Shown piece by piece: positions 1 to 64,000 of a DNA stretch of 64,000 nt. Numbering within the stretch: the first letter of the stretch is position 1; every line of letters begins with the position of its first letter. Where the stretch lies: the NCBI GenBank assembly GCA_964252035.1, contig OZ176201.1; one strand, 5' to 3'. The notes beneath the pieces are model-generated. The model ran no database searches. It was not told the origin of the DNA and saw only the letters and a list, made by a program, of their open reading frames with translations. The translations under genes and the position numbers were made by a program. Origin of the DNA: Podarcis erhardii (lineage: Eukaryota).

Positions 1-296
1 GTGTTGCTAGATGCTGAAGGCACTAAACTTATTCCTGCTGCTTTGTGTTTGCCTAAACAGAAAGAGATGTCTTCCTTTCATTGTTTCGTGATAACTCTCT
101 TGTCTTGTTCCCCATTTTACCCTCCTGAAAAAAATGGCTTTCATTTTAGTCAACTTCTGTTAAGCTGCCAGCAGCAATCTTTTACTTCCTGTATTTTTGG
201 GTTAACCACCATAACAGACTGTCCCAGCTGCCAGGAACTCACTATAGAACACAATTTGAGGGTTTAAGAACTAACAATGCAGTCAAATACACCTCT

Positions 297-340
297 AAGG
301 TAAAAGGTAAAGGACCCCTGGACGGTTAAGCCCAGTCAAA
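297..340 (-). mobile_element. 3' terminal fragment of a Sauria SINE (5'-truncated)
   Basis: aaggtaaaaggtaaaggacccctggacggttaagcccagtcaaa is the reverse complement of the (ACCTTT)n tail and adjacent 3' body; tacacctct is repeated at 288-296 and 357-365. Confidence 0.7.
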
Positions 341-819
341 TTTGTCCACAGACAGCTACACCTCTACTCAGAAGTAAGCTTAGTAAGTTCAGTGGGGCTT
401 ACTCCCAGCTAAGTGTGTATAAGATTGCATCTTAGGGCTGCAACACTTGCCTGGAAGTACATCCCACTGACTTAGGCAGAATTTACCCCTGGGTGAACAT
501 GTATAGGAGTGGTCTACAGTTCACACTCTTTGGAAATATTACACAAAGGAGACAATGGAAAGTTGTTTAGGAGACTCAAAATCTCCTTTTACTCTCGAAA
601 GTCAGGAGACAAAGAGCTGTGGTGCCAGAAGATTAATTAGTTGCTTTACAAAATCCTGTCTGAAGGTTCCAGGAGAAAAGAACTTTTCATTCTGGACTGA
701 AACGTTGCTAAAAACCACAGACATCATTGAACAGAACAGAAAAGTGTTTTAGAAACAGCAATACACATCGCTTGGACTGGTGTGAGAACTAGAAAATGAA
801 AACACTCAACATGTCAGTT

Positions 820-944
820 ACAGATAGTTAGCAGTGTTGGTCTGCCATAGTCAAAACAAAACAAATTCCTTCCAGTAGCACCTTAAAGACCAACTAAGTC
901 AGTTCTTGGTATGAGCTTTCGTGTGCATGCACACTTCTTCAGAT
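820..944 (-). mobile_element. Penelope-like element terminal-repeat fragment with 18-bp target-site duplication
   Basis: Contains gtagcaccttaaagaccaactaag...ggtatgagctttcgtgtgcatgcacacttcttcagat, typical of reptile PLE ends; flanked by perfect direct repeat acactcaacatgtcagtt at 802-819 and 945-962. Confidence 0.8.
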
Positions 945-946
945 AC
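909..946 (-). ncRNA. Minimal type I hammerhead ribozyme motif
   Basis: Minus strand reads GUAU-CUGAAGA-A-GUGUGC AU GCACAC-GAAA-GCUC-AUAC: CUGAnGA and GAAA core boxes, 6-bp stem II, 4-bp stem I, palindromic AGCU stem III, predicted cleavage between 913 and 912. Confidence 0.75.
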
Positions 947-1933
947 ACTCAACATGTCAGTTCATGTCATGTACATTACTCCCTCCTTTTTCAAATGATT
1001 CCCCGTCGTAAGATCGCAGCAGAAAATAAAATGACATTGAAGACGTTGATCCATATGACAAAGTAAGTTCAAACAATCACTCCTTTTGTGTTTCCAGGCT
1101 AACTGCTCAAACCTAAACATACAAATAACCCACAGCTACTTTCATGCATGAAAATACAGTAAACGAGTCCAGAGAGCTCCTAAATTTTAGATGTTGTATA
1201 GCATATGAAAATATTATGCACAAAATATTGTTCATGTGAAGAATCACCCAGAAGCACGCTAAGAGTCCACATATGAATCTTTTACTTTGGTTTTACTTCT
1301 CCAAGCTTGCACAGTGATCAACTCCCAAAAAAGAAAAAAGAAGAAAAAGCATGCAAGAGCAAAGTTTCATAGACGAAGCGGCCCTAGGCACTGAAGGAAA
1401 CTAAAGACACAGAGAAATGTTCAAACCATCTTAACCACTGAAGAGGGAGAAACACATCTTTAATTTTTTTTTACAGAGCAGAATGACAAAGGAGATTCAC
1501 CATCTAAAAATGAACAGAGACCACCCTTCCATTTCCTACTGGGACAACTGCCTGCTCTCTCTGTAAGCATTCTCTACTTATTTGCAGTTTAGATTATTCT
1601 TTCCTAACACCACCAGGGCTGGCAGGGAGCAGAAAGTGGGGGTCGGCCACCGACAGAGTATCAAGACAACCATTGTGAGGACTTGAAAACGCAGGGGCAT
1701 CACAGCATGTGGACTTTGGGGAGATAATCAGAAAGGCCAGCTACTGTGAAGAAATAAGCAACTGAGGACTCCTATGCTAAATTTGGAAAAGCAAGTAGGA
1801 TAGGAAGGGGGGGGGAGAGAAGAGGAAGTCTTAGTGACAACGTATTTTACAGGAATTGCAGTGCTGATTCGAGGGCACAGCCCTTACAGTTCCTAGAGGG
1901 TGAGGAAACTGTATGTTCCACTGAGCCACGTTA

Positions 1934-2845
<912 letters not shown>

Positions 2846-3149
2846 TCAGCCCCAGCTCGGCTCGGGCGGGGAGGAGGAGGGGAATTCGGGCGGGCTTGTC
2901 GTCAGCGAGCCGAGGGAGGAGGAGGAGGAGGAGGGGCAGCGGCCCCGGACGCGCAGCAGTGTGGGGCTGGGGTGGAGAGAGGGAAGAGGCGCTGGGGCGC
3001 AACTCCGAGCGGCGTGGAGACGGAGGCGGAGGGAGACGGAGGGCGGCGCGCGCCTCTGCCCCGGACTGGGCGCGAGAAGGCAGCTTGCGAAGGAGCGGGC
3101 TGGGCGCGCAGTGGGGACGAAGCGGCTGCTGCGGGACCGCGCGCGCGGG

Positions 3150-3166
3150 TTTGGCGGGAACGGAAG
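3150..3166. promoter_or_regulatory. Candidate E2F site abutting an ETS site in the GNAI2 promoter
   Basis: TTTGGCGGGAA followed directly by CGGAAG; motif match only. Confidence 0.3.
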
Positions 3167-4539
3167 GAGCCGAAGCAGGGCCGGAGGCTTGTGCGTCAAG
3201 ACGCGCGTTCCGCGTTCTCTGAACGAGAATTGAGAGGAACGCGTGGCAGTATGCGCCGGAGCGGCTGCGAATTCGGGCAGCCTGGAACTGGGGGCTGCTG
3301 TAAAAGTCTGCCAACGGCCTGTTGAAACGGGGGGGGGGGGGGAGTACGCGGAAAGTATATAGAGATGCCACCGAAAGCAGCCTCCCCACATAGTCAGAGT
3401 CATCCCTTCCTGGTTTAAAACAACAAGAACAAGAACATTTATTGTGGGTGCGGATCTGCACCATCAATTTAGTCTTCTCAAGCTGGCACGCATGTGCTGG
3501 TGGTGTTGAGACTCAATTGATGTGGGAACAGAACAGGCAAGGAAGCTGTGCAGTAGGGAAGCCTTGTTGGCTGCACGTGCAGGGTGACTGCAATGTGTGC
3601 TCTGGCTTTTACTGTGTGGCATATGTGTACAGGAGTCCAGTGTGTCAAACCAGGGTGAGATATATATTCACCATGGAAATCTGCATCCCCGGGGTGAGTT
3701 TCCCAACCCACAGCCTTATCATGCGGTGTATTCTGCTAGCTGAGTTGTAACCATCAGGTAGTGAGTTTCGCAGCCTGCAAATGGCACCTCTGGCAGGATC
3801 GGGGGAAATCACATGGTGAGTTGTAATGAACAATTGGTTCAGAAATGGTTGTAGTTCTGCAAGAGGATGGCAATCCCCATGGCAAATATAGCATCTAAAC
3901 ATACTTCTGACAGCCTTCTAGAAATCTAGGGAACTAGGAAGATGGGTAAAAATTCACCACATGGCCATACATCCTAGGCTTCTGTCATGCCATGTTTTCA
4001 TGTGCACTGCATCATGTTTACAAGCAGCAACCATGTGACCACCCAGTGTACAGGCTAGACTGCAGGAACGTAACTTAGGCAAGACTCTCAGCCCAGGCAC
4101 TGCTGTGATCTGTGGAAAAATCTACAAGAGGCAAGAAAGGATAAAGGCTACGGGAGGATGGAAAGATGGTCAAAATAACTTACTGAAACAAACTTCTATA
4201 ATATTAGTGGTCTGGAAATATATAATCAGCTTTGTATATCTCTAACCCCTCTGCTAATAATGCTGTCTCACACAAACTTTTTAATCCATTGGAGATGCCC
4301 TGCTCATATTCTCAGCAGTAAAGGAAGTAAGAACTAATGTGGACAGCAGCAAGGCCTTTTCAGCAGTCGCTCAGCCTAGCCCACTGGGCAAGGTCATTGT
4401 GAGCTCTGAGCTCTTTGAAAGAAGGTTGGGATATACATTTAGTACATAAATATAAAACCTACTCTTTGTTGAGGCATTTATACACAACTTGTCTTTGGTC
4501 TTAGGACAGCAAAGTGAGACATCCCCCCCCCACACACAC

Positions 4540-4750
4540 ACAAATGTTTCACAGCCTTTGAAAGCGTTGGCATAGGTTGCTGTGATTTTATGCTCTGGTT
4601 GTTACTTTGTTTTATGACTGCTGTAATTTTATTATGATTGTGCTTTATTGCCTTCCAGTGACGAATATTACGTTACTTCATTGGTCTTACGTTGTAAGCT
4701 ATCCTGAGCCTAAAGGGATACGATAGGGTATTAAATTTTTAAAGAAAAGC
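4540..4750 (+). mobile_element. Old L2-type LINE 3' tail
   Basis: T-rich 3' UTR ending ttgtaagctatcctgagcc...gatagggtattaaattttt, the usual L2 terminal pattern. Confidence 0.45.
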
Positions 4751-5944
4751 AATAAGGCAGAAGGCCTGAACTATGGCTGGTCTTGCACTGTGCTGGTCAA
4801 ATCAAGAACTTGGAAGGAATAGATGGAGAAGGGGAAAAGAGCCAGACATGTGTTTGTAAAAAACAAATCAAAAACCCTTTTACTATTAATAAATTGCTAG
4901 TGTCATACATGACACTTTGGATGGCGACATACGCAGTCCCTGCCCTTACAATCTAATTTCATACTTTAAAAAGACAAAAATGGGGAGAGAAATGTAAATA
5001 GAAGAAGAATTCTCAATGGATCTTTTGCACTTAAGTATTCAGGGTTGGATCCAGAGAAGTATAAGGGAAACTCTGCTTGTATAAAGGGGCCTCGCTGGAT
5101 GTCTCCTTCCTACTGCAGCATTCTGTGACGCTGCCCCAAGTTGCTCCTGATAATACCCTCTGGGATAGCATGGAATTGAAGTACAGGGAACTGAAGAAGG
5201 ATGGGAATTGGCTGCCTTGAGTAAGTGAAAGTTATTTTTCACTTGTGTAAGATACCTCTGGATCTAGCCTTCCATATTTAAAATCATCAAGTTTAGAGGG
5301 TATTCAAGGTTTACATTTCCTGCCTGGAAGTCAGAAGTCCAATTGATGCCCCACTGAAATTCTGTTTTTGGCCTTTTGTTGTTGTGGTGGTGGTTTTAGG
5401 GTCTCCCAAGAGTAAACATCTACCAACTATTAGATGGAATGCATTTACTTTTTTTTAGCACATTTGCTCAGAATTGGTTTGGGCAATAAGTCGATGGAGC
5501 AATGACCCCACACAGACCTCAACTTTACTGTTTTCTTCAGTGTCCTTGGCTTCCTTAAAAGATGAAGAGGGAAGAGGAAAGTGCAAGTGCCTTGTTCATG
5601 CGCCTCTTTGTGATGTCAGAGGCAGAACTTTTGCATCCTCGCTCTCACCCTGTGGCTGGTGAGGTGCAAAATTTCCAAATGTGGGTACAAATGAAGATGT
5701 AAAAGTTCTGCTTTAGATGTCAAGGAAATAGGAAGTATGAAATTGTCTGGAATTTTGGAGTATAGGAGCTTTTCTTCTAATAGTCCATCAAAAACTGACA
5801 AAGCCATTGTTCATTTTATTGATGTTACAAAAGAAACTAAATAAAACCTTATTTATTTATTTTTTATTTATTTAAAAAAGACAAAGCTGGTGATTCCTTG
5901 ATTGAGTGCCTATATCCACTGTCAGAGACAGTATGCTCCTAAAT

Positions 5945-6085
5945 GCCAATCGCTGGGAATCGCAAGTGGGAGAGTGCTGTGTGCTCATTTCCTGTTTTCG
6001 GACTTCTGGTGGGCCACTGTGAGAACAAGATGCTGGACTAGGTGGACCACTGTCATGATGCAGCAGGCTCTTCTTAGGTCCTTAT
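5945..6085 (+). mobile_element. CR1 LINE 3' end
   Basis: tgggccactgtgagaacaagatgctggactaggtggacc...cagcaggctcttcttaggtcctta resembles the squamate CR1 3' terminus. Confidence 0.7.
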
Positions 6086-6229
6086 ACATCATAATAGGCT
6101 AAAAGACAATTAAAAAATGAAACTGAATCCAAATACTAGAGAGGTATTGTGGTTGGCATCTTGAACAGCTATGTCAACAGTGATTTTAGAAAGGGTTGCA
6201 CTCCCTGCACCCAAAATGAGATTTGCAGC

Positions 6230-6590
6230 CTGGACTCAGCTTTGCTGATTCCCAGACAGCCACTGTGCCCAGAAGTACTTTATTCTGGCTTCAGCTCATG
6301 AATCTGGCTGGGACCTGTTTTCTCCAAAATGGATTTAACCACTGACATTCATACCCTGATAACCTGTTTCAGCAACTGTTTAGATTACCACAATGTGCTT
6401 TTTGTGGAGCAACTATTCAAGGTGGCCCAGAAACTACCCAAAATATAGCTCTTCAGCTTCTGATGGATTCAAGGCTCAGAGAACCCATGACAATGATTTT
6501 GGTTCAGCGGCAGCAACAGATGCTGATAAAATTTCTGAGCCGAATTCAGAGTTCTCATTGAAGCTCTAAATGACCTGGGCCCTAGCCTAC
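6230..6590 (+). mobile_element. Degenerate L2 ORF2 C-terminal fragment
   Basis: Broken translation IHTLIT..LDYHNVLFV..KVAQKL..KALNDLGP resembles L2 IHALVTSRLDYCNALY..KALNGLGP. Confidence 0.6.
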
Positions 6591-7864
6591 GGTACAAAAG
6601 TAAAATTTGCATGTCCACTTTTGACTCTGGCCCCACCTACCACTGTCACATGTGGCCCACACCTAGAGGGGAATGTGTGGATTGAAAAGGGTCCCCCACC
6701 CTTGGCTTATACATCTGTAACTGGCTAAAAAAAAAACAACCATTGGGCTCATGCTTAGCAATTTTAATTTCATACAACTGCATGCCTGACAATTCAAGCA
6801 TGCTTTCCTCTATTTACATGCATCACTGCGCTGACAGACGTATACCAGATCTTTCTCTGGCTTGATTGGTGGAAAAGAAGGTCAGTGCTTATAGTACCAG
6901 TGTTTGCAGCTGCCCAGACCAGCTCAAGCTAGCCTCAAGTGTGGGAGTGTGTTGCTCACGAGGCACAAGCCCAAGCCTCGCTCTCAATAATAATAAAAAG
7001 CTGTTTATTCATTGCAGCTGCAAGGAATGCCAACAGTGGCCACAAAACTAAATACTGTGATTCCTCAAGCCAAGTCGGTATTTGAGTACTAGGCTGCTTT
7101 TTTTCCTGGGAAGAATCGCTTATTGGAAGTTTTCATCACTAATGCTAAATATTTTGTTAGTGATTCAAAACTGCTGCAGATAGATTGCCCAAAAGTTTGC
7201 TCACATTCAACAGGTAAGAATCGCCCAGAGACGAAGGTGATTGCCCCTATTTTGTGGGAGGGATTCAAGTGCAGAGCTGAAATTTTGGTTTGTGCAATCA
7301 AAGTGGATTAAAGTGTTCTGCTACCCAACCACAACAAAACCATTTGAAACACACACACACAAAAAAAACCCCTGACCTTTTCTGTTTAGGAAAGTGATGG
7401 GGAAATGCATCAGAAAGTGGGTGAATGAATGGTTAATGGGAATACATGTAAACTCCCCACAAGCAAATTGGGCCCATGTGGTTAGGCTATTGTGGTGGAG
7501 GAACAGTTACAGCCAGTTGATGCTAGGAGAAAGCACTCATAGTTACAGAGGTCACTTGGGCCTCTAGTGACAGAGATGGGTCAAGAAATACCCCCAGACT
7601 GCAGAATTGCTCCTTCAGAGGGAGGGCAACAACATCCAAATGGAAGATTGACTTATCACCCACAAGGCCTCTATTTTACCAGGAATCAAGCTCAATTTAT
7701 TGTCCGGTGTTTGCGCTGACTAAGTTGTAAAGGAGAAACAGCAGTACTGATAATATTTTACTCCCAAATTCTCAATGGGTTCATATAGATGCTGAACAGC
7801 ATTGGGGAGCATTATGCTCCCTATACTGGGGGGAGGGGTGAAGAACACTAGAACAGAACCACCA

Positions 7865-8330
7865 CCCATTCCACAGAATCAATCCAGAAGGATACCATGG
7901 TTAATGGTACCAAAAGCTGCTGAGAGATCAAGCAGAAGGAGTAGGGTTATGCTCCCCTTGTCAACAGGGTGACCAAGACTGATTCAGTCCCAAACACAGT
8001 CTTGAACCCAGACTGGCATGGATCCAGTCTCATCCAGGAATGTCCGGTGGTTCTGCCACAGCTCTCTCTGTCACCTTCCCAGAAAGGGAGTATTTGCAAC
8101 CCACTGGGTCCAGGGCTCCTTTCTTCAGTTGTGGCTGCACCACTGCCTCCTTTAAGGTGGCAGGCACCACCACCTCACTCAAATAAATCTTCACCATGCC
8201 CTGGACACACCCATTCAACACCCCACAGCCAAGTTCACCATCCATGGTGGGCGGGAATCAAGAGGGCAAGTAGTTGGCAGCGTCTGTGCAAGGGACCTGC
8301 CCATGTCCTGTTTGCGTATTGTTTATAAGT
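7865..8330 (-). mobile_element. Degenerate L2 reverse-transcriptase fragment
   Basis: Minus-strand pieces VVPATLKEAVVQPQLKK, GKVTERAV, LDPCQSGFK..GTESVL, LLLLDLSAAFGTINHGILL are L2 RT motifs with indels and stops. Confidence 0.85.
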
Positions 8331-10077
8331 ATTAATAAGACAAGTAGTTTGTAAATTGGGGGTTTTAGATAAGCACTCTGATTCCTAACACTTTGAATGG
8401 AATGATTGCAACTGTTTAATGTGTCTTGGTTTTGCAGAAAAGGTGTCAAACTGTTGGATTTACTTATTTCTTTTTAAAGCATTTCCCCTCTATACTGCAT
8501 TTTAGAATTTTCCCTACTGTTCCTTCCTAATTTAACAGTCACCTAGTTTGTCACCATGCAGGACAAACTAAAGGAGATTGATACAGGGCCATTGGCAATA
8601 GCTCGTTATACAGTGACACAGCTGTCAGATAAAATGAAATTGAGCTGGTAGAAAGAGTGTGATTCCGTAATAGAACCATGTGCAATCCTTCATAAAAATA
8701 TAGCTGGAGGGTAGACTATAGTTCCATGCACTTACATAAGGGCTAGGAATAGCATAACAGCCATACACCAAGATGCCCCAGGAGATTTTCCTTCTAATTA
8801 CCAGCTCCATGAAATTATTGTGATCAGTAGATTAGCCGCCTCTGTGTAAGAGCCTGATTAACCAAATGCAAGGTATGTCTATCAACTTTGGAATGAATCT
8901 ATGAATCTATGAATTTGGAATGAATCTATGAATCTATAATGAATTTTAACACTGCATCAGAATCTATCCTCTAATCTTCCTGATGCATTGTTGAAATGGT
9001 TGTGCTGCTACCTGTACAGTTTTTTGTTGTTTGCTTCCCTTCCAGCCCAGACACAGCTGCTAGCTTTGGGAGCTGTATCAGAAGTGAGGAACTGGGACCT
9101 TAAACATTTGAATCTGCATTGCTTGCAGATTTGTTCCACCTCTGCACAAAACTAGCAATTTCATAACAGATCTAAAGCTCTATGGATGCTCTGCTACCCA
9201 AGGTACATGCAGACTCTTCTACCAGGAAGGCCCCATGCCAATTTCCCAAAAGGAAGAGCACTAGTGTATGTGAGCTTCTGTTGGCTTTTGGATTTACTTG
9301 GAGCATAAACAAGTGTGGCCCTTGTATGAAGGATAGAAGGTGGGAAAATTGTGTTCTGAAAGGGTCACTTCACACATGCAAAACAGAAGCTTGGTAGATG
9401 CTTTGAATAACCCAACTTTGCAGAGGCTGCTCCATACAGCCTGTTGTTTCCGTGAAACCACTTTTTGTGGAATTCTGACAATATTCTTTTCTCCTGTCGG
9501 AGGAAGGGCAGGATATACATGAATAAAGCAAAAATATTCATTGCATCTCTACAACCCCTCTATTTTGAAGTTTTCAATACTGTATTACCACTGCTGCCTG
9601 TCAAGCTGTTTCAGATAAAGTCATGCTGTGATGACAAGCCTTCACACTGTTGTGTTACATCACGGTTTCTATGTGTGAACTGAGCCTCAGGCCATGAGAA
9701 AAAGGAGGAAGGAACAGAAACTGATGTTTGTTTTAATTTCAGACTAATTATGGTTAGTTTGTTGCTGGGATTTGGTTGCCACATTTGGGAGATCAACTTT
9801 TTTTTGTTCCTAATTCAGCACCCTCTGCCAAGTTCCCAGTATGCATCTGTCAAGGAAATAAAACCAGCTCCTGCTCCTATTGGATTTATTTTGCACTCTT
9901 GCACATTATCTGCTTTTCTGTAGGTCCCTAAATGCCAGTCTGATATGCAGCAAGGTTGGGGACTCCAGATGGCCAGTATTTTGTGGGAAGGATTCAAGCA
10001 GATACCTTAAATTTAGGTTTGGGAAATTAGTAGATTGAAGCCCTCTGCCCCCCCCCCCCAAGTACAACATATCCACT

Positions 10078-10222
10078 CATGGGCATAGCCAAGGTGAGGG
10101 TGCAGGGAGGGGCATTTGCCCCCAAAATCAATAAAAATCAATAAAAATACATAGCTAACTGAAGTTCTGCCCCCCTTAACAAGAGGCCTGCCCCCCCAAC
10201 AAAACTCCTGGCTACGCGCATG
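10078..10222. mobile_element. hAT-type MITE with 8-bp TSD
   Basis: TIRs CATGGGCATAGCCAAG / CCTGGCTACGCGCATG; perfect TSD TATCCACT at 10070-10077 and 10223-10230. Confidence 0.85.
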
Positions 10223-11008
10223 TATCCACTTCTTCTATTTAAAAAATCCCTGACTTTTTCTGGTTAGGAAAGTGAAGAGGAAACTGATAAGTGTAGGATG
10301 AAGAAATGCTTAACAGGAAGATATATATGAATTCTGTACGACTAAATAAAGATGAATGTTCTTTGTGGATGAACGTTCCCCACAAAGAAATCAGAAGTTG
10401 ATGGACGGTAAGCTTGAATGAAAATACATGTTTTTTGCCATGAAGCACGCTCAGCTAAGTTACCAGGAGAGGTCAAACTCCTTTTCTAAAAGCTGCAGAT
10501 ATCTTAAAGGACCTGAAACAACACAGTCTGCAGACAAATCTGTTCCTGCCCTCTGCTGCATCCTTACTAAGTTCAGCCACTGCCTTTTGAAGCCCTTTGG
10601 AAATGGTCTGCTTGGACAGAGGCATGCTTCACAGATATCTGGCTTTTGGAACAGGAGCACAGTGTACGTTGGGGTGACAATCCCAATCACTAAATGGGTC
10701 TATCCAAGATGTAGCTGGTCTGGGTGAGCAAGTGCAATTAGTTCTAGGCATAGTTAGACCACTCAAAAGAGGTTTTACAGCATTTCCCTTGAATCCAAGT
10801 AGCAAGGCAAGAAGGAAGCCAAAATTCAACTCTGTTTATAATAGCTCCAGACAGCAGCAGACCTTTGCCGCTAAACATTTATGCAACGCAAACGCATGTC
10901 AAGAAACAGGTTGTGACCAGCTGTCTGTTGTAACAGAGGTATAGGTCACAGCTGTTTCCCTTGCTTGGAGCCACTCATAATTCTCTGTAAGACAAAGCAC
11001 AAAGCCAG

Positions 11009-11027
11009 GGCCACCATCTAGTGCAGG
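11009..11027 (-). promoter_or_regulatory. Candidate CTCF site
   Basis: Minus strand GCACTAGATGGTGGC is close to consensus CCACYAGRKGGCR; motif only. Confidence 0.3.
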
Positions 11028-11280
11028 GGGAGGTAGCGTTAATTCCAGCAATTACACAGGCCGCTAGTCACAGATGAGACCGTTGATCCCTGACTCAAAA
11101 CTCGGAGAGGAGGACAGTAAAGGGGAGTATGGAAGAAGAGTCTTGGGAAAGAGCGAAATGAGTGGGAAACGTGACATTTTAAAGACTGAAGCTTTCAAAT
11201 TTGCAAGTGACTGGGGAATATAATAAGAGATCCTGCTTGTTTGGATTTAAGAACTGTGATGCATAGGTAGCCTGATGAAA

Positions 11281-11412
11281 TAGGGTTGCCATATTTCAAA
11301 CAGTGAAAATCCGGACAGAAAAATTGTTGAGTGTTTGTTGTTTTCTCTTTACCGCTTCCAACTGCAGTATTCCGGATATGTCTGGGAAATTACGGACGTA
11401 CGGCAAGGCATA
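11281..11412. mobile_element. Degenerate hAT MITE (TAGGGTTGCCA-type TIR)
   Basis: Starts tagggttgccatatttc..aatccggaca and ends with decayed inverse ..ggacgtacggcaaggcata; no TSD recognisable. Confidence 0.55.
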
Positions 11413-12467
11413 TCACCCGGGCCACTGGCTAAGGTGGTGCTCTCCTCTTCTACATGCAAAAGCTGACTTGATTGGCAGCTCAATCTTACTGCAACACTGG
11501 CCACAGGATAGTGTCCTCCAGCACACCTGAGGGCAGCAGGCTAGTTTCGCAGGTGCAGGTGCATGGTGCACACAGCGCTACCTTCCAATAGCTCCGGGCT
11601 CCAGGGACAGCAGCTGCTGCCCACCCCCCATCATCTAGCTGCTGTCATATCACTCTGCCTACTACTAGGGGTGGCTTGGGGATGCTTGCTGCCTTAGCAG
11701 CGGAAGCAGCATCTGCAGCTGTGCTCCCCTCAACTCAGCAGCGTTTCCTGAAGTCATCATATAGCAGGACTGCCAAACACAAGATGTTCAGAAGCAGAGC
11801 AGCATTTGAATAAAGAGAAAATAGACTTGCACATCTATATAAGTTTGAGAGCCATGAACCTCTCTTGATACACACCCCTCCTCAGTTATAGAAATTGAAG
11901 TCTCTCAGAAAAGGAAGCCGGAGAACATTTTTTATTCTAGAGACTTCTGTGGCAATTTCTACGTGATGAGTTTGTGTTTGCACAAACTGGTTGCTGTAGG
12001 AGAGCTTCCTAGAGAATCTGTTATTCCAGTACAAAACTCTTACTTACTTTAAGTTGGTTGAACCCTGATGTGGAATCTGGGCCTCTCACAGTTATTGTGT
12101 GGGTTTCTAAAAGAATTCTGTCTATATTACTCCCTGACAGGGCTCTTAATGCAGATCTGAAGCACTGCTTCTCTTACGCTGGGCAGGAAGCTTGGTTGTA
12201 CTTGTGGACAGCGCATTTTTACTGTGCCTGAAATGCAACACATATATCATTTAAAATTCATGTATTAAAATGGGAAGGACTATCTGCTATTAGAACAAAG
12301 TTGGAAGATCTCTAACTGAATATTGTTTCAGAAGAGGAGAATCTCATCCCTAGTGGCTGTGCTGGCTGGGACTGAGGGGAACTGGCATCCAATGAGACCT
12401 GGTCAGACTGTGGTTTTTCCCATTCGGTTTTAAGATCTCCCAGTGGACTCTTCTGAAGGTACCGATG

Positions 12468-12698
12468 CAGTGGTACCTTGGGTTAAGAACTTAATTCATT
12501 CTGGAGGTCCATTCTTAACCTTAAACTGTTCTTCACCTAAGGTACCACTTTAGCTAATGGGGCCTCCCACCACCGTCACGCAATTTCTGTTTTCATCCTG
12601 AAGCAAAGTTCTTAACCCGAGGTACTATTTCTGGGTTAGCGGAGTCTATAACCTGAAGCGTCTGTAACCTGAAGCGTTTGTAACCTGAGGTACCACTG
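12468..12698. mobile_element. Tc1/mariner (Tigger-like) MITE
   Basis: TIRs CAGTGGTACCTTGGGTTA / TAACCTGAGGTACCACTG; internal gtaacctgaagcgt repeats; TA TSDs mutated. Confidence 0.85.
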
Positions 12699-15600
12699 TC
12701 AAATATTCATAGCGTGGAGGAGCAGGACCTTTTCAATGGTTGCCCCTGGGTTGTGAAATACCCTAATTTGGCCTCATTTCTTCCTTCCCCAGGATAAGCA
12801 GGTGCAAACATTTTTATTCCACCATGCTTTTGAGAGCAGTACCTTTGTTAAATGAAACGGAGAGCTGATGAAGTACTGTTTTGATCTGTTTTACTGACCC
12901 ACAGAATGCATTTTTGTTGCTGCCATGTTTTATGCTACAAACCATTTGTAAACAATTGTTAAATAACAGCTCACAAGTGTCACAAATAAACACACTTTTG
13001 CTAGCCCTGTTCCTATAGGTGTTACATCTAATGCATCTGAACGCTGTCTAAGGGACATTGATTATGCATTTATTTTGTGGAGGAAATCATTGGGCCCGAC
13101 ATCAGAAAGCTTTTTCCTTCTCACTGGAAATGCTGCCGTTCAGAATTTGCATAGCTGTCTCCAAACCACTTTACAAGCGATTACTGCAGAGCTTCAGTCC
13201 CTTCCTGCAAAATCATGACTTGAGTATCACAGTGGGAAGTTTCAAGAAATGTGAGTTACTTAGCTTACTAAGACTGCAGTCCTTCCCTGCATACACAGTG
13301 GACTTGAACCCTCTTGTAGTCAGTGGCATTTGCCTCCAATTAGACATGCAGAGGATCAGGTTGCAAGTCAAGGAAGCTGCATGAACGCTGAGTTGCTGAT
13401 AACGGAAGCTTCATCCTTAACAAAGATTATGTTTTCTTATGGAGCCATTATTTATGAAGATGGCTACCACCCCTGCCTTAACTATCCATTAAATATATCG
13501 GGGTTGATCTTTCCCCCTTTTGCATATCTTTGTTTTTGACTCAAATGGAAATAAAGGCAGGCCTGTAATGAATCTGTCAAGGAAATCAAAGATGTTTGTG
13601 CTTCTAAATGAAATGTGGTGATATAAAAGTCTGTAAGTTATAAAGGGAACTATCCTTGGACAATTAAGTGATTTGCCGTGTGTGTGTAAACAGGAGAGCA
13701 TTTGTGCTGTGAAATAAATGCTTTCATACTTCTCTGGAATTAGGGTTATGGTGACATACATCTATTTGTAACTCTATTCTATCCTTCTTATGACAAACAT
13801 GTTTCTTATCGCTAAAATTGTGAATGCACAGTCCAGCTCTGTTTAGTAGCGTGAGGCAATATGAAAGAAGGCTTTGGACTTCTTGAAACCAGAGGCACAG
13901 ACTGGGAACCAAATGATGTCAGCAAGCCACTTTCCCAAGCCACAAGGGGAAAGCAAAGAAACTCCCTAGAGGCATGAGTCAGGTTATAGGTAAAAACCAA
14001 TCCCACTTCCAAATTTGGCAAGCAGGGGAACTGGGTTCATATTCTGGAGTCAGAGCCACCAGGCAAAATGCTCTTCCACCTCAGCATCACAAGACTTGAC
14101 TCACAGACATCATCTCTGGCTGTGGCCATCTCAGGTATTTCCAGGTAGGGCGTAATTTGAGATGAACATCATGTCTGGAACTTGTTTTTCAGAATTAAGT
14201 GTTTTATTCTAAGAGTTCAAGGACTACTAGAGCACATCTATCTGATCCCGACAATTACAGCATAGTCCGGTGCATATGTCATCAGTAAAAACATTTTGAA
14301 TGGACAAGAACAGGTTAAATTCAACAAAAGAGATAGGTCCCATAAAACAGTAAGAGCTCGACACACCTCTTGGGGAAGGAACAGCTCCCTAAATCAAAAC
14401 AGCTTAACTGTCAAAGGTTGGGGTAAAGAGATGCGTCTTCAGTTTATTGACCCACATCCGGCCTATCACTGCCTCCATGCACCAGTTTAGCACTTTTATC
14501 ACCTCTCCTGATTCAGACAGAACAGAGAGATGGAGCTGGGTGTCATTTGCTTATTGGTGACACCTCAGTCCAAATTTCCTGGTGATAGTTCTCAGCAGTT
14601 TCAGATTCATATTCAATAGCACAGGGGACAAAATGGTGATGAATAATGGCTCCCATATACCTTATGTGCATAGCCTACGTAGTCTGGGACTCACTGGAAA
14701 GATTTCAGTGTTGTGCTCTTCTGATCATTCATCCCCCCCATACAATATTCTGGAGTCTTGCCTGACTCCCTAGACTTAATTGGGTGGGGGACAAGAAGAG
14801 GAGGAGGAAAGCCCCATTGCACTAGAGGGAGCCCTTGTGTTGCCTTCCGCCTGGATTAGTCAAATCTGGGCTTCTGTTTCAAATTTGCAATACCTGTGTG
14901 ATTTATTTTTTGTTGTGTTTGTGTTGCTTTTATATATTACTTTGTAATTAAATCATTTTAATATATTCTAACAGGATGACAAGAAAACTTGCCATATATA
15001 TTACAGAATGGCACAAGAATGCAACAAATAAGAAATACTTGCTCCTGATTATTCACCATCTACGTTCCACAATTACTTTCAGTATTTCATAAGTATGAAA
15101 ATAAAATCGATAGCCATCCTCTGGGCTCTCTGTTGTTTTCCCAGAACCTAACTGAAAATACCATGTTATTAGCTGGATGTTTCTCTTTTTAACTTGTCTG
15201 GAGCCTGTTTTCAGTGCCAGTCTACAGCCCAGAAAAATGCAGAGCAAAAACCAATAAGAGAGCCTTTTACTGCATACAGGATTAATTTCTCCCTGTGCTG
15301 ATTAACACAACCCTATTGAGCGGAGATAAGCATTTTCATTGCCTGAGCCACAACATACCTATCTTTTTAGGTGGGGAGCAGGGGAGGATCACATAACCAA
15401 ATTAGCATAAGAGTGAGAAAATTCTCTGCTATGGATTACAGGGTTTAGTATTGGGCAACCCATCTCTGCAGAGCCTGTGTCAGGCAGCTCTCAGTCCCTG
15501 GCAGGGAGCTGGATCCATTCCTACTTTGTCTTGCTGTGACAGAGTTGCTTTCATGTAGCTAAATCAGGCTACCACTCTCAACAGAACTGGAAGAGACAGG

Positions 15601-16906
15601 AAGATTCCCATCTAGCAAACAATACCAGCAGATGGAATAAGTAACACATTAAAGCAAATATCATAAATCGAAGCCCATAAATCATGTGCAGGAGAGGAGG
15701 TTCCCACAGAGGAGAGGAAAAACAATCTGCCCTAGGTTGCAAAGGACAGTGAAAACACTGTTGAATGTAGACGGTGTTTCTTTGTCACTGGAATAGGTGG
15801 CCTTCTAAAAAACCCAACTTTGGGACGGTTTTTACCAGCATGTTTTTCCTGCTCTGCTAGTCTCAATGAAAACATCTCACGCTGAAGATCATCAGCCCCC
15901 CTTCATGAGGGGCTGAGGCCAGGATACAGGGAGTCCCCGAAAGAAGGCATTGTGGAAAATAGGCTGGAATGTACTAGCTGAAAAGTGCAAGAGAGACCTT
16001 GCAGAGCAGGGCAGATGGGCTTCAGCCTTGCAGGCTCTACCACAGTGGCTCACATGAGCAGGACCGGCCCACACATGAGGCAAACTGAGCCAACTGCCTC
16101 AGGCAGTAGAATCTGCGAGGGTAGCAGCTCCTGATGTGGGATCTTTATGCCCTGCCTTGTTCCCAATGTAGATCTTCATTCACCCCTTCTTCCTTGTTGG
16201 GGGGCATTTTGGGGTTCGCCTCAGTTGCCAAAATGTCTTGGGCTGGGCCTGCACATGAGGCTGGAAATACTCTTAGAAAGAGCAGGATGTCTTTGAGCAC
16301 ACGGTCCACTCATTTTCAGTGTCAGAACCGATCCTAACATACCTGTTATTGGCAGTTATCCAACCTGGCGTAAAAGAGGTTGGGAATGCCAGACAAAATA
16401 CTTGGGGTAAAAGCATAAGAAGTCCATTGGCCTATCAGCTTTCCAGTGTCTTGGGCAGGGGAAGTGACTTGTGACTCTTTCACCAGATTCTGTACCCTCT
16501 CTAACTTTTGGTCCTTCCTGAGCTGCCCAGGGACCTGTGCATGGAAGCAAAGAGCAGGAAATAAAGGATTGTGTTTGTTTGGTCAATGCAAGTTATATGC
16601 TGTTTGTTATATGGCATGATCTCCCCTCTCCTGCTCCTGAGTGATGCTATGGAGTTTCTCCCCAAACCAAAAACCCATAAACTTGGAGTCATGCAGGGGG
16701 AGCAGAGGTGGAAAATCCCCTTTCCAGGGGTCAGCAAACTTTTTCAGCAGGGGGCCTGTCCACTGTCCCTCAGACCTTGGAGAGGGGCTGACTATATTTA
16801 GAAAAATATAAATACCCTGCAAGCCGGTCCCACAGCTGCCTCCAGACCTGGAGGAGGAATGCACTCCGCATGTGCTCAGGAGCGCGCCTTGGTGCCGCCC
16901 ACTCAC

Positions 16907-17234
16907 TGGCATTGTTGACAAGCAGCAGCCATTCCATCGGCCCGTTCCTGCAGAGCTCCCAGGTGGCATGCACCATGCACTGCAGCCCATTGGCTGAGGC
17001 CAGATCAGCAGGCAGGCCATGCACACATAGCGCTGGGCAGGTAGCATGCAGCTTGCCCTCCAGCTGCTCCAGCAAGGCCCTCAAGCATGCCACCAGCAGC
17101 AGCTCTGAGCCAGGCACCAGGCGCGGGGCCAGCAGGCTCACCAAGCTCTGGCTGAAGCCCCGCGACACGCCTGTCACGATGCCCATGGAGCGGCCCAGAC
17201 CACCCACCACCCACCCGCCAGCCTCTCCATCCAT
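16907..17234 (-). pseudogene. SPR: Sepiapterin reductase exon 1 duplicate (109 codons + 1 nt, intact GTGAGT donor), probable pseudogene fragment
   Basis: MDGEAGGWVVGGLGRSMGIVTGVSRGFSQSLVSLLAPRLVPGSELLLVA...LPADLASANGLQ...EWLLLVNNA aligns to recalled human SPR [39 protein letters not shown]...VPADLGAEAGLQ...QRLLLINNA; the donor falls at the SPR exon 1 boundary; exons 2-3 not found. Confidence 0.88.
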
Positions 17235-17384
17235 GGCCACACTCGGTTTACCTCAGCGCAGCCAATCCGAAGCCGTGAAGCATTGCGGAAGTCAGTCCCC
17301 GCGTGGTGAAGCATCCGCGGCTTCTTTTCAAGGAAACGCCACACCGCACCAGTTTAGCTCAGCGGGGACTGACTGAGTGGGTGG
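17235..17384 (-). promoter_or_regulatory. Captured SPR-like proximal promoter / 5' UTR
   Basis: CpG-rich remnant directly upstream of the ATG with CCAAT (17262-17266) and ETS CGGAAGT (17286-17292); strong Kozak GCCATGG. Confidence 0.5.
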
Positions 17385-17820
17385 CAGGGTCCACGGGCTG
17401 GATTTATGAGCCTGGTGGGCCATATCCGGCCCCTGGGCCATAGTTTGCCAAGCCCTGTGCTAGTAGGACGGTTCCTGCTAGCCCAACTATTTAGTTGAAT
17501 CCCGCTCTGTGGCTCATCGTAAAGTATCTGTAAAACTAAATCCAAAATACCATGTAAAATTAAGAACCCTTGAAAGTATGGTGTGCTTTGAAAATATTTC
17601 CGGTTAGTCAATGGAAATCTGAGGCACTGACAGGACTGAATTAACTTGGACCTAGAATACAGGCATTTTCCATTCTAGGTCTATTTTGCTATGAATTAAG
17701 GTGCTTCCCTTGATGTAAGTAGCAGAAGTGTGTGGAATGCTGCACGTACTGGCTTCAGATATTCCTCCGCCTGAACAAAGTTTTCCAAATGGATCTTTGC
17801 TCATAACTATGGTGAGGATT

Positions 17821-17833
17821 AATAATAATAATA

Positions 17834-17864
<31 letters not shown>
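17821..17864. repeat. Compound (AAT)n(GAT)n microsatellite
   Basis: Directly visible. Confidence 0.95.
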
Positions 17865-17865
<1 letters not shown>

Positions 17866-19099
17866 AAATTGGGTAAGTTCAGTCTCTCATAACAGCTAGG
17901 TCTTCGGGTGCTGCACACACACCTCTGCCTGAGCTAAAAAGGCAAGTATAATAAAACCAGTGGGAACAGCATTCATAAAACTCTCCAAATACCCAAGGCA
18001 TATTTACCTTGGAATAAGCATAGCTGACCTCAGTAGAACTTAGTTCAAAGCAAGCTTGTATAGAGAGCGGAGCAGATTTATAAAAATCCAGGTGATAAAT
18101 GCATTAACAAATGGAAGCCAAACTGAGAACTGATGGGAATCATTGACAGCAAATGTTGCGCAATGTGATACAGTACTTTGCTCTGTATAAAGTATGTATG
18201 TGTGTGTGTCTGTCAGCTCAGACCCTGCATGTTTTGATCATGCCCACAGCCAGCCAAGCTTACTGGTATGTGACATTTCCCTGCCTCAAGGCCAAAAACA
18301 TTGCCGCAGCTGGAACAAAATAAAAGGTTGCCACCCTTTTCTTTCTTCCCAACACCTTGTGTTAGCAACAGCCTAATCTGCAGAAATGGAGCCTTAGTGA
18401 CAGGAAAAGCTACAGCCACAAGTCAGCTGTATTGATTGCTGTTAAGCACAGGAGGAACATTGAAATAAATGATCTATGGAATACTACTGTTCACTATTAG
18501 TTCATTCACCTCTTCAGTTTATATCCTTCCATCCACTGAGTTGCACACTATAAAACCATACAATAAAATTTTAAATAGCTAAAACATCAGCTAAGATGCA
18601 GCAAATAGCAATAAAATGACAATATTGCAGCAGCTCAGTGGAGTATTTCCTTTGCTCCATGCAAAAACTTGGGCATTAATATATGTTTTAAGGCAGCACC
18701 AATTAACAAATAATTCTCTGCCTGGTTTTCTTAGTCAATGATGTGGTAAGCTGAAATAATTTTCATGCATTATTAGAAGACTGTTCCATGGGGCTGATTT
18801 GGTTTGCAAAAGGCACCTAACTAGGCAAAAAGCAGTGGCAGATTTGGGAGTCTCAAATTTCAATGGCTTTCCTGTGTGATGCCAAAATTCATTCTCCCGC
18901 CCTGCCCCCCCCACCTCTTATGCTCCGTTCTAAATCACCCATTCCAGTGCCCTGAGAATCCATGCCCAGTGCGACCAAACCAGTCGCTCTCCCCTAAATA
19001 TGCCTCTGCAAACAGCACAATACAGTCGCTCTAAAAAGCAGGGGACATGAAGTGGTGCCAATGTGAAGTGCCTCCCCCAACCCTCAGTGGCACATGGTA

Positions 19100-19800
19100 A
19101 CTGGTAATAACGGTCCTGCCAAAGGTTTGTCTAGTCCAGCATAATGTTTCCTGCTTGCTTCCAACTAGATGGCTCTTAGGAAGGATATGGGCAGGGCATG
19201 AGGGTGACTGATGTTCAGAGGGCATGGTTCCTCTGATCCTGGAAGGAAAGTAGAGCCCTATGACTAATAGCCATGGATAGCCTTATCCTCCATCCCAGGG
19301 GGCGTGTCGCGTGTCCTGGGGGCGTGGTGCACGTCCCAGGGGTGTGCGGCCGAATGGGGGGTCGGCATTTTGTCACCCCTCCTTTGGAATGGCACCTGGA
19401 CCACCCCCCGCCCCCACCTCGGAACGCCCCTGATTGCCACATCTTGAGAAAGCAAATTCCATAGTTTTAACCGTGTGTTCTATTAAGTAGTTCTTTCTTT
19501 TGTCTGTTCTTAATCTCCCACCTTCATTGGATGACCCTAGATTCTAAACATTATGGAAGCTGCAGAAAATGTCTCTTATCAGCTGTGGTTCTAAACAGAC
19601 TTGCCTGGGAGTAAATCACATAGAACTCAATGGGGCTGGCTTCTAAGTAGATGTGTATAGGGTGGGTGGCCTTGTTAGTTTCTATCCACTTTCTCCACAC
19701 TACACATGATTTTATACAACTCTAGCATGTCTCCTTTATTCACTTTTTCCCCTAAACCAAGTAGCCCCAAATGTTGCAAGTTTTCCTTGTGACAGAGCTG
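19100..19800 (-). mobile_element. CR1 LINE 3' region, interrupted by nested inserts
   Basis: gtctagtccagcat, gccatggatagccttatcctccat, caaattccatagttttaac, ttctccacact..catgattttatacaac are reverse CR1 3' hallmarks. Confidence 0.7.
19296..19432. mobile_element. CpG-rich hAT-like MITE nested in CR1
   Basis: Ends CAGGGGGCGT / ACGCCCCTG; internal ttttgtcacccct motif. Confidence 0.65.
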
Positions 19801-19809
19801 TGGCACAAA

Positions 19810-19814
<5 letters not shown>

Positions 19815-19857
<43 letters not shown>

Positions 19858-19922
19858 TTGTTATTTATACCACTCTGGGCAGCTCCCAATAGAATATTAA
19901 AAACACGATAAAACATCAAACA
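19815..19922 (-). mobile_element. L2 3' tail with (AAT)n microsatellite
   Basis: (AAT)n then ttatttataccactctgggcagctcccaatagaatattaaaaacacgataaaacatcaaacat, the reverse of the L2 end seen at 43300-43385. Confidence 0.8.
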
Positions 19923-19959
19923 TCATCACATAGGGACAACCATCATGGAAAGTCATTTA

Positions 19960-20105
19960 GGCTGCATACATTTAAAGTCAACCCCCCCCCCCCAAGAATC
20001 CTAGGAACTGTAGTTTACAGTTCCCAACACCCATAGCAAACTACAATTCCCAGGATTCTTTGGAGAGGGGACAATATGCTTTAAATGTATGGTGTGGTAA
20101 ACAGC
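19960..20105. mobile_element. Palindromic non-autonomous DNA element (related copy at 35445-35590)
   Basis: catttaaag..caagaatcctaggaactgtagttt / aaactacaattcccaggattctttgg..ctttaaatg inverted arms. Confidence 0.7.
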
Positions 20106-21004
20106 CATTTTGCATTCACCATACTTTATGCTTGCTAATGAGTGATTCTCCACTGAATGGCCAAAAAGGTGGTGGTGGTGGGAATCAACCATGAGTTCCC
20201 TGGAAAGGACCTCAGAATGAGACGTTAATTGCTAGCTGGCACTAGATTATGGGTTATATTCTCTTTCACAAGCAGCCCTCCGTCGCTCAAAGCCAGAAGA
20301 TGGGACAATAAGTGCAGCCAGTGAGCAATTCTCATCACAACAACTGACCTAAATACTTTCCCAAACAATATTGTCTTTTCAGAACAAATGAATTGAAAAC
20401 TGGGGGGGGGGGGCCTCTCCCACTGTTGTTCCCCAACAACTGGTCCATTCTCACAAATCCAAATGCACTTTAGAGCTCTTTTAATCAGTAAGACTTTTTA
20501 AAAAACCTGGCTATCAACCATGTAGTTATTTATAATAGTGTTTTCCTCCCATCCTCCTCAGTAGAGTTGCCCCTTTTCTGGAACTGCTCCTGTATTTTTA
20601 AACAATGGCCTGGAGGGAATTCATATGGGGAAGCTTTTCCCAGCCCTCCCTGTGTCTCTGTGTCAGGAAAAGCTTCCCCACCATGAATTTCCTCCAGTTC
20701 TGCAGCCTGACCAGACACTGGCAGACGCCTTAACTGGAAGAACACAATGCCCACAGAATAAACAGGCTAGCAGCTAAGGGCTTGCAGTCCTCATTTGTGC
20801 TCACAGGACCTCCTCATTGGCATAATTGCCTATGGTTTGTCAATTATGTAAATGGGCTTCTTTTGATGTATCTCTCAGTTCCAGGAATGTAATGAGGACT
20901 GAAAGGAGTCAGCGATTAGGCCATCTGCAGTGTACAGAGCAAGAGAAACAGAGGAAATACAGGAAACATGCTGTAATAATACAGGGGAACTCCTTCAAGG
21001 GTAG

Positions 21005-21175
21005 TGGATGTACAAGGAAGCTTAGTGGTAGAGTACCTGCTTTTCATGCAAAGGGTCCAAGGTTCAATTTCTGGCATTTCCACCCATGACTAGGAAAGTC
21101 CCTTGCCTGCAAACCTGGGGAGCCGCTTCTAGCCAGTGTGGACAATACTGAGCTAGATGAACCAATATGGTGAGA
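21005..21175 (+). mobile_element. tRNA-derived SINE with CR1-like 3' part
   Basis: A-box-like gcttagtggtagag, B-box-like ggttcaatttc, then gccagtgtggacaatactgagctagatgaaccaat; related minus-strand copies at 46445-46625 and 48430-48530. Confidence 0.7.
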
Positions 21176-21229
21176 TAGAAACTGGAATCTGAAGGATCCC
21201 CTCCTCCCATATATACCTACACAGACCCT

Positions 21230-21590
21230 TACACCATATTCAAAGGCCCTTCTCCAGGTGCCACCACCCATGAGGTGCAATGGGCGAGTACTCAAGAGAG
21301 GGCCTTTTTGATGGTGACGCTCTGGTTGTGGAACCCTCATCAGAGAGGCACATCTGGAACTCATGTCACCATGTCAAGACTTCACTTTCCCAGATATTTA
21401 AAATCCTTAAGATCGCTTAGTACTTTTGAACACTGTTTTATATGGTTTGCAGATTCCAGCTCTACTTTTTACCGTGATCATTTGTTTTTGTTGGTTTCTT
21501 TTTTAAAAACATTAGTGGCTTTTAAATTGTATTGTTCAGCCACCGCAAAATGTTAGTTATTAGGTGGTGTACAAATCTTAAAAATAAATG
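21230..21590 (+). mobile_element. L2 3' end
   Basis: gagagggcctttttgatggtgacgctctggttgtggaac followed by T-rich tail ending tacaaatcttaaaaataaat. Confidence 0.6.
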
Positions 21591-23560
21591 AAAGGTGTCT
21601 GAAAGTAGTAGATGGGGCCATTTGTGGTCTGCTTCAGGCAGCAAAACACATAGGGCTGAGGCTGGTTTGCCACTGTTATATCCCCTTTGACAGCGAGGCC
21701 TAGTTTCCACTGAATTGATGAGCCAGTGTCTGGACTGTACCATTTCAGACTGCAGGTGGAGTGGCGTGTGGTGACATGTGACTGACTGCTGCTCCTCAGT
21801 ACAAGCGTAACACTACTAAACCTTAGGTTACGTAAATACAGTCCTGGTAACAACACACACAATGTAACAGGCTGTTTTTGACTATGTAACTTCTATTTCA
21901 GACACAATTCAACATATAATATCTCACAAAGTGTAATTCCATAGACCAACACATCATGCAAACAGAACATATCAAGAGAAATGAAAGTCCAATGGATGGT
22001 CAGGAGATAAAGTCCATTCGGTTCCTAAATTGGCATATTGGCAATAACCACAATATGGTATGCTTATCTTATGATGTTCCACATATCGCTGCTTTGAGGA
22101 TTCTAATGTTCCTTGTATGTAGATATCGGATCAGATGGGAAACTTGAAGGTACGGCACAACAAGGATTCTGGGATAATACCGGTACCTTGCTTCACCCAA
22201 CCGGGCTTCGCTAGCCGTGCATACTCATATTCTTGTATGACGGAAACATGGAACAAAATAAATTCAGTTCCTCAGCACAAAACAATTCCCTCCGTGTCTC
22301 AAGCATGACAGCCAAGCCTCAGCTTTTACCAACACAGAGAGCTCTCAGGTTTGGAGACAGACCCATTTACTGCAGCATGAGCTTTGTGCAGCTAAAGAAG
22401 GAAGCTCTTGCTCAAGAAAGTTTGTGCTGCAATAAACTAGCACTTGTGGCGCCACAGGACACAGAACAAATGCCGTTCTCGGTAATTTATTTCGGGAAGC
22501 AACAGAACTAGTGTGTCTGTTGCATTTCAGGGGTGGTATATACCCAGCTATTCCCTTCACCCCATAGCAATGCCTTATCATTTCAAAAACTCAGAAGCGG
22601 GAGTTGTAGTAAGGTGTAATGATAGAGTTAAACATTGCCTCCAATTATTATGGGTTTGGCTAAGACTCCACCCCTTATTTGTTCTTGAAGTTACTTTCAT
22701 TTTTCTATGCAGCTGTGGTTTAACCCATTCTTCAAAAACAACCTGTTGTTCTGGGCCAGGTTGTGGGGCTGTGGATATCAAAGCAAAAAAATATCTAACT
22801 AGAAGTGACCCTTAGACAACAGAGAGACAAGAAAGGGGTCTGCTTGGAACACTGCAAGAGTTGATAAGATGCTCAGTACATCAATGACGGTTTAAGGCTC
22901 AATGAGTTTGATTGAGGAATAATAAGTAAAGAAGGAGTAATAACTGATAAGGGGGGGGGAGGAAGAGGGAAGAGGAACAGGGGGAGAAAACAGAGATGTG
23001 GAAAAAGGGAGGAATTGTGGCGAGGAAGGATTAGGAGAAAGAGCTGGCACAGGTTGGTTGTTTCTTGCCACACCAGCTCTCTGTGTTCGCAGAGCAGCTG
23101 CTGCATCTCTCTGCGGTTTTGATGGTTCGACTTCCTCTACTTAGCAGGGTCAGTCCAGGCCAGCTCTGCAAGAGATGCTGTGTTCCCCAGAAAGATACAA
23201 GGGGCTCACTGTAAAAGCTGGCTTTTACAGAGGAAAAAAACTGTTCTGTTTTTTTAATAATAATTAATAAATAAATAAATTTGGCACTCTTTCCTCTGGA
23301 GCAGAAGATGCTTTACCCTGAAAAAAGTAAATGAAAAAAATAAATAGATAACGAAATTGAAATGAATGATGAGTACCAATTGCACTGATTCAAATTTAAA
23401 GCTCCAGATTTTGAATTGGGTGTGATGCTGTGGTAGACACTGCTCCTCAGGACTGTTAGGACAGAAGGCAGAGAGTCCCAGCAGTAGGTGCAGCCAGGGC
23501 CAGTGAGAGGCAGAACAAATGCTAGTTTTGCCCTCATCCTTCTCCTCCCTGGATCACTTT

Positions 23561-23810
23561 GGAGAGCCAGTGTGGTGTAGTGGTTAAGAGCGGTAGACTT
23601 GTAATCTGGTGAACTGGGTTCGCGTTTCCGCTCCTGCACATGCAGCTGCTGGGTGACCTTGGGCTGGTCACACTTCTCTGAAGTCTCTCAGCCTCACTCC
23701 CTTCACAGAGTGTTTGTTGTGGGGAAGGAAGGGAAAGGAGAATGTTAGCCGCTTTGAGACTCCTTCGGGTAGCGATAAAGCGGGATATCAAATCCAAACT
23801 CTTCTTCTTT
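23561..23810 (+). mobile_element. Young tRNA-derived SINE with (TCT)n tail
   Basis: A box TGGTGTAGTGG, B-box-like GGTTCGCGTTTCC, body ..cacagagtgtttgttgtgggg..gttagccgctttgagactcc, tail caaactcttcttcttt; CpGs largely retained. Confidence 0.85.
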
Positions 23811-24149
23811 CAGAAATGTAATTCCCCATCTGCAAAGGTATGGTCAGTTCTAGGCCTCACATTCTGCTTTCTGCATGAGCAGAACCTTCTTCAACTCAGA
23901 AGGCCTTCCTAGAGGTACACAAGCACAAACACTTCCTAGGACACAGCAAGCCAGTCAGTGGAACAAATATGGACAACTAGGATCTCCAAGCAGTGACAGA
24001 GAAGAGCTCACCCAGGCAATATTTGCAGCCCCTAAAAATTTGGTTGCAATGCCTTGGCTGCCCAATAAATTTAACTTAAAAAACAACAACGGAACAGCTT
24101 TTCTTATAAAATGTTTTAAAACTAGGTATCAATGAAATATGTCTTATTT

Positions 24150-24650
24150 TTAAAAATATTTATATACCACCAGCTCAAATAAAATACTAAGGTGGTATAT
24201 AGCAATGTATAAGTACAGCACAACACAGCTTACAAACAGTACAAAATAATCATGAAAATGACTGGCAGTGACTAGCCACGAAAGTTTAAACAGTTACATA
24301 GGCCTGTTGCTATAAATATGTCTTTAGGAGATGTCTGAAACTAAGCAGTAAGGATGCCTGCCAAATCTCTGCTGGAAGAGTGTGGAAATGGTGGCGTCTG
24401 GCTGAGGCCAGACTTCTGAAACACAGGAGACACCTTACAGCATCTGTACATACATCTGAGACTGAGCTGGGACATAAGGGCCCAGGTAGCTCCCAAGACA
24501 TCTTGGACCCAAGTTGTTCAGGGCTATGTATGCCAACACAAGTTCCTTGAACATGGACCAGCAGCATGTGAGCAGCCAGTGCAGATGTCTTAGCAGAGGT
24601 GTCACATGATGTCGACCATCTGCCCCCATCAGCAGTCCAGCCACTGCGTG
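24150..24650 (-). mobile_element. L2 ORF2 end and 3' UTR
   Basis: tttaggagatgtctgaaac, gttgttcagggctatgtatgccaacac, cagccagtgcag are reverse L2 3' motifs. Confidence 0.7.
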
Positions 24651-24942
24651 GGAACATAGATGTTTAAAAGGAAAATCTGAAATATTTTGAAGGGAAAAAA
24701 CTGGGAATCCCCCCCCCCAGGGTAACCTTGCTTGTTTGCTTGACTTTCCATTTTTGGCTGATAATAACAGTTTCCCCCCTTGCTGCTGCCCCACCCCCAA
24801 AGTGGACCTCTGGATGTCCGTAACTGCTGTGGCTTTCCCAATCCATTCACCCAACTTTGAGGAGTTGCTTTCTGTTTCCTTGGCAGCAGATGGCAGATTT
24901 CCTCTTGGCCAAAGCCAAGCACTTAATATGAAAAGGGCACTG

Positions 24943-24957
24943 GTGCCACCTACAGGC
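24943..24957 (-). promoter_or_regulatory. Candidate CTCF site
   Basis: GTGCCACCTACAGG (minus CCTGTAGGTGGCAC); motif only. Confidence 0.25.
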
Positions 24958-25862
24958 CAGTTTCAAACACATTATTATAAGCCTGCTTTTAGAGAGAGAT
25001 TTCCAAAGAGATGCCAGGTTTTCAAAAAGAAGTCAGGGCCTTGTTTCTGAGCTTGCTGGCTTATCTGCACATCTACTCTGGAGGGAAAATCTGGCAACAA
25101 CCTCTGGACCTCCAGATGTTCTTAGACTCCAACTTCCATCAGCCCCACATCCTCTGGAGGGCCACAGGTCCCACCCCCCCCACCTATTAAAGACTGTCAC
25201 TCATTCTTGATCCTTTACATGTAGTGAGCCAAAGATTGTTTGTTTCTATATCTCTGGCCTTTGCCAAAATATGTGAAGACTACAGTTCTCAGCATGCTGA
25301 TTTAGGGCGGTATCAAACTAAATAATAGTGTGACCAGAATGACTTCGGCTTGTGCAGTGGGACTTTCCCCATAGCCTGTCCCTAAAACGGCTCTGAAGGG
25401 TTGGGAGAACCCACAGCACAGATTTATCAGGGGAGGCACACTGTGGAAGTCCAGTTGTTCTGCTCATGCATGGATTTACTAGGCTCTACTTTGGACACAA
25501 CCCTAAGATAACAATGCCTGGGCACAGACACTTCTCCTAGCTAAACATAGTTCACAGTAACAGTGATACCAGTTGTTTAGACACGTGTGATGTTAAGTAC
25601 TTTTTGATATTTTTGTTTAGTTCCTCGAATCAACCTAACTTTCTGATTTTTTTATTGAGGTGCAATGCAACTTTGTTTGAATATAAATTAACTGAAATAC
25701 ACGCTCTATGGCAGAGAGAGAAAAGCTTGCTAGAAATTTTATTACAGGGATCCAGCAATGAAGTTTTGGCAGCAATCTTAATTAGAGTTACCAAGAAGCA
25801 AGCCTTGTTCGACATTTGGCCAATTTCAGTCTGGCTTGCAAATCTTGGATTTTCAGTCTTAA

Positions 25863-25882
25863 ACACACACACACACACGCAG

Positions 25883-25949
<67 letters not shown>
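25863..25949. repeat. Compound (CA)n(GA)n microsatellite
   Basis: Directly visible. Confidence 0.97.
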
Positions 25950-25950
<1 letters not shown>

Positions 25951-28900
25951 GTAGGCATAGTGCTGGGTGAAGTTTCACATTTTCTTTATTGTTATTTTAA
26001 AAAGATTTCTTTCTTTTCCAAATATAGATCTAATTTCAGCATATAATTTAAAACTGACCCCTAGTACATGTTACAGAAATAGGAACTCCTCCAGACAAGA
26101 CTCCTCCCTTCTTTCCAGAGATTGACTTGGGGCACGACAACAAACAGGACAGAATTTTGGACAGAGCAGGATTCATGCACATATACCCCTCCCCCCCCAC
26201 CCTGAATCCCTTGGGGAAAGTGGAAGGGTCCTACACGAAGGGGTGGGAAAAACCCAAAGTAATAAAACTTCTTTCTCCAGAATTCCTTCCTATGATACAT
26301 CCAGCTGAGTTCCCTTACAAAAGTTTGGAGGAGACACGGACACCTGACCTGCCTTGAGCTAGGCAGCACAGCCTGCCTGTAGTTTGGAAACAGGAAGGGT
26401 AGACAGTTGTCACCCACTAGGGTGCCCTCATGGAAAAGAACAGGAAAGAGGAGAAGCTTGCTCAAAGCTGGTCCTGAAATGATGCACAATTGCTTTCCAT
26501 CAACACCATGGCCCCTTGGGCATTTATTTGTTCAACTTCTATGTCCCCACCACCCCACTCAGACCCAATTATCATCTATCAGGCCAGGCACCCCAAACAA
26601 CCAAGACAGCATCTGGGTGCAGCAAGTGGATGATACAGCTCTCTAGCCTGCAGCCTACGTTACAGAAAATAAATAAATATTAAAAGGGTTGTTAACCTGC
26701 TCTAAGCCTAAGGGGTAAAAGAGGACCAGGAAGGTAATATTTTAGGTTGCACCTGACAAGCCACATGTTCGCTGTGCTGATTTTACCTTCTCTCCTGCCT
26801 TGGAGCCTGGGTTGTGAGCCACAGGGACCTTTCTCTCACACACCCCTGCTTCTTGGGGCCCAACTACACATTACTTTAGCTACACAGCTGCATGTTTAAA
26901 TGCAGATGTATCTGTGTGTTTCTTAATGCAAATTGCCAGCTTTGGGGACAGGTTCCTGGTCAGGATCCTAGTAATGTGGGTAAGGAAGCCTTCTCACCCA
27001 CTTACCCCCTCTCCTTGTGGTCCTGATCCATGTCAAACCTCCTGTGTTTCAATTCGCATTGAGGGGTAGGGAAAGCTCCCATTGGCTTCAGCAGCTTTTA
27101 AAATCTGCAAATTACACGTGCAACCCAGATTAGACTCACGGGGGGGGGGGGGGGGAGATGGTTAAAGCCTCCTCCCCTCCCTCCATGCTGGGTATTTGTT
27201 AAAAAACAAACCAACACCCTTGCATTGAAAGGCATGGCCATGTAGCAGTTTAGCCTTAAGAGGCCAGAGGCTGTGACCCAAAGGCAGTACAACTTTGCGG
27301 TGACTGCCGGCACAAAGAGCTCACAGCCTGCACAAGCCCATGAGATCTCTTGTGATCACTCTCACTCACTGCAAGCACCTCCGGTGGTTGTATGTTGTGG
27401 TCTGTGAGCCATGCGGTTTCTGCAGCGAATGTGTGTTTTGGGTTTGGTTGGGCTCGGTCGCCCATGGTAGCAGTTTGATAAGCACCAGTGCAATGCAGCT
27501 GAGTTTTGGATCAAGTCCTTGGTTGATATTAACTTCCTGAAATAAGCCGAAAGGTCTTAAATGACCTCCCACGTGCTAGGGCCAGTGAGATCATTTTTAA
27601 TAACCCAAGCCAAACTTTTATCGGCAAATGTGTTCTCCTCTCTCCATTTCTCTTCCAGCTGAACACCAGGCTGCAGAAACAGCCCAATTACCCTGAATTT
27701 CACAGATGGCAGTAAGTTTTCCCCATAGCTCAGGCAGGTCTTCTTGTATCCAGTCCCTCATTGCTGAGGACATAAAATATATACACTATACAGAGTTACT
27801 GAGCGCAACAACAAATACATTAAAAAAGATCTACTCTTATATACAGTATTTATAAAAAGCAAATTGACCAGCCACCATCCCAGTACAAAAATACGTGTCT
27901 CTTATTTATGTCCATTATATTTATTAAACCCTAGAAATAATTACTTGTGGACTTTAAAATTATTTTTCTAACACCAGTGCTGCAAAAATATTCATCTTGG
28001 TTTTGCTTCCTAGCCCTGTACTCCCCACTCCCCACCCCATCTGAGTGCTGAACTTCATAAGGTGCATTTTATTAGTGAAGGAAAAGAAGAATCTTTCCTT
28101 ATGGCTTTTGGCAAGAGGGGATATCGAGCAAAGAAGACAGCAGATATAACAATGGGGAAGGATTGTAAGATTATTGGAGGCTAGCTCATCTTATGCAAAT
28201 GAATAGAGGGAATGATTATTTTCACTCTTTTTCAGCCCAGATTCCCAAAACCATTTACTTGAAAGTAAGTCTCATTCATTTAAAGGAAATTTACTTCAAT
28301 AACAATGGTTTAGGATGGCAGATTACATCAACTGGCTCCCCCACTCCCCCCCAAATAACACTGCACCAATGCAGAATGTTATGTTGTGTCTGCTATTTTC
28401 TAAATGGGGAAGTGGTTCTAGGCAACTGCCATTAAGTTCAATGGAACTTGCCTAGGGATGGGTTCAATGGCGATTGGACAGCATCCAATGGGTATCAGGG
28501 TTGTGCAAAAGCAGTTCATTTCTACCACTAGTACCAGCAGTCACTCATTGGCAGATGTGTGACTTCCTTAGCTACATTCCTCAGACTATTTAAATGTGTT
28601 CCCTCCTGCACAATTCATGTAAAAGAATGTGTACTAGTTGCTATGGGGGGGGGGAAATCAAGAGTAAAACTACAGCAGCCTTTTAAGGTGCAAATTACTG
28701 GAAGCAGCAACAATTGCAAACAACGGCAGGGGGCAGAGTAGCTTCATGGTGTTGTGCCTGCTACTGCCCAGCACCCTGAACGGAACGTCAGATGGTGGCA
28801 GTAGCTTACAGACTGCTTCAACATGTATCTCATAAACTGGCCAAACGCTACATTTAAAAAATATTGTTATAAACAGCTGTACCACCCTGCAATCCAGTTG

Positions 28901-30332
28901 TACAAATAGCAGGTATGCTGCATTCACAAAATGGCTGTTTTGCGCACCAAATTTCACTGCGCGTGGAAAATGAGAGGCCCTGATGCTTCCCCTTTCCTGC
29001 ACAGAACCTACACGGGATGCTGCTGTCCGTGGTCAGGAGTGCCATGTGAATGGGCAGAGCAAAGCCGCCCACCTGTGAATGCAGAAGTGAGTACCATAGG
29101 GATGGTAAGAGCAGGGATCCAGTGTTTTTCATCTCAGGAACTCCAGGATTGTAGGCATCTCCTTTCCTGCCTGAGATTTTATTTCCAGGAATATATGCTG
29201 GTTCATCATATCAGCTCACCTGATGACTCTGCTTCTTATCAGACGTACGACGGATAGGAGGGAGAGTCACCTGGCCAGGATGCTGAATAGCTGCAAGGCC
29301 AGGCTCCACCTGTACCTATTTAATAGTTATAGCACTTGTGTAATCAAAGTTGTTAGTGAGTATTGAATTCATACCTATTAAGAGAGCACATGCATTCTGA
29401 AAATGTACTCATGATGGCTCCTAGAATGCCTTTTCTTGCTCCAATATGGATCAAATGCGAGCCATTTTGTTGGTACACAATAGCTTCTGAAATACTGAAG
29501 ATACCAGCATTTGGTCTGGCTGCGTAACATAATGAAAAATTTACAGGGCTATTACCTCCAAGTCCAGAAATACGCTTTTGTTATTCATAAGGGAAAGTGC
29601 ACTTTGAAGTATCCAAATGTTTTTGTTTTGGTGTGCCAGTCACAGGGTCCTATGGAAGATGCTTGTTCATTTCACTTACTCAGCACCTGCCCCCTTTTAC
29701 GAAGAAAAAGCTGTTTCGCTTTCCTGCACAACTCAGTGGATCTACTTTCGTCAGATGAATGCTGAAAGGTCTGGGAAAGGTTCCTCAATATTATGGGAGA
29801 AAAGCGGGGAAATTTTTTACAAGTGTCATCAGCTTCCCACTGCATAATAACAATTGGAAAAGGTCAATTGGAAATAAATTATGATATAAATGGAAATAAA
29901 ATATATTATTCAGTGCTGGTGGCTCAGAAGCTTCTTGGGCTTCCTCTGTTAAAACTACCGCCCTAGTACAACCAAAGCTTCTTGCTATTAAACAACTAGC
30001 CCCATAATCCTGTGCTTCTCAAGAAAGAACCAATTACATATTTCAGATTTCATTCCCTAGTGGGAGGGCTGCACACCAGATATTAATTAAATGGGAAGAA
30101 ATGCTCCATTGAATTCTCCTACCCTTGGAAGACTTCAAGCTATAGGAGCATGACAGCAGTTCAGAGATGCTGAATTTTACCATACAGTCTCCCATGGTTT
30201 TCTCATTCTGGAATGAGCTCAGCTCCATGAAGTCCTACATGCTACCCTTTGACTTGTGTCACTCATTCTACACACAACCTCCTCTTCAGGTCTCCATTAA
30301 CTCCTTGCCCCAAATTACACATGAATCTTATA

Positions 30333-30445
30333 TTTCAGGGGTGGGGAACCATGTTCCTTGTTGGACTCCAGCTCCCATCAGCCCTGGCAGTCAGAATGGC
30401 CAACAGTCAGGGATTATGGGAGTTGTATTTCAGCCACTTCTGAAG
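30333..30445. mobile_element. Short hAT-like MITE (related copies near 25090-25175, 31262-31385, 46300-46425)
   Basis: caggggtggggaacc..ggactccagctcccatcagccc..gggattatgggagttgta inverted core. Confidence 0.65.
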
Positions 30446-33400
30446 GGCCCAGTATTCATCACCCCGGTCCAAGTACTCCTTTATTTCCTAAGCTATTGAC
30501 AGCAGTCAATCCTTCACAGCAAAGAAGTCCACTGTTCCCTGTGTTCCAGGGGGGAGACGTGGTTTTCAATTTTTCAACTTGCCACAGTAGTTTACAGCAC
30601 ATTTCTAATCATGTCCTATTGAATTCAATGGGGCTTACTCCCAGGTAAGTGAGGGTTTACAGGCCAAGCCTTCAACAGGGGCTTGATATTAAACAATGAC
30701 CTACTCATACCTCCAGGCTTTGAAAAGCTTTCTGCTAATTTTCACACTCTGAGTTGCTGCCAAAGCCATATAAATGCAGAGGTGGGTTGAAAAGTCTCCC
30801 ACCCTACATGAAATGCAGACCTACAAGTGTTACTCACTAGAAGACTGGACCAGGGGGTCAGATACTTTTCCTTAGATGCTTTTCCTTAGATGCAATACTC
30901 CCAGTTCCGGAGGTTCGCTTTCCAACTTAGACCTGGAGTTGTTATTTCCAACCTGGTCATTTCTCACACGTGACCATCAGCAAAGTCAATAGGACACCCA
31001 TTGGTGGTAAAGAGCACTGCAGCTGGTGCAGCTTGAAGATCACTGCTTTGACTCCATCAACCCTACATTTCCCCTTACACATGGGTGGCAGCTGAAGGCC
31101 CCTGTCTGTGGCTGAATGACTGAGCCTGTGCTTGGCATACAGAAAGAACCAAGTGCAACCCCCCTGGCCAAGTGCAACCCTTCACATCTATAGTTAAAAG
31201 GACCAGGTGACAGGAAAGATTTCTGCTGAAGACCCTGGAGGGCAGTCAAGAGTAAAAGAGGGACAGGGAACATGTGACTTTCCCGATGATGTTGGGCTAC
31301 AGCTCCCACCAAACTTGACCATTGGCCATGCTGGCTGGGGCTGATGGAGTCCAACAACCCCAGGAAAGCCACCGGCTCGCATCTGGGGAGTAGGCTTCGC
31401 TAGGCTAGAAGGACCTGGTGTAAGGCAGGGACAAATGACTACCCTGTTGGCAACTACTGGACTCTTTTGAGTTTCCCTTCTCAGGTGGCCTTCTGCTGCT
31501 TTTGATATGTTCTCAGCGGCTTTTTTCCTCCTTTTTCTTCTGAGCTTGCCAGGCCCAGGCTGACTACAGTAAGATGAGGTATGAAAGATTTCAGAGCATT
31601 TCAAACAAGTGCATATTTGGGAGGCCACCTCTGATTTAGGAAGAAGCCATGATGAATATTTTCTCCTAGATATATATAAAATATGACAACGACAAGATCA
31701 GAGAGTAAAGATGAGGAAGATCCATTTGTTCCTCCTGATCTGCTATTACACAAGGCCTCATATCCTAGTTCAGGGGGAACACTGAATGCCTATCTGATCG
31801 TACATAAATTACACTGAAGGAAAAGCAGGGACTCAATGGAGGGCAAATCCTTGCCAATTCGGGAAAGCAGCTATATAAATACAATTCCATTGGAATCTCA
31901 TGCCTGCTACAAATTGGAGGAAAAGCAACATCAGTATGTACAAAACAAAATGAATGCAAATTCTCCTAGCCTACCGAAATTAGCAGCAATCAAGTCCTAG
32001 TGACCAGTTAGGCTGGCGGACCAGCTTGGTGGCAGGGCTACACTTCCCAACATGTTCAAGCAACTGCTGGCAGATAGGAAGAGAGGCCACTGTGATGTGT
32101 TAGTGGGGAGGGACCAGTCTCTAGGATGGACAGATCCATTTCCATTGCCTCAGGCGGTGGACCCTTTCAGGACACAGGAACCTCAGAGAGGCCTCAATGC
32201 CGTACTGTCTTAAAAGACATTGGGTGGGATTCACTTAGGGAGCCCCATCTGCAGAAGTCCTGTGCAAGGACTTCTACTTGCGCAACTGGAATTCGCCACC
32301 TGAAACTGACTGGAGGGGAGGTTCGGGAGAAACCCCAAAACGGCACGTGTGGGGAGGAGAGAGGGGATCATTTCACCCCGCAAGCCAAAAGTATTTGAGC
32401 AGGCGGAACGTTCATCATCGCACATTGAATTCCACCCAATGACTACTTGCCTTTACCTAATGGAATGAGGAGACAGAAACAGGGGTTTGATATCACTGAC
32501 ACAGGCTTGCTTCCCATCCCACCTTGTATGAAGGAGGAAGAGCTCTGTTGCTTACAGCTAACCGTTTGCCCCAAATGCCAACCATCTCTGCTTCACCTCC
32601 CTAAGCGAAGCTCAGGCATGCGCTAAGGAAAGCCAGCGTAAACCTGCACCCCAACCGACAGTTCAGAAAGGCCGACATCTCCAAATTGCTTCCCATCTGC
32701 CAGCCAGTCAGTTCCAAGACCTGTGGCCACCTTAGCGATGGCAATGAGGTCATACTTGTTTGCATGTGTTTTGTGTGGTACAGATAGCTGCGTAAAGATG
32801 GGAGAGAGCAAGGCCTCTGTGACCTCTGCCCTGAGCATCCTCTTGCCCTGAGAGAGGAGCGTTGATCATGAGGCTCATCGTAAGGCTCACACCCTAGCAG
32901 AGGGAACAGGACCAAGTCTGAGGGAAGAACTTCCACTTCCCCCACCAAGGAACAACACGGGCTCAGGAAGCAACTTCTGAGAGGGACAAAAGCCCTGTGG
33001 CTGGTGGGGGCTGAGGCTATTAAGACTTTAAAAACCAAACAGAAACATTCTGCCCCTCTCTCCCTGTCTAAAAGCATTTACTTCCAATTTGTGGCCCCAG
33101 TACCGTAATTCTGTAGGAAGGCCTGGCTCCAGTTCCCTTGTCAGTGGTGAACCTCAGGCCAAAGCTCTACTCTCAGGCTCTTTAGCCACAGTCCCCTCCC
33201 CCAATTTCCTCCTGTTCCTGCCCTTGACTCTCCAGTTGCCTCAGGCTGGGCTGGACATACTGGACATATAAGGACAGACATCCCACAGCAACCCTCCCAC
33301 CCCTCTGGATTGGCCTATTTCCCTCATTTGCCTGTTCCTCAGGCACCGTTGGTCTGGCCCATCCCAGACAGTGAGATTAAAACAAATGCTCAAAAAGTTT

Positions 33401-33620
33401 AGGAACTGGTTTCCGGCTTGGTCTAGCCAGCAGCAGCCCCCCTGGCTCAATGGGGTTGCGTGTAGGAACTGAGTAGCGGAACAACGCCCCCTTGGCTCAG
33501 AGCGGAGCTGTGGACTAAATTACGGCACAGTACTAGCAGAGGTAGGGGAGCAGGAAATGTATCAAAGCTGGCCGAGTTTCCCAAGGCGTTGATCCACAGT
33601 TGTGAGGGTCCGGGCCTTGT

Positions 33621-33725
33621 CTAGTGACTGCCTCCGCTCTTCCCGCCACCCGATGCCCAGTCAATGATGATGAAGCTGAGGCTCATGATCATGAAGAGCA
33701 CGCCAAGGCATGCAAAGAGGGCGGC
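33621..33725 (-). CDS. SLC38A3: SNAT3 coding exon 15 (last), AALFACLGVLFMIMSLSFIIIDWASGGGKSGGSH*
   Basis: Acceptor ccccgcag, TAG at 33623-33621; matches the human C-terminus including the terminal His. Confidence 0.95.
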   Translation of the reverse strand, partial: AALFACLGVLFMIMSLSFIIIDWASGGGKSGGSH

Positions 33726-34754
33726 CTGCGGGGGGGAGAAAAGGAGGGTCACTCACAGAAAAGGAAAGGGGCTTTTTGGCCCGGGTCTTCAGCCCTGCTC
33801 CTCTAACCTCCCCATCACCTAGATCAAGGATAGCCAGCTTGTAACTCACAGGCCAGATTTGGCTCTCAAAGGAATTTTAAGTGGTTCCTGGCAATCCTGC
33901 CCATTTTTGGTTCAGTAAAAGCACAGGCAGACTTTCTGGTCATGAAAGCAAGTGTCTCCTGAAGCCGCATGAGAGAATATATATCCAAGAATTCAATGTT
34001 TCGCTTCTTACCTGGGTTTTATCTATGAAGCCGCCAAGCATGCCAAGAGCATGCACTTCCACACTATGAAACCCTGGCTGCTACATAGTGCCAGCTTTAC
34101 TTAAAGAGTGTGTCTTGTGCAGCCAAATTTGTCCCTAGCTTCCAGGCCGCTGTCTGTAGGACAGAGTGATCCTTGCAGTTGGTCGTCCCTCATCTACAAC
34201 AAGTTATAACCTTCACAACCTTGTACATCGCTCTGATAATGTTTACGATGACAAAAACTTTGCTTTCCAAAGCTAGAGTTATTGATCTCTTCCCAGGTGA
34301 GAAAGCCTTATGGTCATATAAAATAGCCATAATTTTTCTCCTGTTAAGAGGTGAGAGGGAACCTGATGGAGGTATATCTACAAGGATGGCCAAACTGATT
34401 TTCTGTGCTCCTGACTTTACAACCTATGGACTCGAGGTTACTGCGGTCAGAATTATGATGGTATCTGATTGTCTCTGGAACCCCTGACTTGCGTTCTTGA
34501 TTGATGAAAAGATCATTGGTGTCATGAGCAATTAGCAGCTCCCCAGATGAGAAGCATCCCCACAACTGCCTTCACTGAGAGGACAGTTCAAGAACAGCAG
34601 TGCCTGCAGGGCGATGTCCTCATGTGGACAGTCTAAGATAGGAGGGCCCACTGGGCAGGAGGCCCACACCTCACACAACCAGCAGCACACCCCACTCCTT
34701 TATAGACACCCCCAAAGGTCTCTAGGCCAAGCTGGGTTCCTAAACAGTACGTAC

Positions 34755-34858
34755 CAGGATCTTGGGAGGGGATTTCGTGGGCTCCTTGTCCTTGGGCATG
34801 ATCCGGATGTAGAATATTGCTGGGAAGATGAATATCAGGCAGGGGGCCGACGTGGCAC
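34755..34858 (-). CDS. SLC38A3: SNAT3 coding exon 14 (104 nt), ATSAPCLIFIFPAIFYIRIMPKDKEPTKSPPKIL
   Basis: AG/GT flanks, frame continuous, homology to SLC38A3. Confidence 0.95.
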
Positions 34859-34895
34859 CTGGAAGAGTCCAGAAGAGAAGAAATTCTAGTGACAA

Positions 34896-34896
<1 letters not shown>

Positions 34897-34932
<36 letters not shown>
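34897..34932. repeat. (CA)18 microsatellite, read as (UG)18 in SLC38A3 pre-mRNA
   Basis: Directly visible, about 37 nt upstream of the exon 14 acceptor. Confidence 0.95.
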
Positions 34933-34935
<3 letters not shown>

Positions 34936-36209
34936 CTCCAGAAAGGGAGAACACTAAGCTATCCACCCACCCTTCGCCACTTGTTTTTCCTAGGAGAAAG
35001 CAAAACAAGCTGTGCTGACGGGCCCCTGGCCTTGCCCCACATCCCTGGCAGAGGCCAGACAAGCTATTGATTTCCTGCCTTAGGAATGGTGTTTTCTTTC
35101 TCTCCTCAAACAGTGGTTGGGGAGCTGGGAATGAAAAAAATTAAGTCCTTTGAAATCACACTGCAAACAAACAGGTTGCTGGCGGTAGCCTTGATCCTTG
35201 GAAAAACGGGGCCTTTGGGCAGCAGAATGGGAGACCGGAGATGTGGAGTTGCATCCATGTTCTCAAGGCAGCAGAGAGGAATTATTCTCCCCCAAGTAGT
35301 CTCTATCCTCATCCTGACTCAAGAGTTTATTTCATCACTGTGAAGACTGGATTGCTTTTCCAGCATCAGAGCTGTATCGGAGGGGTGATTTTTGTGTAAA
35401 AACTGCCCTTCTGTGGAGTACTACCCGTAAACCAATACCCACAACAAATGCACAGCATACATTTAAAGCCCATGGCTTCCCCCAAAGAATGCTGGGAAAG
35501 TATGTAGCTCTGCGAGGGTAAATTACAATTCCCAGGATTCTCTGGGGGAAGCCATGCGGGTGTGCTTTAAATGCTGTGTATACAGTCCAAGTCAGAGTGC
35601 AACTCCGTTTTACAGGGAAGTAAAAATTACGATATTGGAATTGGTTATGAGAAAGTCACTTGACTGCTTTTTCTACATGAAGGATTTTATGTTTTCCTCA
35701 TGTGCTCTGAAGCTTAGCCACAGTGGAGACAGGAAGAAGAGCTGAAAGAGCTTTCTGCTTTCCTCCAGGGTATGAATTAGTCTCTTTCGACCAAAGAACC
35801 AGCTCATCTATCCTCCTCTCTGTGGCCCAAAGTGTATCATGGGAATACCATGACCCAATAGCAAGTAGGATAATTTAAAGACAGACAAAAGTGGGCTCCC
35901 ATTTGGCTGTACAGTATTAGTGTGCAAGGGCAATCCATGCAGTGCTTGCATCCAGCTTTTTAAACTTCCCTAATCTCTCTTTGTTAAAGGCTACCAGAAC
36001 GCAGGAACCACAAGGAAAGAAAGTGATCTGCTCAGGACACAAGACACATATCTTCTCTCCAACAGTTTTTCTAAAAACTTCCAAAATTTATATTATTGCA
36101 TTACTGTATTTGCACGGTTCACCCAAGGGGAAGGTGCAGGTAGAGTGTGGCAATGGCAAACAAAGAGACTGAGGTTAGGAAAAAGAGAACCCTTGAAAGT
36201 GGGACTCAC

Positions 36210-36354
36210 CAATCAGTCCAAAGATGCCCAGGATGGAAGGAGCAAAAATGACAAGCAAGTTGATAGAAGTCAGCAGTATGACAGCAATTATTGTGTGCCG
36301 AATCCAGCTGAATTCCTTGTCTTGAAACAGCATCTGCTGAATTGCCCGGCGTAC
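36210..36354 (-). CDS. SLC38A3: SNAT3 coding exon 13 (145 nt), VRRAIQQMLFQDKEFSWIRHTIIAVILLTSINLLVIFAPSILGIFGLIG
   Basis: AG/GT flanks, frame continuous. Confidence 0.95.
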
Positions 36355-37434
36355 CTGGAGAGTGGAGGGAGGTATGGTCAGACTCCATTCTTAAGGGAAA
36401 ATTCACAATTCTTAACTGCACAAGAACTTAGGCCTGCACTGACACCATATTCCCCATTTGTCCCCTCGCTCGACTGGGTATAAACGTGATCTCTTCTGAT
36501 TTTGGACTCCAATGCCTATTTGTGACCTGCATTTTGGTGGGCTCTGGTTGCTTCTGTCCATATCCCAGCCAATTCAATCCACTACCCAACCAACCACCAA
36601 CAGACTTGACTTAAATGGAAGCAGTAGTGGCCAATTTGATGGGGTTATGCCACCCTTCCACCATCGGTGTTGCTGCAGCTTACCTAGCTTGTGTTAGGGC
36701 AGGACGGCTGTCAGCGCTGTGTGGATGCACCAGCAGAACCACCAGACTGGCTCCATCAGTGCATCCACACAGCCCTGACCTCACTGCTGCAGTGCCACAA
36801 GCCCTCCAGGAAAGCTGCAGCAACACTGATGTTCGGTGGTGGTGGTGGGGTGCTCCAGATTAAAAATACTTTTATCCCAGCATTGTGGTTGCTGTTGGGA
36901 ACTTGTTCTGCAGATCCCTCCCTTTTGAGTTTTACTTGTTGTATTAAGCAGCAACCAGGTAGGTGGAGCTGATCTTTTCAGATCTTTACTTTTGTGGTTA
37001 AATTTGGACCAAGTCACAGGGCCCTGCTTCATACAAAGGGCTAAATGTGCAGATGGTGCCCAGGTTCTCTGGATCCCTAGCAACAAACATGTCATTGTGG
37101 TAAGATATAAACTGATACTTGGGTTCCACCCACAGCAATCGTGAGACACCACAGCAATCATTAATGCTCTTTTCCCTCTCCCTTAGTTTTCTACAGATGC
37201 TTAGATATTGCTTACTGCCCTTTCTAACTCTGCAATAATCCTATGATTCCTGCTTTCAGCCACAGCCGGCATTGTACATTTCTGGAGTAAACTATTTGTT
37301 CTCTGGTTCAGTTACCAATTATAGACAAGGATGGGCAGGCAGTCTAAAAAGGGGACAGTAGACCATTAGATTGGTTTCTGGTATGTGGTATAGGAAACCA
37401 CAGGCACACACGGTTTGATGAAAAGGAGACTCAC

Positions 37435-37559
37435 CGGGAAGAGAACAATGGGTACCGTCAGTGTCACAGCAGTCAGCACAGCCACCCGCACACACAGGAT
37501 CAGCACATCAAACGGATCTACTCTGCTGTAGGTATGTAGCAGCTCTGATTCTACCTGGC
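37435..37559 (-). CDS. SLC38A3: SNAT3 coding exon 12 (125 nt), GQVESELLHTYSRVDPFDVLILCVRVAVLTAVTLTVPIVLFP
   Basis: AG/GT flanks; near-identical to recalled human sequence. Confidence 0.97.
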
Positions 37560-37907
37560 CTGCAGGGGACAACCAAGAACAGCACATCCATTATTGATCA
37601 GGCTGTGTACCTAAGCAAGGTGTCTCTTTGCATCCCAGGTTTGGGGCACGACAGAACTGTTTCTTGGAAGGAAAGGCTATGTAGGTGTTTCTGCCCTAAA
37701 TCTATGCATGTGAACAATGGAAGTGAATCCCACAGAATACTGTGTATTAAATTGATACCAATCTCCTTCCTCCCAAAGGACCCCAGGAGTTCCTACTTGC
37801 TTCCAAGCATATTTGCATAGGATTGTGTTGCATAACATTAAAATAACAAGACAAAGTAGGGGGTATTATTGCAATTTGGTTTGTTTGCAATGGAAGGACT
37901 CAAAGGA

Positions 37908-37909
<2 letters not shown>

Positions 37910-37955
<46 letters not shown>
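37910..37955. repeat. (AAT)n microsatellite
   Basis: Directly visible. Confidence 0.95.
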
Positions 37956-38265
37956 TGTTACTATTATTATCTAAAAGTCCTTTAGCAAAACGCATGTGAT
38001 GGGGCTAAACTAGTTATTATGGCTGACTACTGGGGAATGCTTTGTAAAATGTGAAAAGAGCTCTGGCACTTGTGATTCTGATCAATGATTTGGGCACCAG
38101 AAGAATATGCAGAGTCTGTCCTAGTGAAGTGTTAGGCCCTCCACCCAAGGAAATTCTACACTCTGGTCCCAGGGAGGTGTGTGTATATACTCAGTGAAGT
38201 CATTTGTCACCACCCCACTGCCTACCTCTCCTCCACCACTCGGGTACCCCGTGGAAGGGACTTAC

Positions 38266-38366
38266 CATAGAAAGTGAGGTAGCCAAAAAGGGCAGCCAGG
38301 AAGTACATGATGTACATGACAGCGATGGAGATGTTGGAGATGCACTGCATCTTCTTCTTGGTTGGG
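38266..38366 (-). CDS. SLC38A3: SNAT3 coding exon 11 (101 nt), PTKKKMQCISNISIAVMYIMYFLAALFGYLTFY
   Basis: AG/GT flanks, frame continuous. Confidence 0.96.
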
Positions 38367-38829
38367 CTAAAAGACAGGCAGAAACACAGCATGAGAAGAA
38401 CCGAATTCCTGAAGGTTTAAAGGTACTTCCTTCCTAATCCCAGCTGCTTCTCTACACACCTCCTTGAAGACAAAAAGGCACCTAGCTAGAATGAAAGGCC
38501 CAAGATCTGAGATGGCCCCAGTTCATCCTGCCAAAGCAAACTATACAAGGCCACAGCTTATCTGATGGCATGCCTAGCATCTCCCAAACAGGCACTAGTT
38601 CCCTTGAGCGCTTGGAGCTGATGTTCAGGCAAACCAAAGAAAGGGGAGTCTGATCAATGGAGTTCTATAAAGCACACACTTGCTCCTTTACTGAATGGAA
38701 TCAAACAGGCCATTTGCTGGTTTGGAGCTGCGGTCTAACGGAGAATCACTGAGAATTTTCCTTGATGCGCAGTGCATGCAGGCAATCTGCACAAAATGTA
38801 TATGCTGCAACTATGGATCCAACACTCAC

Positions 38830-38909
38830 TCTTTCAGCTCCGTGTAGATAGGCAGGACTTCAGGGTGACACACAAAAGCGAATGCCATGATGGGGATGGT
38901 ATAGGCTGT
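38830..38909 (-). CDS. SLC38A3: SNAT3 coding exon 10 (80 nt), TAYTIPIMAFAFVCHPEVLPIYTELKD
   Basis: AG/GT flanks; SLC38 signature AFVCHP. Confidence 0.97.
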
Positions 38910-39601
38910 CTGCAAGGAAGAGAGAGGGAGAAGAAGAGGATGTCAGCTGACCACTGGGCATGCTCCCATTTCCAAGACCTTTGCTGTCATAGCCCCGTAG
39001 CAACTTCCAGTAAGGGGTACAACTACACATTGCACTTTTCACATGGGAAAAGGACTGTTCAACCCTTCCCTCCTCACCCAGGCTCCTGATCTTCCCTACG
39101 TTAGGGGGGGAAAATCTCTCATTGGCACAAACTGAACTTTTCTCACATCTTGCTCTTCTGATACAGATTCATCAGTTCTCGGTCTCCTCTGCAATCCTGC
39201 CCTCCATGACCCACTTTTAGTCCTTTGGCCATGTTGCTCCTTGCACTTCAAACCACTTCACTGCTTCTGTCTGTCAGGCTGCCTCCTTCTCTCTCCCTCC
39301 TTCAAACACCCGGCTCAAAACTTGATTGTTTAGCCAAGTCTTTCCACTGAACCACCCTGTCTTCCCTTTATCTGCCCTGCAGGTAACCCTAACCCATTCT
39401 CACTATAGCTCTATCTGTCCCCTCTACTTCCATCGCATGGTCTGCCCGTGGTTCAGGATGCAAGACTGTCTCTGCACAGTGCCCAGCCTCAGTGTTGATC
39501 CTATAACCAGAGAACCAGATTCAGCCAGACAGGTTTTCCCAGATTTGTTATGATATGTTACTTAGGTTAATGAATATTTATGTATTGTTTGCTAGTCTGA
39601 C

Positions 39602-39760
39602 CTGAGAGTTGAGGGTGAACAAGCTCGAAGAGCAGATGCCGTCTTCCACTGCTTGCTCGTCCTGATTGTTGTTCATGCTGACTGGTGTGTAATTGAGGCT
39701 GACGGTGGTGTTGACCCGGTCAGGAAGAGGACAGGGAATGTTGAACTTCTTGTATATGAC
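39602..39760 (-). CDS. SLC38A3: SNAT3 coding exon 9 (159 nt), VIYKKFNIPCPLPDRVNTTVSLNYT...CSSSLFTLNSQ, glycosylated extracellular loop
   Basis: AG / GTCAGA flanks; two N-x-T sequons and both loop cysteines retained. Confidence 0.93.
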
Positions 39761-39867
39761 CTGAGATGCAATCAAGAAACCCTGTTAGGTAGGAATGATT
39801 GCCTGGGCTTATTTTGCCTTAGATCAGTCTCAACAATAGACAATAAATGTGTTTGTGGGTGTTTGTA

Positions 39868-40072
39868 GGAGTCAGTGTGGTGTAATGGTTAGAGAGTTGG
39901 ACTATGACCTGGGAGAGAAAGGTTTGAATCCCCACTCAGCCATGAAGCTGGGTGACCTGGGTCACCATCTCTTAGCCTAACCTACCTCACAGGGTTGTTG
40001 TGAGGGTGGAATGGGGAGGAGAACCATGGACACCACTGTGAACTCCTTGGAGAAAAAGGCAGTATATAAATA
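39868..40072 (+). mobile_element. MIR/CORE-like tRNA-derived SINE (related copies 41270-41475 minus, 41648-41850 plus, 61335-61500 minus)
   Basis: gtgtggtgtaatggttagag, ggtttgaatcccc, cctacctcacagggttgttgtgagg, L2-like tail aaggcagtatataaat. Confidence 0.75.
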
Positions 40073-42023
40073 CGCACAGTTTTGTATTTGGCCTGCAGCT
40101 TTCCCACTCTTACCTACTGAATTAGAACAAATGGAAATCTGTGGTAAAACTGATTGGTTGGTCCCATTCAGCGGTAACCTGCAGGCAGGCAAATGGAGGT
40201 GTGGATGAGTCCTTAGAAAGAGTGCCAACCAAACCACTTTAGAGAGGGAGTTCTACTACCAAGGGGCCACATCAGAAAAGGCCATGTGCTGGTGTGCAAC
40301 CACTGAGAGAAAAAAATGATGGTGTGGAGATGGGAATGGAGACGGCTCCCATTTAAGGCATTCTAAAAGCATTTGGGCCACCACCATGCTAGCTAGCTAT
40401 GTAGAACGACCGTTCATGCCTAATGTTTGGTCGCAACCTATTATAACAGCGAGTGCAAGCAGGACAAAGTAGCCCAAGTGAGAATCACGCTGCAGCTATA
40501 TTCTGCAAGATATCACAGCTACGCGTATTTAGAGAACTGAGGTGTTAGAAAAAGCAAGATTCCTTTAAGGTAGTTGTCCTGATGAGAAGCCAGGGTGAAG
40601 GATGTGACTTAATTTGCTATGAATACTTCCTGCGACTGTTTTTTCAAGCACCAGTATTTTGTGTGATTAAATGACTTCTTCAAGTTTAAGATTTGGCTTT
40701 TCTTGGGGGGCTGATGGCAGCTTAAAAGGGTGTAAAAGACAACAAGGAAACAAAACCCCACTGAATGTGCCTGCATCTCCTTCCCAGTGAACTGTGGGAC
40801 TGAGTGAGCAGGGACAGCCCCATTCACTGAGATCTCGGCTTTCTCCCTTCACCCTGCGCATCGGCACGAGGCTTCTTCTTTGTCCAGAAATAGATCAGTG
40901 TTGATGACAAGGAAGCAAGAATGCTGTGATGCTTCTCTCTCGTTGGCTGTTGCTGAAATGGCTGGGGGCACGTTGCTCACTATCCACTCTGACAGTTCAA
41001 CAGCACTTGCAAAACTGGAGTCATCACCCAAACTTTGCAGCAGGAACTGATACAGAATTCTGCTCTTTGGTCAGCCTACTGGTATGGATGCAGCCCAGAA
41101 GTGGGGGCATTTCAACAGCAGGTTAAGGCTCTGGCAGGACCAGGTTCAATTAAGACTGCTGGCTACTCGCAAGAGAACGATGGTTTCACAACAAGTGCCA
41201 GGCTCTGAAGCTCCGTTCCCATGGAACCTAAGTGTAAAATCCTGCCAGTGGGGATCTTATTTTTATTTGTTTTCATCTTGGCTTTTCTCCAAGGAGCTCA
41301 GGAAAGCAGACACACTTCCCTTTTCCCCTATCCTGCTTTCACCCTCACAACAACCCTGTGAGGTGGGATGGGCTGAGAGATGGTGACAGGACGAAGGCCA
41401 CCCAGTGAGCTTCATGTCTGAGCAGGGATTTGAATCTTGGTCCTAGTACAATACTTCATTACTACACCAAACTCTCTTCTTCTGAAATGAACATTTCACA
41501 AAAAGTATGCTTGTTATTGTTGCTGTTGCTGTTGTTGTTCCACTTCCTTTCGAAGACTCATAATTGGATCTCCAAGTAACTAATGCCAATGAGGAAGCTG
41601 ACAGCAGCGACCATAAAGGCCTATAATTGGCTGCAGATCTGACATGGTGTGTAATAGGTGGAGTGCTGCATTACAATTGGAGGGTCTTGAGTTCAAATTT
41701 CCACCCAGCCAGGAACCCTGGGTGACCTTCACAATCTCTCAGCCAAATCAGCATGGCAGCATTGTTGTGAGGATAAAAGTGGTATGAGGATGGAGGGGTG
41801 GGGGTGGGCTAGATGTGTTGCACTAAACTCCTAGGAGGTAGCAGGGCAATATAAAAATGCCATCAGTTAATAACAAGACCACCATTTTATACTTATTTGG
41901 AAGTAAGCCCTGTTGAACTCAACAAGACTAATTAGATGTGCCCAGGGTTGTGCTATCAAGAAATAAAATTACTGAGAGGACTTGAGAGTAATACAAGCAG
42001 CTGCTCCCTATTCAACAACTCAC

Positions 42024-42082
42024 CGAAATAAGGAAGAACACCATGCAGCTGAGGGAGAAACCACTGGCATAACCAAGATAAC
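42024..42082 (-). CDS. SLC38A3: SNAT3 coding exon 8 (59 nt), YLGYASGFSLSCMVFFLIS
   Basis: AG/GT flanks, frame continuous. Confidence 0.96.
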
Positions 42083-42547
42083 CTGGGAAGAGAGAAAACA
42101 AAAAGTTGCAGGGGTCTTGAAATACTTCTGGAATGGGTCATTCTCCACTTCCTCAGGTGTTACAGACCCCAACTCTGTTCAGGGTGCAGAAACTGCCATG
42201 AGAAATGGCAGGTTTCTGAGTTCATGAATCACCCTCTGTCACTCTCTCAGGTCTGGATGGGGAACCTGTGGAGTAACGGGTACTTTCTGGCAGGACTAGA
42301 CAGAACCAAGGCCTCCTTCCCCATCCACCCTGTCGCATGGGAGCCATTTCCCTGTGGTGTGATCTCAGGCTGCTAAGGAATATGTGCATATATATGAAAA
42401 TTGTGTGGATCTCTCCCATGTAATCGACATACCCTTTTGCACAACAAACCCACTGAAGCAGCTGCTGGTAACCCTCCATAAATGGCAGGTAAGACAAATT
42501 CCTGAGATTATGCTCATCATTCCCATCCGCTGCTCAGGGAGACTTAC

Positions 42548-42630
42548 CCAGTTGTTTCATGAGGGCCAGCGGGAGGATGATACTGACAGAGACCATGATG
42601 ACTAGATAGTTCCCATTCATGTACCAGTCC
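42548..42630 (-). CDS. SLC38A3: SNAT3 coding exon 7 (83 nt), DWYMNGNYLVIMVSVSIILPLALMKQLG
   Basis: AG/GT flanks, frame continuous. Confidence 0.96.
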
Positions 42631-42714
42631 CTGGAATGACAAAGGTCAACATTATATCCTCTGCAGGCCTTTGGATAAGAAAACTCTTAATAGTACATAT
42701 ATATCATCAGGTGA

Positions 42715-42802
42715 CGCAAGGCCTGGAGCTTCCACCCAGGCCCTGACCAGGCCCAGGCCTGCTTAGCTTCACCAAGGTGACAGCATCCTGTGCCCTCAGA
42801 CC
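42715..42802 (-). mobile_element. 5S rRNA-derived SINE-like fragment
   Basis: Minus strand gaagctaagcaggcctgggcctggtcagggcctgggtggaag resembles the 5S internal control region. Confidence 0.6.
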
Positions 42803-43064
42803 CCACTGAGCTTTCCATGGAGCAAGTTTTGTTCACACTGTAAGCATATTTGTGTGGGGCAATGTCAGGAGAAACTTTGCAGTATCTGACACTGACTACA
42901 GTGTTAGATGCAGGAGAGTTTCTTCTGACATCACCTCATAAACTTGAACTTTGGTGCAGTTTTGCAGGTTATAAAACTTGACCTGCTTGAATTAACATTC
43001 TAAAATAGAATTTCAGCTCTACTTAGAAGTGGATAATGGACAACTAAGCACCAAAATCTCAGAT

Positions 43065-43385
43065 GGGATCGGCCTAGGCCTGGTATACCTGAAGGAGCAT
43101 CTCCACCACCACTGAGGTCCAGCTCTGACGGCCTTCTGGTGGTTCCCTCCCTGCGAGAAGTGAGGTTACAGGGAACCAGGCAGAGGGCCTTCTTGGTAGT
43201 GGCACCAGCCCTGTGGAACACCCTCCAATCAGATGTCAAGGAAATAAACAACTATCTTACTTTTAAAAGACATCTGAAGGCAGCCCTGTTTAGGGAAGTT
43301 ATTAATGTTTGATGTTTTATTGTGTTTTGAATATTCTGTTGGAAGCCGCCCAGAGTGGCTGGATATAAATCATGATCATCATCTT
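43065..43385 (+). mobile_element. Young L2 3' end
   Basis: gtatacctgaaggagc..cagggaaccaggcagagggccttc..gacatctgaaggcagccctgtttagggaag..gccgcccagagtggctgg; related tails near 49945-50000, 50350-50430, 60600-60710. Confidence 0.85.
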
Positions 43386-44420
43386 ACTCCCCAAACCTGA
43401 AAATGGACTCAGAACTGAAAATTCCTTGGATGAGGGACTACCTGAGAACCCCTAATATGTTGGTCTGAGCTCCCTGGAGGAAAGGCAATTCAATATTTTA
43501 TTTTCTCATTTATTCAAATCTGTATACTGCTTATCAAAAAAGTACTAAAACAGTAGAAAATATAAAACTACATTGGCATACTAAGTTCACAATCAATGGG
43601 ACATGGAATTGGGTGCTCTAAGGGGGGCAATACAGTGTAAATGTAAGCAAAATACTGCAACGTTGACCTAGCCTTCCAGCCACAGCAGTGTTGTTTGGTC
43701 AAGCCAAGCCTAACAGAGCCTGCAGGGCAGGCAGCAATGACCCTGTATGTTGGACATTGAGGTTCACGTGAAAGCCGGCGTCAAGCTTTGATCTGCCTTG
43801 TATCTCAGCACAGCCCAGGCAACACAAACCTCCCTGTCTCATGAATGAATAATGCTGCTCTTTGCAGGGGACAGCTGTGGCTGTGCTGTGCACATGAGGC
43901 TAAGCCATGTAGCTTGCCCCACTGACTTCCACTCATCCTGCTGAATCTGTCCCTGTCCCTGTGAAAGGCAGAGCCCTATAGCTATTTGCCCTGTCAGAGT
44001 GTATAAAGTCAGATGAGCTTAAAGTGAAGCAAGATGCTGGCTTTGCTTTTGGTTCCAAGGCAGGCTGGTTTTGGGTCTTTGATCTTTCCTGCCTCTCCCC
44101 ACCCACTGCCGACCTTTTCCTCCCCACTACCCCACATACCCCATGGCATTTCAAGATCTCACGAATCTTTCTGTGAGGCGAATAAGGTTTTCGGCAGGCA
44201 ACTCGGAATTCTGCCCCATCTCATATAAAGCATGCAACCGAAACACACTTTTCCAAGGTAATCTGTACAACAATATGCTTACCCAATCTGCATTAAGATT
44301 TTTGGAAGGGAGGTTTCTGTTGGTTATTTTATTCTATGTGGGGAGGTTAAGGGGGGAAAGGGCTGGAGCACAGAAATTCACAAAGGCAAAAGGAGAGTCT
44401 TTAAAGGAAAGGGGGTAGGG

Positions 44421-44425
<5 letters not shown>

Positions 44426-44463
<38 letters not shown>
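44426..44463. repeat. (GA)n microsatellite
   Basis: Directly visible. Confidence 0.95.
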
Positions 44464-44467
<4 letters not shown>

Positions 44468-44612
44468 AAGCAAAAGAGAAGAGGTAGTGGTAGTAGGGCG
44501 AACTACTGAAAATGGCAAGGGGTAAAGAAATTCTGCTTCCTGTCAGGCACTATGAGTCTCAAAGTACAGGGCCCCCAGGTCAAACAATTATTTGCCCCAC
44601 TGTACAGTCCGA

Positions 44613-44977
44613 GGGACGCGGGTGGCGCTGTGGGTAAAACCTCAGTGCCTAGGACTTGCCGATCATACGGTCGGTGGTTTGAATCCCCACGGCAGGGTGA
44701 GCTCTCGTCTTTCGGTCCCAGCTCCTGCCCACCTAGCAGTTCGAAAGCACCCCTAAGTGCAAGTAGATAAATAGGTACCGCTTTATAGCAGGAAGGTAAA
44801 CGGCGTTTCCATGTGCTGTGCTGGTGCTGGCTCGCCAGAGCAGCTTCGTCACGCTGGCCACGTGACCCGGAAGTGTCTCCGGACAGCGCTGGCTCCCGGC
44901 CTCTTAAGTGAGATGGGCGCACAACCCTAGAGTCGGACACGACTGGCCCGTACGGGCAGGGGTACCTTTACCTTTAC
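44613..44977 (+). mobile_element. Full-length Sauria SINE
   Basis: Head gggacgcgggtggcgctgtgggtaaaacc, B-box-like ggtttgaatcc, RTE-like 3' end gagtcggacacgactgg..ggtacctttacctttac; TSD tacagtc(c/t)ga on both sides. Confidence 0.93.
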
Positions 44978-45437
44978 AGTCTGAGGGCAGAACTGCAGTG
45001 CATTCAGTCTTGTCCAATGTACCCAATATGGGGCAGCAGTGACAGCAGCAAGGGGCTTCTCCTAATAGTAAGTCAGCAGATAAAGCAGGGCCTAGTACAG
45101 GGGGTGGGGGAAGCTTTTTCTGCCAGCGTCTCCCGTGGGCAACCTCCCGGGGCTGAATGGGCGCGGCCAGAGGGGAAACTAGGCAGAGCAAGAGATGACC
45201 ATTAGATCATCAAGGCACCTGTGTTACTATTCTGACTGACTGGGTTAGCCCCTTCCTAGCCTGCAGCTACAGTAGCCATGGCCAGTTCGGCATAAACCTC
45301 CCTGAGAACTAAGTGGAATGCGTATCACACCAAGGGAAGGAAGGATGCTGTTGGCTCAGCACTTGACATGTCTCAGGTGAGCACCAAAGACACCTGGGAG
45401 TGAGAGACTCCCTGATGGCTGCTGGCGAACCAGCACA

Positions 45438-45600
45438 TTTCTTTATTAAATTTATATCCCCGACCCTTTCTTCCATCAAAGAAATCAATATAGTATCCAT
45501 TGGATTCCCAGGTAATCTCCCATCATTCAGGCACTGACCAGACCCAGTCCTCCTGAGTTTCAACAAAATGGCCCCCGTGCATACCATCAGATCATACCCT
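45438..45600 (-). mobile_element. 5S rRNA-derived SINE-like element with L2-type tail
   Basis: Minus strand ..gggtctggtcagtgcctgaatgatgggagattacctgggaat..ggaagaaagggtcggggatataaatttaataaa. Confidence 0.6.
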
Positions 45601-47059
45601 AGGACTTTCTAGGATGTACCAACTCACCGCATTAACCCCTCAGCAACCAGAGGTTGGTGCCTTGCACACAGGCTAAATGTGACACATGGCAAAAGGGTTT
45701 CTGGAGCCCACTCAGCCTGTGAGCAGTATCACGATTCGGGCTGCTGCATCCAGGGCAGGGGCGGAGGAGGAAGTGATGTATCGTGCAAGGATTGGAAGTT
45801 CACTCTGGTCTAATCCCATGCCGAGGGTTTATTCAGTGCTGGCGTCAATCAAAAATAGTAGTGGCTTAATGCCGTGAAATCCCTGGGACAGGCTGCTCAG
45901 CAGGAGGCAAATCCCTCTGCTATGAGAGCGAGAGATGTTAGCTAGAGCTGAGCCACAAGCAGGGAGGGAGGAGAATGAATAAAGGAAGGGGAAAGATGGT
46001 TGCGAGAGAGGAAAAGATGCGTAAGTGTATGTAGGAAGTAGCCTTGGTAAGGGGCAGCCTGGGCTGATAACCCAAAGGAAACCTATTTGCCTCGCAGGTT
46101 TGCCTCTTGGCCAGCCTCTCCAGCAGGCCTGTCTGTGGCCACAACCACAATGTGTCCCCAAACCAACTTGCCACACAGCAAAGCCCAAGGCAGGTCTGTT
46201 GAGCAGCCACCGCAGCCTCATTCCTCAGCAGCCTCCGCACTGCCACTGCCTGGCTCCTGCCCTCTGCACAATCTCATGGCTATGGTCCAATCCACAGTTT
46301 CCCAAACTTGGGTTTCCAGCTGTTTTTGGACTATATCTCCCATCATCCCTGACCGCTGGTCCTGCTAACTAGGGATGATGGGAGTTGTAGCCCCAAAACA
46401 GCTGGAAACCCAAGTTACAGAAAGCCAATTCTAATCTGTTAGGTGCTGGGTATACCTGACCCGTTATACCAAGTCAAACGATGAGGGCACCTAGCTCAGT
46501 GCTGTCTACACAGACAGCGGCTTTTCAGGGCTTCAAGCAAGGGATAGTCCTAGCCTTACCTGGAGATGTCCTGGGACCTTTGGCATGCAATGAATGTGCC
46601 CTTCCCTTTGAGTTATTGCCCTTCTCCTGCAGCAAGGCTGATAGCAGTATATGTGCCACAGAACTGGATTTGGCTACTCAGCTCCTTGCCACATACAGAT
46701 GTGGTGGAAATGTGAGTGTTTGCTACCGCAAGTCATGTGAAGCAGCAAGGGCCATAGGGGAAGCCCGCAAAAGATCCAGGAGCAGACCAGCCACCTGGAT
46801 CAGGGTTAGGTAAAAATGGGGGACAGGGTTTGCCAGTTGTTCCCCACTGACAGTCTGCATCAATCAGGCTCTTCCATTGGACATTGGGAAGAAGAGCAGA
46901 GAGTGAACAAGGCAGACAGAGCAACACTGACACCCCATAACTGTTCATCTTCTGCTGAGCACAGCCATGTGATGCTATGGCCCATGGTGGTTGCAGAAAT
47001 TGTCTGGGTAGGTAAGTAGGAGTGATAAAGGCAGGAGCCAAAGGGAGGAGGACACTTAC

Positions 47060-47141
47060 GTTGTTTTCTCCTCCAGGTTGAGGAAGGTCTGGATGACAAG
47101 AGGTACTTCAGACTTCACAATGTACAGGTAGCTGGACATGG
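47060..47141 (-). CDS. SLC38A3: SNAT3 coding exon 6 (82 nt), AMSSYLYIVKSEVPLVIQTFLNLEEKTT
   Basis: AG/GT flanks, frame continuous. Confidence 0.96.
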
Positions 47142-47320
47142 CTAGGGAAGGAGACAAAAGTTAACAGGGTGCAAAAGAGTCCCATTCAGATGAAGGGGAG
47201 TAAAGATGCTTGGGAACACCGCCATGGCCCACTTTGCTGTCAGAAAGCCTTCCTGGGATAGGAACTGGTGTGTGTCTCTGTGCCATCTCCATAGCTGCTT
47301 CCTTTCCATGGCTTCCTTAC

Positions 47321-47413
47321 CTCCAATATTCTGAAGTGTGATGGCAACGGCAGCTGCCAATTTCCCTGGTGTTCCAAAAGCCCTGTAGCCCAGCTGTTCG
47401 TAGGCTCGGATTC
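47321..47413 (-). CDS. SLC38A3: SNAT3 coding exon 5 (93 nt), GIRAYEQLGYRAFGTPGKLAAAVAITLQNIG
   Basis: AG/GT flanks; near-identical to recalled human sequence. Confidence 0.97.
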
Positions 47414-48666
47414 CTAGACAACACCAAAAATTAATAGACAAGAGAGAAAGAGAGGGAGACAAAATGACTCACATCTGTACAAAACACACAAGTGTTGGAC
47501 AAACTGAGACTTCAGGCCAATGTAACAGGGATTACACTGATCACCTAAGAGTCATTTTTAAGTACTCAAACTGCATGAACATATTATTATTATTATTATT
47601 ATTATTATTAGCCCCAAGAAGGTGTGGAATCATTACAGCATTCCTGTTGCTGAATAATATAGTGCATAAAGGGGCCGTGGAAACTATTTGCATTTCCTAT
47701 CAGAGTTCTATGACTATCAGTGAAGGCTGCCCCAAGACAGTACCTAGATTTGACAATACAGTGCTGCTAACCAGCGACCTTTGAGTGATGATGTCTGTAT
47801 GGGACCTAAGATACCCCAAGAAGCCCAAATGATGGTCAGAGTTGATGATTTATCTGAATTCACCTTTCCAACCAGGTAGATGAAAAAGTGTCTGTCCAAG
47901 AAAAGACAAAGACTAGGAGACATAATGAGAGCTGAGTTTGCTGTGTAAGGAACTGAGGGTGCTGACTGCCTCCCTAGAGATCTGATGTGGGAGCAGAGGG
48001 ATGGCTGACCATCAGAGCATTTAAGCTTTTCCTCTACAACCTGTATATGATCAACCTGTATGCTTTTCATAACATTTTGCTTCCCTGTTTGCTTGGTGTC
48101 CTTTAAAGCTCGATAAACCCTAATACTTTCCTCCTCCCCAACCCTGCCCATCCATAACGAAAGCACTGGAGTGAAAACTTCTCTATTTTTACATACAAAT
48201 CAAACAAATGCAAATTACGTATCTTCAAAAGCACAGGCAGAAGTCTGAAAAGTCCACGTCTCTGCTTGCATCATCCTTCTGCCTTGAGAGATTTTCATTC
48301 CAGTGAAGGTTTCTGGCGCTGACAACCTTCTCTCTGAATTCAGGCATCGCTTGAGCAGAGAGGCAGTGAAGGCATTTATGGAGAGCACTCTTTGGCAGCT
48401 CAATATATCCGCTTTGGACAGAAACACAGGAAGCTGCCTTGCACTGAATCAGGACACTGGTTCATCGAGCCCAGCATGGCCCACATTGGCTGACAGTGGT
48501 TCTCCAGGGTTCCAGGCAGGGATCTCTCTTCCGCTCACAAACCCTGGAAATCCACTGAAGGCCAGAGATGGAATGGTCCACAGCACAAAGGAAAATATAA
48601 CAAGCGTGAGACAGGGCTTAACTTAAGCCCACTTTGTGGGCTTTACAGAAGGTTTGTAGTACTTAC

Positions 48667-48740
48667 CGACAATCCCTGAGGATTTGAGCAGCAAGTGGAT
48701 AGAGTAGCTGGACAGCAGAGCTACAGCAGTCAAAAGGAAT
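48667..48740 (-). CDS. SLC38A3: SNAT3 coding exon 4 (74 nt), FLLTAVALLSSYSIHLLLKSSGIVG
   Basis: AG/GT flanks, frame continuous. Confidence 0.96.
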
Positions 48741-50940
48741 CTAGAAGAAAAAGAGGAAAGCAGTGACACCTAAATTGCATGTCCATCCAGAAAGGCAGAC
48801 TGGAGTGGGAACTTCAGATCCTTCTATTGCCGCATGCTAGACAGCTCCAGAAGCACCTGAGGATTTATCTTCTGAGGGCTTTCTGCAGGAATAACTGAAG
48901 CACATCCCAACTACGTTTTAGTAATAGGCCCATAATTCCAAAAGCACTATATCCCATCCACATGGATTAGAGGGTATCTGTGTGTTTGGGAGGGGGCAAG
49001 GGAAAGACAGCTTTGTGAAAGGGGATATCCATGTTGCCATGTTTTGTTTTGTTTTGTTTTGCTTTGTCTTGAAATGGCGAGATGGGGTAGAAGAAGAACG
49101 ACCACCTCTCCAAATATAAAGGGACCCTGTAACATCTGAAACTTTTACAAATTTATGTGAGATGTTTATATATATATAGAGAGAGAGAGAGATTCGCAAC
49201 ACAGTGCCAGCATATTGTTGTTGTGATGATTTACTGCATCTTGCCCTTTTATTGTTTCTTTTCTTATATTAACATGCCGCGCGCTGCTTTGGGGGCCTTT
49301 GGGCTGGAAAGCAGTATATCAACAGACAATAGTCCTAAGGACAGGGGACTTGTGCCACTTGCTGTTAATCTCATCCCAAGCAATATGCTGTGGGTGTCCA
49401 TGACACTCGTGCCACCACAGTCCAAAATATCAACTGCAGCTGCAATGAATTGTATTTTCCATAGGAACAAAACATCTCTTTTTTTCAGTGCCTGGAAAGT
49501 GCCCTATCTCTGCAACAGAAGCATAGCCTAGGCTGAATACAACAAAGTAAGAAAGAAATACGCATTGGTTTCACAAAAATATCCCATGGAAAAGCCCCAC
49601 AACAGGTTGCTATCCAGTTTGTGTTGCTTCCTCCCTTAGCAGATGCTAAGCTCACAGAGTGGGGGGTGGAGAGAGGCAGCAGACTGAAGGCGCAGCTCCA
49701 TAAGAGCATTAACCTGCTGGAAACTATCCTCCATTGGCTCCCCTGAAGATGCACAGAGGCTCTTGTCAATCAGCAGCTGTAATGCCATTCCGTTACGTAA
49801 CGATTCATTTGTAAAAGGTGAGCAATCCTGTCCAGGGGATCAAGTACTGGGCAGGATGCCAGGAGAATTCAGAGCAAGAGCTGTTGCATGTATGCACACA
49901 TGGGCACGTACACACACACACACACGAAAAGGGACAGCAGGATGATGCTGGGAAACTCAGCCAGATGGGCGGGGTATAAATAATAAAATTATTATTCATT
50001 AGGAAGTGGAAGATCTTGCTGCTCAGAACAGGAGCCTAACCCTACCATGGAGCATCAAAAACATTAAATTCTTCTTTTGTCAAAGGTACTTAAGAGCAAA
50101 TCTTAAGGAATGGATAGGATGCTAAAGGAAGAGGGGCTCCTTCGGGCATTTGGGTCCCAAGCCGTGTAGGACTTTTAGCTCCTTAGAGGAAGGGTGGGTC
50201 ATGAGACTGACAAAATCAATCAATAATCACATCCAGGCACTTTTGTTTACGGCACAGATGAGAACAAGTTAAACAATCTCTGCCATCCCCAGTAATACAG
50301 ACATTAATTTTTCAGTGTTTAAAATTTTCAGCATCCTGCTTCTCAGATTATATAGATGCCCAGATTGGCTGGAGCAACCCAGTTAGATGGATGGGGTACA
50401 AATAATAGAACGGTTGTTGTTATTGTTAGACACCCCCCCCACTTCAGTCTCACAACACATAGAGGTGATGGGGCAGAGAAGGAATGGGTGGGATTCAGCT
50501 AAACTGTGGCATGCATGGAACAAGGTGTGCTAATGCAACAGGAGTTTCCTGTGCTCCATAAATCTGCTCTGGAAGACCAAGGGAACCCCCAGAACAAGAT
50601 TAGGGCATACACAGAGAGTGGGGTGGGGAGAGATGGGAAGGTCCCAGTCCATGAGCAGACCTTGTTCTCCCCACTTAGCTCTACACTGAATTGCACCCAT
50701 TCCCTGAAAAGAGTGACGGAGAAGAAAATGGTGCCAATGTCAATATATATAGCCCCAAAGCCAGCATTTCCTCATCTGAAGCAACAACCTTTTTTATTCA
50801 AATTCTGAAAGAGTCAGGAGGCATTGTCACTTCAGTTATTGTGATCTCTTTGTACTATTTTGGGGTGGGGTTAGTTTATTGTACTATAATACTTTTTTTT
50901 AAGGTAACCTGTCCTGGGATTTTACAGAGAAGGGCAGGTA

Positions 50941-50960
50941 ACAGCAGCAAGAGCAGCAGC

Positions 50961-50998
<38 letters not shown>

Positions 50999-51003
50999 CA
51001 ACA
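50941..51003. repeat. Interrupted (CAG)n(CAA)n trinucleotide repeat, intronic
   Basis: Directly visible. Confidence 0.9.
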
Positions 51004-54000
51004 AGAGCACTAATTGTAATAATAGATTGGGCTCATGCCTGACAATTTCCCTCTCTGTTGAAGTAGCTCTTCTTGATGAAAATCTGTAGTGATGCCTGTG
51101 GTTGGCTGTGTGTTTTTGCCCTTTCAAGGTTTCCAAGTTCATAGTCTGAATCACAGCCACACTGTTTTATTTTGGTTAGCTGCGTGTTTTTCTCTCTGCC
51201 CACTGTACTTTCTGCATATATATGCACCATGGTTCCAGTCTACAGTCTCTCTCTATATATATCTCCAAGGTTAGAGAGGCTCCTGGGTGCAAAAATATTG
51301 CTAGGTGGTGTTATCCCATAGCAGTAGCTTTTTAGAGTCCTATATCTTTGATTCTTTCCTTCCTCACCTTAAGCATTAATGGTTGGATATGCTTTAAGAA
51401 CATTAGGCTCCCAGTTCTTCCATAATGCTACTTGCACTTGCTGCCCGTGTACGTTTGTGAACCTGCAATCCTGCCTTGTTGCCCCAAAGCTGGCTTACGA
51501 ATAAAGTGAGATAGTACAAACTGCAACAAATGGAATAAAACCCAGGAATAGGCCACAGCCCAGAAAAACCAGTCCATAGCATTCTTATAAACAGAACTAA
51601 GCAGCAAGAACTAAGCAGTTTATAAAACTGGGTCCTAACCAGCTTCTAAAAACTCACTAGTGACGACACTTTGGCACTTCCTCAGCAAGCGAACTCTACA
51701 ATAAAACACCAAGAAGACGCTTTGTCTTGAAGCCACCTCTCTCACCTGAGAAAGTGAGAATAAGGCTCTCTAAGGTGATCTTAAGAGCACAGGGAGTGGG
51801 TGGGTAGATTTATATATGGGATCTATTGTGGTTCAAGGTTCTGTGGTAGATGTGCAAGCATCTCAACATCTATGAAGAACAAAAAACTAGAATGCACCAA
51901 AGACTGGCTCCACAAACCCTCCTTCCATTTGTGCAGGAGCAGTGCAATGTGGGTTAGACTGCGTTTCTTTTTAGTTATATATGAATCTTGAGATTCATGG
52001 GATTCTGCATCTGCTGCTCCATTCAACACCAGACTACTGGATTTTGCACTGTGCTGATCTTCCATTCCACCCTCTACTAAGTTTTTTTTAAGCTCCTCAG
52101 TCTGATTTGTGTAGTATTTACAAGGGCAGGACCAAATTGTACTTGGTGCCATTTAGAGGAAGTACTTTCGCTGAAGTGATCTGCCTTGTGAAGCTGCCTA
52201 GGGCTGGCAGACTGAGCTCCCTATCCGGTATGAGCGCAGCCTTCCCAAGGCCTGGGGAGCTCAGCTACCCCGTGGAGAGTTTCTGTTTCGTTGCCTGACT
52301 ACGTACAGCAGGGTTCAGCCAGGGACAGTGCTGAGACATCCAGTCTGCCTCTCCTCAGCCTGTCAAGCCACAGTTTCTTTAGCCAGGGCACAGGATGTCT
52401 CCTTCCAAACAAAAATGAAGATGGCACTGTTTCTGAGGCCTCCTGTGGATAATAGCCACATTCATATTCTCCCTACCTGAGGCATTGTTCTTAATATTGG
52501 TATATTGGTTCCTTAAACTTGCTAGAAAGCCCTTGTTTCAGCACATTCCTTGAAGTAATCTACCTAGGAACAGACTGATGGTTTAGATCGGAATGTGGGG
52601 TGGGGTAGGGAGGGAGGCTGTGGCCAAAATGTGGATGCATATACTGACACGGCTGGGAATTAACATGAACAAGACCTTTCCTGTAGCCACTAAGCAGGGA
52701 CGCAGGTTCATTATGGTAAATGGGGCACCAATGTCCTCAGCCAGCCACCACCCTGCCTCCTTATACTTAGAACCAGTACAAGGGGTGGTCCTGGCTCTCT
52801 GCTTCCTCCTCCTTAGTCTCAGAGTTGCCTTTGTAGAATTCAGCAGGGAGGATGGGGACAACACCAGAATTACTTGGCTCCCCCTGCTGTTGGCCTCCCT
52901 GCCTTCCACCCTACCAGTCCCAATGGGCACCAGCCAACACTGCCATTAAATGAAACTGGCAGACATTAGAAGGTCTTTGCAATGACAGGGAAAACATGTC
53001 CACAAGGTCACTGCCTTTCCATAATGTTAAGATCAGAAGGGCATGTAGGGAGACTTTTTTTTTTTTGTGAATGTTCCACTGTTGTGGAACTCTTCTCTCC
53101 TGGAGAAGTCTCATTCCAAGTCTCATTCCAAGTCTGAGCATCTTTTGTGAGAGTTTTATAGCCTTCCTGCTTGACCTGGCTGCTTGAGGTTAAGCCACTT
53201 TGTTTTCTTTTTAAGGAAAAAAAAGGAGATTTTTTTGTTTGTTTGTTTTAAATAGAAACCAAATATTACAACATGGGCTAAAATGTATATACTAAAGGGG
53301 AAATTATTCGGGGTAGGTGGATGGAGACATGGGAAGGAAATGAAGTTGTGAAGCAAAAATTAAAATTAAAAAATGATGCGTTGGGCAGAATAGTGGTAAC
53401 TGGGTTAGCTAAGGACATAAATAAGAGCCCTTCTGAATCAGAGGAAGGGTTCATCCTGTTTAGCTCCCTGTTTCTAAGATTAACCAGCCAGATGTCTGTG
53501 GAAGCAGGGCATGAAAGCAGAAGCCTTTCCTTGTTTATTGTCCCCAGCACCTGGCAATCAGATGTAGACTTCCACTGAACATGGAGGTTCATATAGCCAG
53601 GAAGCTACATGGCTAAGAGCTGTCGATAGAATGTATCCCCCACTAGTTTCTCTAATTCTTTTTAAATACATCTTTAATGATATGCAAGTTAGTGGCCGTC
53701 ACCAAACCTTGCAGCACTGATATATAAAATTGCACTGTGTGGAGATGTAATGTTTGCAGCATTATTACGAGGCTTTCTGAATCTGGAAGCGCATGATGCT
53801 GCATCATGTTGAGTCAACCTGGCTGTAACTTTTGTGGGGAGGGTTTTGAGTTGTGATACTATGTTTGGAGCTCAGACTTCACTTTTGTTTTGTAGTCTTG
53901 GGCACTTCACCTGTCTCCATATTGCCCATCATGCAAATGCCTCTGGGAATCTGGGAAGAAGGAATCAAGCCATGTTGCTTGTTCCCAGCAGCTGTTACTC

Positions 54001-54791
54001 AGAAGTATACTTTTTCTAGACAGGGAAGCTCCATTAGATATCATGTTTGATGGGAGGGGGGGTTGTCCATGGGTGAACAGAGGTGGGGAAAGGTGTGGCA
54101 AGACAAAACTTGGGCATAGTACCACCACCACAATTTGGGCATAGCAGTACCACCACGGTTGCTATTACCTAGCAGCACAGGAAAGAATCAAACTGAAACA
54201 ATCTGTGTTATTCATTAGTTGCCGCTGTGCAGAGTCTGGCCATCTGGGCCTCACCCATCCCAAGGGTGTGTTTCTGGACAGGGAGAGATAAAGCCAAGCA
54301 CACTGCGGGCAGCGACAAGGAAAGATATTGGCAGCAGTGACAGAGGTGCCAGCAGCTGGGTTATCAAGGAAAGAAAAGTAGAGTGAGCTTCAGACATCTC
54401 ACTCCTTGCACTTTACAGCTGAGGCAGCTCTCCAAGACCCTTCAAGTTTTGGCACTAATTGGTAGGCAATTTGGTACACAGGACAGGGCTGCTGAGCTGC
54501 TGCTGAGAAGGCAGGCATGCTGCTGTCAGTGGACTGCTCAGGGATGGGCTGACACTGGAGGGGGGCGGGTCACATCAATGATAAGACACAAGGAAATTAC
54601 CCTTTGGTGTCTCTCCTTCTGAGGTGCCATGAGGGGACAAAGACTGTGGCAGAAGGACTCTGAGTGAGAGGCAGGGAAATGTAGATCTTCCAGGGTAGGA
54701 GAATGGGAAAGAAAACCTCCCAGGTGAGAGCTAGGAGGATGTGCATTTCCTGTGGAGTGGAAATTAAGAGCTAGTTGTGTACAGACAAAAT

Positions 54792-55017
54792 TACTGTACA
54801 AGACTAATGTTTTTTTGCTAAAAAAACTAGGCAAAAATTGGGAGTCATCTTATACACAGATAGTGAATGCAGAGGGGGTCGGGCGGGTGAGCGATTGTGG
54901 CAGCAACCTTCTCCCAAAAAGCTAAACAACTCAAGAAATATTGATTTATTAATTTCAGGTTAAAAAAAATAGGCGTTGTCATACATGGGGGCATCTTATA
55001 CACGGAAAAATATGGTA
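54792..55017. mobile_element. Tc1/mariner-like MITE, left end partly deleted
   Basis: Right end gggggcatcttatacacggaaaaatatggta; internal gtcatcttatacac repeat. Confidence 0.6.
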
Positions 55018-55275
55018 TATGCATTTGTACAGTTACCCCACTTTCAATATCTTGCTGATGATTTACCTCTCCCTTATTTTTCAGGAGGCTGTCATTAGAT
55101 AACAGACTGTATGAGTTGTGGAATTTATTGCTGAGATGTTATTGTGTATAATTTGGCATTCCTACTTAGTATGCATTCATGATTTACAATTGTGTATTAT
55201 TTGTTACTGTGTATTACTTATGATTAACTGTTTAATTTTTTTGTATTGAATGCATATTATGTATTAATATATGTA

Positions 55276-55628
55276 CAGTGGGGCCTCGCAAGACGAAATT
55301 AATTTGTTCCGCGAGTTTTTTCGTCTTGCGATTTTTTCGTCTTGCGAAGCACAGACTTTGGAAAAGCTTCAAAAATACCAAAGTCTTCAAAAACCTCAAA
55401 AAAGGCTACCACACTGCGTGCTATGAGTTGCTCCTTGAAGTGAATGCACGGTTTTAAGAAAAAGGAAACAAACTTGCAAGAGAAAGGAAACAAACTTGCA
55501 AGACATTTCCGTCTTGCGAAGCAAGCCCATAGGGAAATCCGTCTTGCGAAGCAACTCAAAAAACCTAAAACTCTTTCGTTTTGCGAGTTTTTCGTCTTAC
55601 GAGGCATTCGTCTTGCGAGGTACCACTG
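55276..55628. mobile_element. Tc1/mariner (Tigger/pogo-like) MITE with TA TSD, nested in an L2-type tail
   Basis: TA-CAGTGGGGCCTCGCAAGACGAA ... TTCGTCTTGCGAGGTACCACTG-TA; repeated cgtcttgcga subterminal motifs. Confidence 0.9.
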
Positions 55629-57312
55629 TATATTGTTTATTATAATCTATGTTGTAAACTGCACTGTGGTCTATTGTCAAAGGGCTGTATATAAACTTTT
55701 AAAAGGGATGAATGAATGAATAAATACTGTGAGAAAATCACCTCCGTTTCCTTGGATTCCAGGATTCTATTATAGAGTGCCAGGGCCAAAGATATGACTT
55801 GCTTGTGCCTGCTGACTGCCAAGAGTGGTGATGCCCGGATAATTGGCATATTGAGATTGATCACTCTCTATTCCTACTGATTATGAATGGTTCTTCCTCC
55901 TCCCCCTGCCCCAGATATAGCTTAAGGCCTATAAACCAAACTGACAGTGAGTTTCCGCTCAGCCTCTGCTGAAGGCAGCTGCCTCTGCCTGCTGCTTTGT
56001 TTGCATAGTTGTGAGTAGTGATCATATCCCAGAAAGGGGGAGACAGAGTAAGGGACAAAGGGAAATTGGTAACAAATGAGGGGAAAGTCAACACCTGCAG
56101 TGCCCTCAAATGTTTAGTTGACCTAGCAAGAGGCCCCATGGGTGGTCAGGAGCTGGAACATTATATTTTCAAGCTCAAGATAGCAACACTGCGTGTACCA
56201 ACTTCAACTGAGCACAAGAGGAAAAGTGCTCAGCTAGGCTGTGCTGTCATGTGCTGCCTTCTGGCAGGAGAAGGGCCTTCCCTTTTCTCTAGGGACCCTG
56301 ACAAGAAGGGTGGTCCAGTGCCACAGAGGGCTGAGTGAGCCACCTACAATGGCCTTTTATGTATTTCTGCCTGCTGTTCCTTCCACTTCACAGGCACTTC
56401 CTTTCTCCCGCTGGAGGGCATGTTAATGTGCCTAAAATGACTGCGGCCAACAAAATCTTTGTTTCACACCAACAGCTTTCTAGGTGATGTGCAAAGAGAA
56501 AAGCCCACTGACGTGACTGCTTCACTGGGCTCTCCATTCCGAAGAGGTGCATTCTGGGTGGTTCTCCAGGCCTCAGCCCCTCCTGGCTCTAAAAGCCAGA
56601 GGAAGGAGGAAGGAAGGGGCATGGGAACCATTTCAGTAGCCCACGTTGTGGAACTCAACTGCCTCAGCACTTCTCAAATAGGCTATAGTCATGTTTGCCC
56701 CTAGGCAGGAGGCCCCAACCTGCCCCAACCCACCTGCCACTACCCACACAGTATAAGCCTAACAAGCCTCCTTTGTCTCTTTCATCCCAAAGCCCAGCTG
56801 CTTTCTGATTCAGGAACCACTCTTGCCAATGACCTTAGCTCCAAACAGAGGAGGAACACTCAACTTTTCTATTCAGAGGATGTAAGTCCAGACTGTCCCC
56901 TCACCACCTCAATGAGGGGAAACATCCAATTGTACCCCAGTCCTCAGCACAGCGGTTTCTAATCATGCTGGGAAGCATGCCACCTCATGCTACCGCATCT
57001 CCAGGAAAATGTAAATCAATGTTCTCCAGTTTAACTATAGCAAAGCCATTAAGCTGCACTAGAAACACTAGGCATGTCTTCTTTTCTTTTTTGCAGTTCC
57101 CAAAATATCAAGATTTTCACACTTTTGTACTATGCAAATCCCTGAAATATCAATTTAGAAAGAAAGCTATGTGATACATCTTTTTTTTAAAAAAAGTCAT
57201 GTTTATGTGATAGAATTTTAGTCTCAAAAATGGAGCAGAAAGGGCTAAGCAGAGTGTTAATGAGTGACATGTGAGTGCTGCTTGAAGCAATCCGTATGTA
57301 GTGCTTCTCCAC

Positions 57313-57465
57313 ATTTATTTTATTACATTTATATCTTGCCTTTTCTTCCATCATGGATCCCAAAGTGGCGTACACAGGTTTCCCTGGAGGTCTCTCATCC
57401 AGGCACTGACCAGACCCAAAACTGCTTAGCTTCAGAAAGGTGGTAGCCTCATGTGCTTTTGGACC
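57313..57465 (-). mobile_element. 5S rRNA-derived SINE-like element with L2-type tail
   Basis: Minus strand gaagctaagcag (A box)..tggtcagtgcctggatgagagacc (C box)..ggaagaaaaggcaagatataaatgtaataaaataaat. Confidence 0.7.
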
Positions 57466-57814
57466 ATCCCCTGAGACATGGTGGGTAAAGCATACAAAGC
57501 CATGGCAAGGAAAGACTCCCTGCTGCCACCACACTCTGCAGAGCCAGCTCAAGCAGAAGAATGGAGAAGAGGAGGCAAAAGGACAGGAAAGGGATGGCTG
57601 GCAAAATCTTTATCTAAAGGAGGCCTTCCTAGCACTGAAGGAACATCACAGCAGTAAAACTAATACCAGTTTGATGAAGCAATCTAAATGCTAAATCCGA
57701 AATGATCCCAAAGGACAGCATTTAGAGCAGGATAAGATCAGACTGCCCAAGCTACTAGTGAGATATAAGGGGATGGTATGCATATATTCATAGCTCTTCT
57801 GGAAATGGCACTTA

Positions 57815-58033
<219 letters not shown>

Positions 58034-58476
58034 CTATTCCTCCCCATATGTTCCTTACATTAAGTTTGGGAGGGGAAATGTTGAGAAGGGTGCTATGGAA
58101 TCCTGCTCCCCCTAGAATGATGTCTTAGTGCAGCTCCCAGAATTCAGGTCTGCAACTAGTTTTTCCTCTCTATCTTTCCTGCAGGCAAGTCCTCTTGCCT
58201 TCCATTCTACCCCCCCCCCCAAACTAAATGATGAAGACTATGGAGCCATATGGCTCTCTGAGGAGGTTGGATTCAGCCCGAAGGCTGGTAATCCCTATAC
58301 TGGTAGGTAGCAACTGATGGTGGTTGGCTTTCTGGAATGGAGTTGCATGGCTGCTATCTAACCCATTTGCAGAATAATACCAGCCTCACATGCCCCACTG
58401 CTTTGACACCTTAGCTCCCAACCAAACAAATTTAAGAGACCTGAGCCTCTGTATTGTGAAACTGTACTGTACTTAC

Positions 58477-58552
58477 ATCAGTGAAATGAGTCTGTTTCTT
58501 TTCAGCACCATGTGGAAGGAACTCCTCCATCTCTGGCTGGTTGTCATCAAAT
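58477..58552 (-). CDS. SLC38A3: SNAT3 coding exon 2 (76 nt), FDDNQPEMEEFLPHGAEKKQTHFTD
   Basis: AG / GTAAGT flanks; joins phase 2 to phase 0 correctly; HFTD motif. Confidence 0.9.
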
Positions 58553-59102
58553 CTGGATGGTGGGAAAGGACAATGCTTGTTAAAGTGATTACCCTCCTCT
58601 TGAAAGTTTCCCTACTAAGAGCTTGGGCACATGGGATGGTGGTCTGCAGAGTATCCTCTTATATACCCCATTGTCTGCTTACTTAGCCAAACTGGGCAGA
58701 TATTAGAATCTTCAAGAGTCTTCCCTTGCAGTTGGTCAACGTATAGCCTCTGCTGATTCATAAGTTACAAAGAAAAAGAGCTAGGCATTGTTGGAACTCC
58801 GTTTAACCGAGCTACTCCTCTGGTCGAGTCTTCAGAATCTCCTCTGATGGTGATTAACGACCTAAGCCTTTAATGAGGCTTCAGGCATGTTCCCTCATTA
58901 TGCAGAGTATCCAAACAGCAGAAGGAGATGGAAATATGAGCTACATTGCTACATTTATTTCTAACTACGCAGGACAGAAAAGAATATATATCTGCTCTCT
59001 GTGAGAGTCAGTGAACCAACTGGAACAAAGAAACAGGAAACTAGCAACATCAACATCCGCCTCCCATCTCCTGTCTAATACACCAAGGTTGCTATGGCTC
59101 AC

Positions 59103-59209
59103 CTGTCATTCCCCACGGAGGGGATGGAGGAGGCATTTAAAGATGAGTGTTTCCCATTCGGCACCAGCTCTACCATCTCCGTCTGGATGGGGATAGCCAT
59201 GGAGTTCAT
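59103..59209 (-). CDS. SLC38A3: SNAT3 coding exon 1, MNSMAIPIQTEMVELVPNGKHSSLNASSIPSVGNDR
   Basis: QTEMVELVPNGKHS matches recalled human SNAT3 N-terminus; donor GTGAGC; upstream in-frame TAA; likely acceptor at 59333 (alternative 59297); second in-frame ATG at 59200. Confidence 0.93.
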
Positions 59210-61289
59210 CTTCGCCCTCTGAAGTGAGCCCCTTCTCTTCTTCCCTGGCAGTGAGCTTTCAGACAAGTAGTGGGCTATACAACGTGGAGACGGAATCTGC
59301 ACAGGGCAGCGGTCTCCTTAGCAGTGCTGTGTCTGCAAAGAAACACCCATCAAATCAGATATTTGACCCGATGATAAAATGCTACTAAAGATTTGGCATA
59401 GAGGAATTGAACATGTCCAGCACAGGAAAGTAAATCAGGCATTGCTGTATACATTGAAGGATGGCAGGCATGTGTGTAAGATTGCAAAAGTCTCAGTCAC
59501 AAGATTATTAATGAGAATTACGGAACTCCCTAAAAACCAGCCATTGTCCAAATTTTGTCCACTTGGGATCACTCCAGAACGGTCCTGCTAGAAATGGCTG
59601 ACAACCACTTAAATTTCTTTTCTAACCAGCAAATGAATGCATTCTGTACTGTTGATGCTGGTTTGGGTGTAGCAAGCGGATGGTGAGAGAGATAACATGT
59701 GAGTGGGGAAATCTTCCTTTATGCTTCCGTAGGCCACCTTGTAGGATAGCCCAGCTTTGGAGCATCAGAACCCTGGCTAGATTCTCACTCTTCCACCTGC
59801 TGGTATATCTCAGTGAGATTCCACTACTTCTATCTTTGCACACAGTGTACCAACAAATTCAAGATACACCCGATAATAATCTTCAGCTTTGGGAGATGCT
59901 AATCGCAACCATGACATCATTCATTTGGGCTCTTTCCACCAATCACAGAGCTAAGAGAAAGGCTTCAAAAACCTGAGCATCAAACAGCCCAAGTATGTGT
60001 GTGACGTTGCTCTCACAATTCCCGACTGCAATACAATCTGCACTGCATGTACCCTGACACTGTAAGAGCGTCAGGACCTCCTGCCCACAAGAAACGTCAT
60101 TCCTTCCCTGGGGCTGCCTTTCACTGCATTTTCTTTGTAGGCCATCTGCTTCCCCCGGCCCAAACACCCTTGTTCAGGGTAAGCGTCAGAGGCCGGCATG
60201 ATAAGGCACTTGCCAAGGCCCATATTCCACCAGGGGGCCTGCTGCTGATCTCCAGAGATCCCTGGTCCTGCTCCTCGTTCTTGTTCTTCCAAGTAAGTGA
60301 AGGCTGTGACTAAAGCAAGGAGAAGCAGCACCACTCTCCATCTGCCTGATGAAGATCAGGCCCAGAGGGAGGGAGCAAGCAGACGGGCAGTAGAAAGACG
60401 GGGGTCCCAGTGATGCCATATTGCCGAAGGACCCCACGGAGCTTGTAGTGTGTACTGCCCTTGTTTGTCTTGCGTCCATCCCCTCCCTTTAGGCATTGCT
60501 CCTACCCACTCCCAATAACATCCTCTTCCTTCCTTGTACCCTCCTAGTTGCAAGCATCTGCAGTGTTATAATAAATAATAATATTGGTTTGTTTTTATTT
60601 TTGTTTTATTACATACTCTGTATTCTCATTTTGTATTTTTCTGTAGTGAACCACTCTGGGATCTTCGGATGAAGGGCGGCATACAAATTTAAATAAATAA
60701 TAATAATGGTGATGATGTTTGCAGTCCTTGCAATCTTTCCAGAGCTTGGTTTGTTCCCGACCTTACTTTCCCTTGCCGCTTTGACTCTTGCTCCTCCCCT
60801 CACTGTGCTTGTCCTTACATGAGACTTACCCCCGCCTGTCTAAATGGCCCCTTCGCAAGCTTCCCATAGAGTTAAGTGTAGCTCTAAATGTCACGCTTAG
60901 AAAATCTCCTGGCAACTTCATCTCCGATCGCAGCCATACTGTACATCTGACTGAGCTCAGGAGCAGAAAAGATACTTGGCTCACTCCCCTTAGTGTTTAA
61001 TTTTTAAAATTAGTGTTGCAAAAGTCATGCTCCCTGACCTGGCCAGCCCACTGTAGCCCCACATACTTGAGGACTGTGTAGTTAAACCAGTGATCAAGGG
61101 AAAGCAGACTGTACATGCCTGCAATGATCTCTTAAGATTGATCAAAGGCCTGGTCCTTGGTGATTCTTCATTGAAAATTAATTGCCAGTCTCTTCCTGAA
61201 GCACCCCAGGGTCTTCCATTTTTCTTCCCTCTGTTGCCAAATGATTCCTGTGAAATGCTAGCCTAACTCTTTTCTTTTCAAGACATTGT

Positions 61290-61326
61290 AAGAGTCGGAC
61301 ATGACTAAACGACTAAACAACAACAA
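61290..61326 (+). mobile_element. RTE/BovB-type LINE extreme 3' end
   Basis: aagagtcggacatgactaaacgactaaacaacaacaa. Confidence 0.75.
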
Positions 61327-62363
61327 TGTGTTGTGTTTTGCATTCATTCCCCACTCTTATTCCAAGGACCTCAGGTTCTTTCTCACCTCTGCCCTTTTGT
61401 CACAACAACCCTGCGAGGTACATTTAGGATGAGAAACAGTGAATGGCCCAAAGTCACTCAGTGAGCTTCCTGGCTAAGCAGGGATTTGAAGCCAGCTCTT
61501 CTTATGCTTATCTGACATAGTTACCTGCAAAGGTTTTTGAAAGAATTGTGCTAACAAAGCTTTTTTTTTTGTTTGGCAAAACTGATTTCTGCTTTATTGG
61601 GCATTTAAGAGTGCAGAGAAACCAGTGGCTTGACTCTGGGAATCTTTGTCTGATCTCCTGGTGACAAAGATAAAATTTTAAAAATCAGTACCATTTGAGA
61701 AAACTCTGCAAGAGGCACAGTAAGAGCTCTGCAAAAAAGAAAAAAAGAAAAAACGAAAAAAGAAAACAAAACAAAATAAACAACTCTCTCAAGCTGTTAA
61801 ATAGTTATATTTCTTGCTTCACAGTCTCTCTCTGTCTCACACACATACTCGATTAAGGGTGTCAGTACCAGAAAAAAGCAGAAACAAAGCACGAATGGGC
61901 AAGGGAGATAAGTGCTCTTGGATCACCTTCTGATGATCAAAACCACCCCAAACCCTGGTCTTGTTTGCCAATGGAACAGAAAGCAAAATAAATAATTAAA
62001 TCTGAGCTTATTTTGTTATTCAACACCGCCGGTTACTCATTTCAGATGTCCTAATTGCAACCTCCTTGTAACATATCAAATAGATGCTAACAATAGTTTA
62101 AGCAGCAAAACACCAACCCCATCCTTTCCAACAAACCAAGTTTGTGATTCAATCCATTGTACTTAAGAATCCAGTAGGGTGACAAGCTTGAGTTCCCACG
62201 CACATCCCTTCCTTTGACTTTTTCCAGGGCACAAAATCAACTGATAGAGAGATGAGAGAACCAGTGATTGAAAGTGAAAGAGAGCAAATGCAGCAAAACA
62301 TGACGGAACACCAGAATAGAGTATCAGTATAATGTTAAGGGGATTCCTGCCAAAGATCTAGCC

Positions 62364-62449
62364 TGCAATCCGAAACACACACTTACCCGGGAGCAAGTCC
62401 CACTGAACTCAGCAGGGCTTAATTCTGAGTAGACGTGTCTAGGATTGCA
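62364..62449. repeat. Imperfect palindromic mini-element (dispersed family)
   Basis: tgcaatcc..acttacccgggagcaagtcccactgaactcagcagggcttaattctgagtag..ggattgca; similar copies at about 361-432, 436-515, 19583-19660, 28400-28460, 30615-30650, 41892-41930. Confidence 0.65.
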
Positions 62450-64000
62450 CTGCTAATCTACTTTCGTCACTGTAGAGATCAGACTTGGGAAATGTTTGGC
62501 TGCCCACAGGTAACAAATAAGCCAACCTCAACTGTGATTGTTTGTGACTGACATAGACTCCTAAAATGTGAACATACCCACCCCAACGAGGCAAACGAAA
62601 ACAACTTTTGTGCTTTTTGTTCCCCCTAGTTTTAGCAGAAGGGAGAACTGAAATAAGCCCTTTCACATTGCTTTTCAAGAAACAGCCCTTTATTCTCTGT
62701 AGGGCACCCCATTTTCTGCTCCCAGTTCCTATGCAACAATACTGCCAGGGTTAGAAAAACCCCAAGGCACACCTGCAGTCCCTTTTTACACGACTCCATT
62801 ACTCAAAGCATTGAGAGTGAGGGTCAGGTGAGGAAGGGGGGGATTCACACGTCTTTGTGCTGCAGTGTGAGAAGGACAGGAAGCTTCTGCCATGCTCGAT
62901 CTTGTTGCAACAGTGGTGTCGCATCACCACAAACATATATACATCATACACTCCATAGACTGATAGGTGGTTTTTGCGGGCACTGGTTTCAACAACCCTT
63001 AGGTATGCCTCTGCTGGCTGGATATACCGACAGACTTTCCTTTTCCAGGTAGTTGGACAAATTCCTAACTCCGACATGGGTGACAGTGGATTTTGAGCCC
63101 AGGTAGGTCTCATGACCCCCACAAGGGACCCCAGCAGACCTTTCATTCCTCACACATCTCTATTTACACCTCAACTCTGTGTGGCATTTTCAGGAACTCA
63201 CACGTTTTCTTTCAGCTGCCGCACACTTTCCAAGCAATCATTCTGATACAGATATGAACCTTAGGCATTTGGTGTGCCTTTGGTGAGTTTGAGTGACAGT
63301 AAATTGGGACCGGAATTGCCAGGAGGGGTGGGTTGAAAGAACATGACACTACAGTCACAGAAGCTGTCAGATGTTGTGATCGTGCAGCTGCATCTAGGGA
63401 GGAGCATAGTAGGATTGCTTAACCTTACCGCATGCCTGGTACAGACAATAAGCCTAGGCGGATCCTGTGTCCAATGGGCATTCAACAGAAACTCGATGCC
63501 ACCCTCTTGCAATCTGTGTCAATGCTTAATTCACGCTCACTGCTAAGAGTTGTGCCTCATGAGGTGCCTGTGCAGATTTCATGTTTGCTGCTGCTATTGT
63601 AGTTTCCCCATCAATGCCCATTAGCGCTTTCTCCTTATTCACTGTAACCAAGTTACCTCTTAACCTTCCTTTTAGATGCTAAACAGACTTGAGCTCCTGA
63701 AATCCCTCCTTGTGAGCTGAGCAAGCCTCATCCCTTGGGAGTTCACAGTCACAACTGAACCAAACCTGACAAAAGCACTTGGCCTGATGCCCTGGCAGCA
63801 TCTCCAGCTCCTGTGCCTGAAGCACAAAGGAAGGAGAGAGGGATTCAACATCTAGGAAAGGTGATGGCGGAGGAGACAGGAGGACAAGAAACGTGTTGGC
63901 AGAAGCCTGTGGGCTCAACTTATTGCAAAAGGATGCAGAATACTGGCGGCAGCAAGTGAATAAGGAAATGGCAGTGATTAGGAAGGAAATCCTATCTCTA

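What the first reader, a model, noticed from the sequence alone, without database searches (positions are those of the whole stretch)
16725..17457. Pack-hAT element carrying the 5' end of sepiapterin reductase (SPR)
Seen: a 328-nt SPR-like exon with ATG, upstream promoter motifs and an intact GTGAGT donor sits between two inverted ends (CAGGGGTCAGCAAACT at 16725; AGTTTGCCAAGCCCTG ending at 17457, 13/16 match), each followed by arms resembling one lizard hAT MITE family. Because the intron donor is retained, this is DNA-level capture, not retroposition. Known: SPR is not a neighbour of GNAI2/SLC38A3 in mammals, and gene-fragment capture by TIR elements (Pack-TIRs) is uncommon in vertebrates. 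Inference: a hAT MITE picked up about 575 bp of the SPR CpG island and moved it here, possibly as one of several copies. Caveat: the 8-bp flanks (cccctttc / tgctagta) do not form a TSD.
Basis: partly seen in the sequence, partly recalled or inferred. Interest (0 to 1): 0.9.

Follow-up and report, generated by a model that had tools for sequence, protein, structure and literature searches.

The report
Decayed SPR-carrying hAT transposon copy
This is an old, decaying copy of a small cut-and-paste (hAT-type) transposon that picked up the first exon of the pigment and cofactor gene SPR in lacertid lizards and spread to about ten or more sites, a known but rare kind of event in vertebrates, with no sign that this copy does anything.

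Summary
On the minus strand, 16907-17234 is a 328-nt SPR exon-1 copy with ATG and a GTGAGT donor, between inverted ends at 16725 and 17457.

The Pack-hAT reading holds for the family. Five other copies (four Podarcis lilfordi, one Zootoca vivipara) match this one up to its ends. Four are complete and have their own 8-bp target-site duplications, three perfect and one 7/8. Short SPR-less MITEs carry both arms.

Two corrections:
- Only about 415 bp (16824-17238) comes from SPR: 4-6 nt before the ATG, exon 1, and about 80 nt of intron 1. The SPR promoter was not captured. The 150 bp upstream is a linker of unknown origin.
- This copy has no target-site duplication.

This copy is a relic. It keeps 13 of 70 parental CpGs, its NADP-binding motif is degenerate, there are no SPR exons 2-3 in the window, and one possible RNA run gave no RNA signal. 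Three species 1.4-2% diverged also carry it, so no empty site was found.

A different hAT in the worm lizard Rhineura captured its own SPR exon 1 independently.

The scan found this family twice before on other DNA of this genome (s1-220619, s1-229638). It is a new member of a known kind.

The parts
17389..17457 (-). 5' arm of the non-autonomous hAT element in SPR-sense orientation. It includes the terminal inverted repeat at 17442-17457, which has 2-3 changes from the family consensus CAGGGGTCGGCAAACT.
   Evidence: Aligns over about 69 nt with SPR-less MITEs L001 43603-43922 and L004 28885-29135 and with the other Pack copies. One RNA-run contig breaks off at 17457.
17239..17388 (-). Linker of unknown origin, shared by all Pack copies. 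It holds a 13-nt perfect stem pair (17290-17302 and 17362-17374) and half of a CCAAT-containing palindromic unit. It is not SPR promoter.
   Evidence: No significant match to 4 kb upstream of parental SPR in P. lilfordi (L005) or Zootoca (L009), although those two upstream regions align with each other at 83%. Its depth equals that of the SPR part, not that of the arms. The palindromic unit also occurs outside any Pack copy at L004 13727-13785. The fold is not significant, z -1.18.
16907..17238 (-). Captured SPR piece, first part: 4 nt of 5' leader plus exon 1 (ATG 17234-17232, 328 nt, open frame of 109 codons plus 1 nt).
   Evidence: E 7e-16 to human SPR. 79-80% DNA identity to parental exon 1 in L005 and L009. 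The Rossmann motif reads TGVSRGFS where the parent has TGASRGFG. The whole 16824-17238 block keeps 13 of 70 parental CpGs and 45 have become TG or CA.
16824..16906 (-). Captured SPR piece, second part: the first 83 nt of intron 1, starting with the GTGAGT donor at 16906-16901.
   Evidence: Homologous to parental intron 1 (L005 4326-4398). All copies share a 10-nt indel against the parent.
16725..16823 (-). 3' arm of the hAT element, with an intact terminal inverted repeat at 16725-16740. The innermost 9 nt (16815-16823) are of ambiguous origin.
   Evidence: Aligns with both SPR-less MITEs and all Pack copies. Hundreds of contigs from related species break off at 16723-16725, and summed contig depth over this end runs to hundreds of thousands against 8-15 for single-copy DNA.
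16717..16724 (.). Left flank CCCCTTTC. It is not a duplicate of the right flank and does not look like a hAT target.
   Evidence: The same junction is present in related organism B (X4 record 19, 16167-16775).
17458..17465 (.). Right flank TGCTAGTA. It fits the family's usual target (central CTAG) and is probably the surviving half of the target-site duplication.
   Evidence: The consensus of foreign flanks next to 16725 ends in TCTAGAG. There is no second TGCTAGTA within 16 kb. The junction is bridged in organism B (X4 record 21, 17420-17808).

Best explanation
Window 16725-17457 is one fixed, inactive, decaying copy of a multicopy Pack-TIR of the hAT type found in lacertid lizards.

Shown:
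- A short non-autonomous hAT element (about 69-nt and 99-nt arms, 8-bp target-site duplications) carries a 150-nt linker plus about 415 bp of the SPR gene. The SPR piece runs from 4-6 nt before the ATG, through exon 1, into about 80 nt of intron 1.
- The capture happened once. All six copies share both breakpoints and an intronic indel.
- The composite element then transposed as a unit to different chromosomes, each time with a new target-site duplication.
- Copies are star-like and Podarcis and Zootoca copies interleave. This dates the burst to about or before the split of those genera.

Inferred:
- The capture arose by template switching during gap repair or replication at a MITE. Mobilisation was in trans, by a hAT transposase encoded elsewhere.
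- This copy inserted at a TGCTAGTA target and later lost or changed its left flank, which removed one half of the duplication.
- It is now methylated junk. CpGs have decayed, the coding motifs are degenerate, and it cannot encode an SDR enzyme.
For: - Ends. Other copies stop matching exactly at the ends. L002 covers positions 201-933 of a query in which the element is 201-933. L001, L003, L004 and the Zootoca copy L006 end within a base or two.
- Target-site duplications. L001 GTCTGGGG 8/8, L003 AGCTGGAG 8/8, L002 7/8, L006 TTTTAGCC 8/8. SPR-less MITEs: GCATAAAC 8/8 and CTCTAAAC against CTCTAAAT, 7/8.
- Parental genes. L005 (P. lilfordi) and L009 (Zootoca) have exons 1-3. All six copies begin their homology at parent position 3995-3997 (ATG at 4001) and end at 4396-4398.
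- Tree. The Pack copies form a clade with 87/92 support and terminal branches of 0.12-0.16.
- Divergence. Copy to parent p is 0.15-0.19, copy to copy 0.18-0.24. CpG observed/expected is 0.37 here against 1.08 in the parent.
- Coding state. dN/dS against the parent is 0.5-1.2, and 3 of 5 copies have a broken frame.
- Context. There are no SPR exons 2-3 in the window.
- Copy number. Depth over the SPR part is about 10-15 times single-copy depth in three related species.
- Further copies known only as proteins from P. muralis, P. lilfordi and Zootoca.
- The kind of element is described in Tan et al. 2021, PMC8277862.
Against: - This copy has no target-site duplication (2 of 8 matches), unlike every other complete copy examined.
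- No empty orthologous site was found. The three related species examined (1.4-2% diverged) all carry the insertion.
- No autonomous hAT with these ends was looked for, so the superfamily call rests on the 8-bp duplications, the CAGGG terminus and the target preference.
- Copy number from summed contig depth is rough; the tool itself warns that it is not a copy number.
- The origin of the 150-nt linker is unknown.
Confidence: 0.9

Rival explanations
1. This copy has been co-opted as an alternative first exon or promoter for GNAI2, or for an unannotated transcript. It would be transcribed from the linker and spliced from the retained donor at 16907|16906 into downstream exons.
For: - It has the same orientation as GNAI2, whose exon 1 lies at 2560-2441 on the minus strand, 14.3 kb downstream.
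- Both exons end in phase 1: 328 nt and 118 nt of coding sequence.
- The donor is intact.
- Annotators in other lacertids built spliced models that start in Pack copies: P0003, P0011, and the Zootoca 'eL27-like' model P0078.
- The insertion is retained in four related species.
Against: - No contig of the one possible RNA run (X18) lies on 16974-17355.
- CpG observed/expected of 0.37 argues for long-term germline methylation, not an active CpG-island promoter.
- Between species the interior diverges more (about 3-3.4%) than the flanks (1.4-1.9%), so it is not under constraint.
- Retention over 1.4-2% divergence is expected for neutral DNA.
Confidence: 0.05
2. The window copy did not arrive by transposition. 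It came by a non-transpositional route, such as ectopic recombination or gene conversion between two family members, or an aberrant or one-ended hAT event, which would explain the missing target-site duplication.
For: - There is no target-site duplication here, while four other complete Pack copies and two MITEs have one.
- The MITE family is very abundant, so partners for recombination are common.
- The right flank looks like a hAT target and the left flank does not.
Against: - Both termini are complete to the last base, and homology to paralogues ends exactly there.
- The flanks are single-copy.
- A simple deletion or substitution in one flank after normal insertion explains the same facts.
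Confidence: 0.1
3. It is exon 1 of a real, functional SPR paralogue.
For: The frame is open for 109 codons, with an ATG and a consensus donor.
Against: - There are no exons 2-3 in 64 kb.
- The glycine-rich motif and the following Arg are lost.
- Pfam finds no domain.
- The exon sits inside transposon arms.
- CpGs have decayed.
- The true SPR gene lies elsewhere, with three exons within 2.7 kb.
Confidence: 0.01

Closest known systems
Multicopy Pack-TIRs of animals (Tan et al. 2021, Nat Commun, PMC8277862), for example Pack-hAT-N8_XT of Xenopus tropicalis carrying 291 bp of the CAPSL 5' UTR
   Same: - A non-autonomous hAT carries a few hundred bp of the GC-rich 5' end of a host gene.
- It was amplified to different chromosomes with distinct 8-bp target-site duplications.
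- The parental gene is intact elsewhere.
   Different: - Host lineage: lacertid lizards.
- Cargo: SPR exon 1 plus the start of the intron, and no promoter.
- More copies: 6 with DNA in hand and about 10-15 by depth, against 3 for the frog case. That survey found only 4 multicopy cases among 370.
- The family is old and decayed, whereas that survey targeted young elements.
Pack-MULEs of grasses
   Same: Gene-fragment capture between terminal inverted repeats, a bias towards GC-rich 5' ends of genes, and multicopy amplification (from PMC8277862 and general knowledge).
   Different: A different superfamily (Mutator, 9-10-bp target-site duplications) in plants. Many Pack-MULEs are transcribed and yield small RNAs, which has not been shown here.
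The Rhineura floridana hAT-like element carrying SPR exon 1 (L007 2400-3395)
   Same: It carries SPR exon 1, and the locus has a called 'sepiapterin reductase-like' gene. It has an 8-bp target-site duplication (TATAAAAC, 8/8) and terminal inverted repeats that pair at 14 of 15.
   Different: The ends are unrelated (CAGTGGCGTACC...). The cargo is 81% identical to Rhineura's own SPR and only 63% to Podarcis SPR, so this was an independent capture. Its copy number is unknown.

Membership tests
Pack-TIR (gene fragment carried by a TIR transposon) | Both ends are termini of one TIR transposon family | tested here: met
   Both arms occur together in SPR-less MITEs (L001 43603-43922, L004 28885-29135) and in five other Pack copies.
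Pack-TIR (gene fragment carried by a TIR transposon) | The interior derives from a host gene whose parental copy lies elsewhere | tested here: met
   16824-17238 is 79-80% identical to exon 1 and intron 1 of SPR in L005 and L009, which have all three exons.
Pack-TIR (gene fragment carried by a TIR transposon) | Target-site duplication flanking the composite element | tested here: not met
   Window flanks CCCCTTTC and TGCTAGTA match at 2 of 8. The feature is met in four other copies: L001 8/8, L003 8/8, L006 8/8, L002 7/8.
Pack-TIR (gene fragment carried by a TIR transposon) | Multicopy: the same junctions at several loci with different flanks | tested here: met
   Six loci with DNA share both breakpoints, on at least four P. 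lilfordi chromosomes plus Zootoca and this window. Depth is about 10-15 times single-copy depth.
hAT superfamily | 8-bp target-site duplications | tested here: met
   Six family members have 8-bp duplications, 8/8 or 7/8. This copy does not.
hAT superfamily | Short terminal inverted repeats starting with YARNG | tested here: met
   The termini read CAGGG... The family consensus is about 16 nt. The window ends pair at 13 of 16. The YARNG rule itself is recalled from memory.
hAT superfamily | An autonomous partner encoding a hAT transposase with the same ends | not tested
   No whole-genome search tool for this lizard was available.
Sepiapterin reductase (functional SDR enzyme gene) | Complete coding sequence (exons 1-3) with the TGxxxGxG cofactor motif | tested here: not met
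   Only exon 1 is present. The motif reads TGVSRGFS. Pfam gives no hit.

The most novel reading that the evidence does not exclude
SPR exon 1 is a recurrent capture target for unrelated hAT elements in squamates. Two independent captures are shown here, in Lacertidae and Rhineuridae, and an unresolved exon-1 duplicate exists in the agamid Phrynocephalus. The dispersed sense and antisense exon-1 copies might feed back on SPR, for example through small RNAs or chimeric first exons. SPR is the gene whose regulatory variation sets orange colour morphs in wall lizards (PMC6431182). The recurrence is real. The functional feedback is pure conjecture.
Probability: 0.06. Interest if true: 0.75.

Novelty: new member of a known kind. 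Interest (0 to 1): 0.4.

Why it matters
Gene-fragment capture by cut-and-paste transposons is common in plants. In animals it is mostly single-copy: one survey of 100 genomes found 4 multicopy cases among 370 (PMC8277862).

A lacertid family with about ten or more copies, shared across genera, adds a clear vertebrate example of capture followed by transposition. So does a second, independent capture of the same exon in a worm lizard.

The family also explains a set of spurious 'SPR-like' and 'hypothetical protein' gene models in lacertid annotations. It matters for anyone mapping reads or designing assays at the SPR colour locus.

This particular copy adds little beyond the family. Its one puzzle is the missing target-site duplication.

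Tried and rejected
- Pfam on the 110-aa ORF gave no family. The SPR identity rests on PDB and homologue searches.
- Empty site: three related species (X4, X6, X17; 1.4-2% diverged) all carry the insertion, so none was found. More distant orthologous loci could not be fetched.
- Expression: the only possible RNA run (X18, and 'RNA' is a guess) has no contig on the SPR part. Its contigs on 16725-16883 are about 10% different, so they are other MITE copies. This is absence of evidence only.
- SPR promoter capture: the linkers of five copies were searched against the parental locus L005, and all six full copies against L005 and L009. Nothing beyond chance was found upstream of ATG-6. Rejected.
- A displaced second TGCTAGTA near the left end: none within 16 kb.
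- Structure in the linker: the fold is not better than shuffles, z -1.18.
- A third capture in Phrynocephalus (L008): the exon-1 duplicate is closest to that species' own SPR, but no flanking inverted repeats were found. Left open.
- Protein-level constraint: dN/dS of 0.53 against the parent includes the parent's constrained branch, and 3 of 5 copies have a broken frame. The open frame here is taken as chance in GC-rich DNA.
- The 13/16 inverted repeat alone is not significant.
- SLC38A3 as the other neighbour was not verified.

Full report
**What is there**

On the minus strand of the window, an ATG at 17234 opens a 328-nt exon that ends at 16907. A GTGAGT donor follows at 16906-16901. The 110-codon translation matches human sepiapterin reductase residues 3-103 at E 7e-16. 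It is 65-66% identical to exon 1 of lacertid SPR. Pfam finds nothing, because the fragment is short and degenerate: it reads TGVSRGFS where the parent has TGASRGFG.

The inverted ends at 16725-16740 and 17442-17457 pair at 13 of 16. Alone that is not beyond chance.

**It is a member of a transposed family**

A protein search with the exon found short 'SPR-like' or 'hypothetical' proteins in Zootoca vivipara, Podarcis muralis and P. lilfordi at 62-72% identity. I fetched the DNA of four P. lilfordi loci on four chromosomes (L001-L004) and one Zootoca locus (L006).

Each locus holds the same composite: arm, linker, SPR, arm. Similarity to the window copy stops at or within a base or two of 16725 and 17457. 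L002 aligns over exactly the 733 nt of the element, at 74%.

The complete copies carry their own 8-bp target-site duplications:

| Copy | Duplication | Match |
|---|---|---|
| L001 | GTCTGGGG | 8/8 |
| L003 | AGCTGGAG | 8/8 |
| L006 (Zootoca) | TTTTAGCC | 8/8 |
| L002 | GTGTGGAC / ATGTGGAC | 7/8 |

L004 is truncated at its 3' end.

Two short elements without SPR carry both arms and also have 8-bp duplications: L001 43603-43922 (321 bp) and L004 28885-29135 (251 bp). So the arms are the two ends of one MITE family. The 8-bp duplications, the CAGGG terminus and a target preference ending in TCTAGAG point to hAT. The target preference is the consensus of hundreds of foreign flanks abutting 16725.

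**What was captured**

I fetched the true SPR genes of P. lilfordi (L005) and Zootoca (L009). Each has three exons within about 2.6-2.7 kb.

All six Pack copies begin their SPR homology 4-6 nt before the ATG. All end about 74 nt into intron 1 of the P. lilfordi gene. All share a 10-nt indel against the parent. In window coordinates the SPR piece is 16824-17238, about 415 bp.

The two parental genes align with each other upstream of the ATG at 83%. The Pack copies do not align there. The SPR promoter was therefore not captured.

The 150 nt between the 5' arm and the SPR piece (17239-17388) is a linker of unknown origin. It has the same depth as the SPR part. It contains a CCAAT-bearing palindromic unit that also occurs elsewhere in the genome (L004 13727-13785).

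The retained, homologous intron piece confirms capture at the DNA level.

**One capture, then a burst**

Shared breakpoints in all copies mean a single capture. In a tree of the SPR block, the Pack copies form a clade (87/92 support) with star-like terminal branches of 0.12-0.16. The Zootoca copy sits among the Podarcis copies. The split between the Pack clade and the two parental genes is unresolved.

Copies are nearer to the parent (p 0.15-0.19) than to each other (0.18-0.24). Divergence from a six-copy consensus is 10-12% over all sites. At non-CpG sites it is 4.6% for the window copy and 8-9% for the others.

I infer an amplification about or before the Podarcis-Zootoca split, tens of millions of years ago. 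The absolute date is not computed from a calibrated rate.

**State of this copy**

- Of 70 parental CpG sites it keeps 13, and 45 have become TG or CA. CpG observed/expected is 0.37 against 1.08 in the parent. This is the most decayed of the five copies compared.
- dN/dS against the parent is 0.53. That figure includes the parent's constrained branch. Three of the five copies have frameshifts or stops.
- There are no SPR exons 2-3 anywhere in the window.
- GNAI2 exon 1 lies 14.3 kb downstream on the same strand, at 2560-2441. Both exons end in phase 1, so the idea in note s1-254917 is arithmetically right.
- The one run guessed to be RNA shows no contig on the SPR part. The decayed CpGs also argue against an active promoter.

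**Orthologues and copy number**

Contigs of three related organisms, whose flanks differ by 1.4-2%, were laid on the region.

- In organism B, contigs bridge both junctions (X4 records 19 and 21).
- In all three, contigs 96.6-97.7% identical cover the interior. Known paralogues differ by 18% or more, so these must be orthologues.

The insertion therefore predates these species, and no empty site was found.

Summed depth over the SPR part is about 10-15 times single-copy depth. The arms reach thousands to hundreds of thousands. These are rough figures, not copy numbers.

**The open puzzle**

This copy has complete termini but no target-site duplication. The right flank TGCTAGTA fits the family's usual target. 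The left flank CCCCTTTC does not, and no second TGCTAGTA lies nearby.

I favour ordinary insertion followed by loss or change of the left flank. Recombination between family members, or an aberrant hAT event, cannot be excluded.

**Beyond lacertids**

In the worm lizard Rhineura floridana, a 996-bp element (L007 2400-3395) encloses an SPR exon 1. It has unrelated ends (CAGTGGCGTACC..., pairing at 14 of 15) and a perfect duplication, TATAAAAC. Its exon is 81% identical to Rhineura's own SPR and only 63% to Podarcis SPR. This is an independent capture by a different hAT.

An exon-1 duplicate in Phrynocephalus (L008) is closest to that species' own SPR, but no flanking inverted repeats were found.

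**Comparison with what is known**

Tan et al. 2021 (PMC8277862) found 370 Pack-TIRs in 100 animal genomes. Of these, 208 were on hAT elements and only four were multicopy: three in Xenopus and one in alligator. The multicopy ones favoured GC-rich cargo, and a template-switch-then-transpose model was proposed. The present family fits that kind and has more copies.

I found no paper describing it. The wall-lizard colour-morph paper on SPR does not mention transposons or duplicates.

Within this scan, the same family was already reported twice on other DNA of this genome (s1-220619, s1-229638). Other Pack-hAT families carrying CENPW, RFXAP and GNAL fragments were also noted. I did not test those.

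**Verdict**

It is a new member of a known kind and of moderate interest. This particular copy is a relic.

Noticed in passing
L006 2501-47387 (Zootoca vivipara OY735917.1): The RefSeq model XP_034995904 'eL27-like' (P0078, 220 aa) starts with 81 residues of a Pack-SPR exon. These are spliced to an RPL27-like sequence some 45 kb away. This is either a chimeric transcript or an annotation artefact seeded by the retained SPR donor.
   Followed up: partly
L001 3001-44177; L004 2501-42082; L002 2501-2829; L003 2501-2998 (P. lilfordi): Several 'hypothetical predicted proteins' of the P. lilfordi annotation (CAI5786500, CAI5793558, CAI5789214 and others) are Pack-SPR exons, some spliced over about 40 kb. 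They are likely spurious genes.
   Followed up: partly
L007 2400-3395 (Rhineura floridana CM057606.1): An independent hAT-like element with different ends and a perfect 8-bp duplication (TATAAAAC) carries Rhineura's own SPR exon 1.
   Followed up: yes
L008 2501-2842 (Phrynocephalus forsythii): A further SPR exon-1 duplicate, 79% identical to that species' SPR over 104 residues by tblastn. No inverted repeats were found around it, so its origin is unresolved.
   Followed up: partly
window 17244-17290; L004 13727-13785; L003 2257-2457: A palindromic unit of about 50 nt holding two inverted CCAAT boxes (GGCTTCGGATTGGCTGCAGG... and its complement). It sits in the Pack linker, is duplicated in L003, and also occurs outside any Pack copy. 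It is probably a piece of another repeat.
   Followed up: partly
window 16019-16400: Another dispersed repeat just left of the element. Summed contig depth is 1,500-4,600 against 8-15 for single-copy DNA in three related species.
   Followed up: no
window 19839-20000: A very abundant repeat follows an (AAT)n run, with summed depth of about 120,000-155,000. Many contigs break off at 19923. It is probably a SINE-like element.
   Followed up: no
window 17823-17866: A compound microsatellite (AAT)n(GAT)n about 370 bp from the element. Contigs of the related species are cut there.
   Followed up: no
window 17914-18183: One low-depth contig (depth 3.1, 2 differences) of the run guessed to be RNA lies here, about 460 bp beyond the element's 5' arm. 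This could be faint transcription or DNA carry-over.
   Followed up: no
window 2441-2560 (minus strand): GNAI2 exon 1 (MGCTVS...KLLLLG). The rest of the gene lies beyond the window start.
   Followed up: partly
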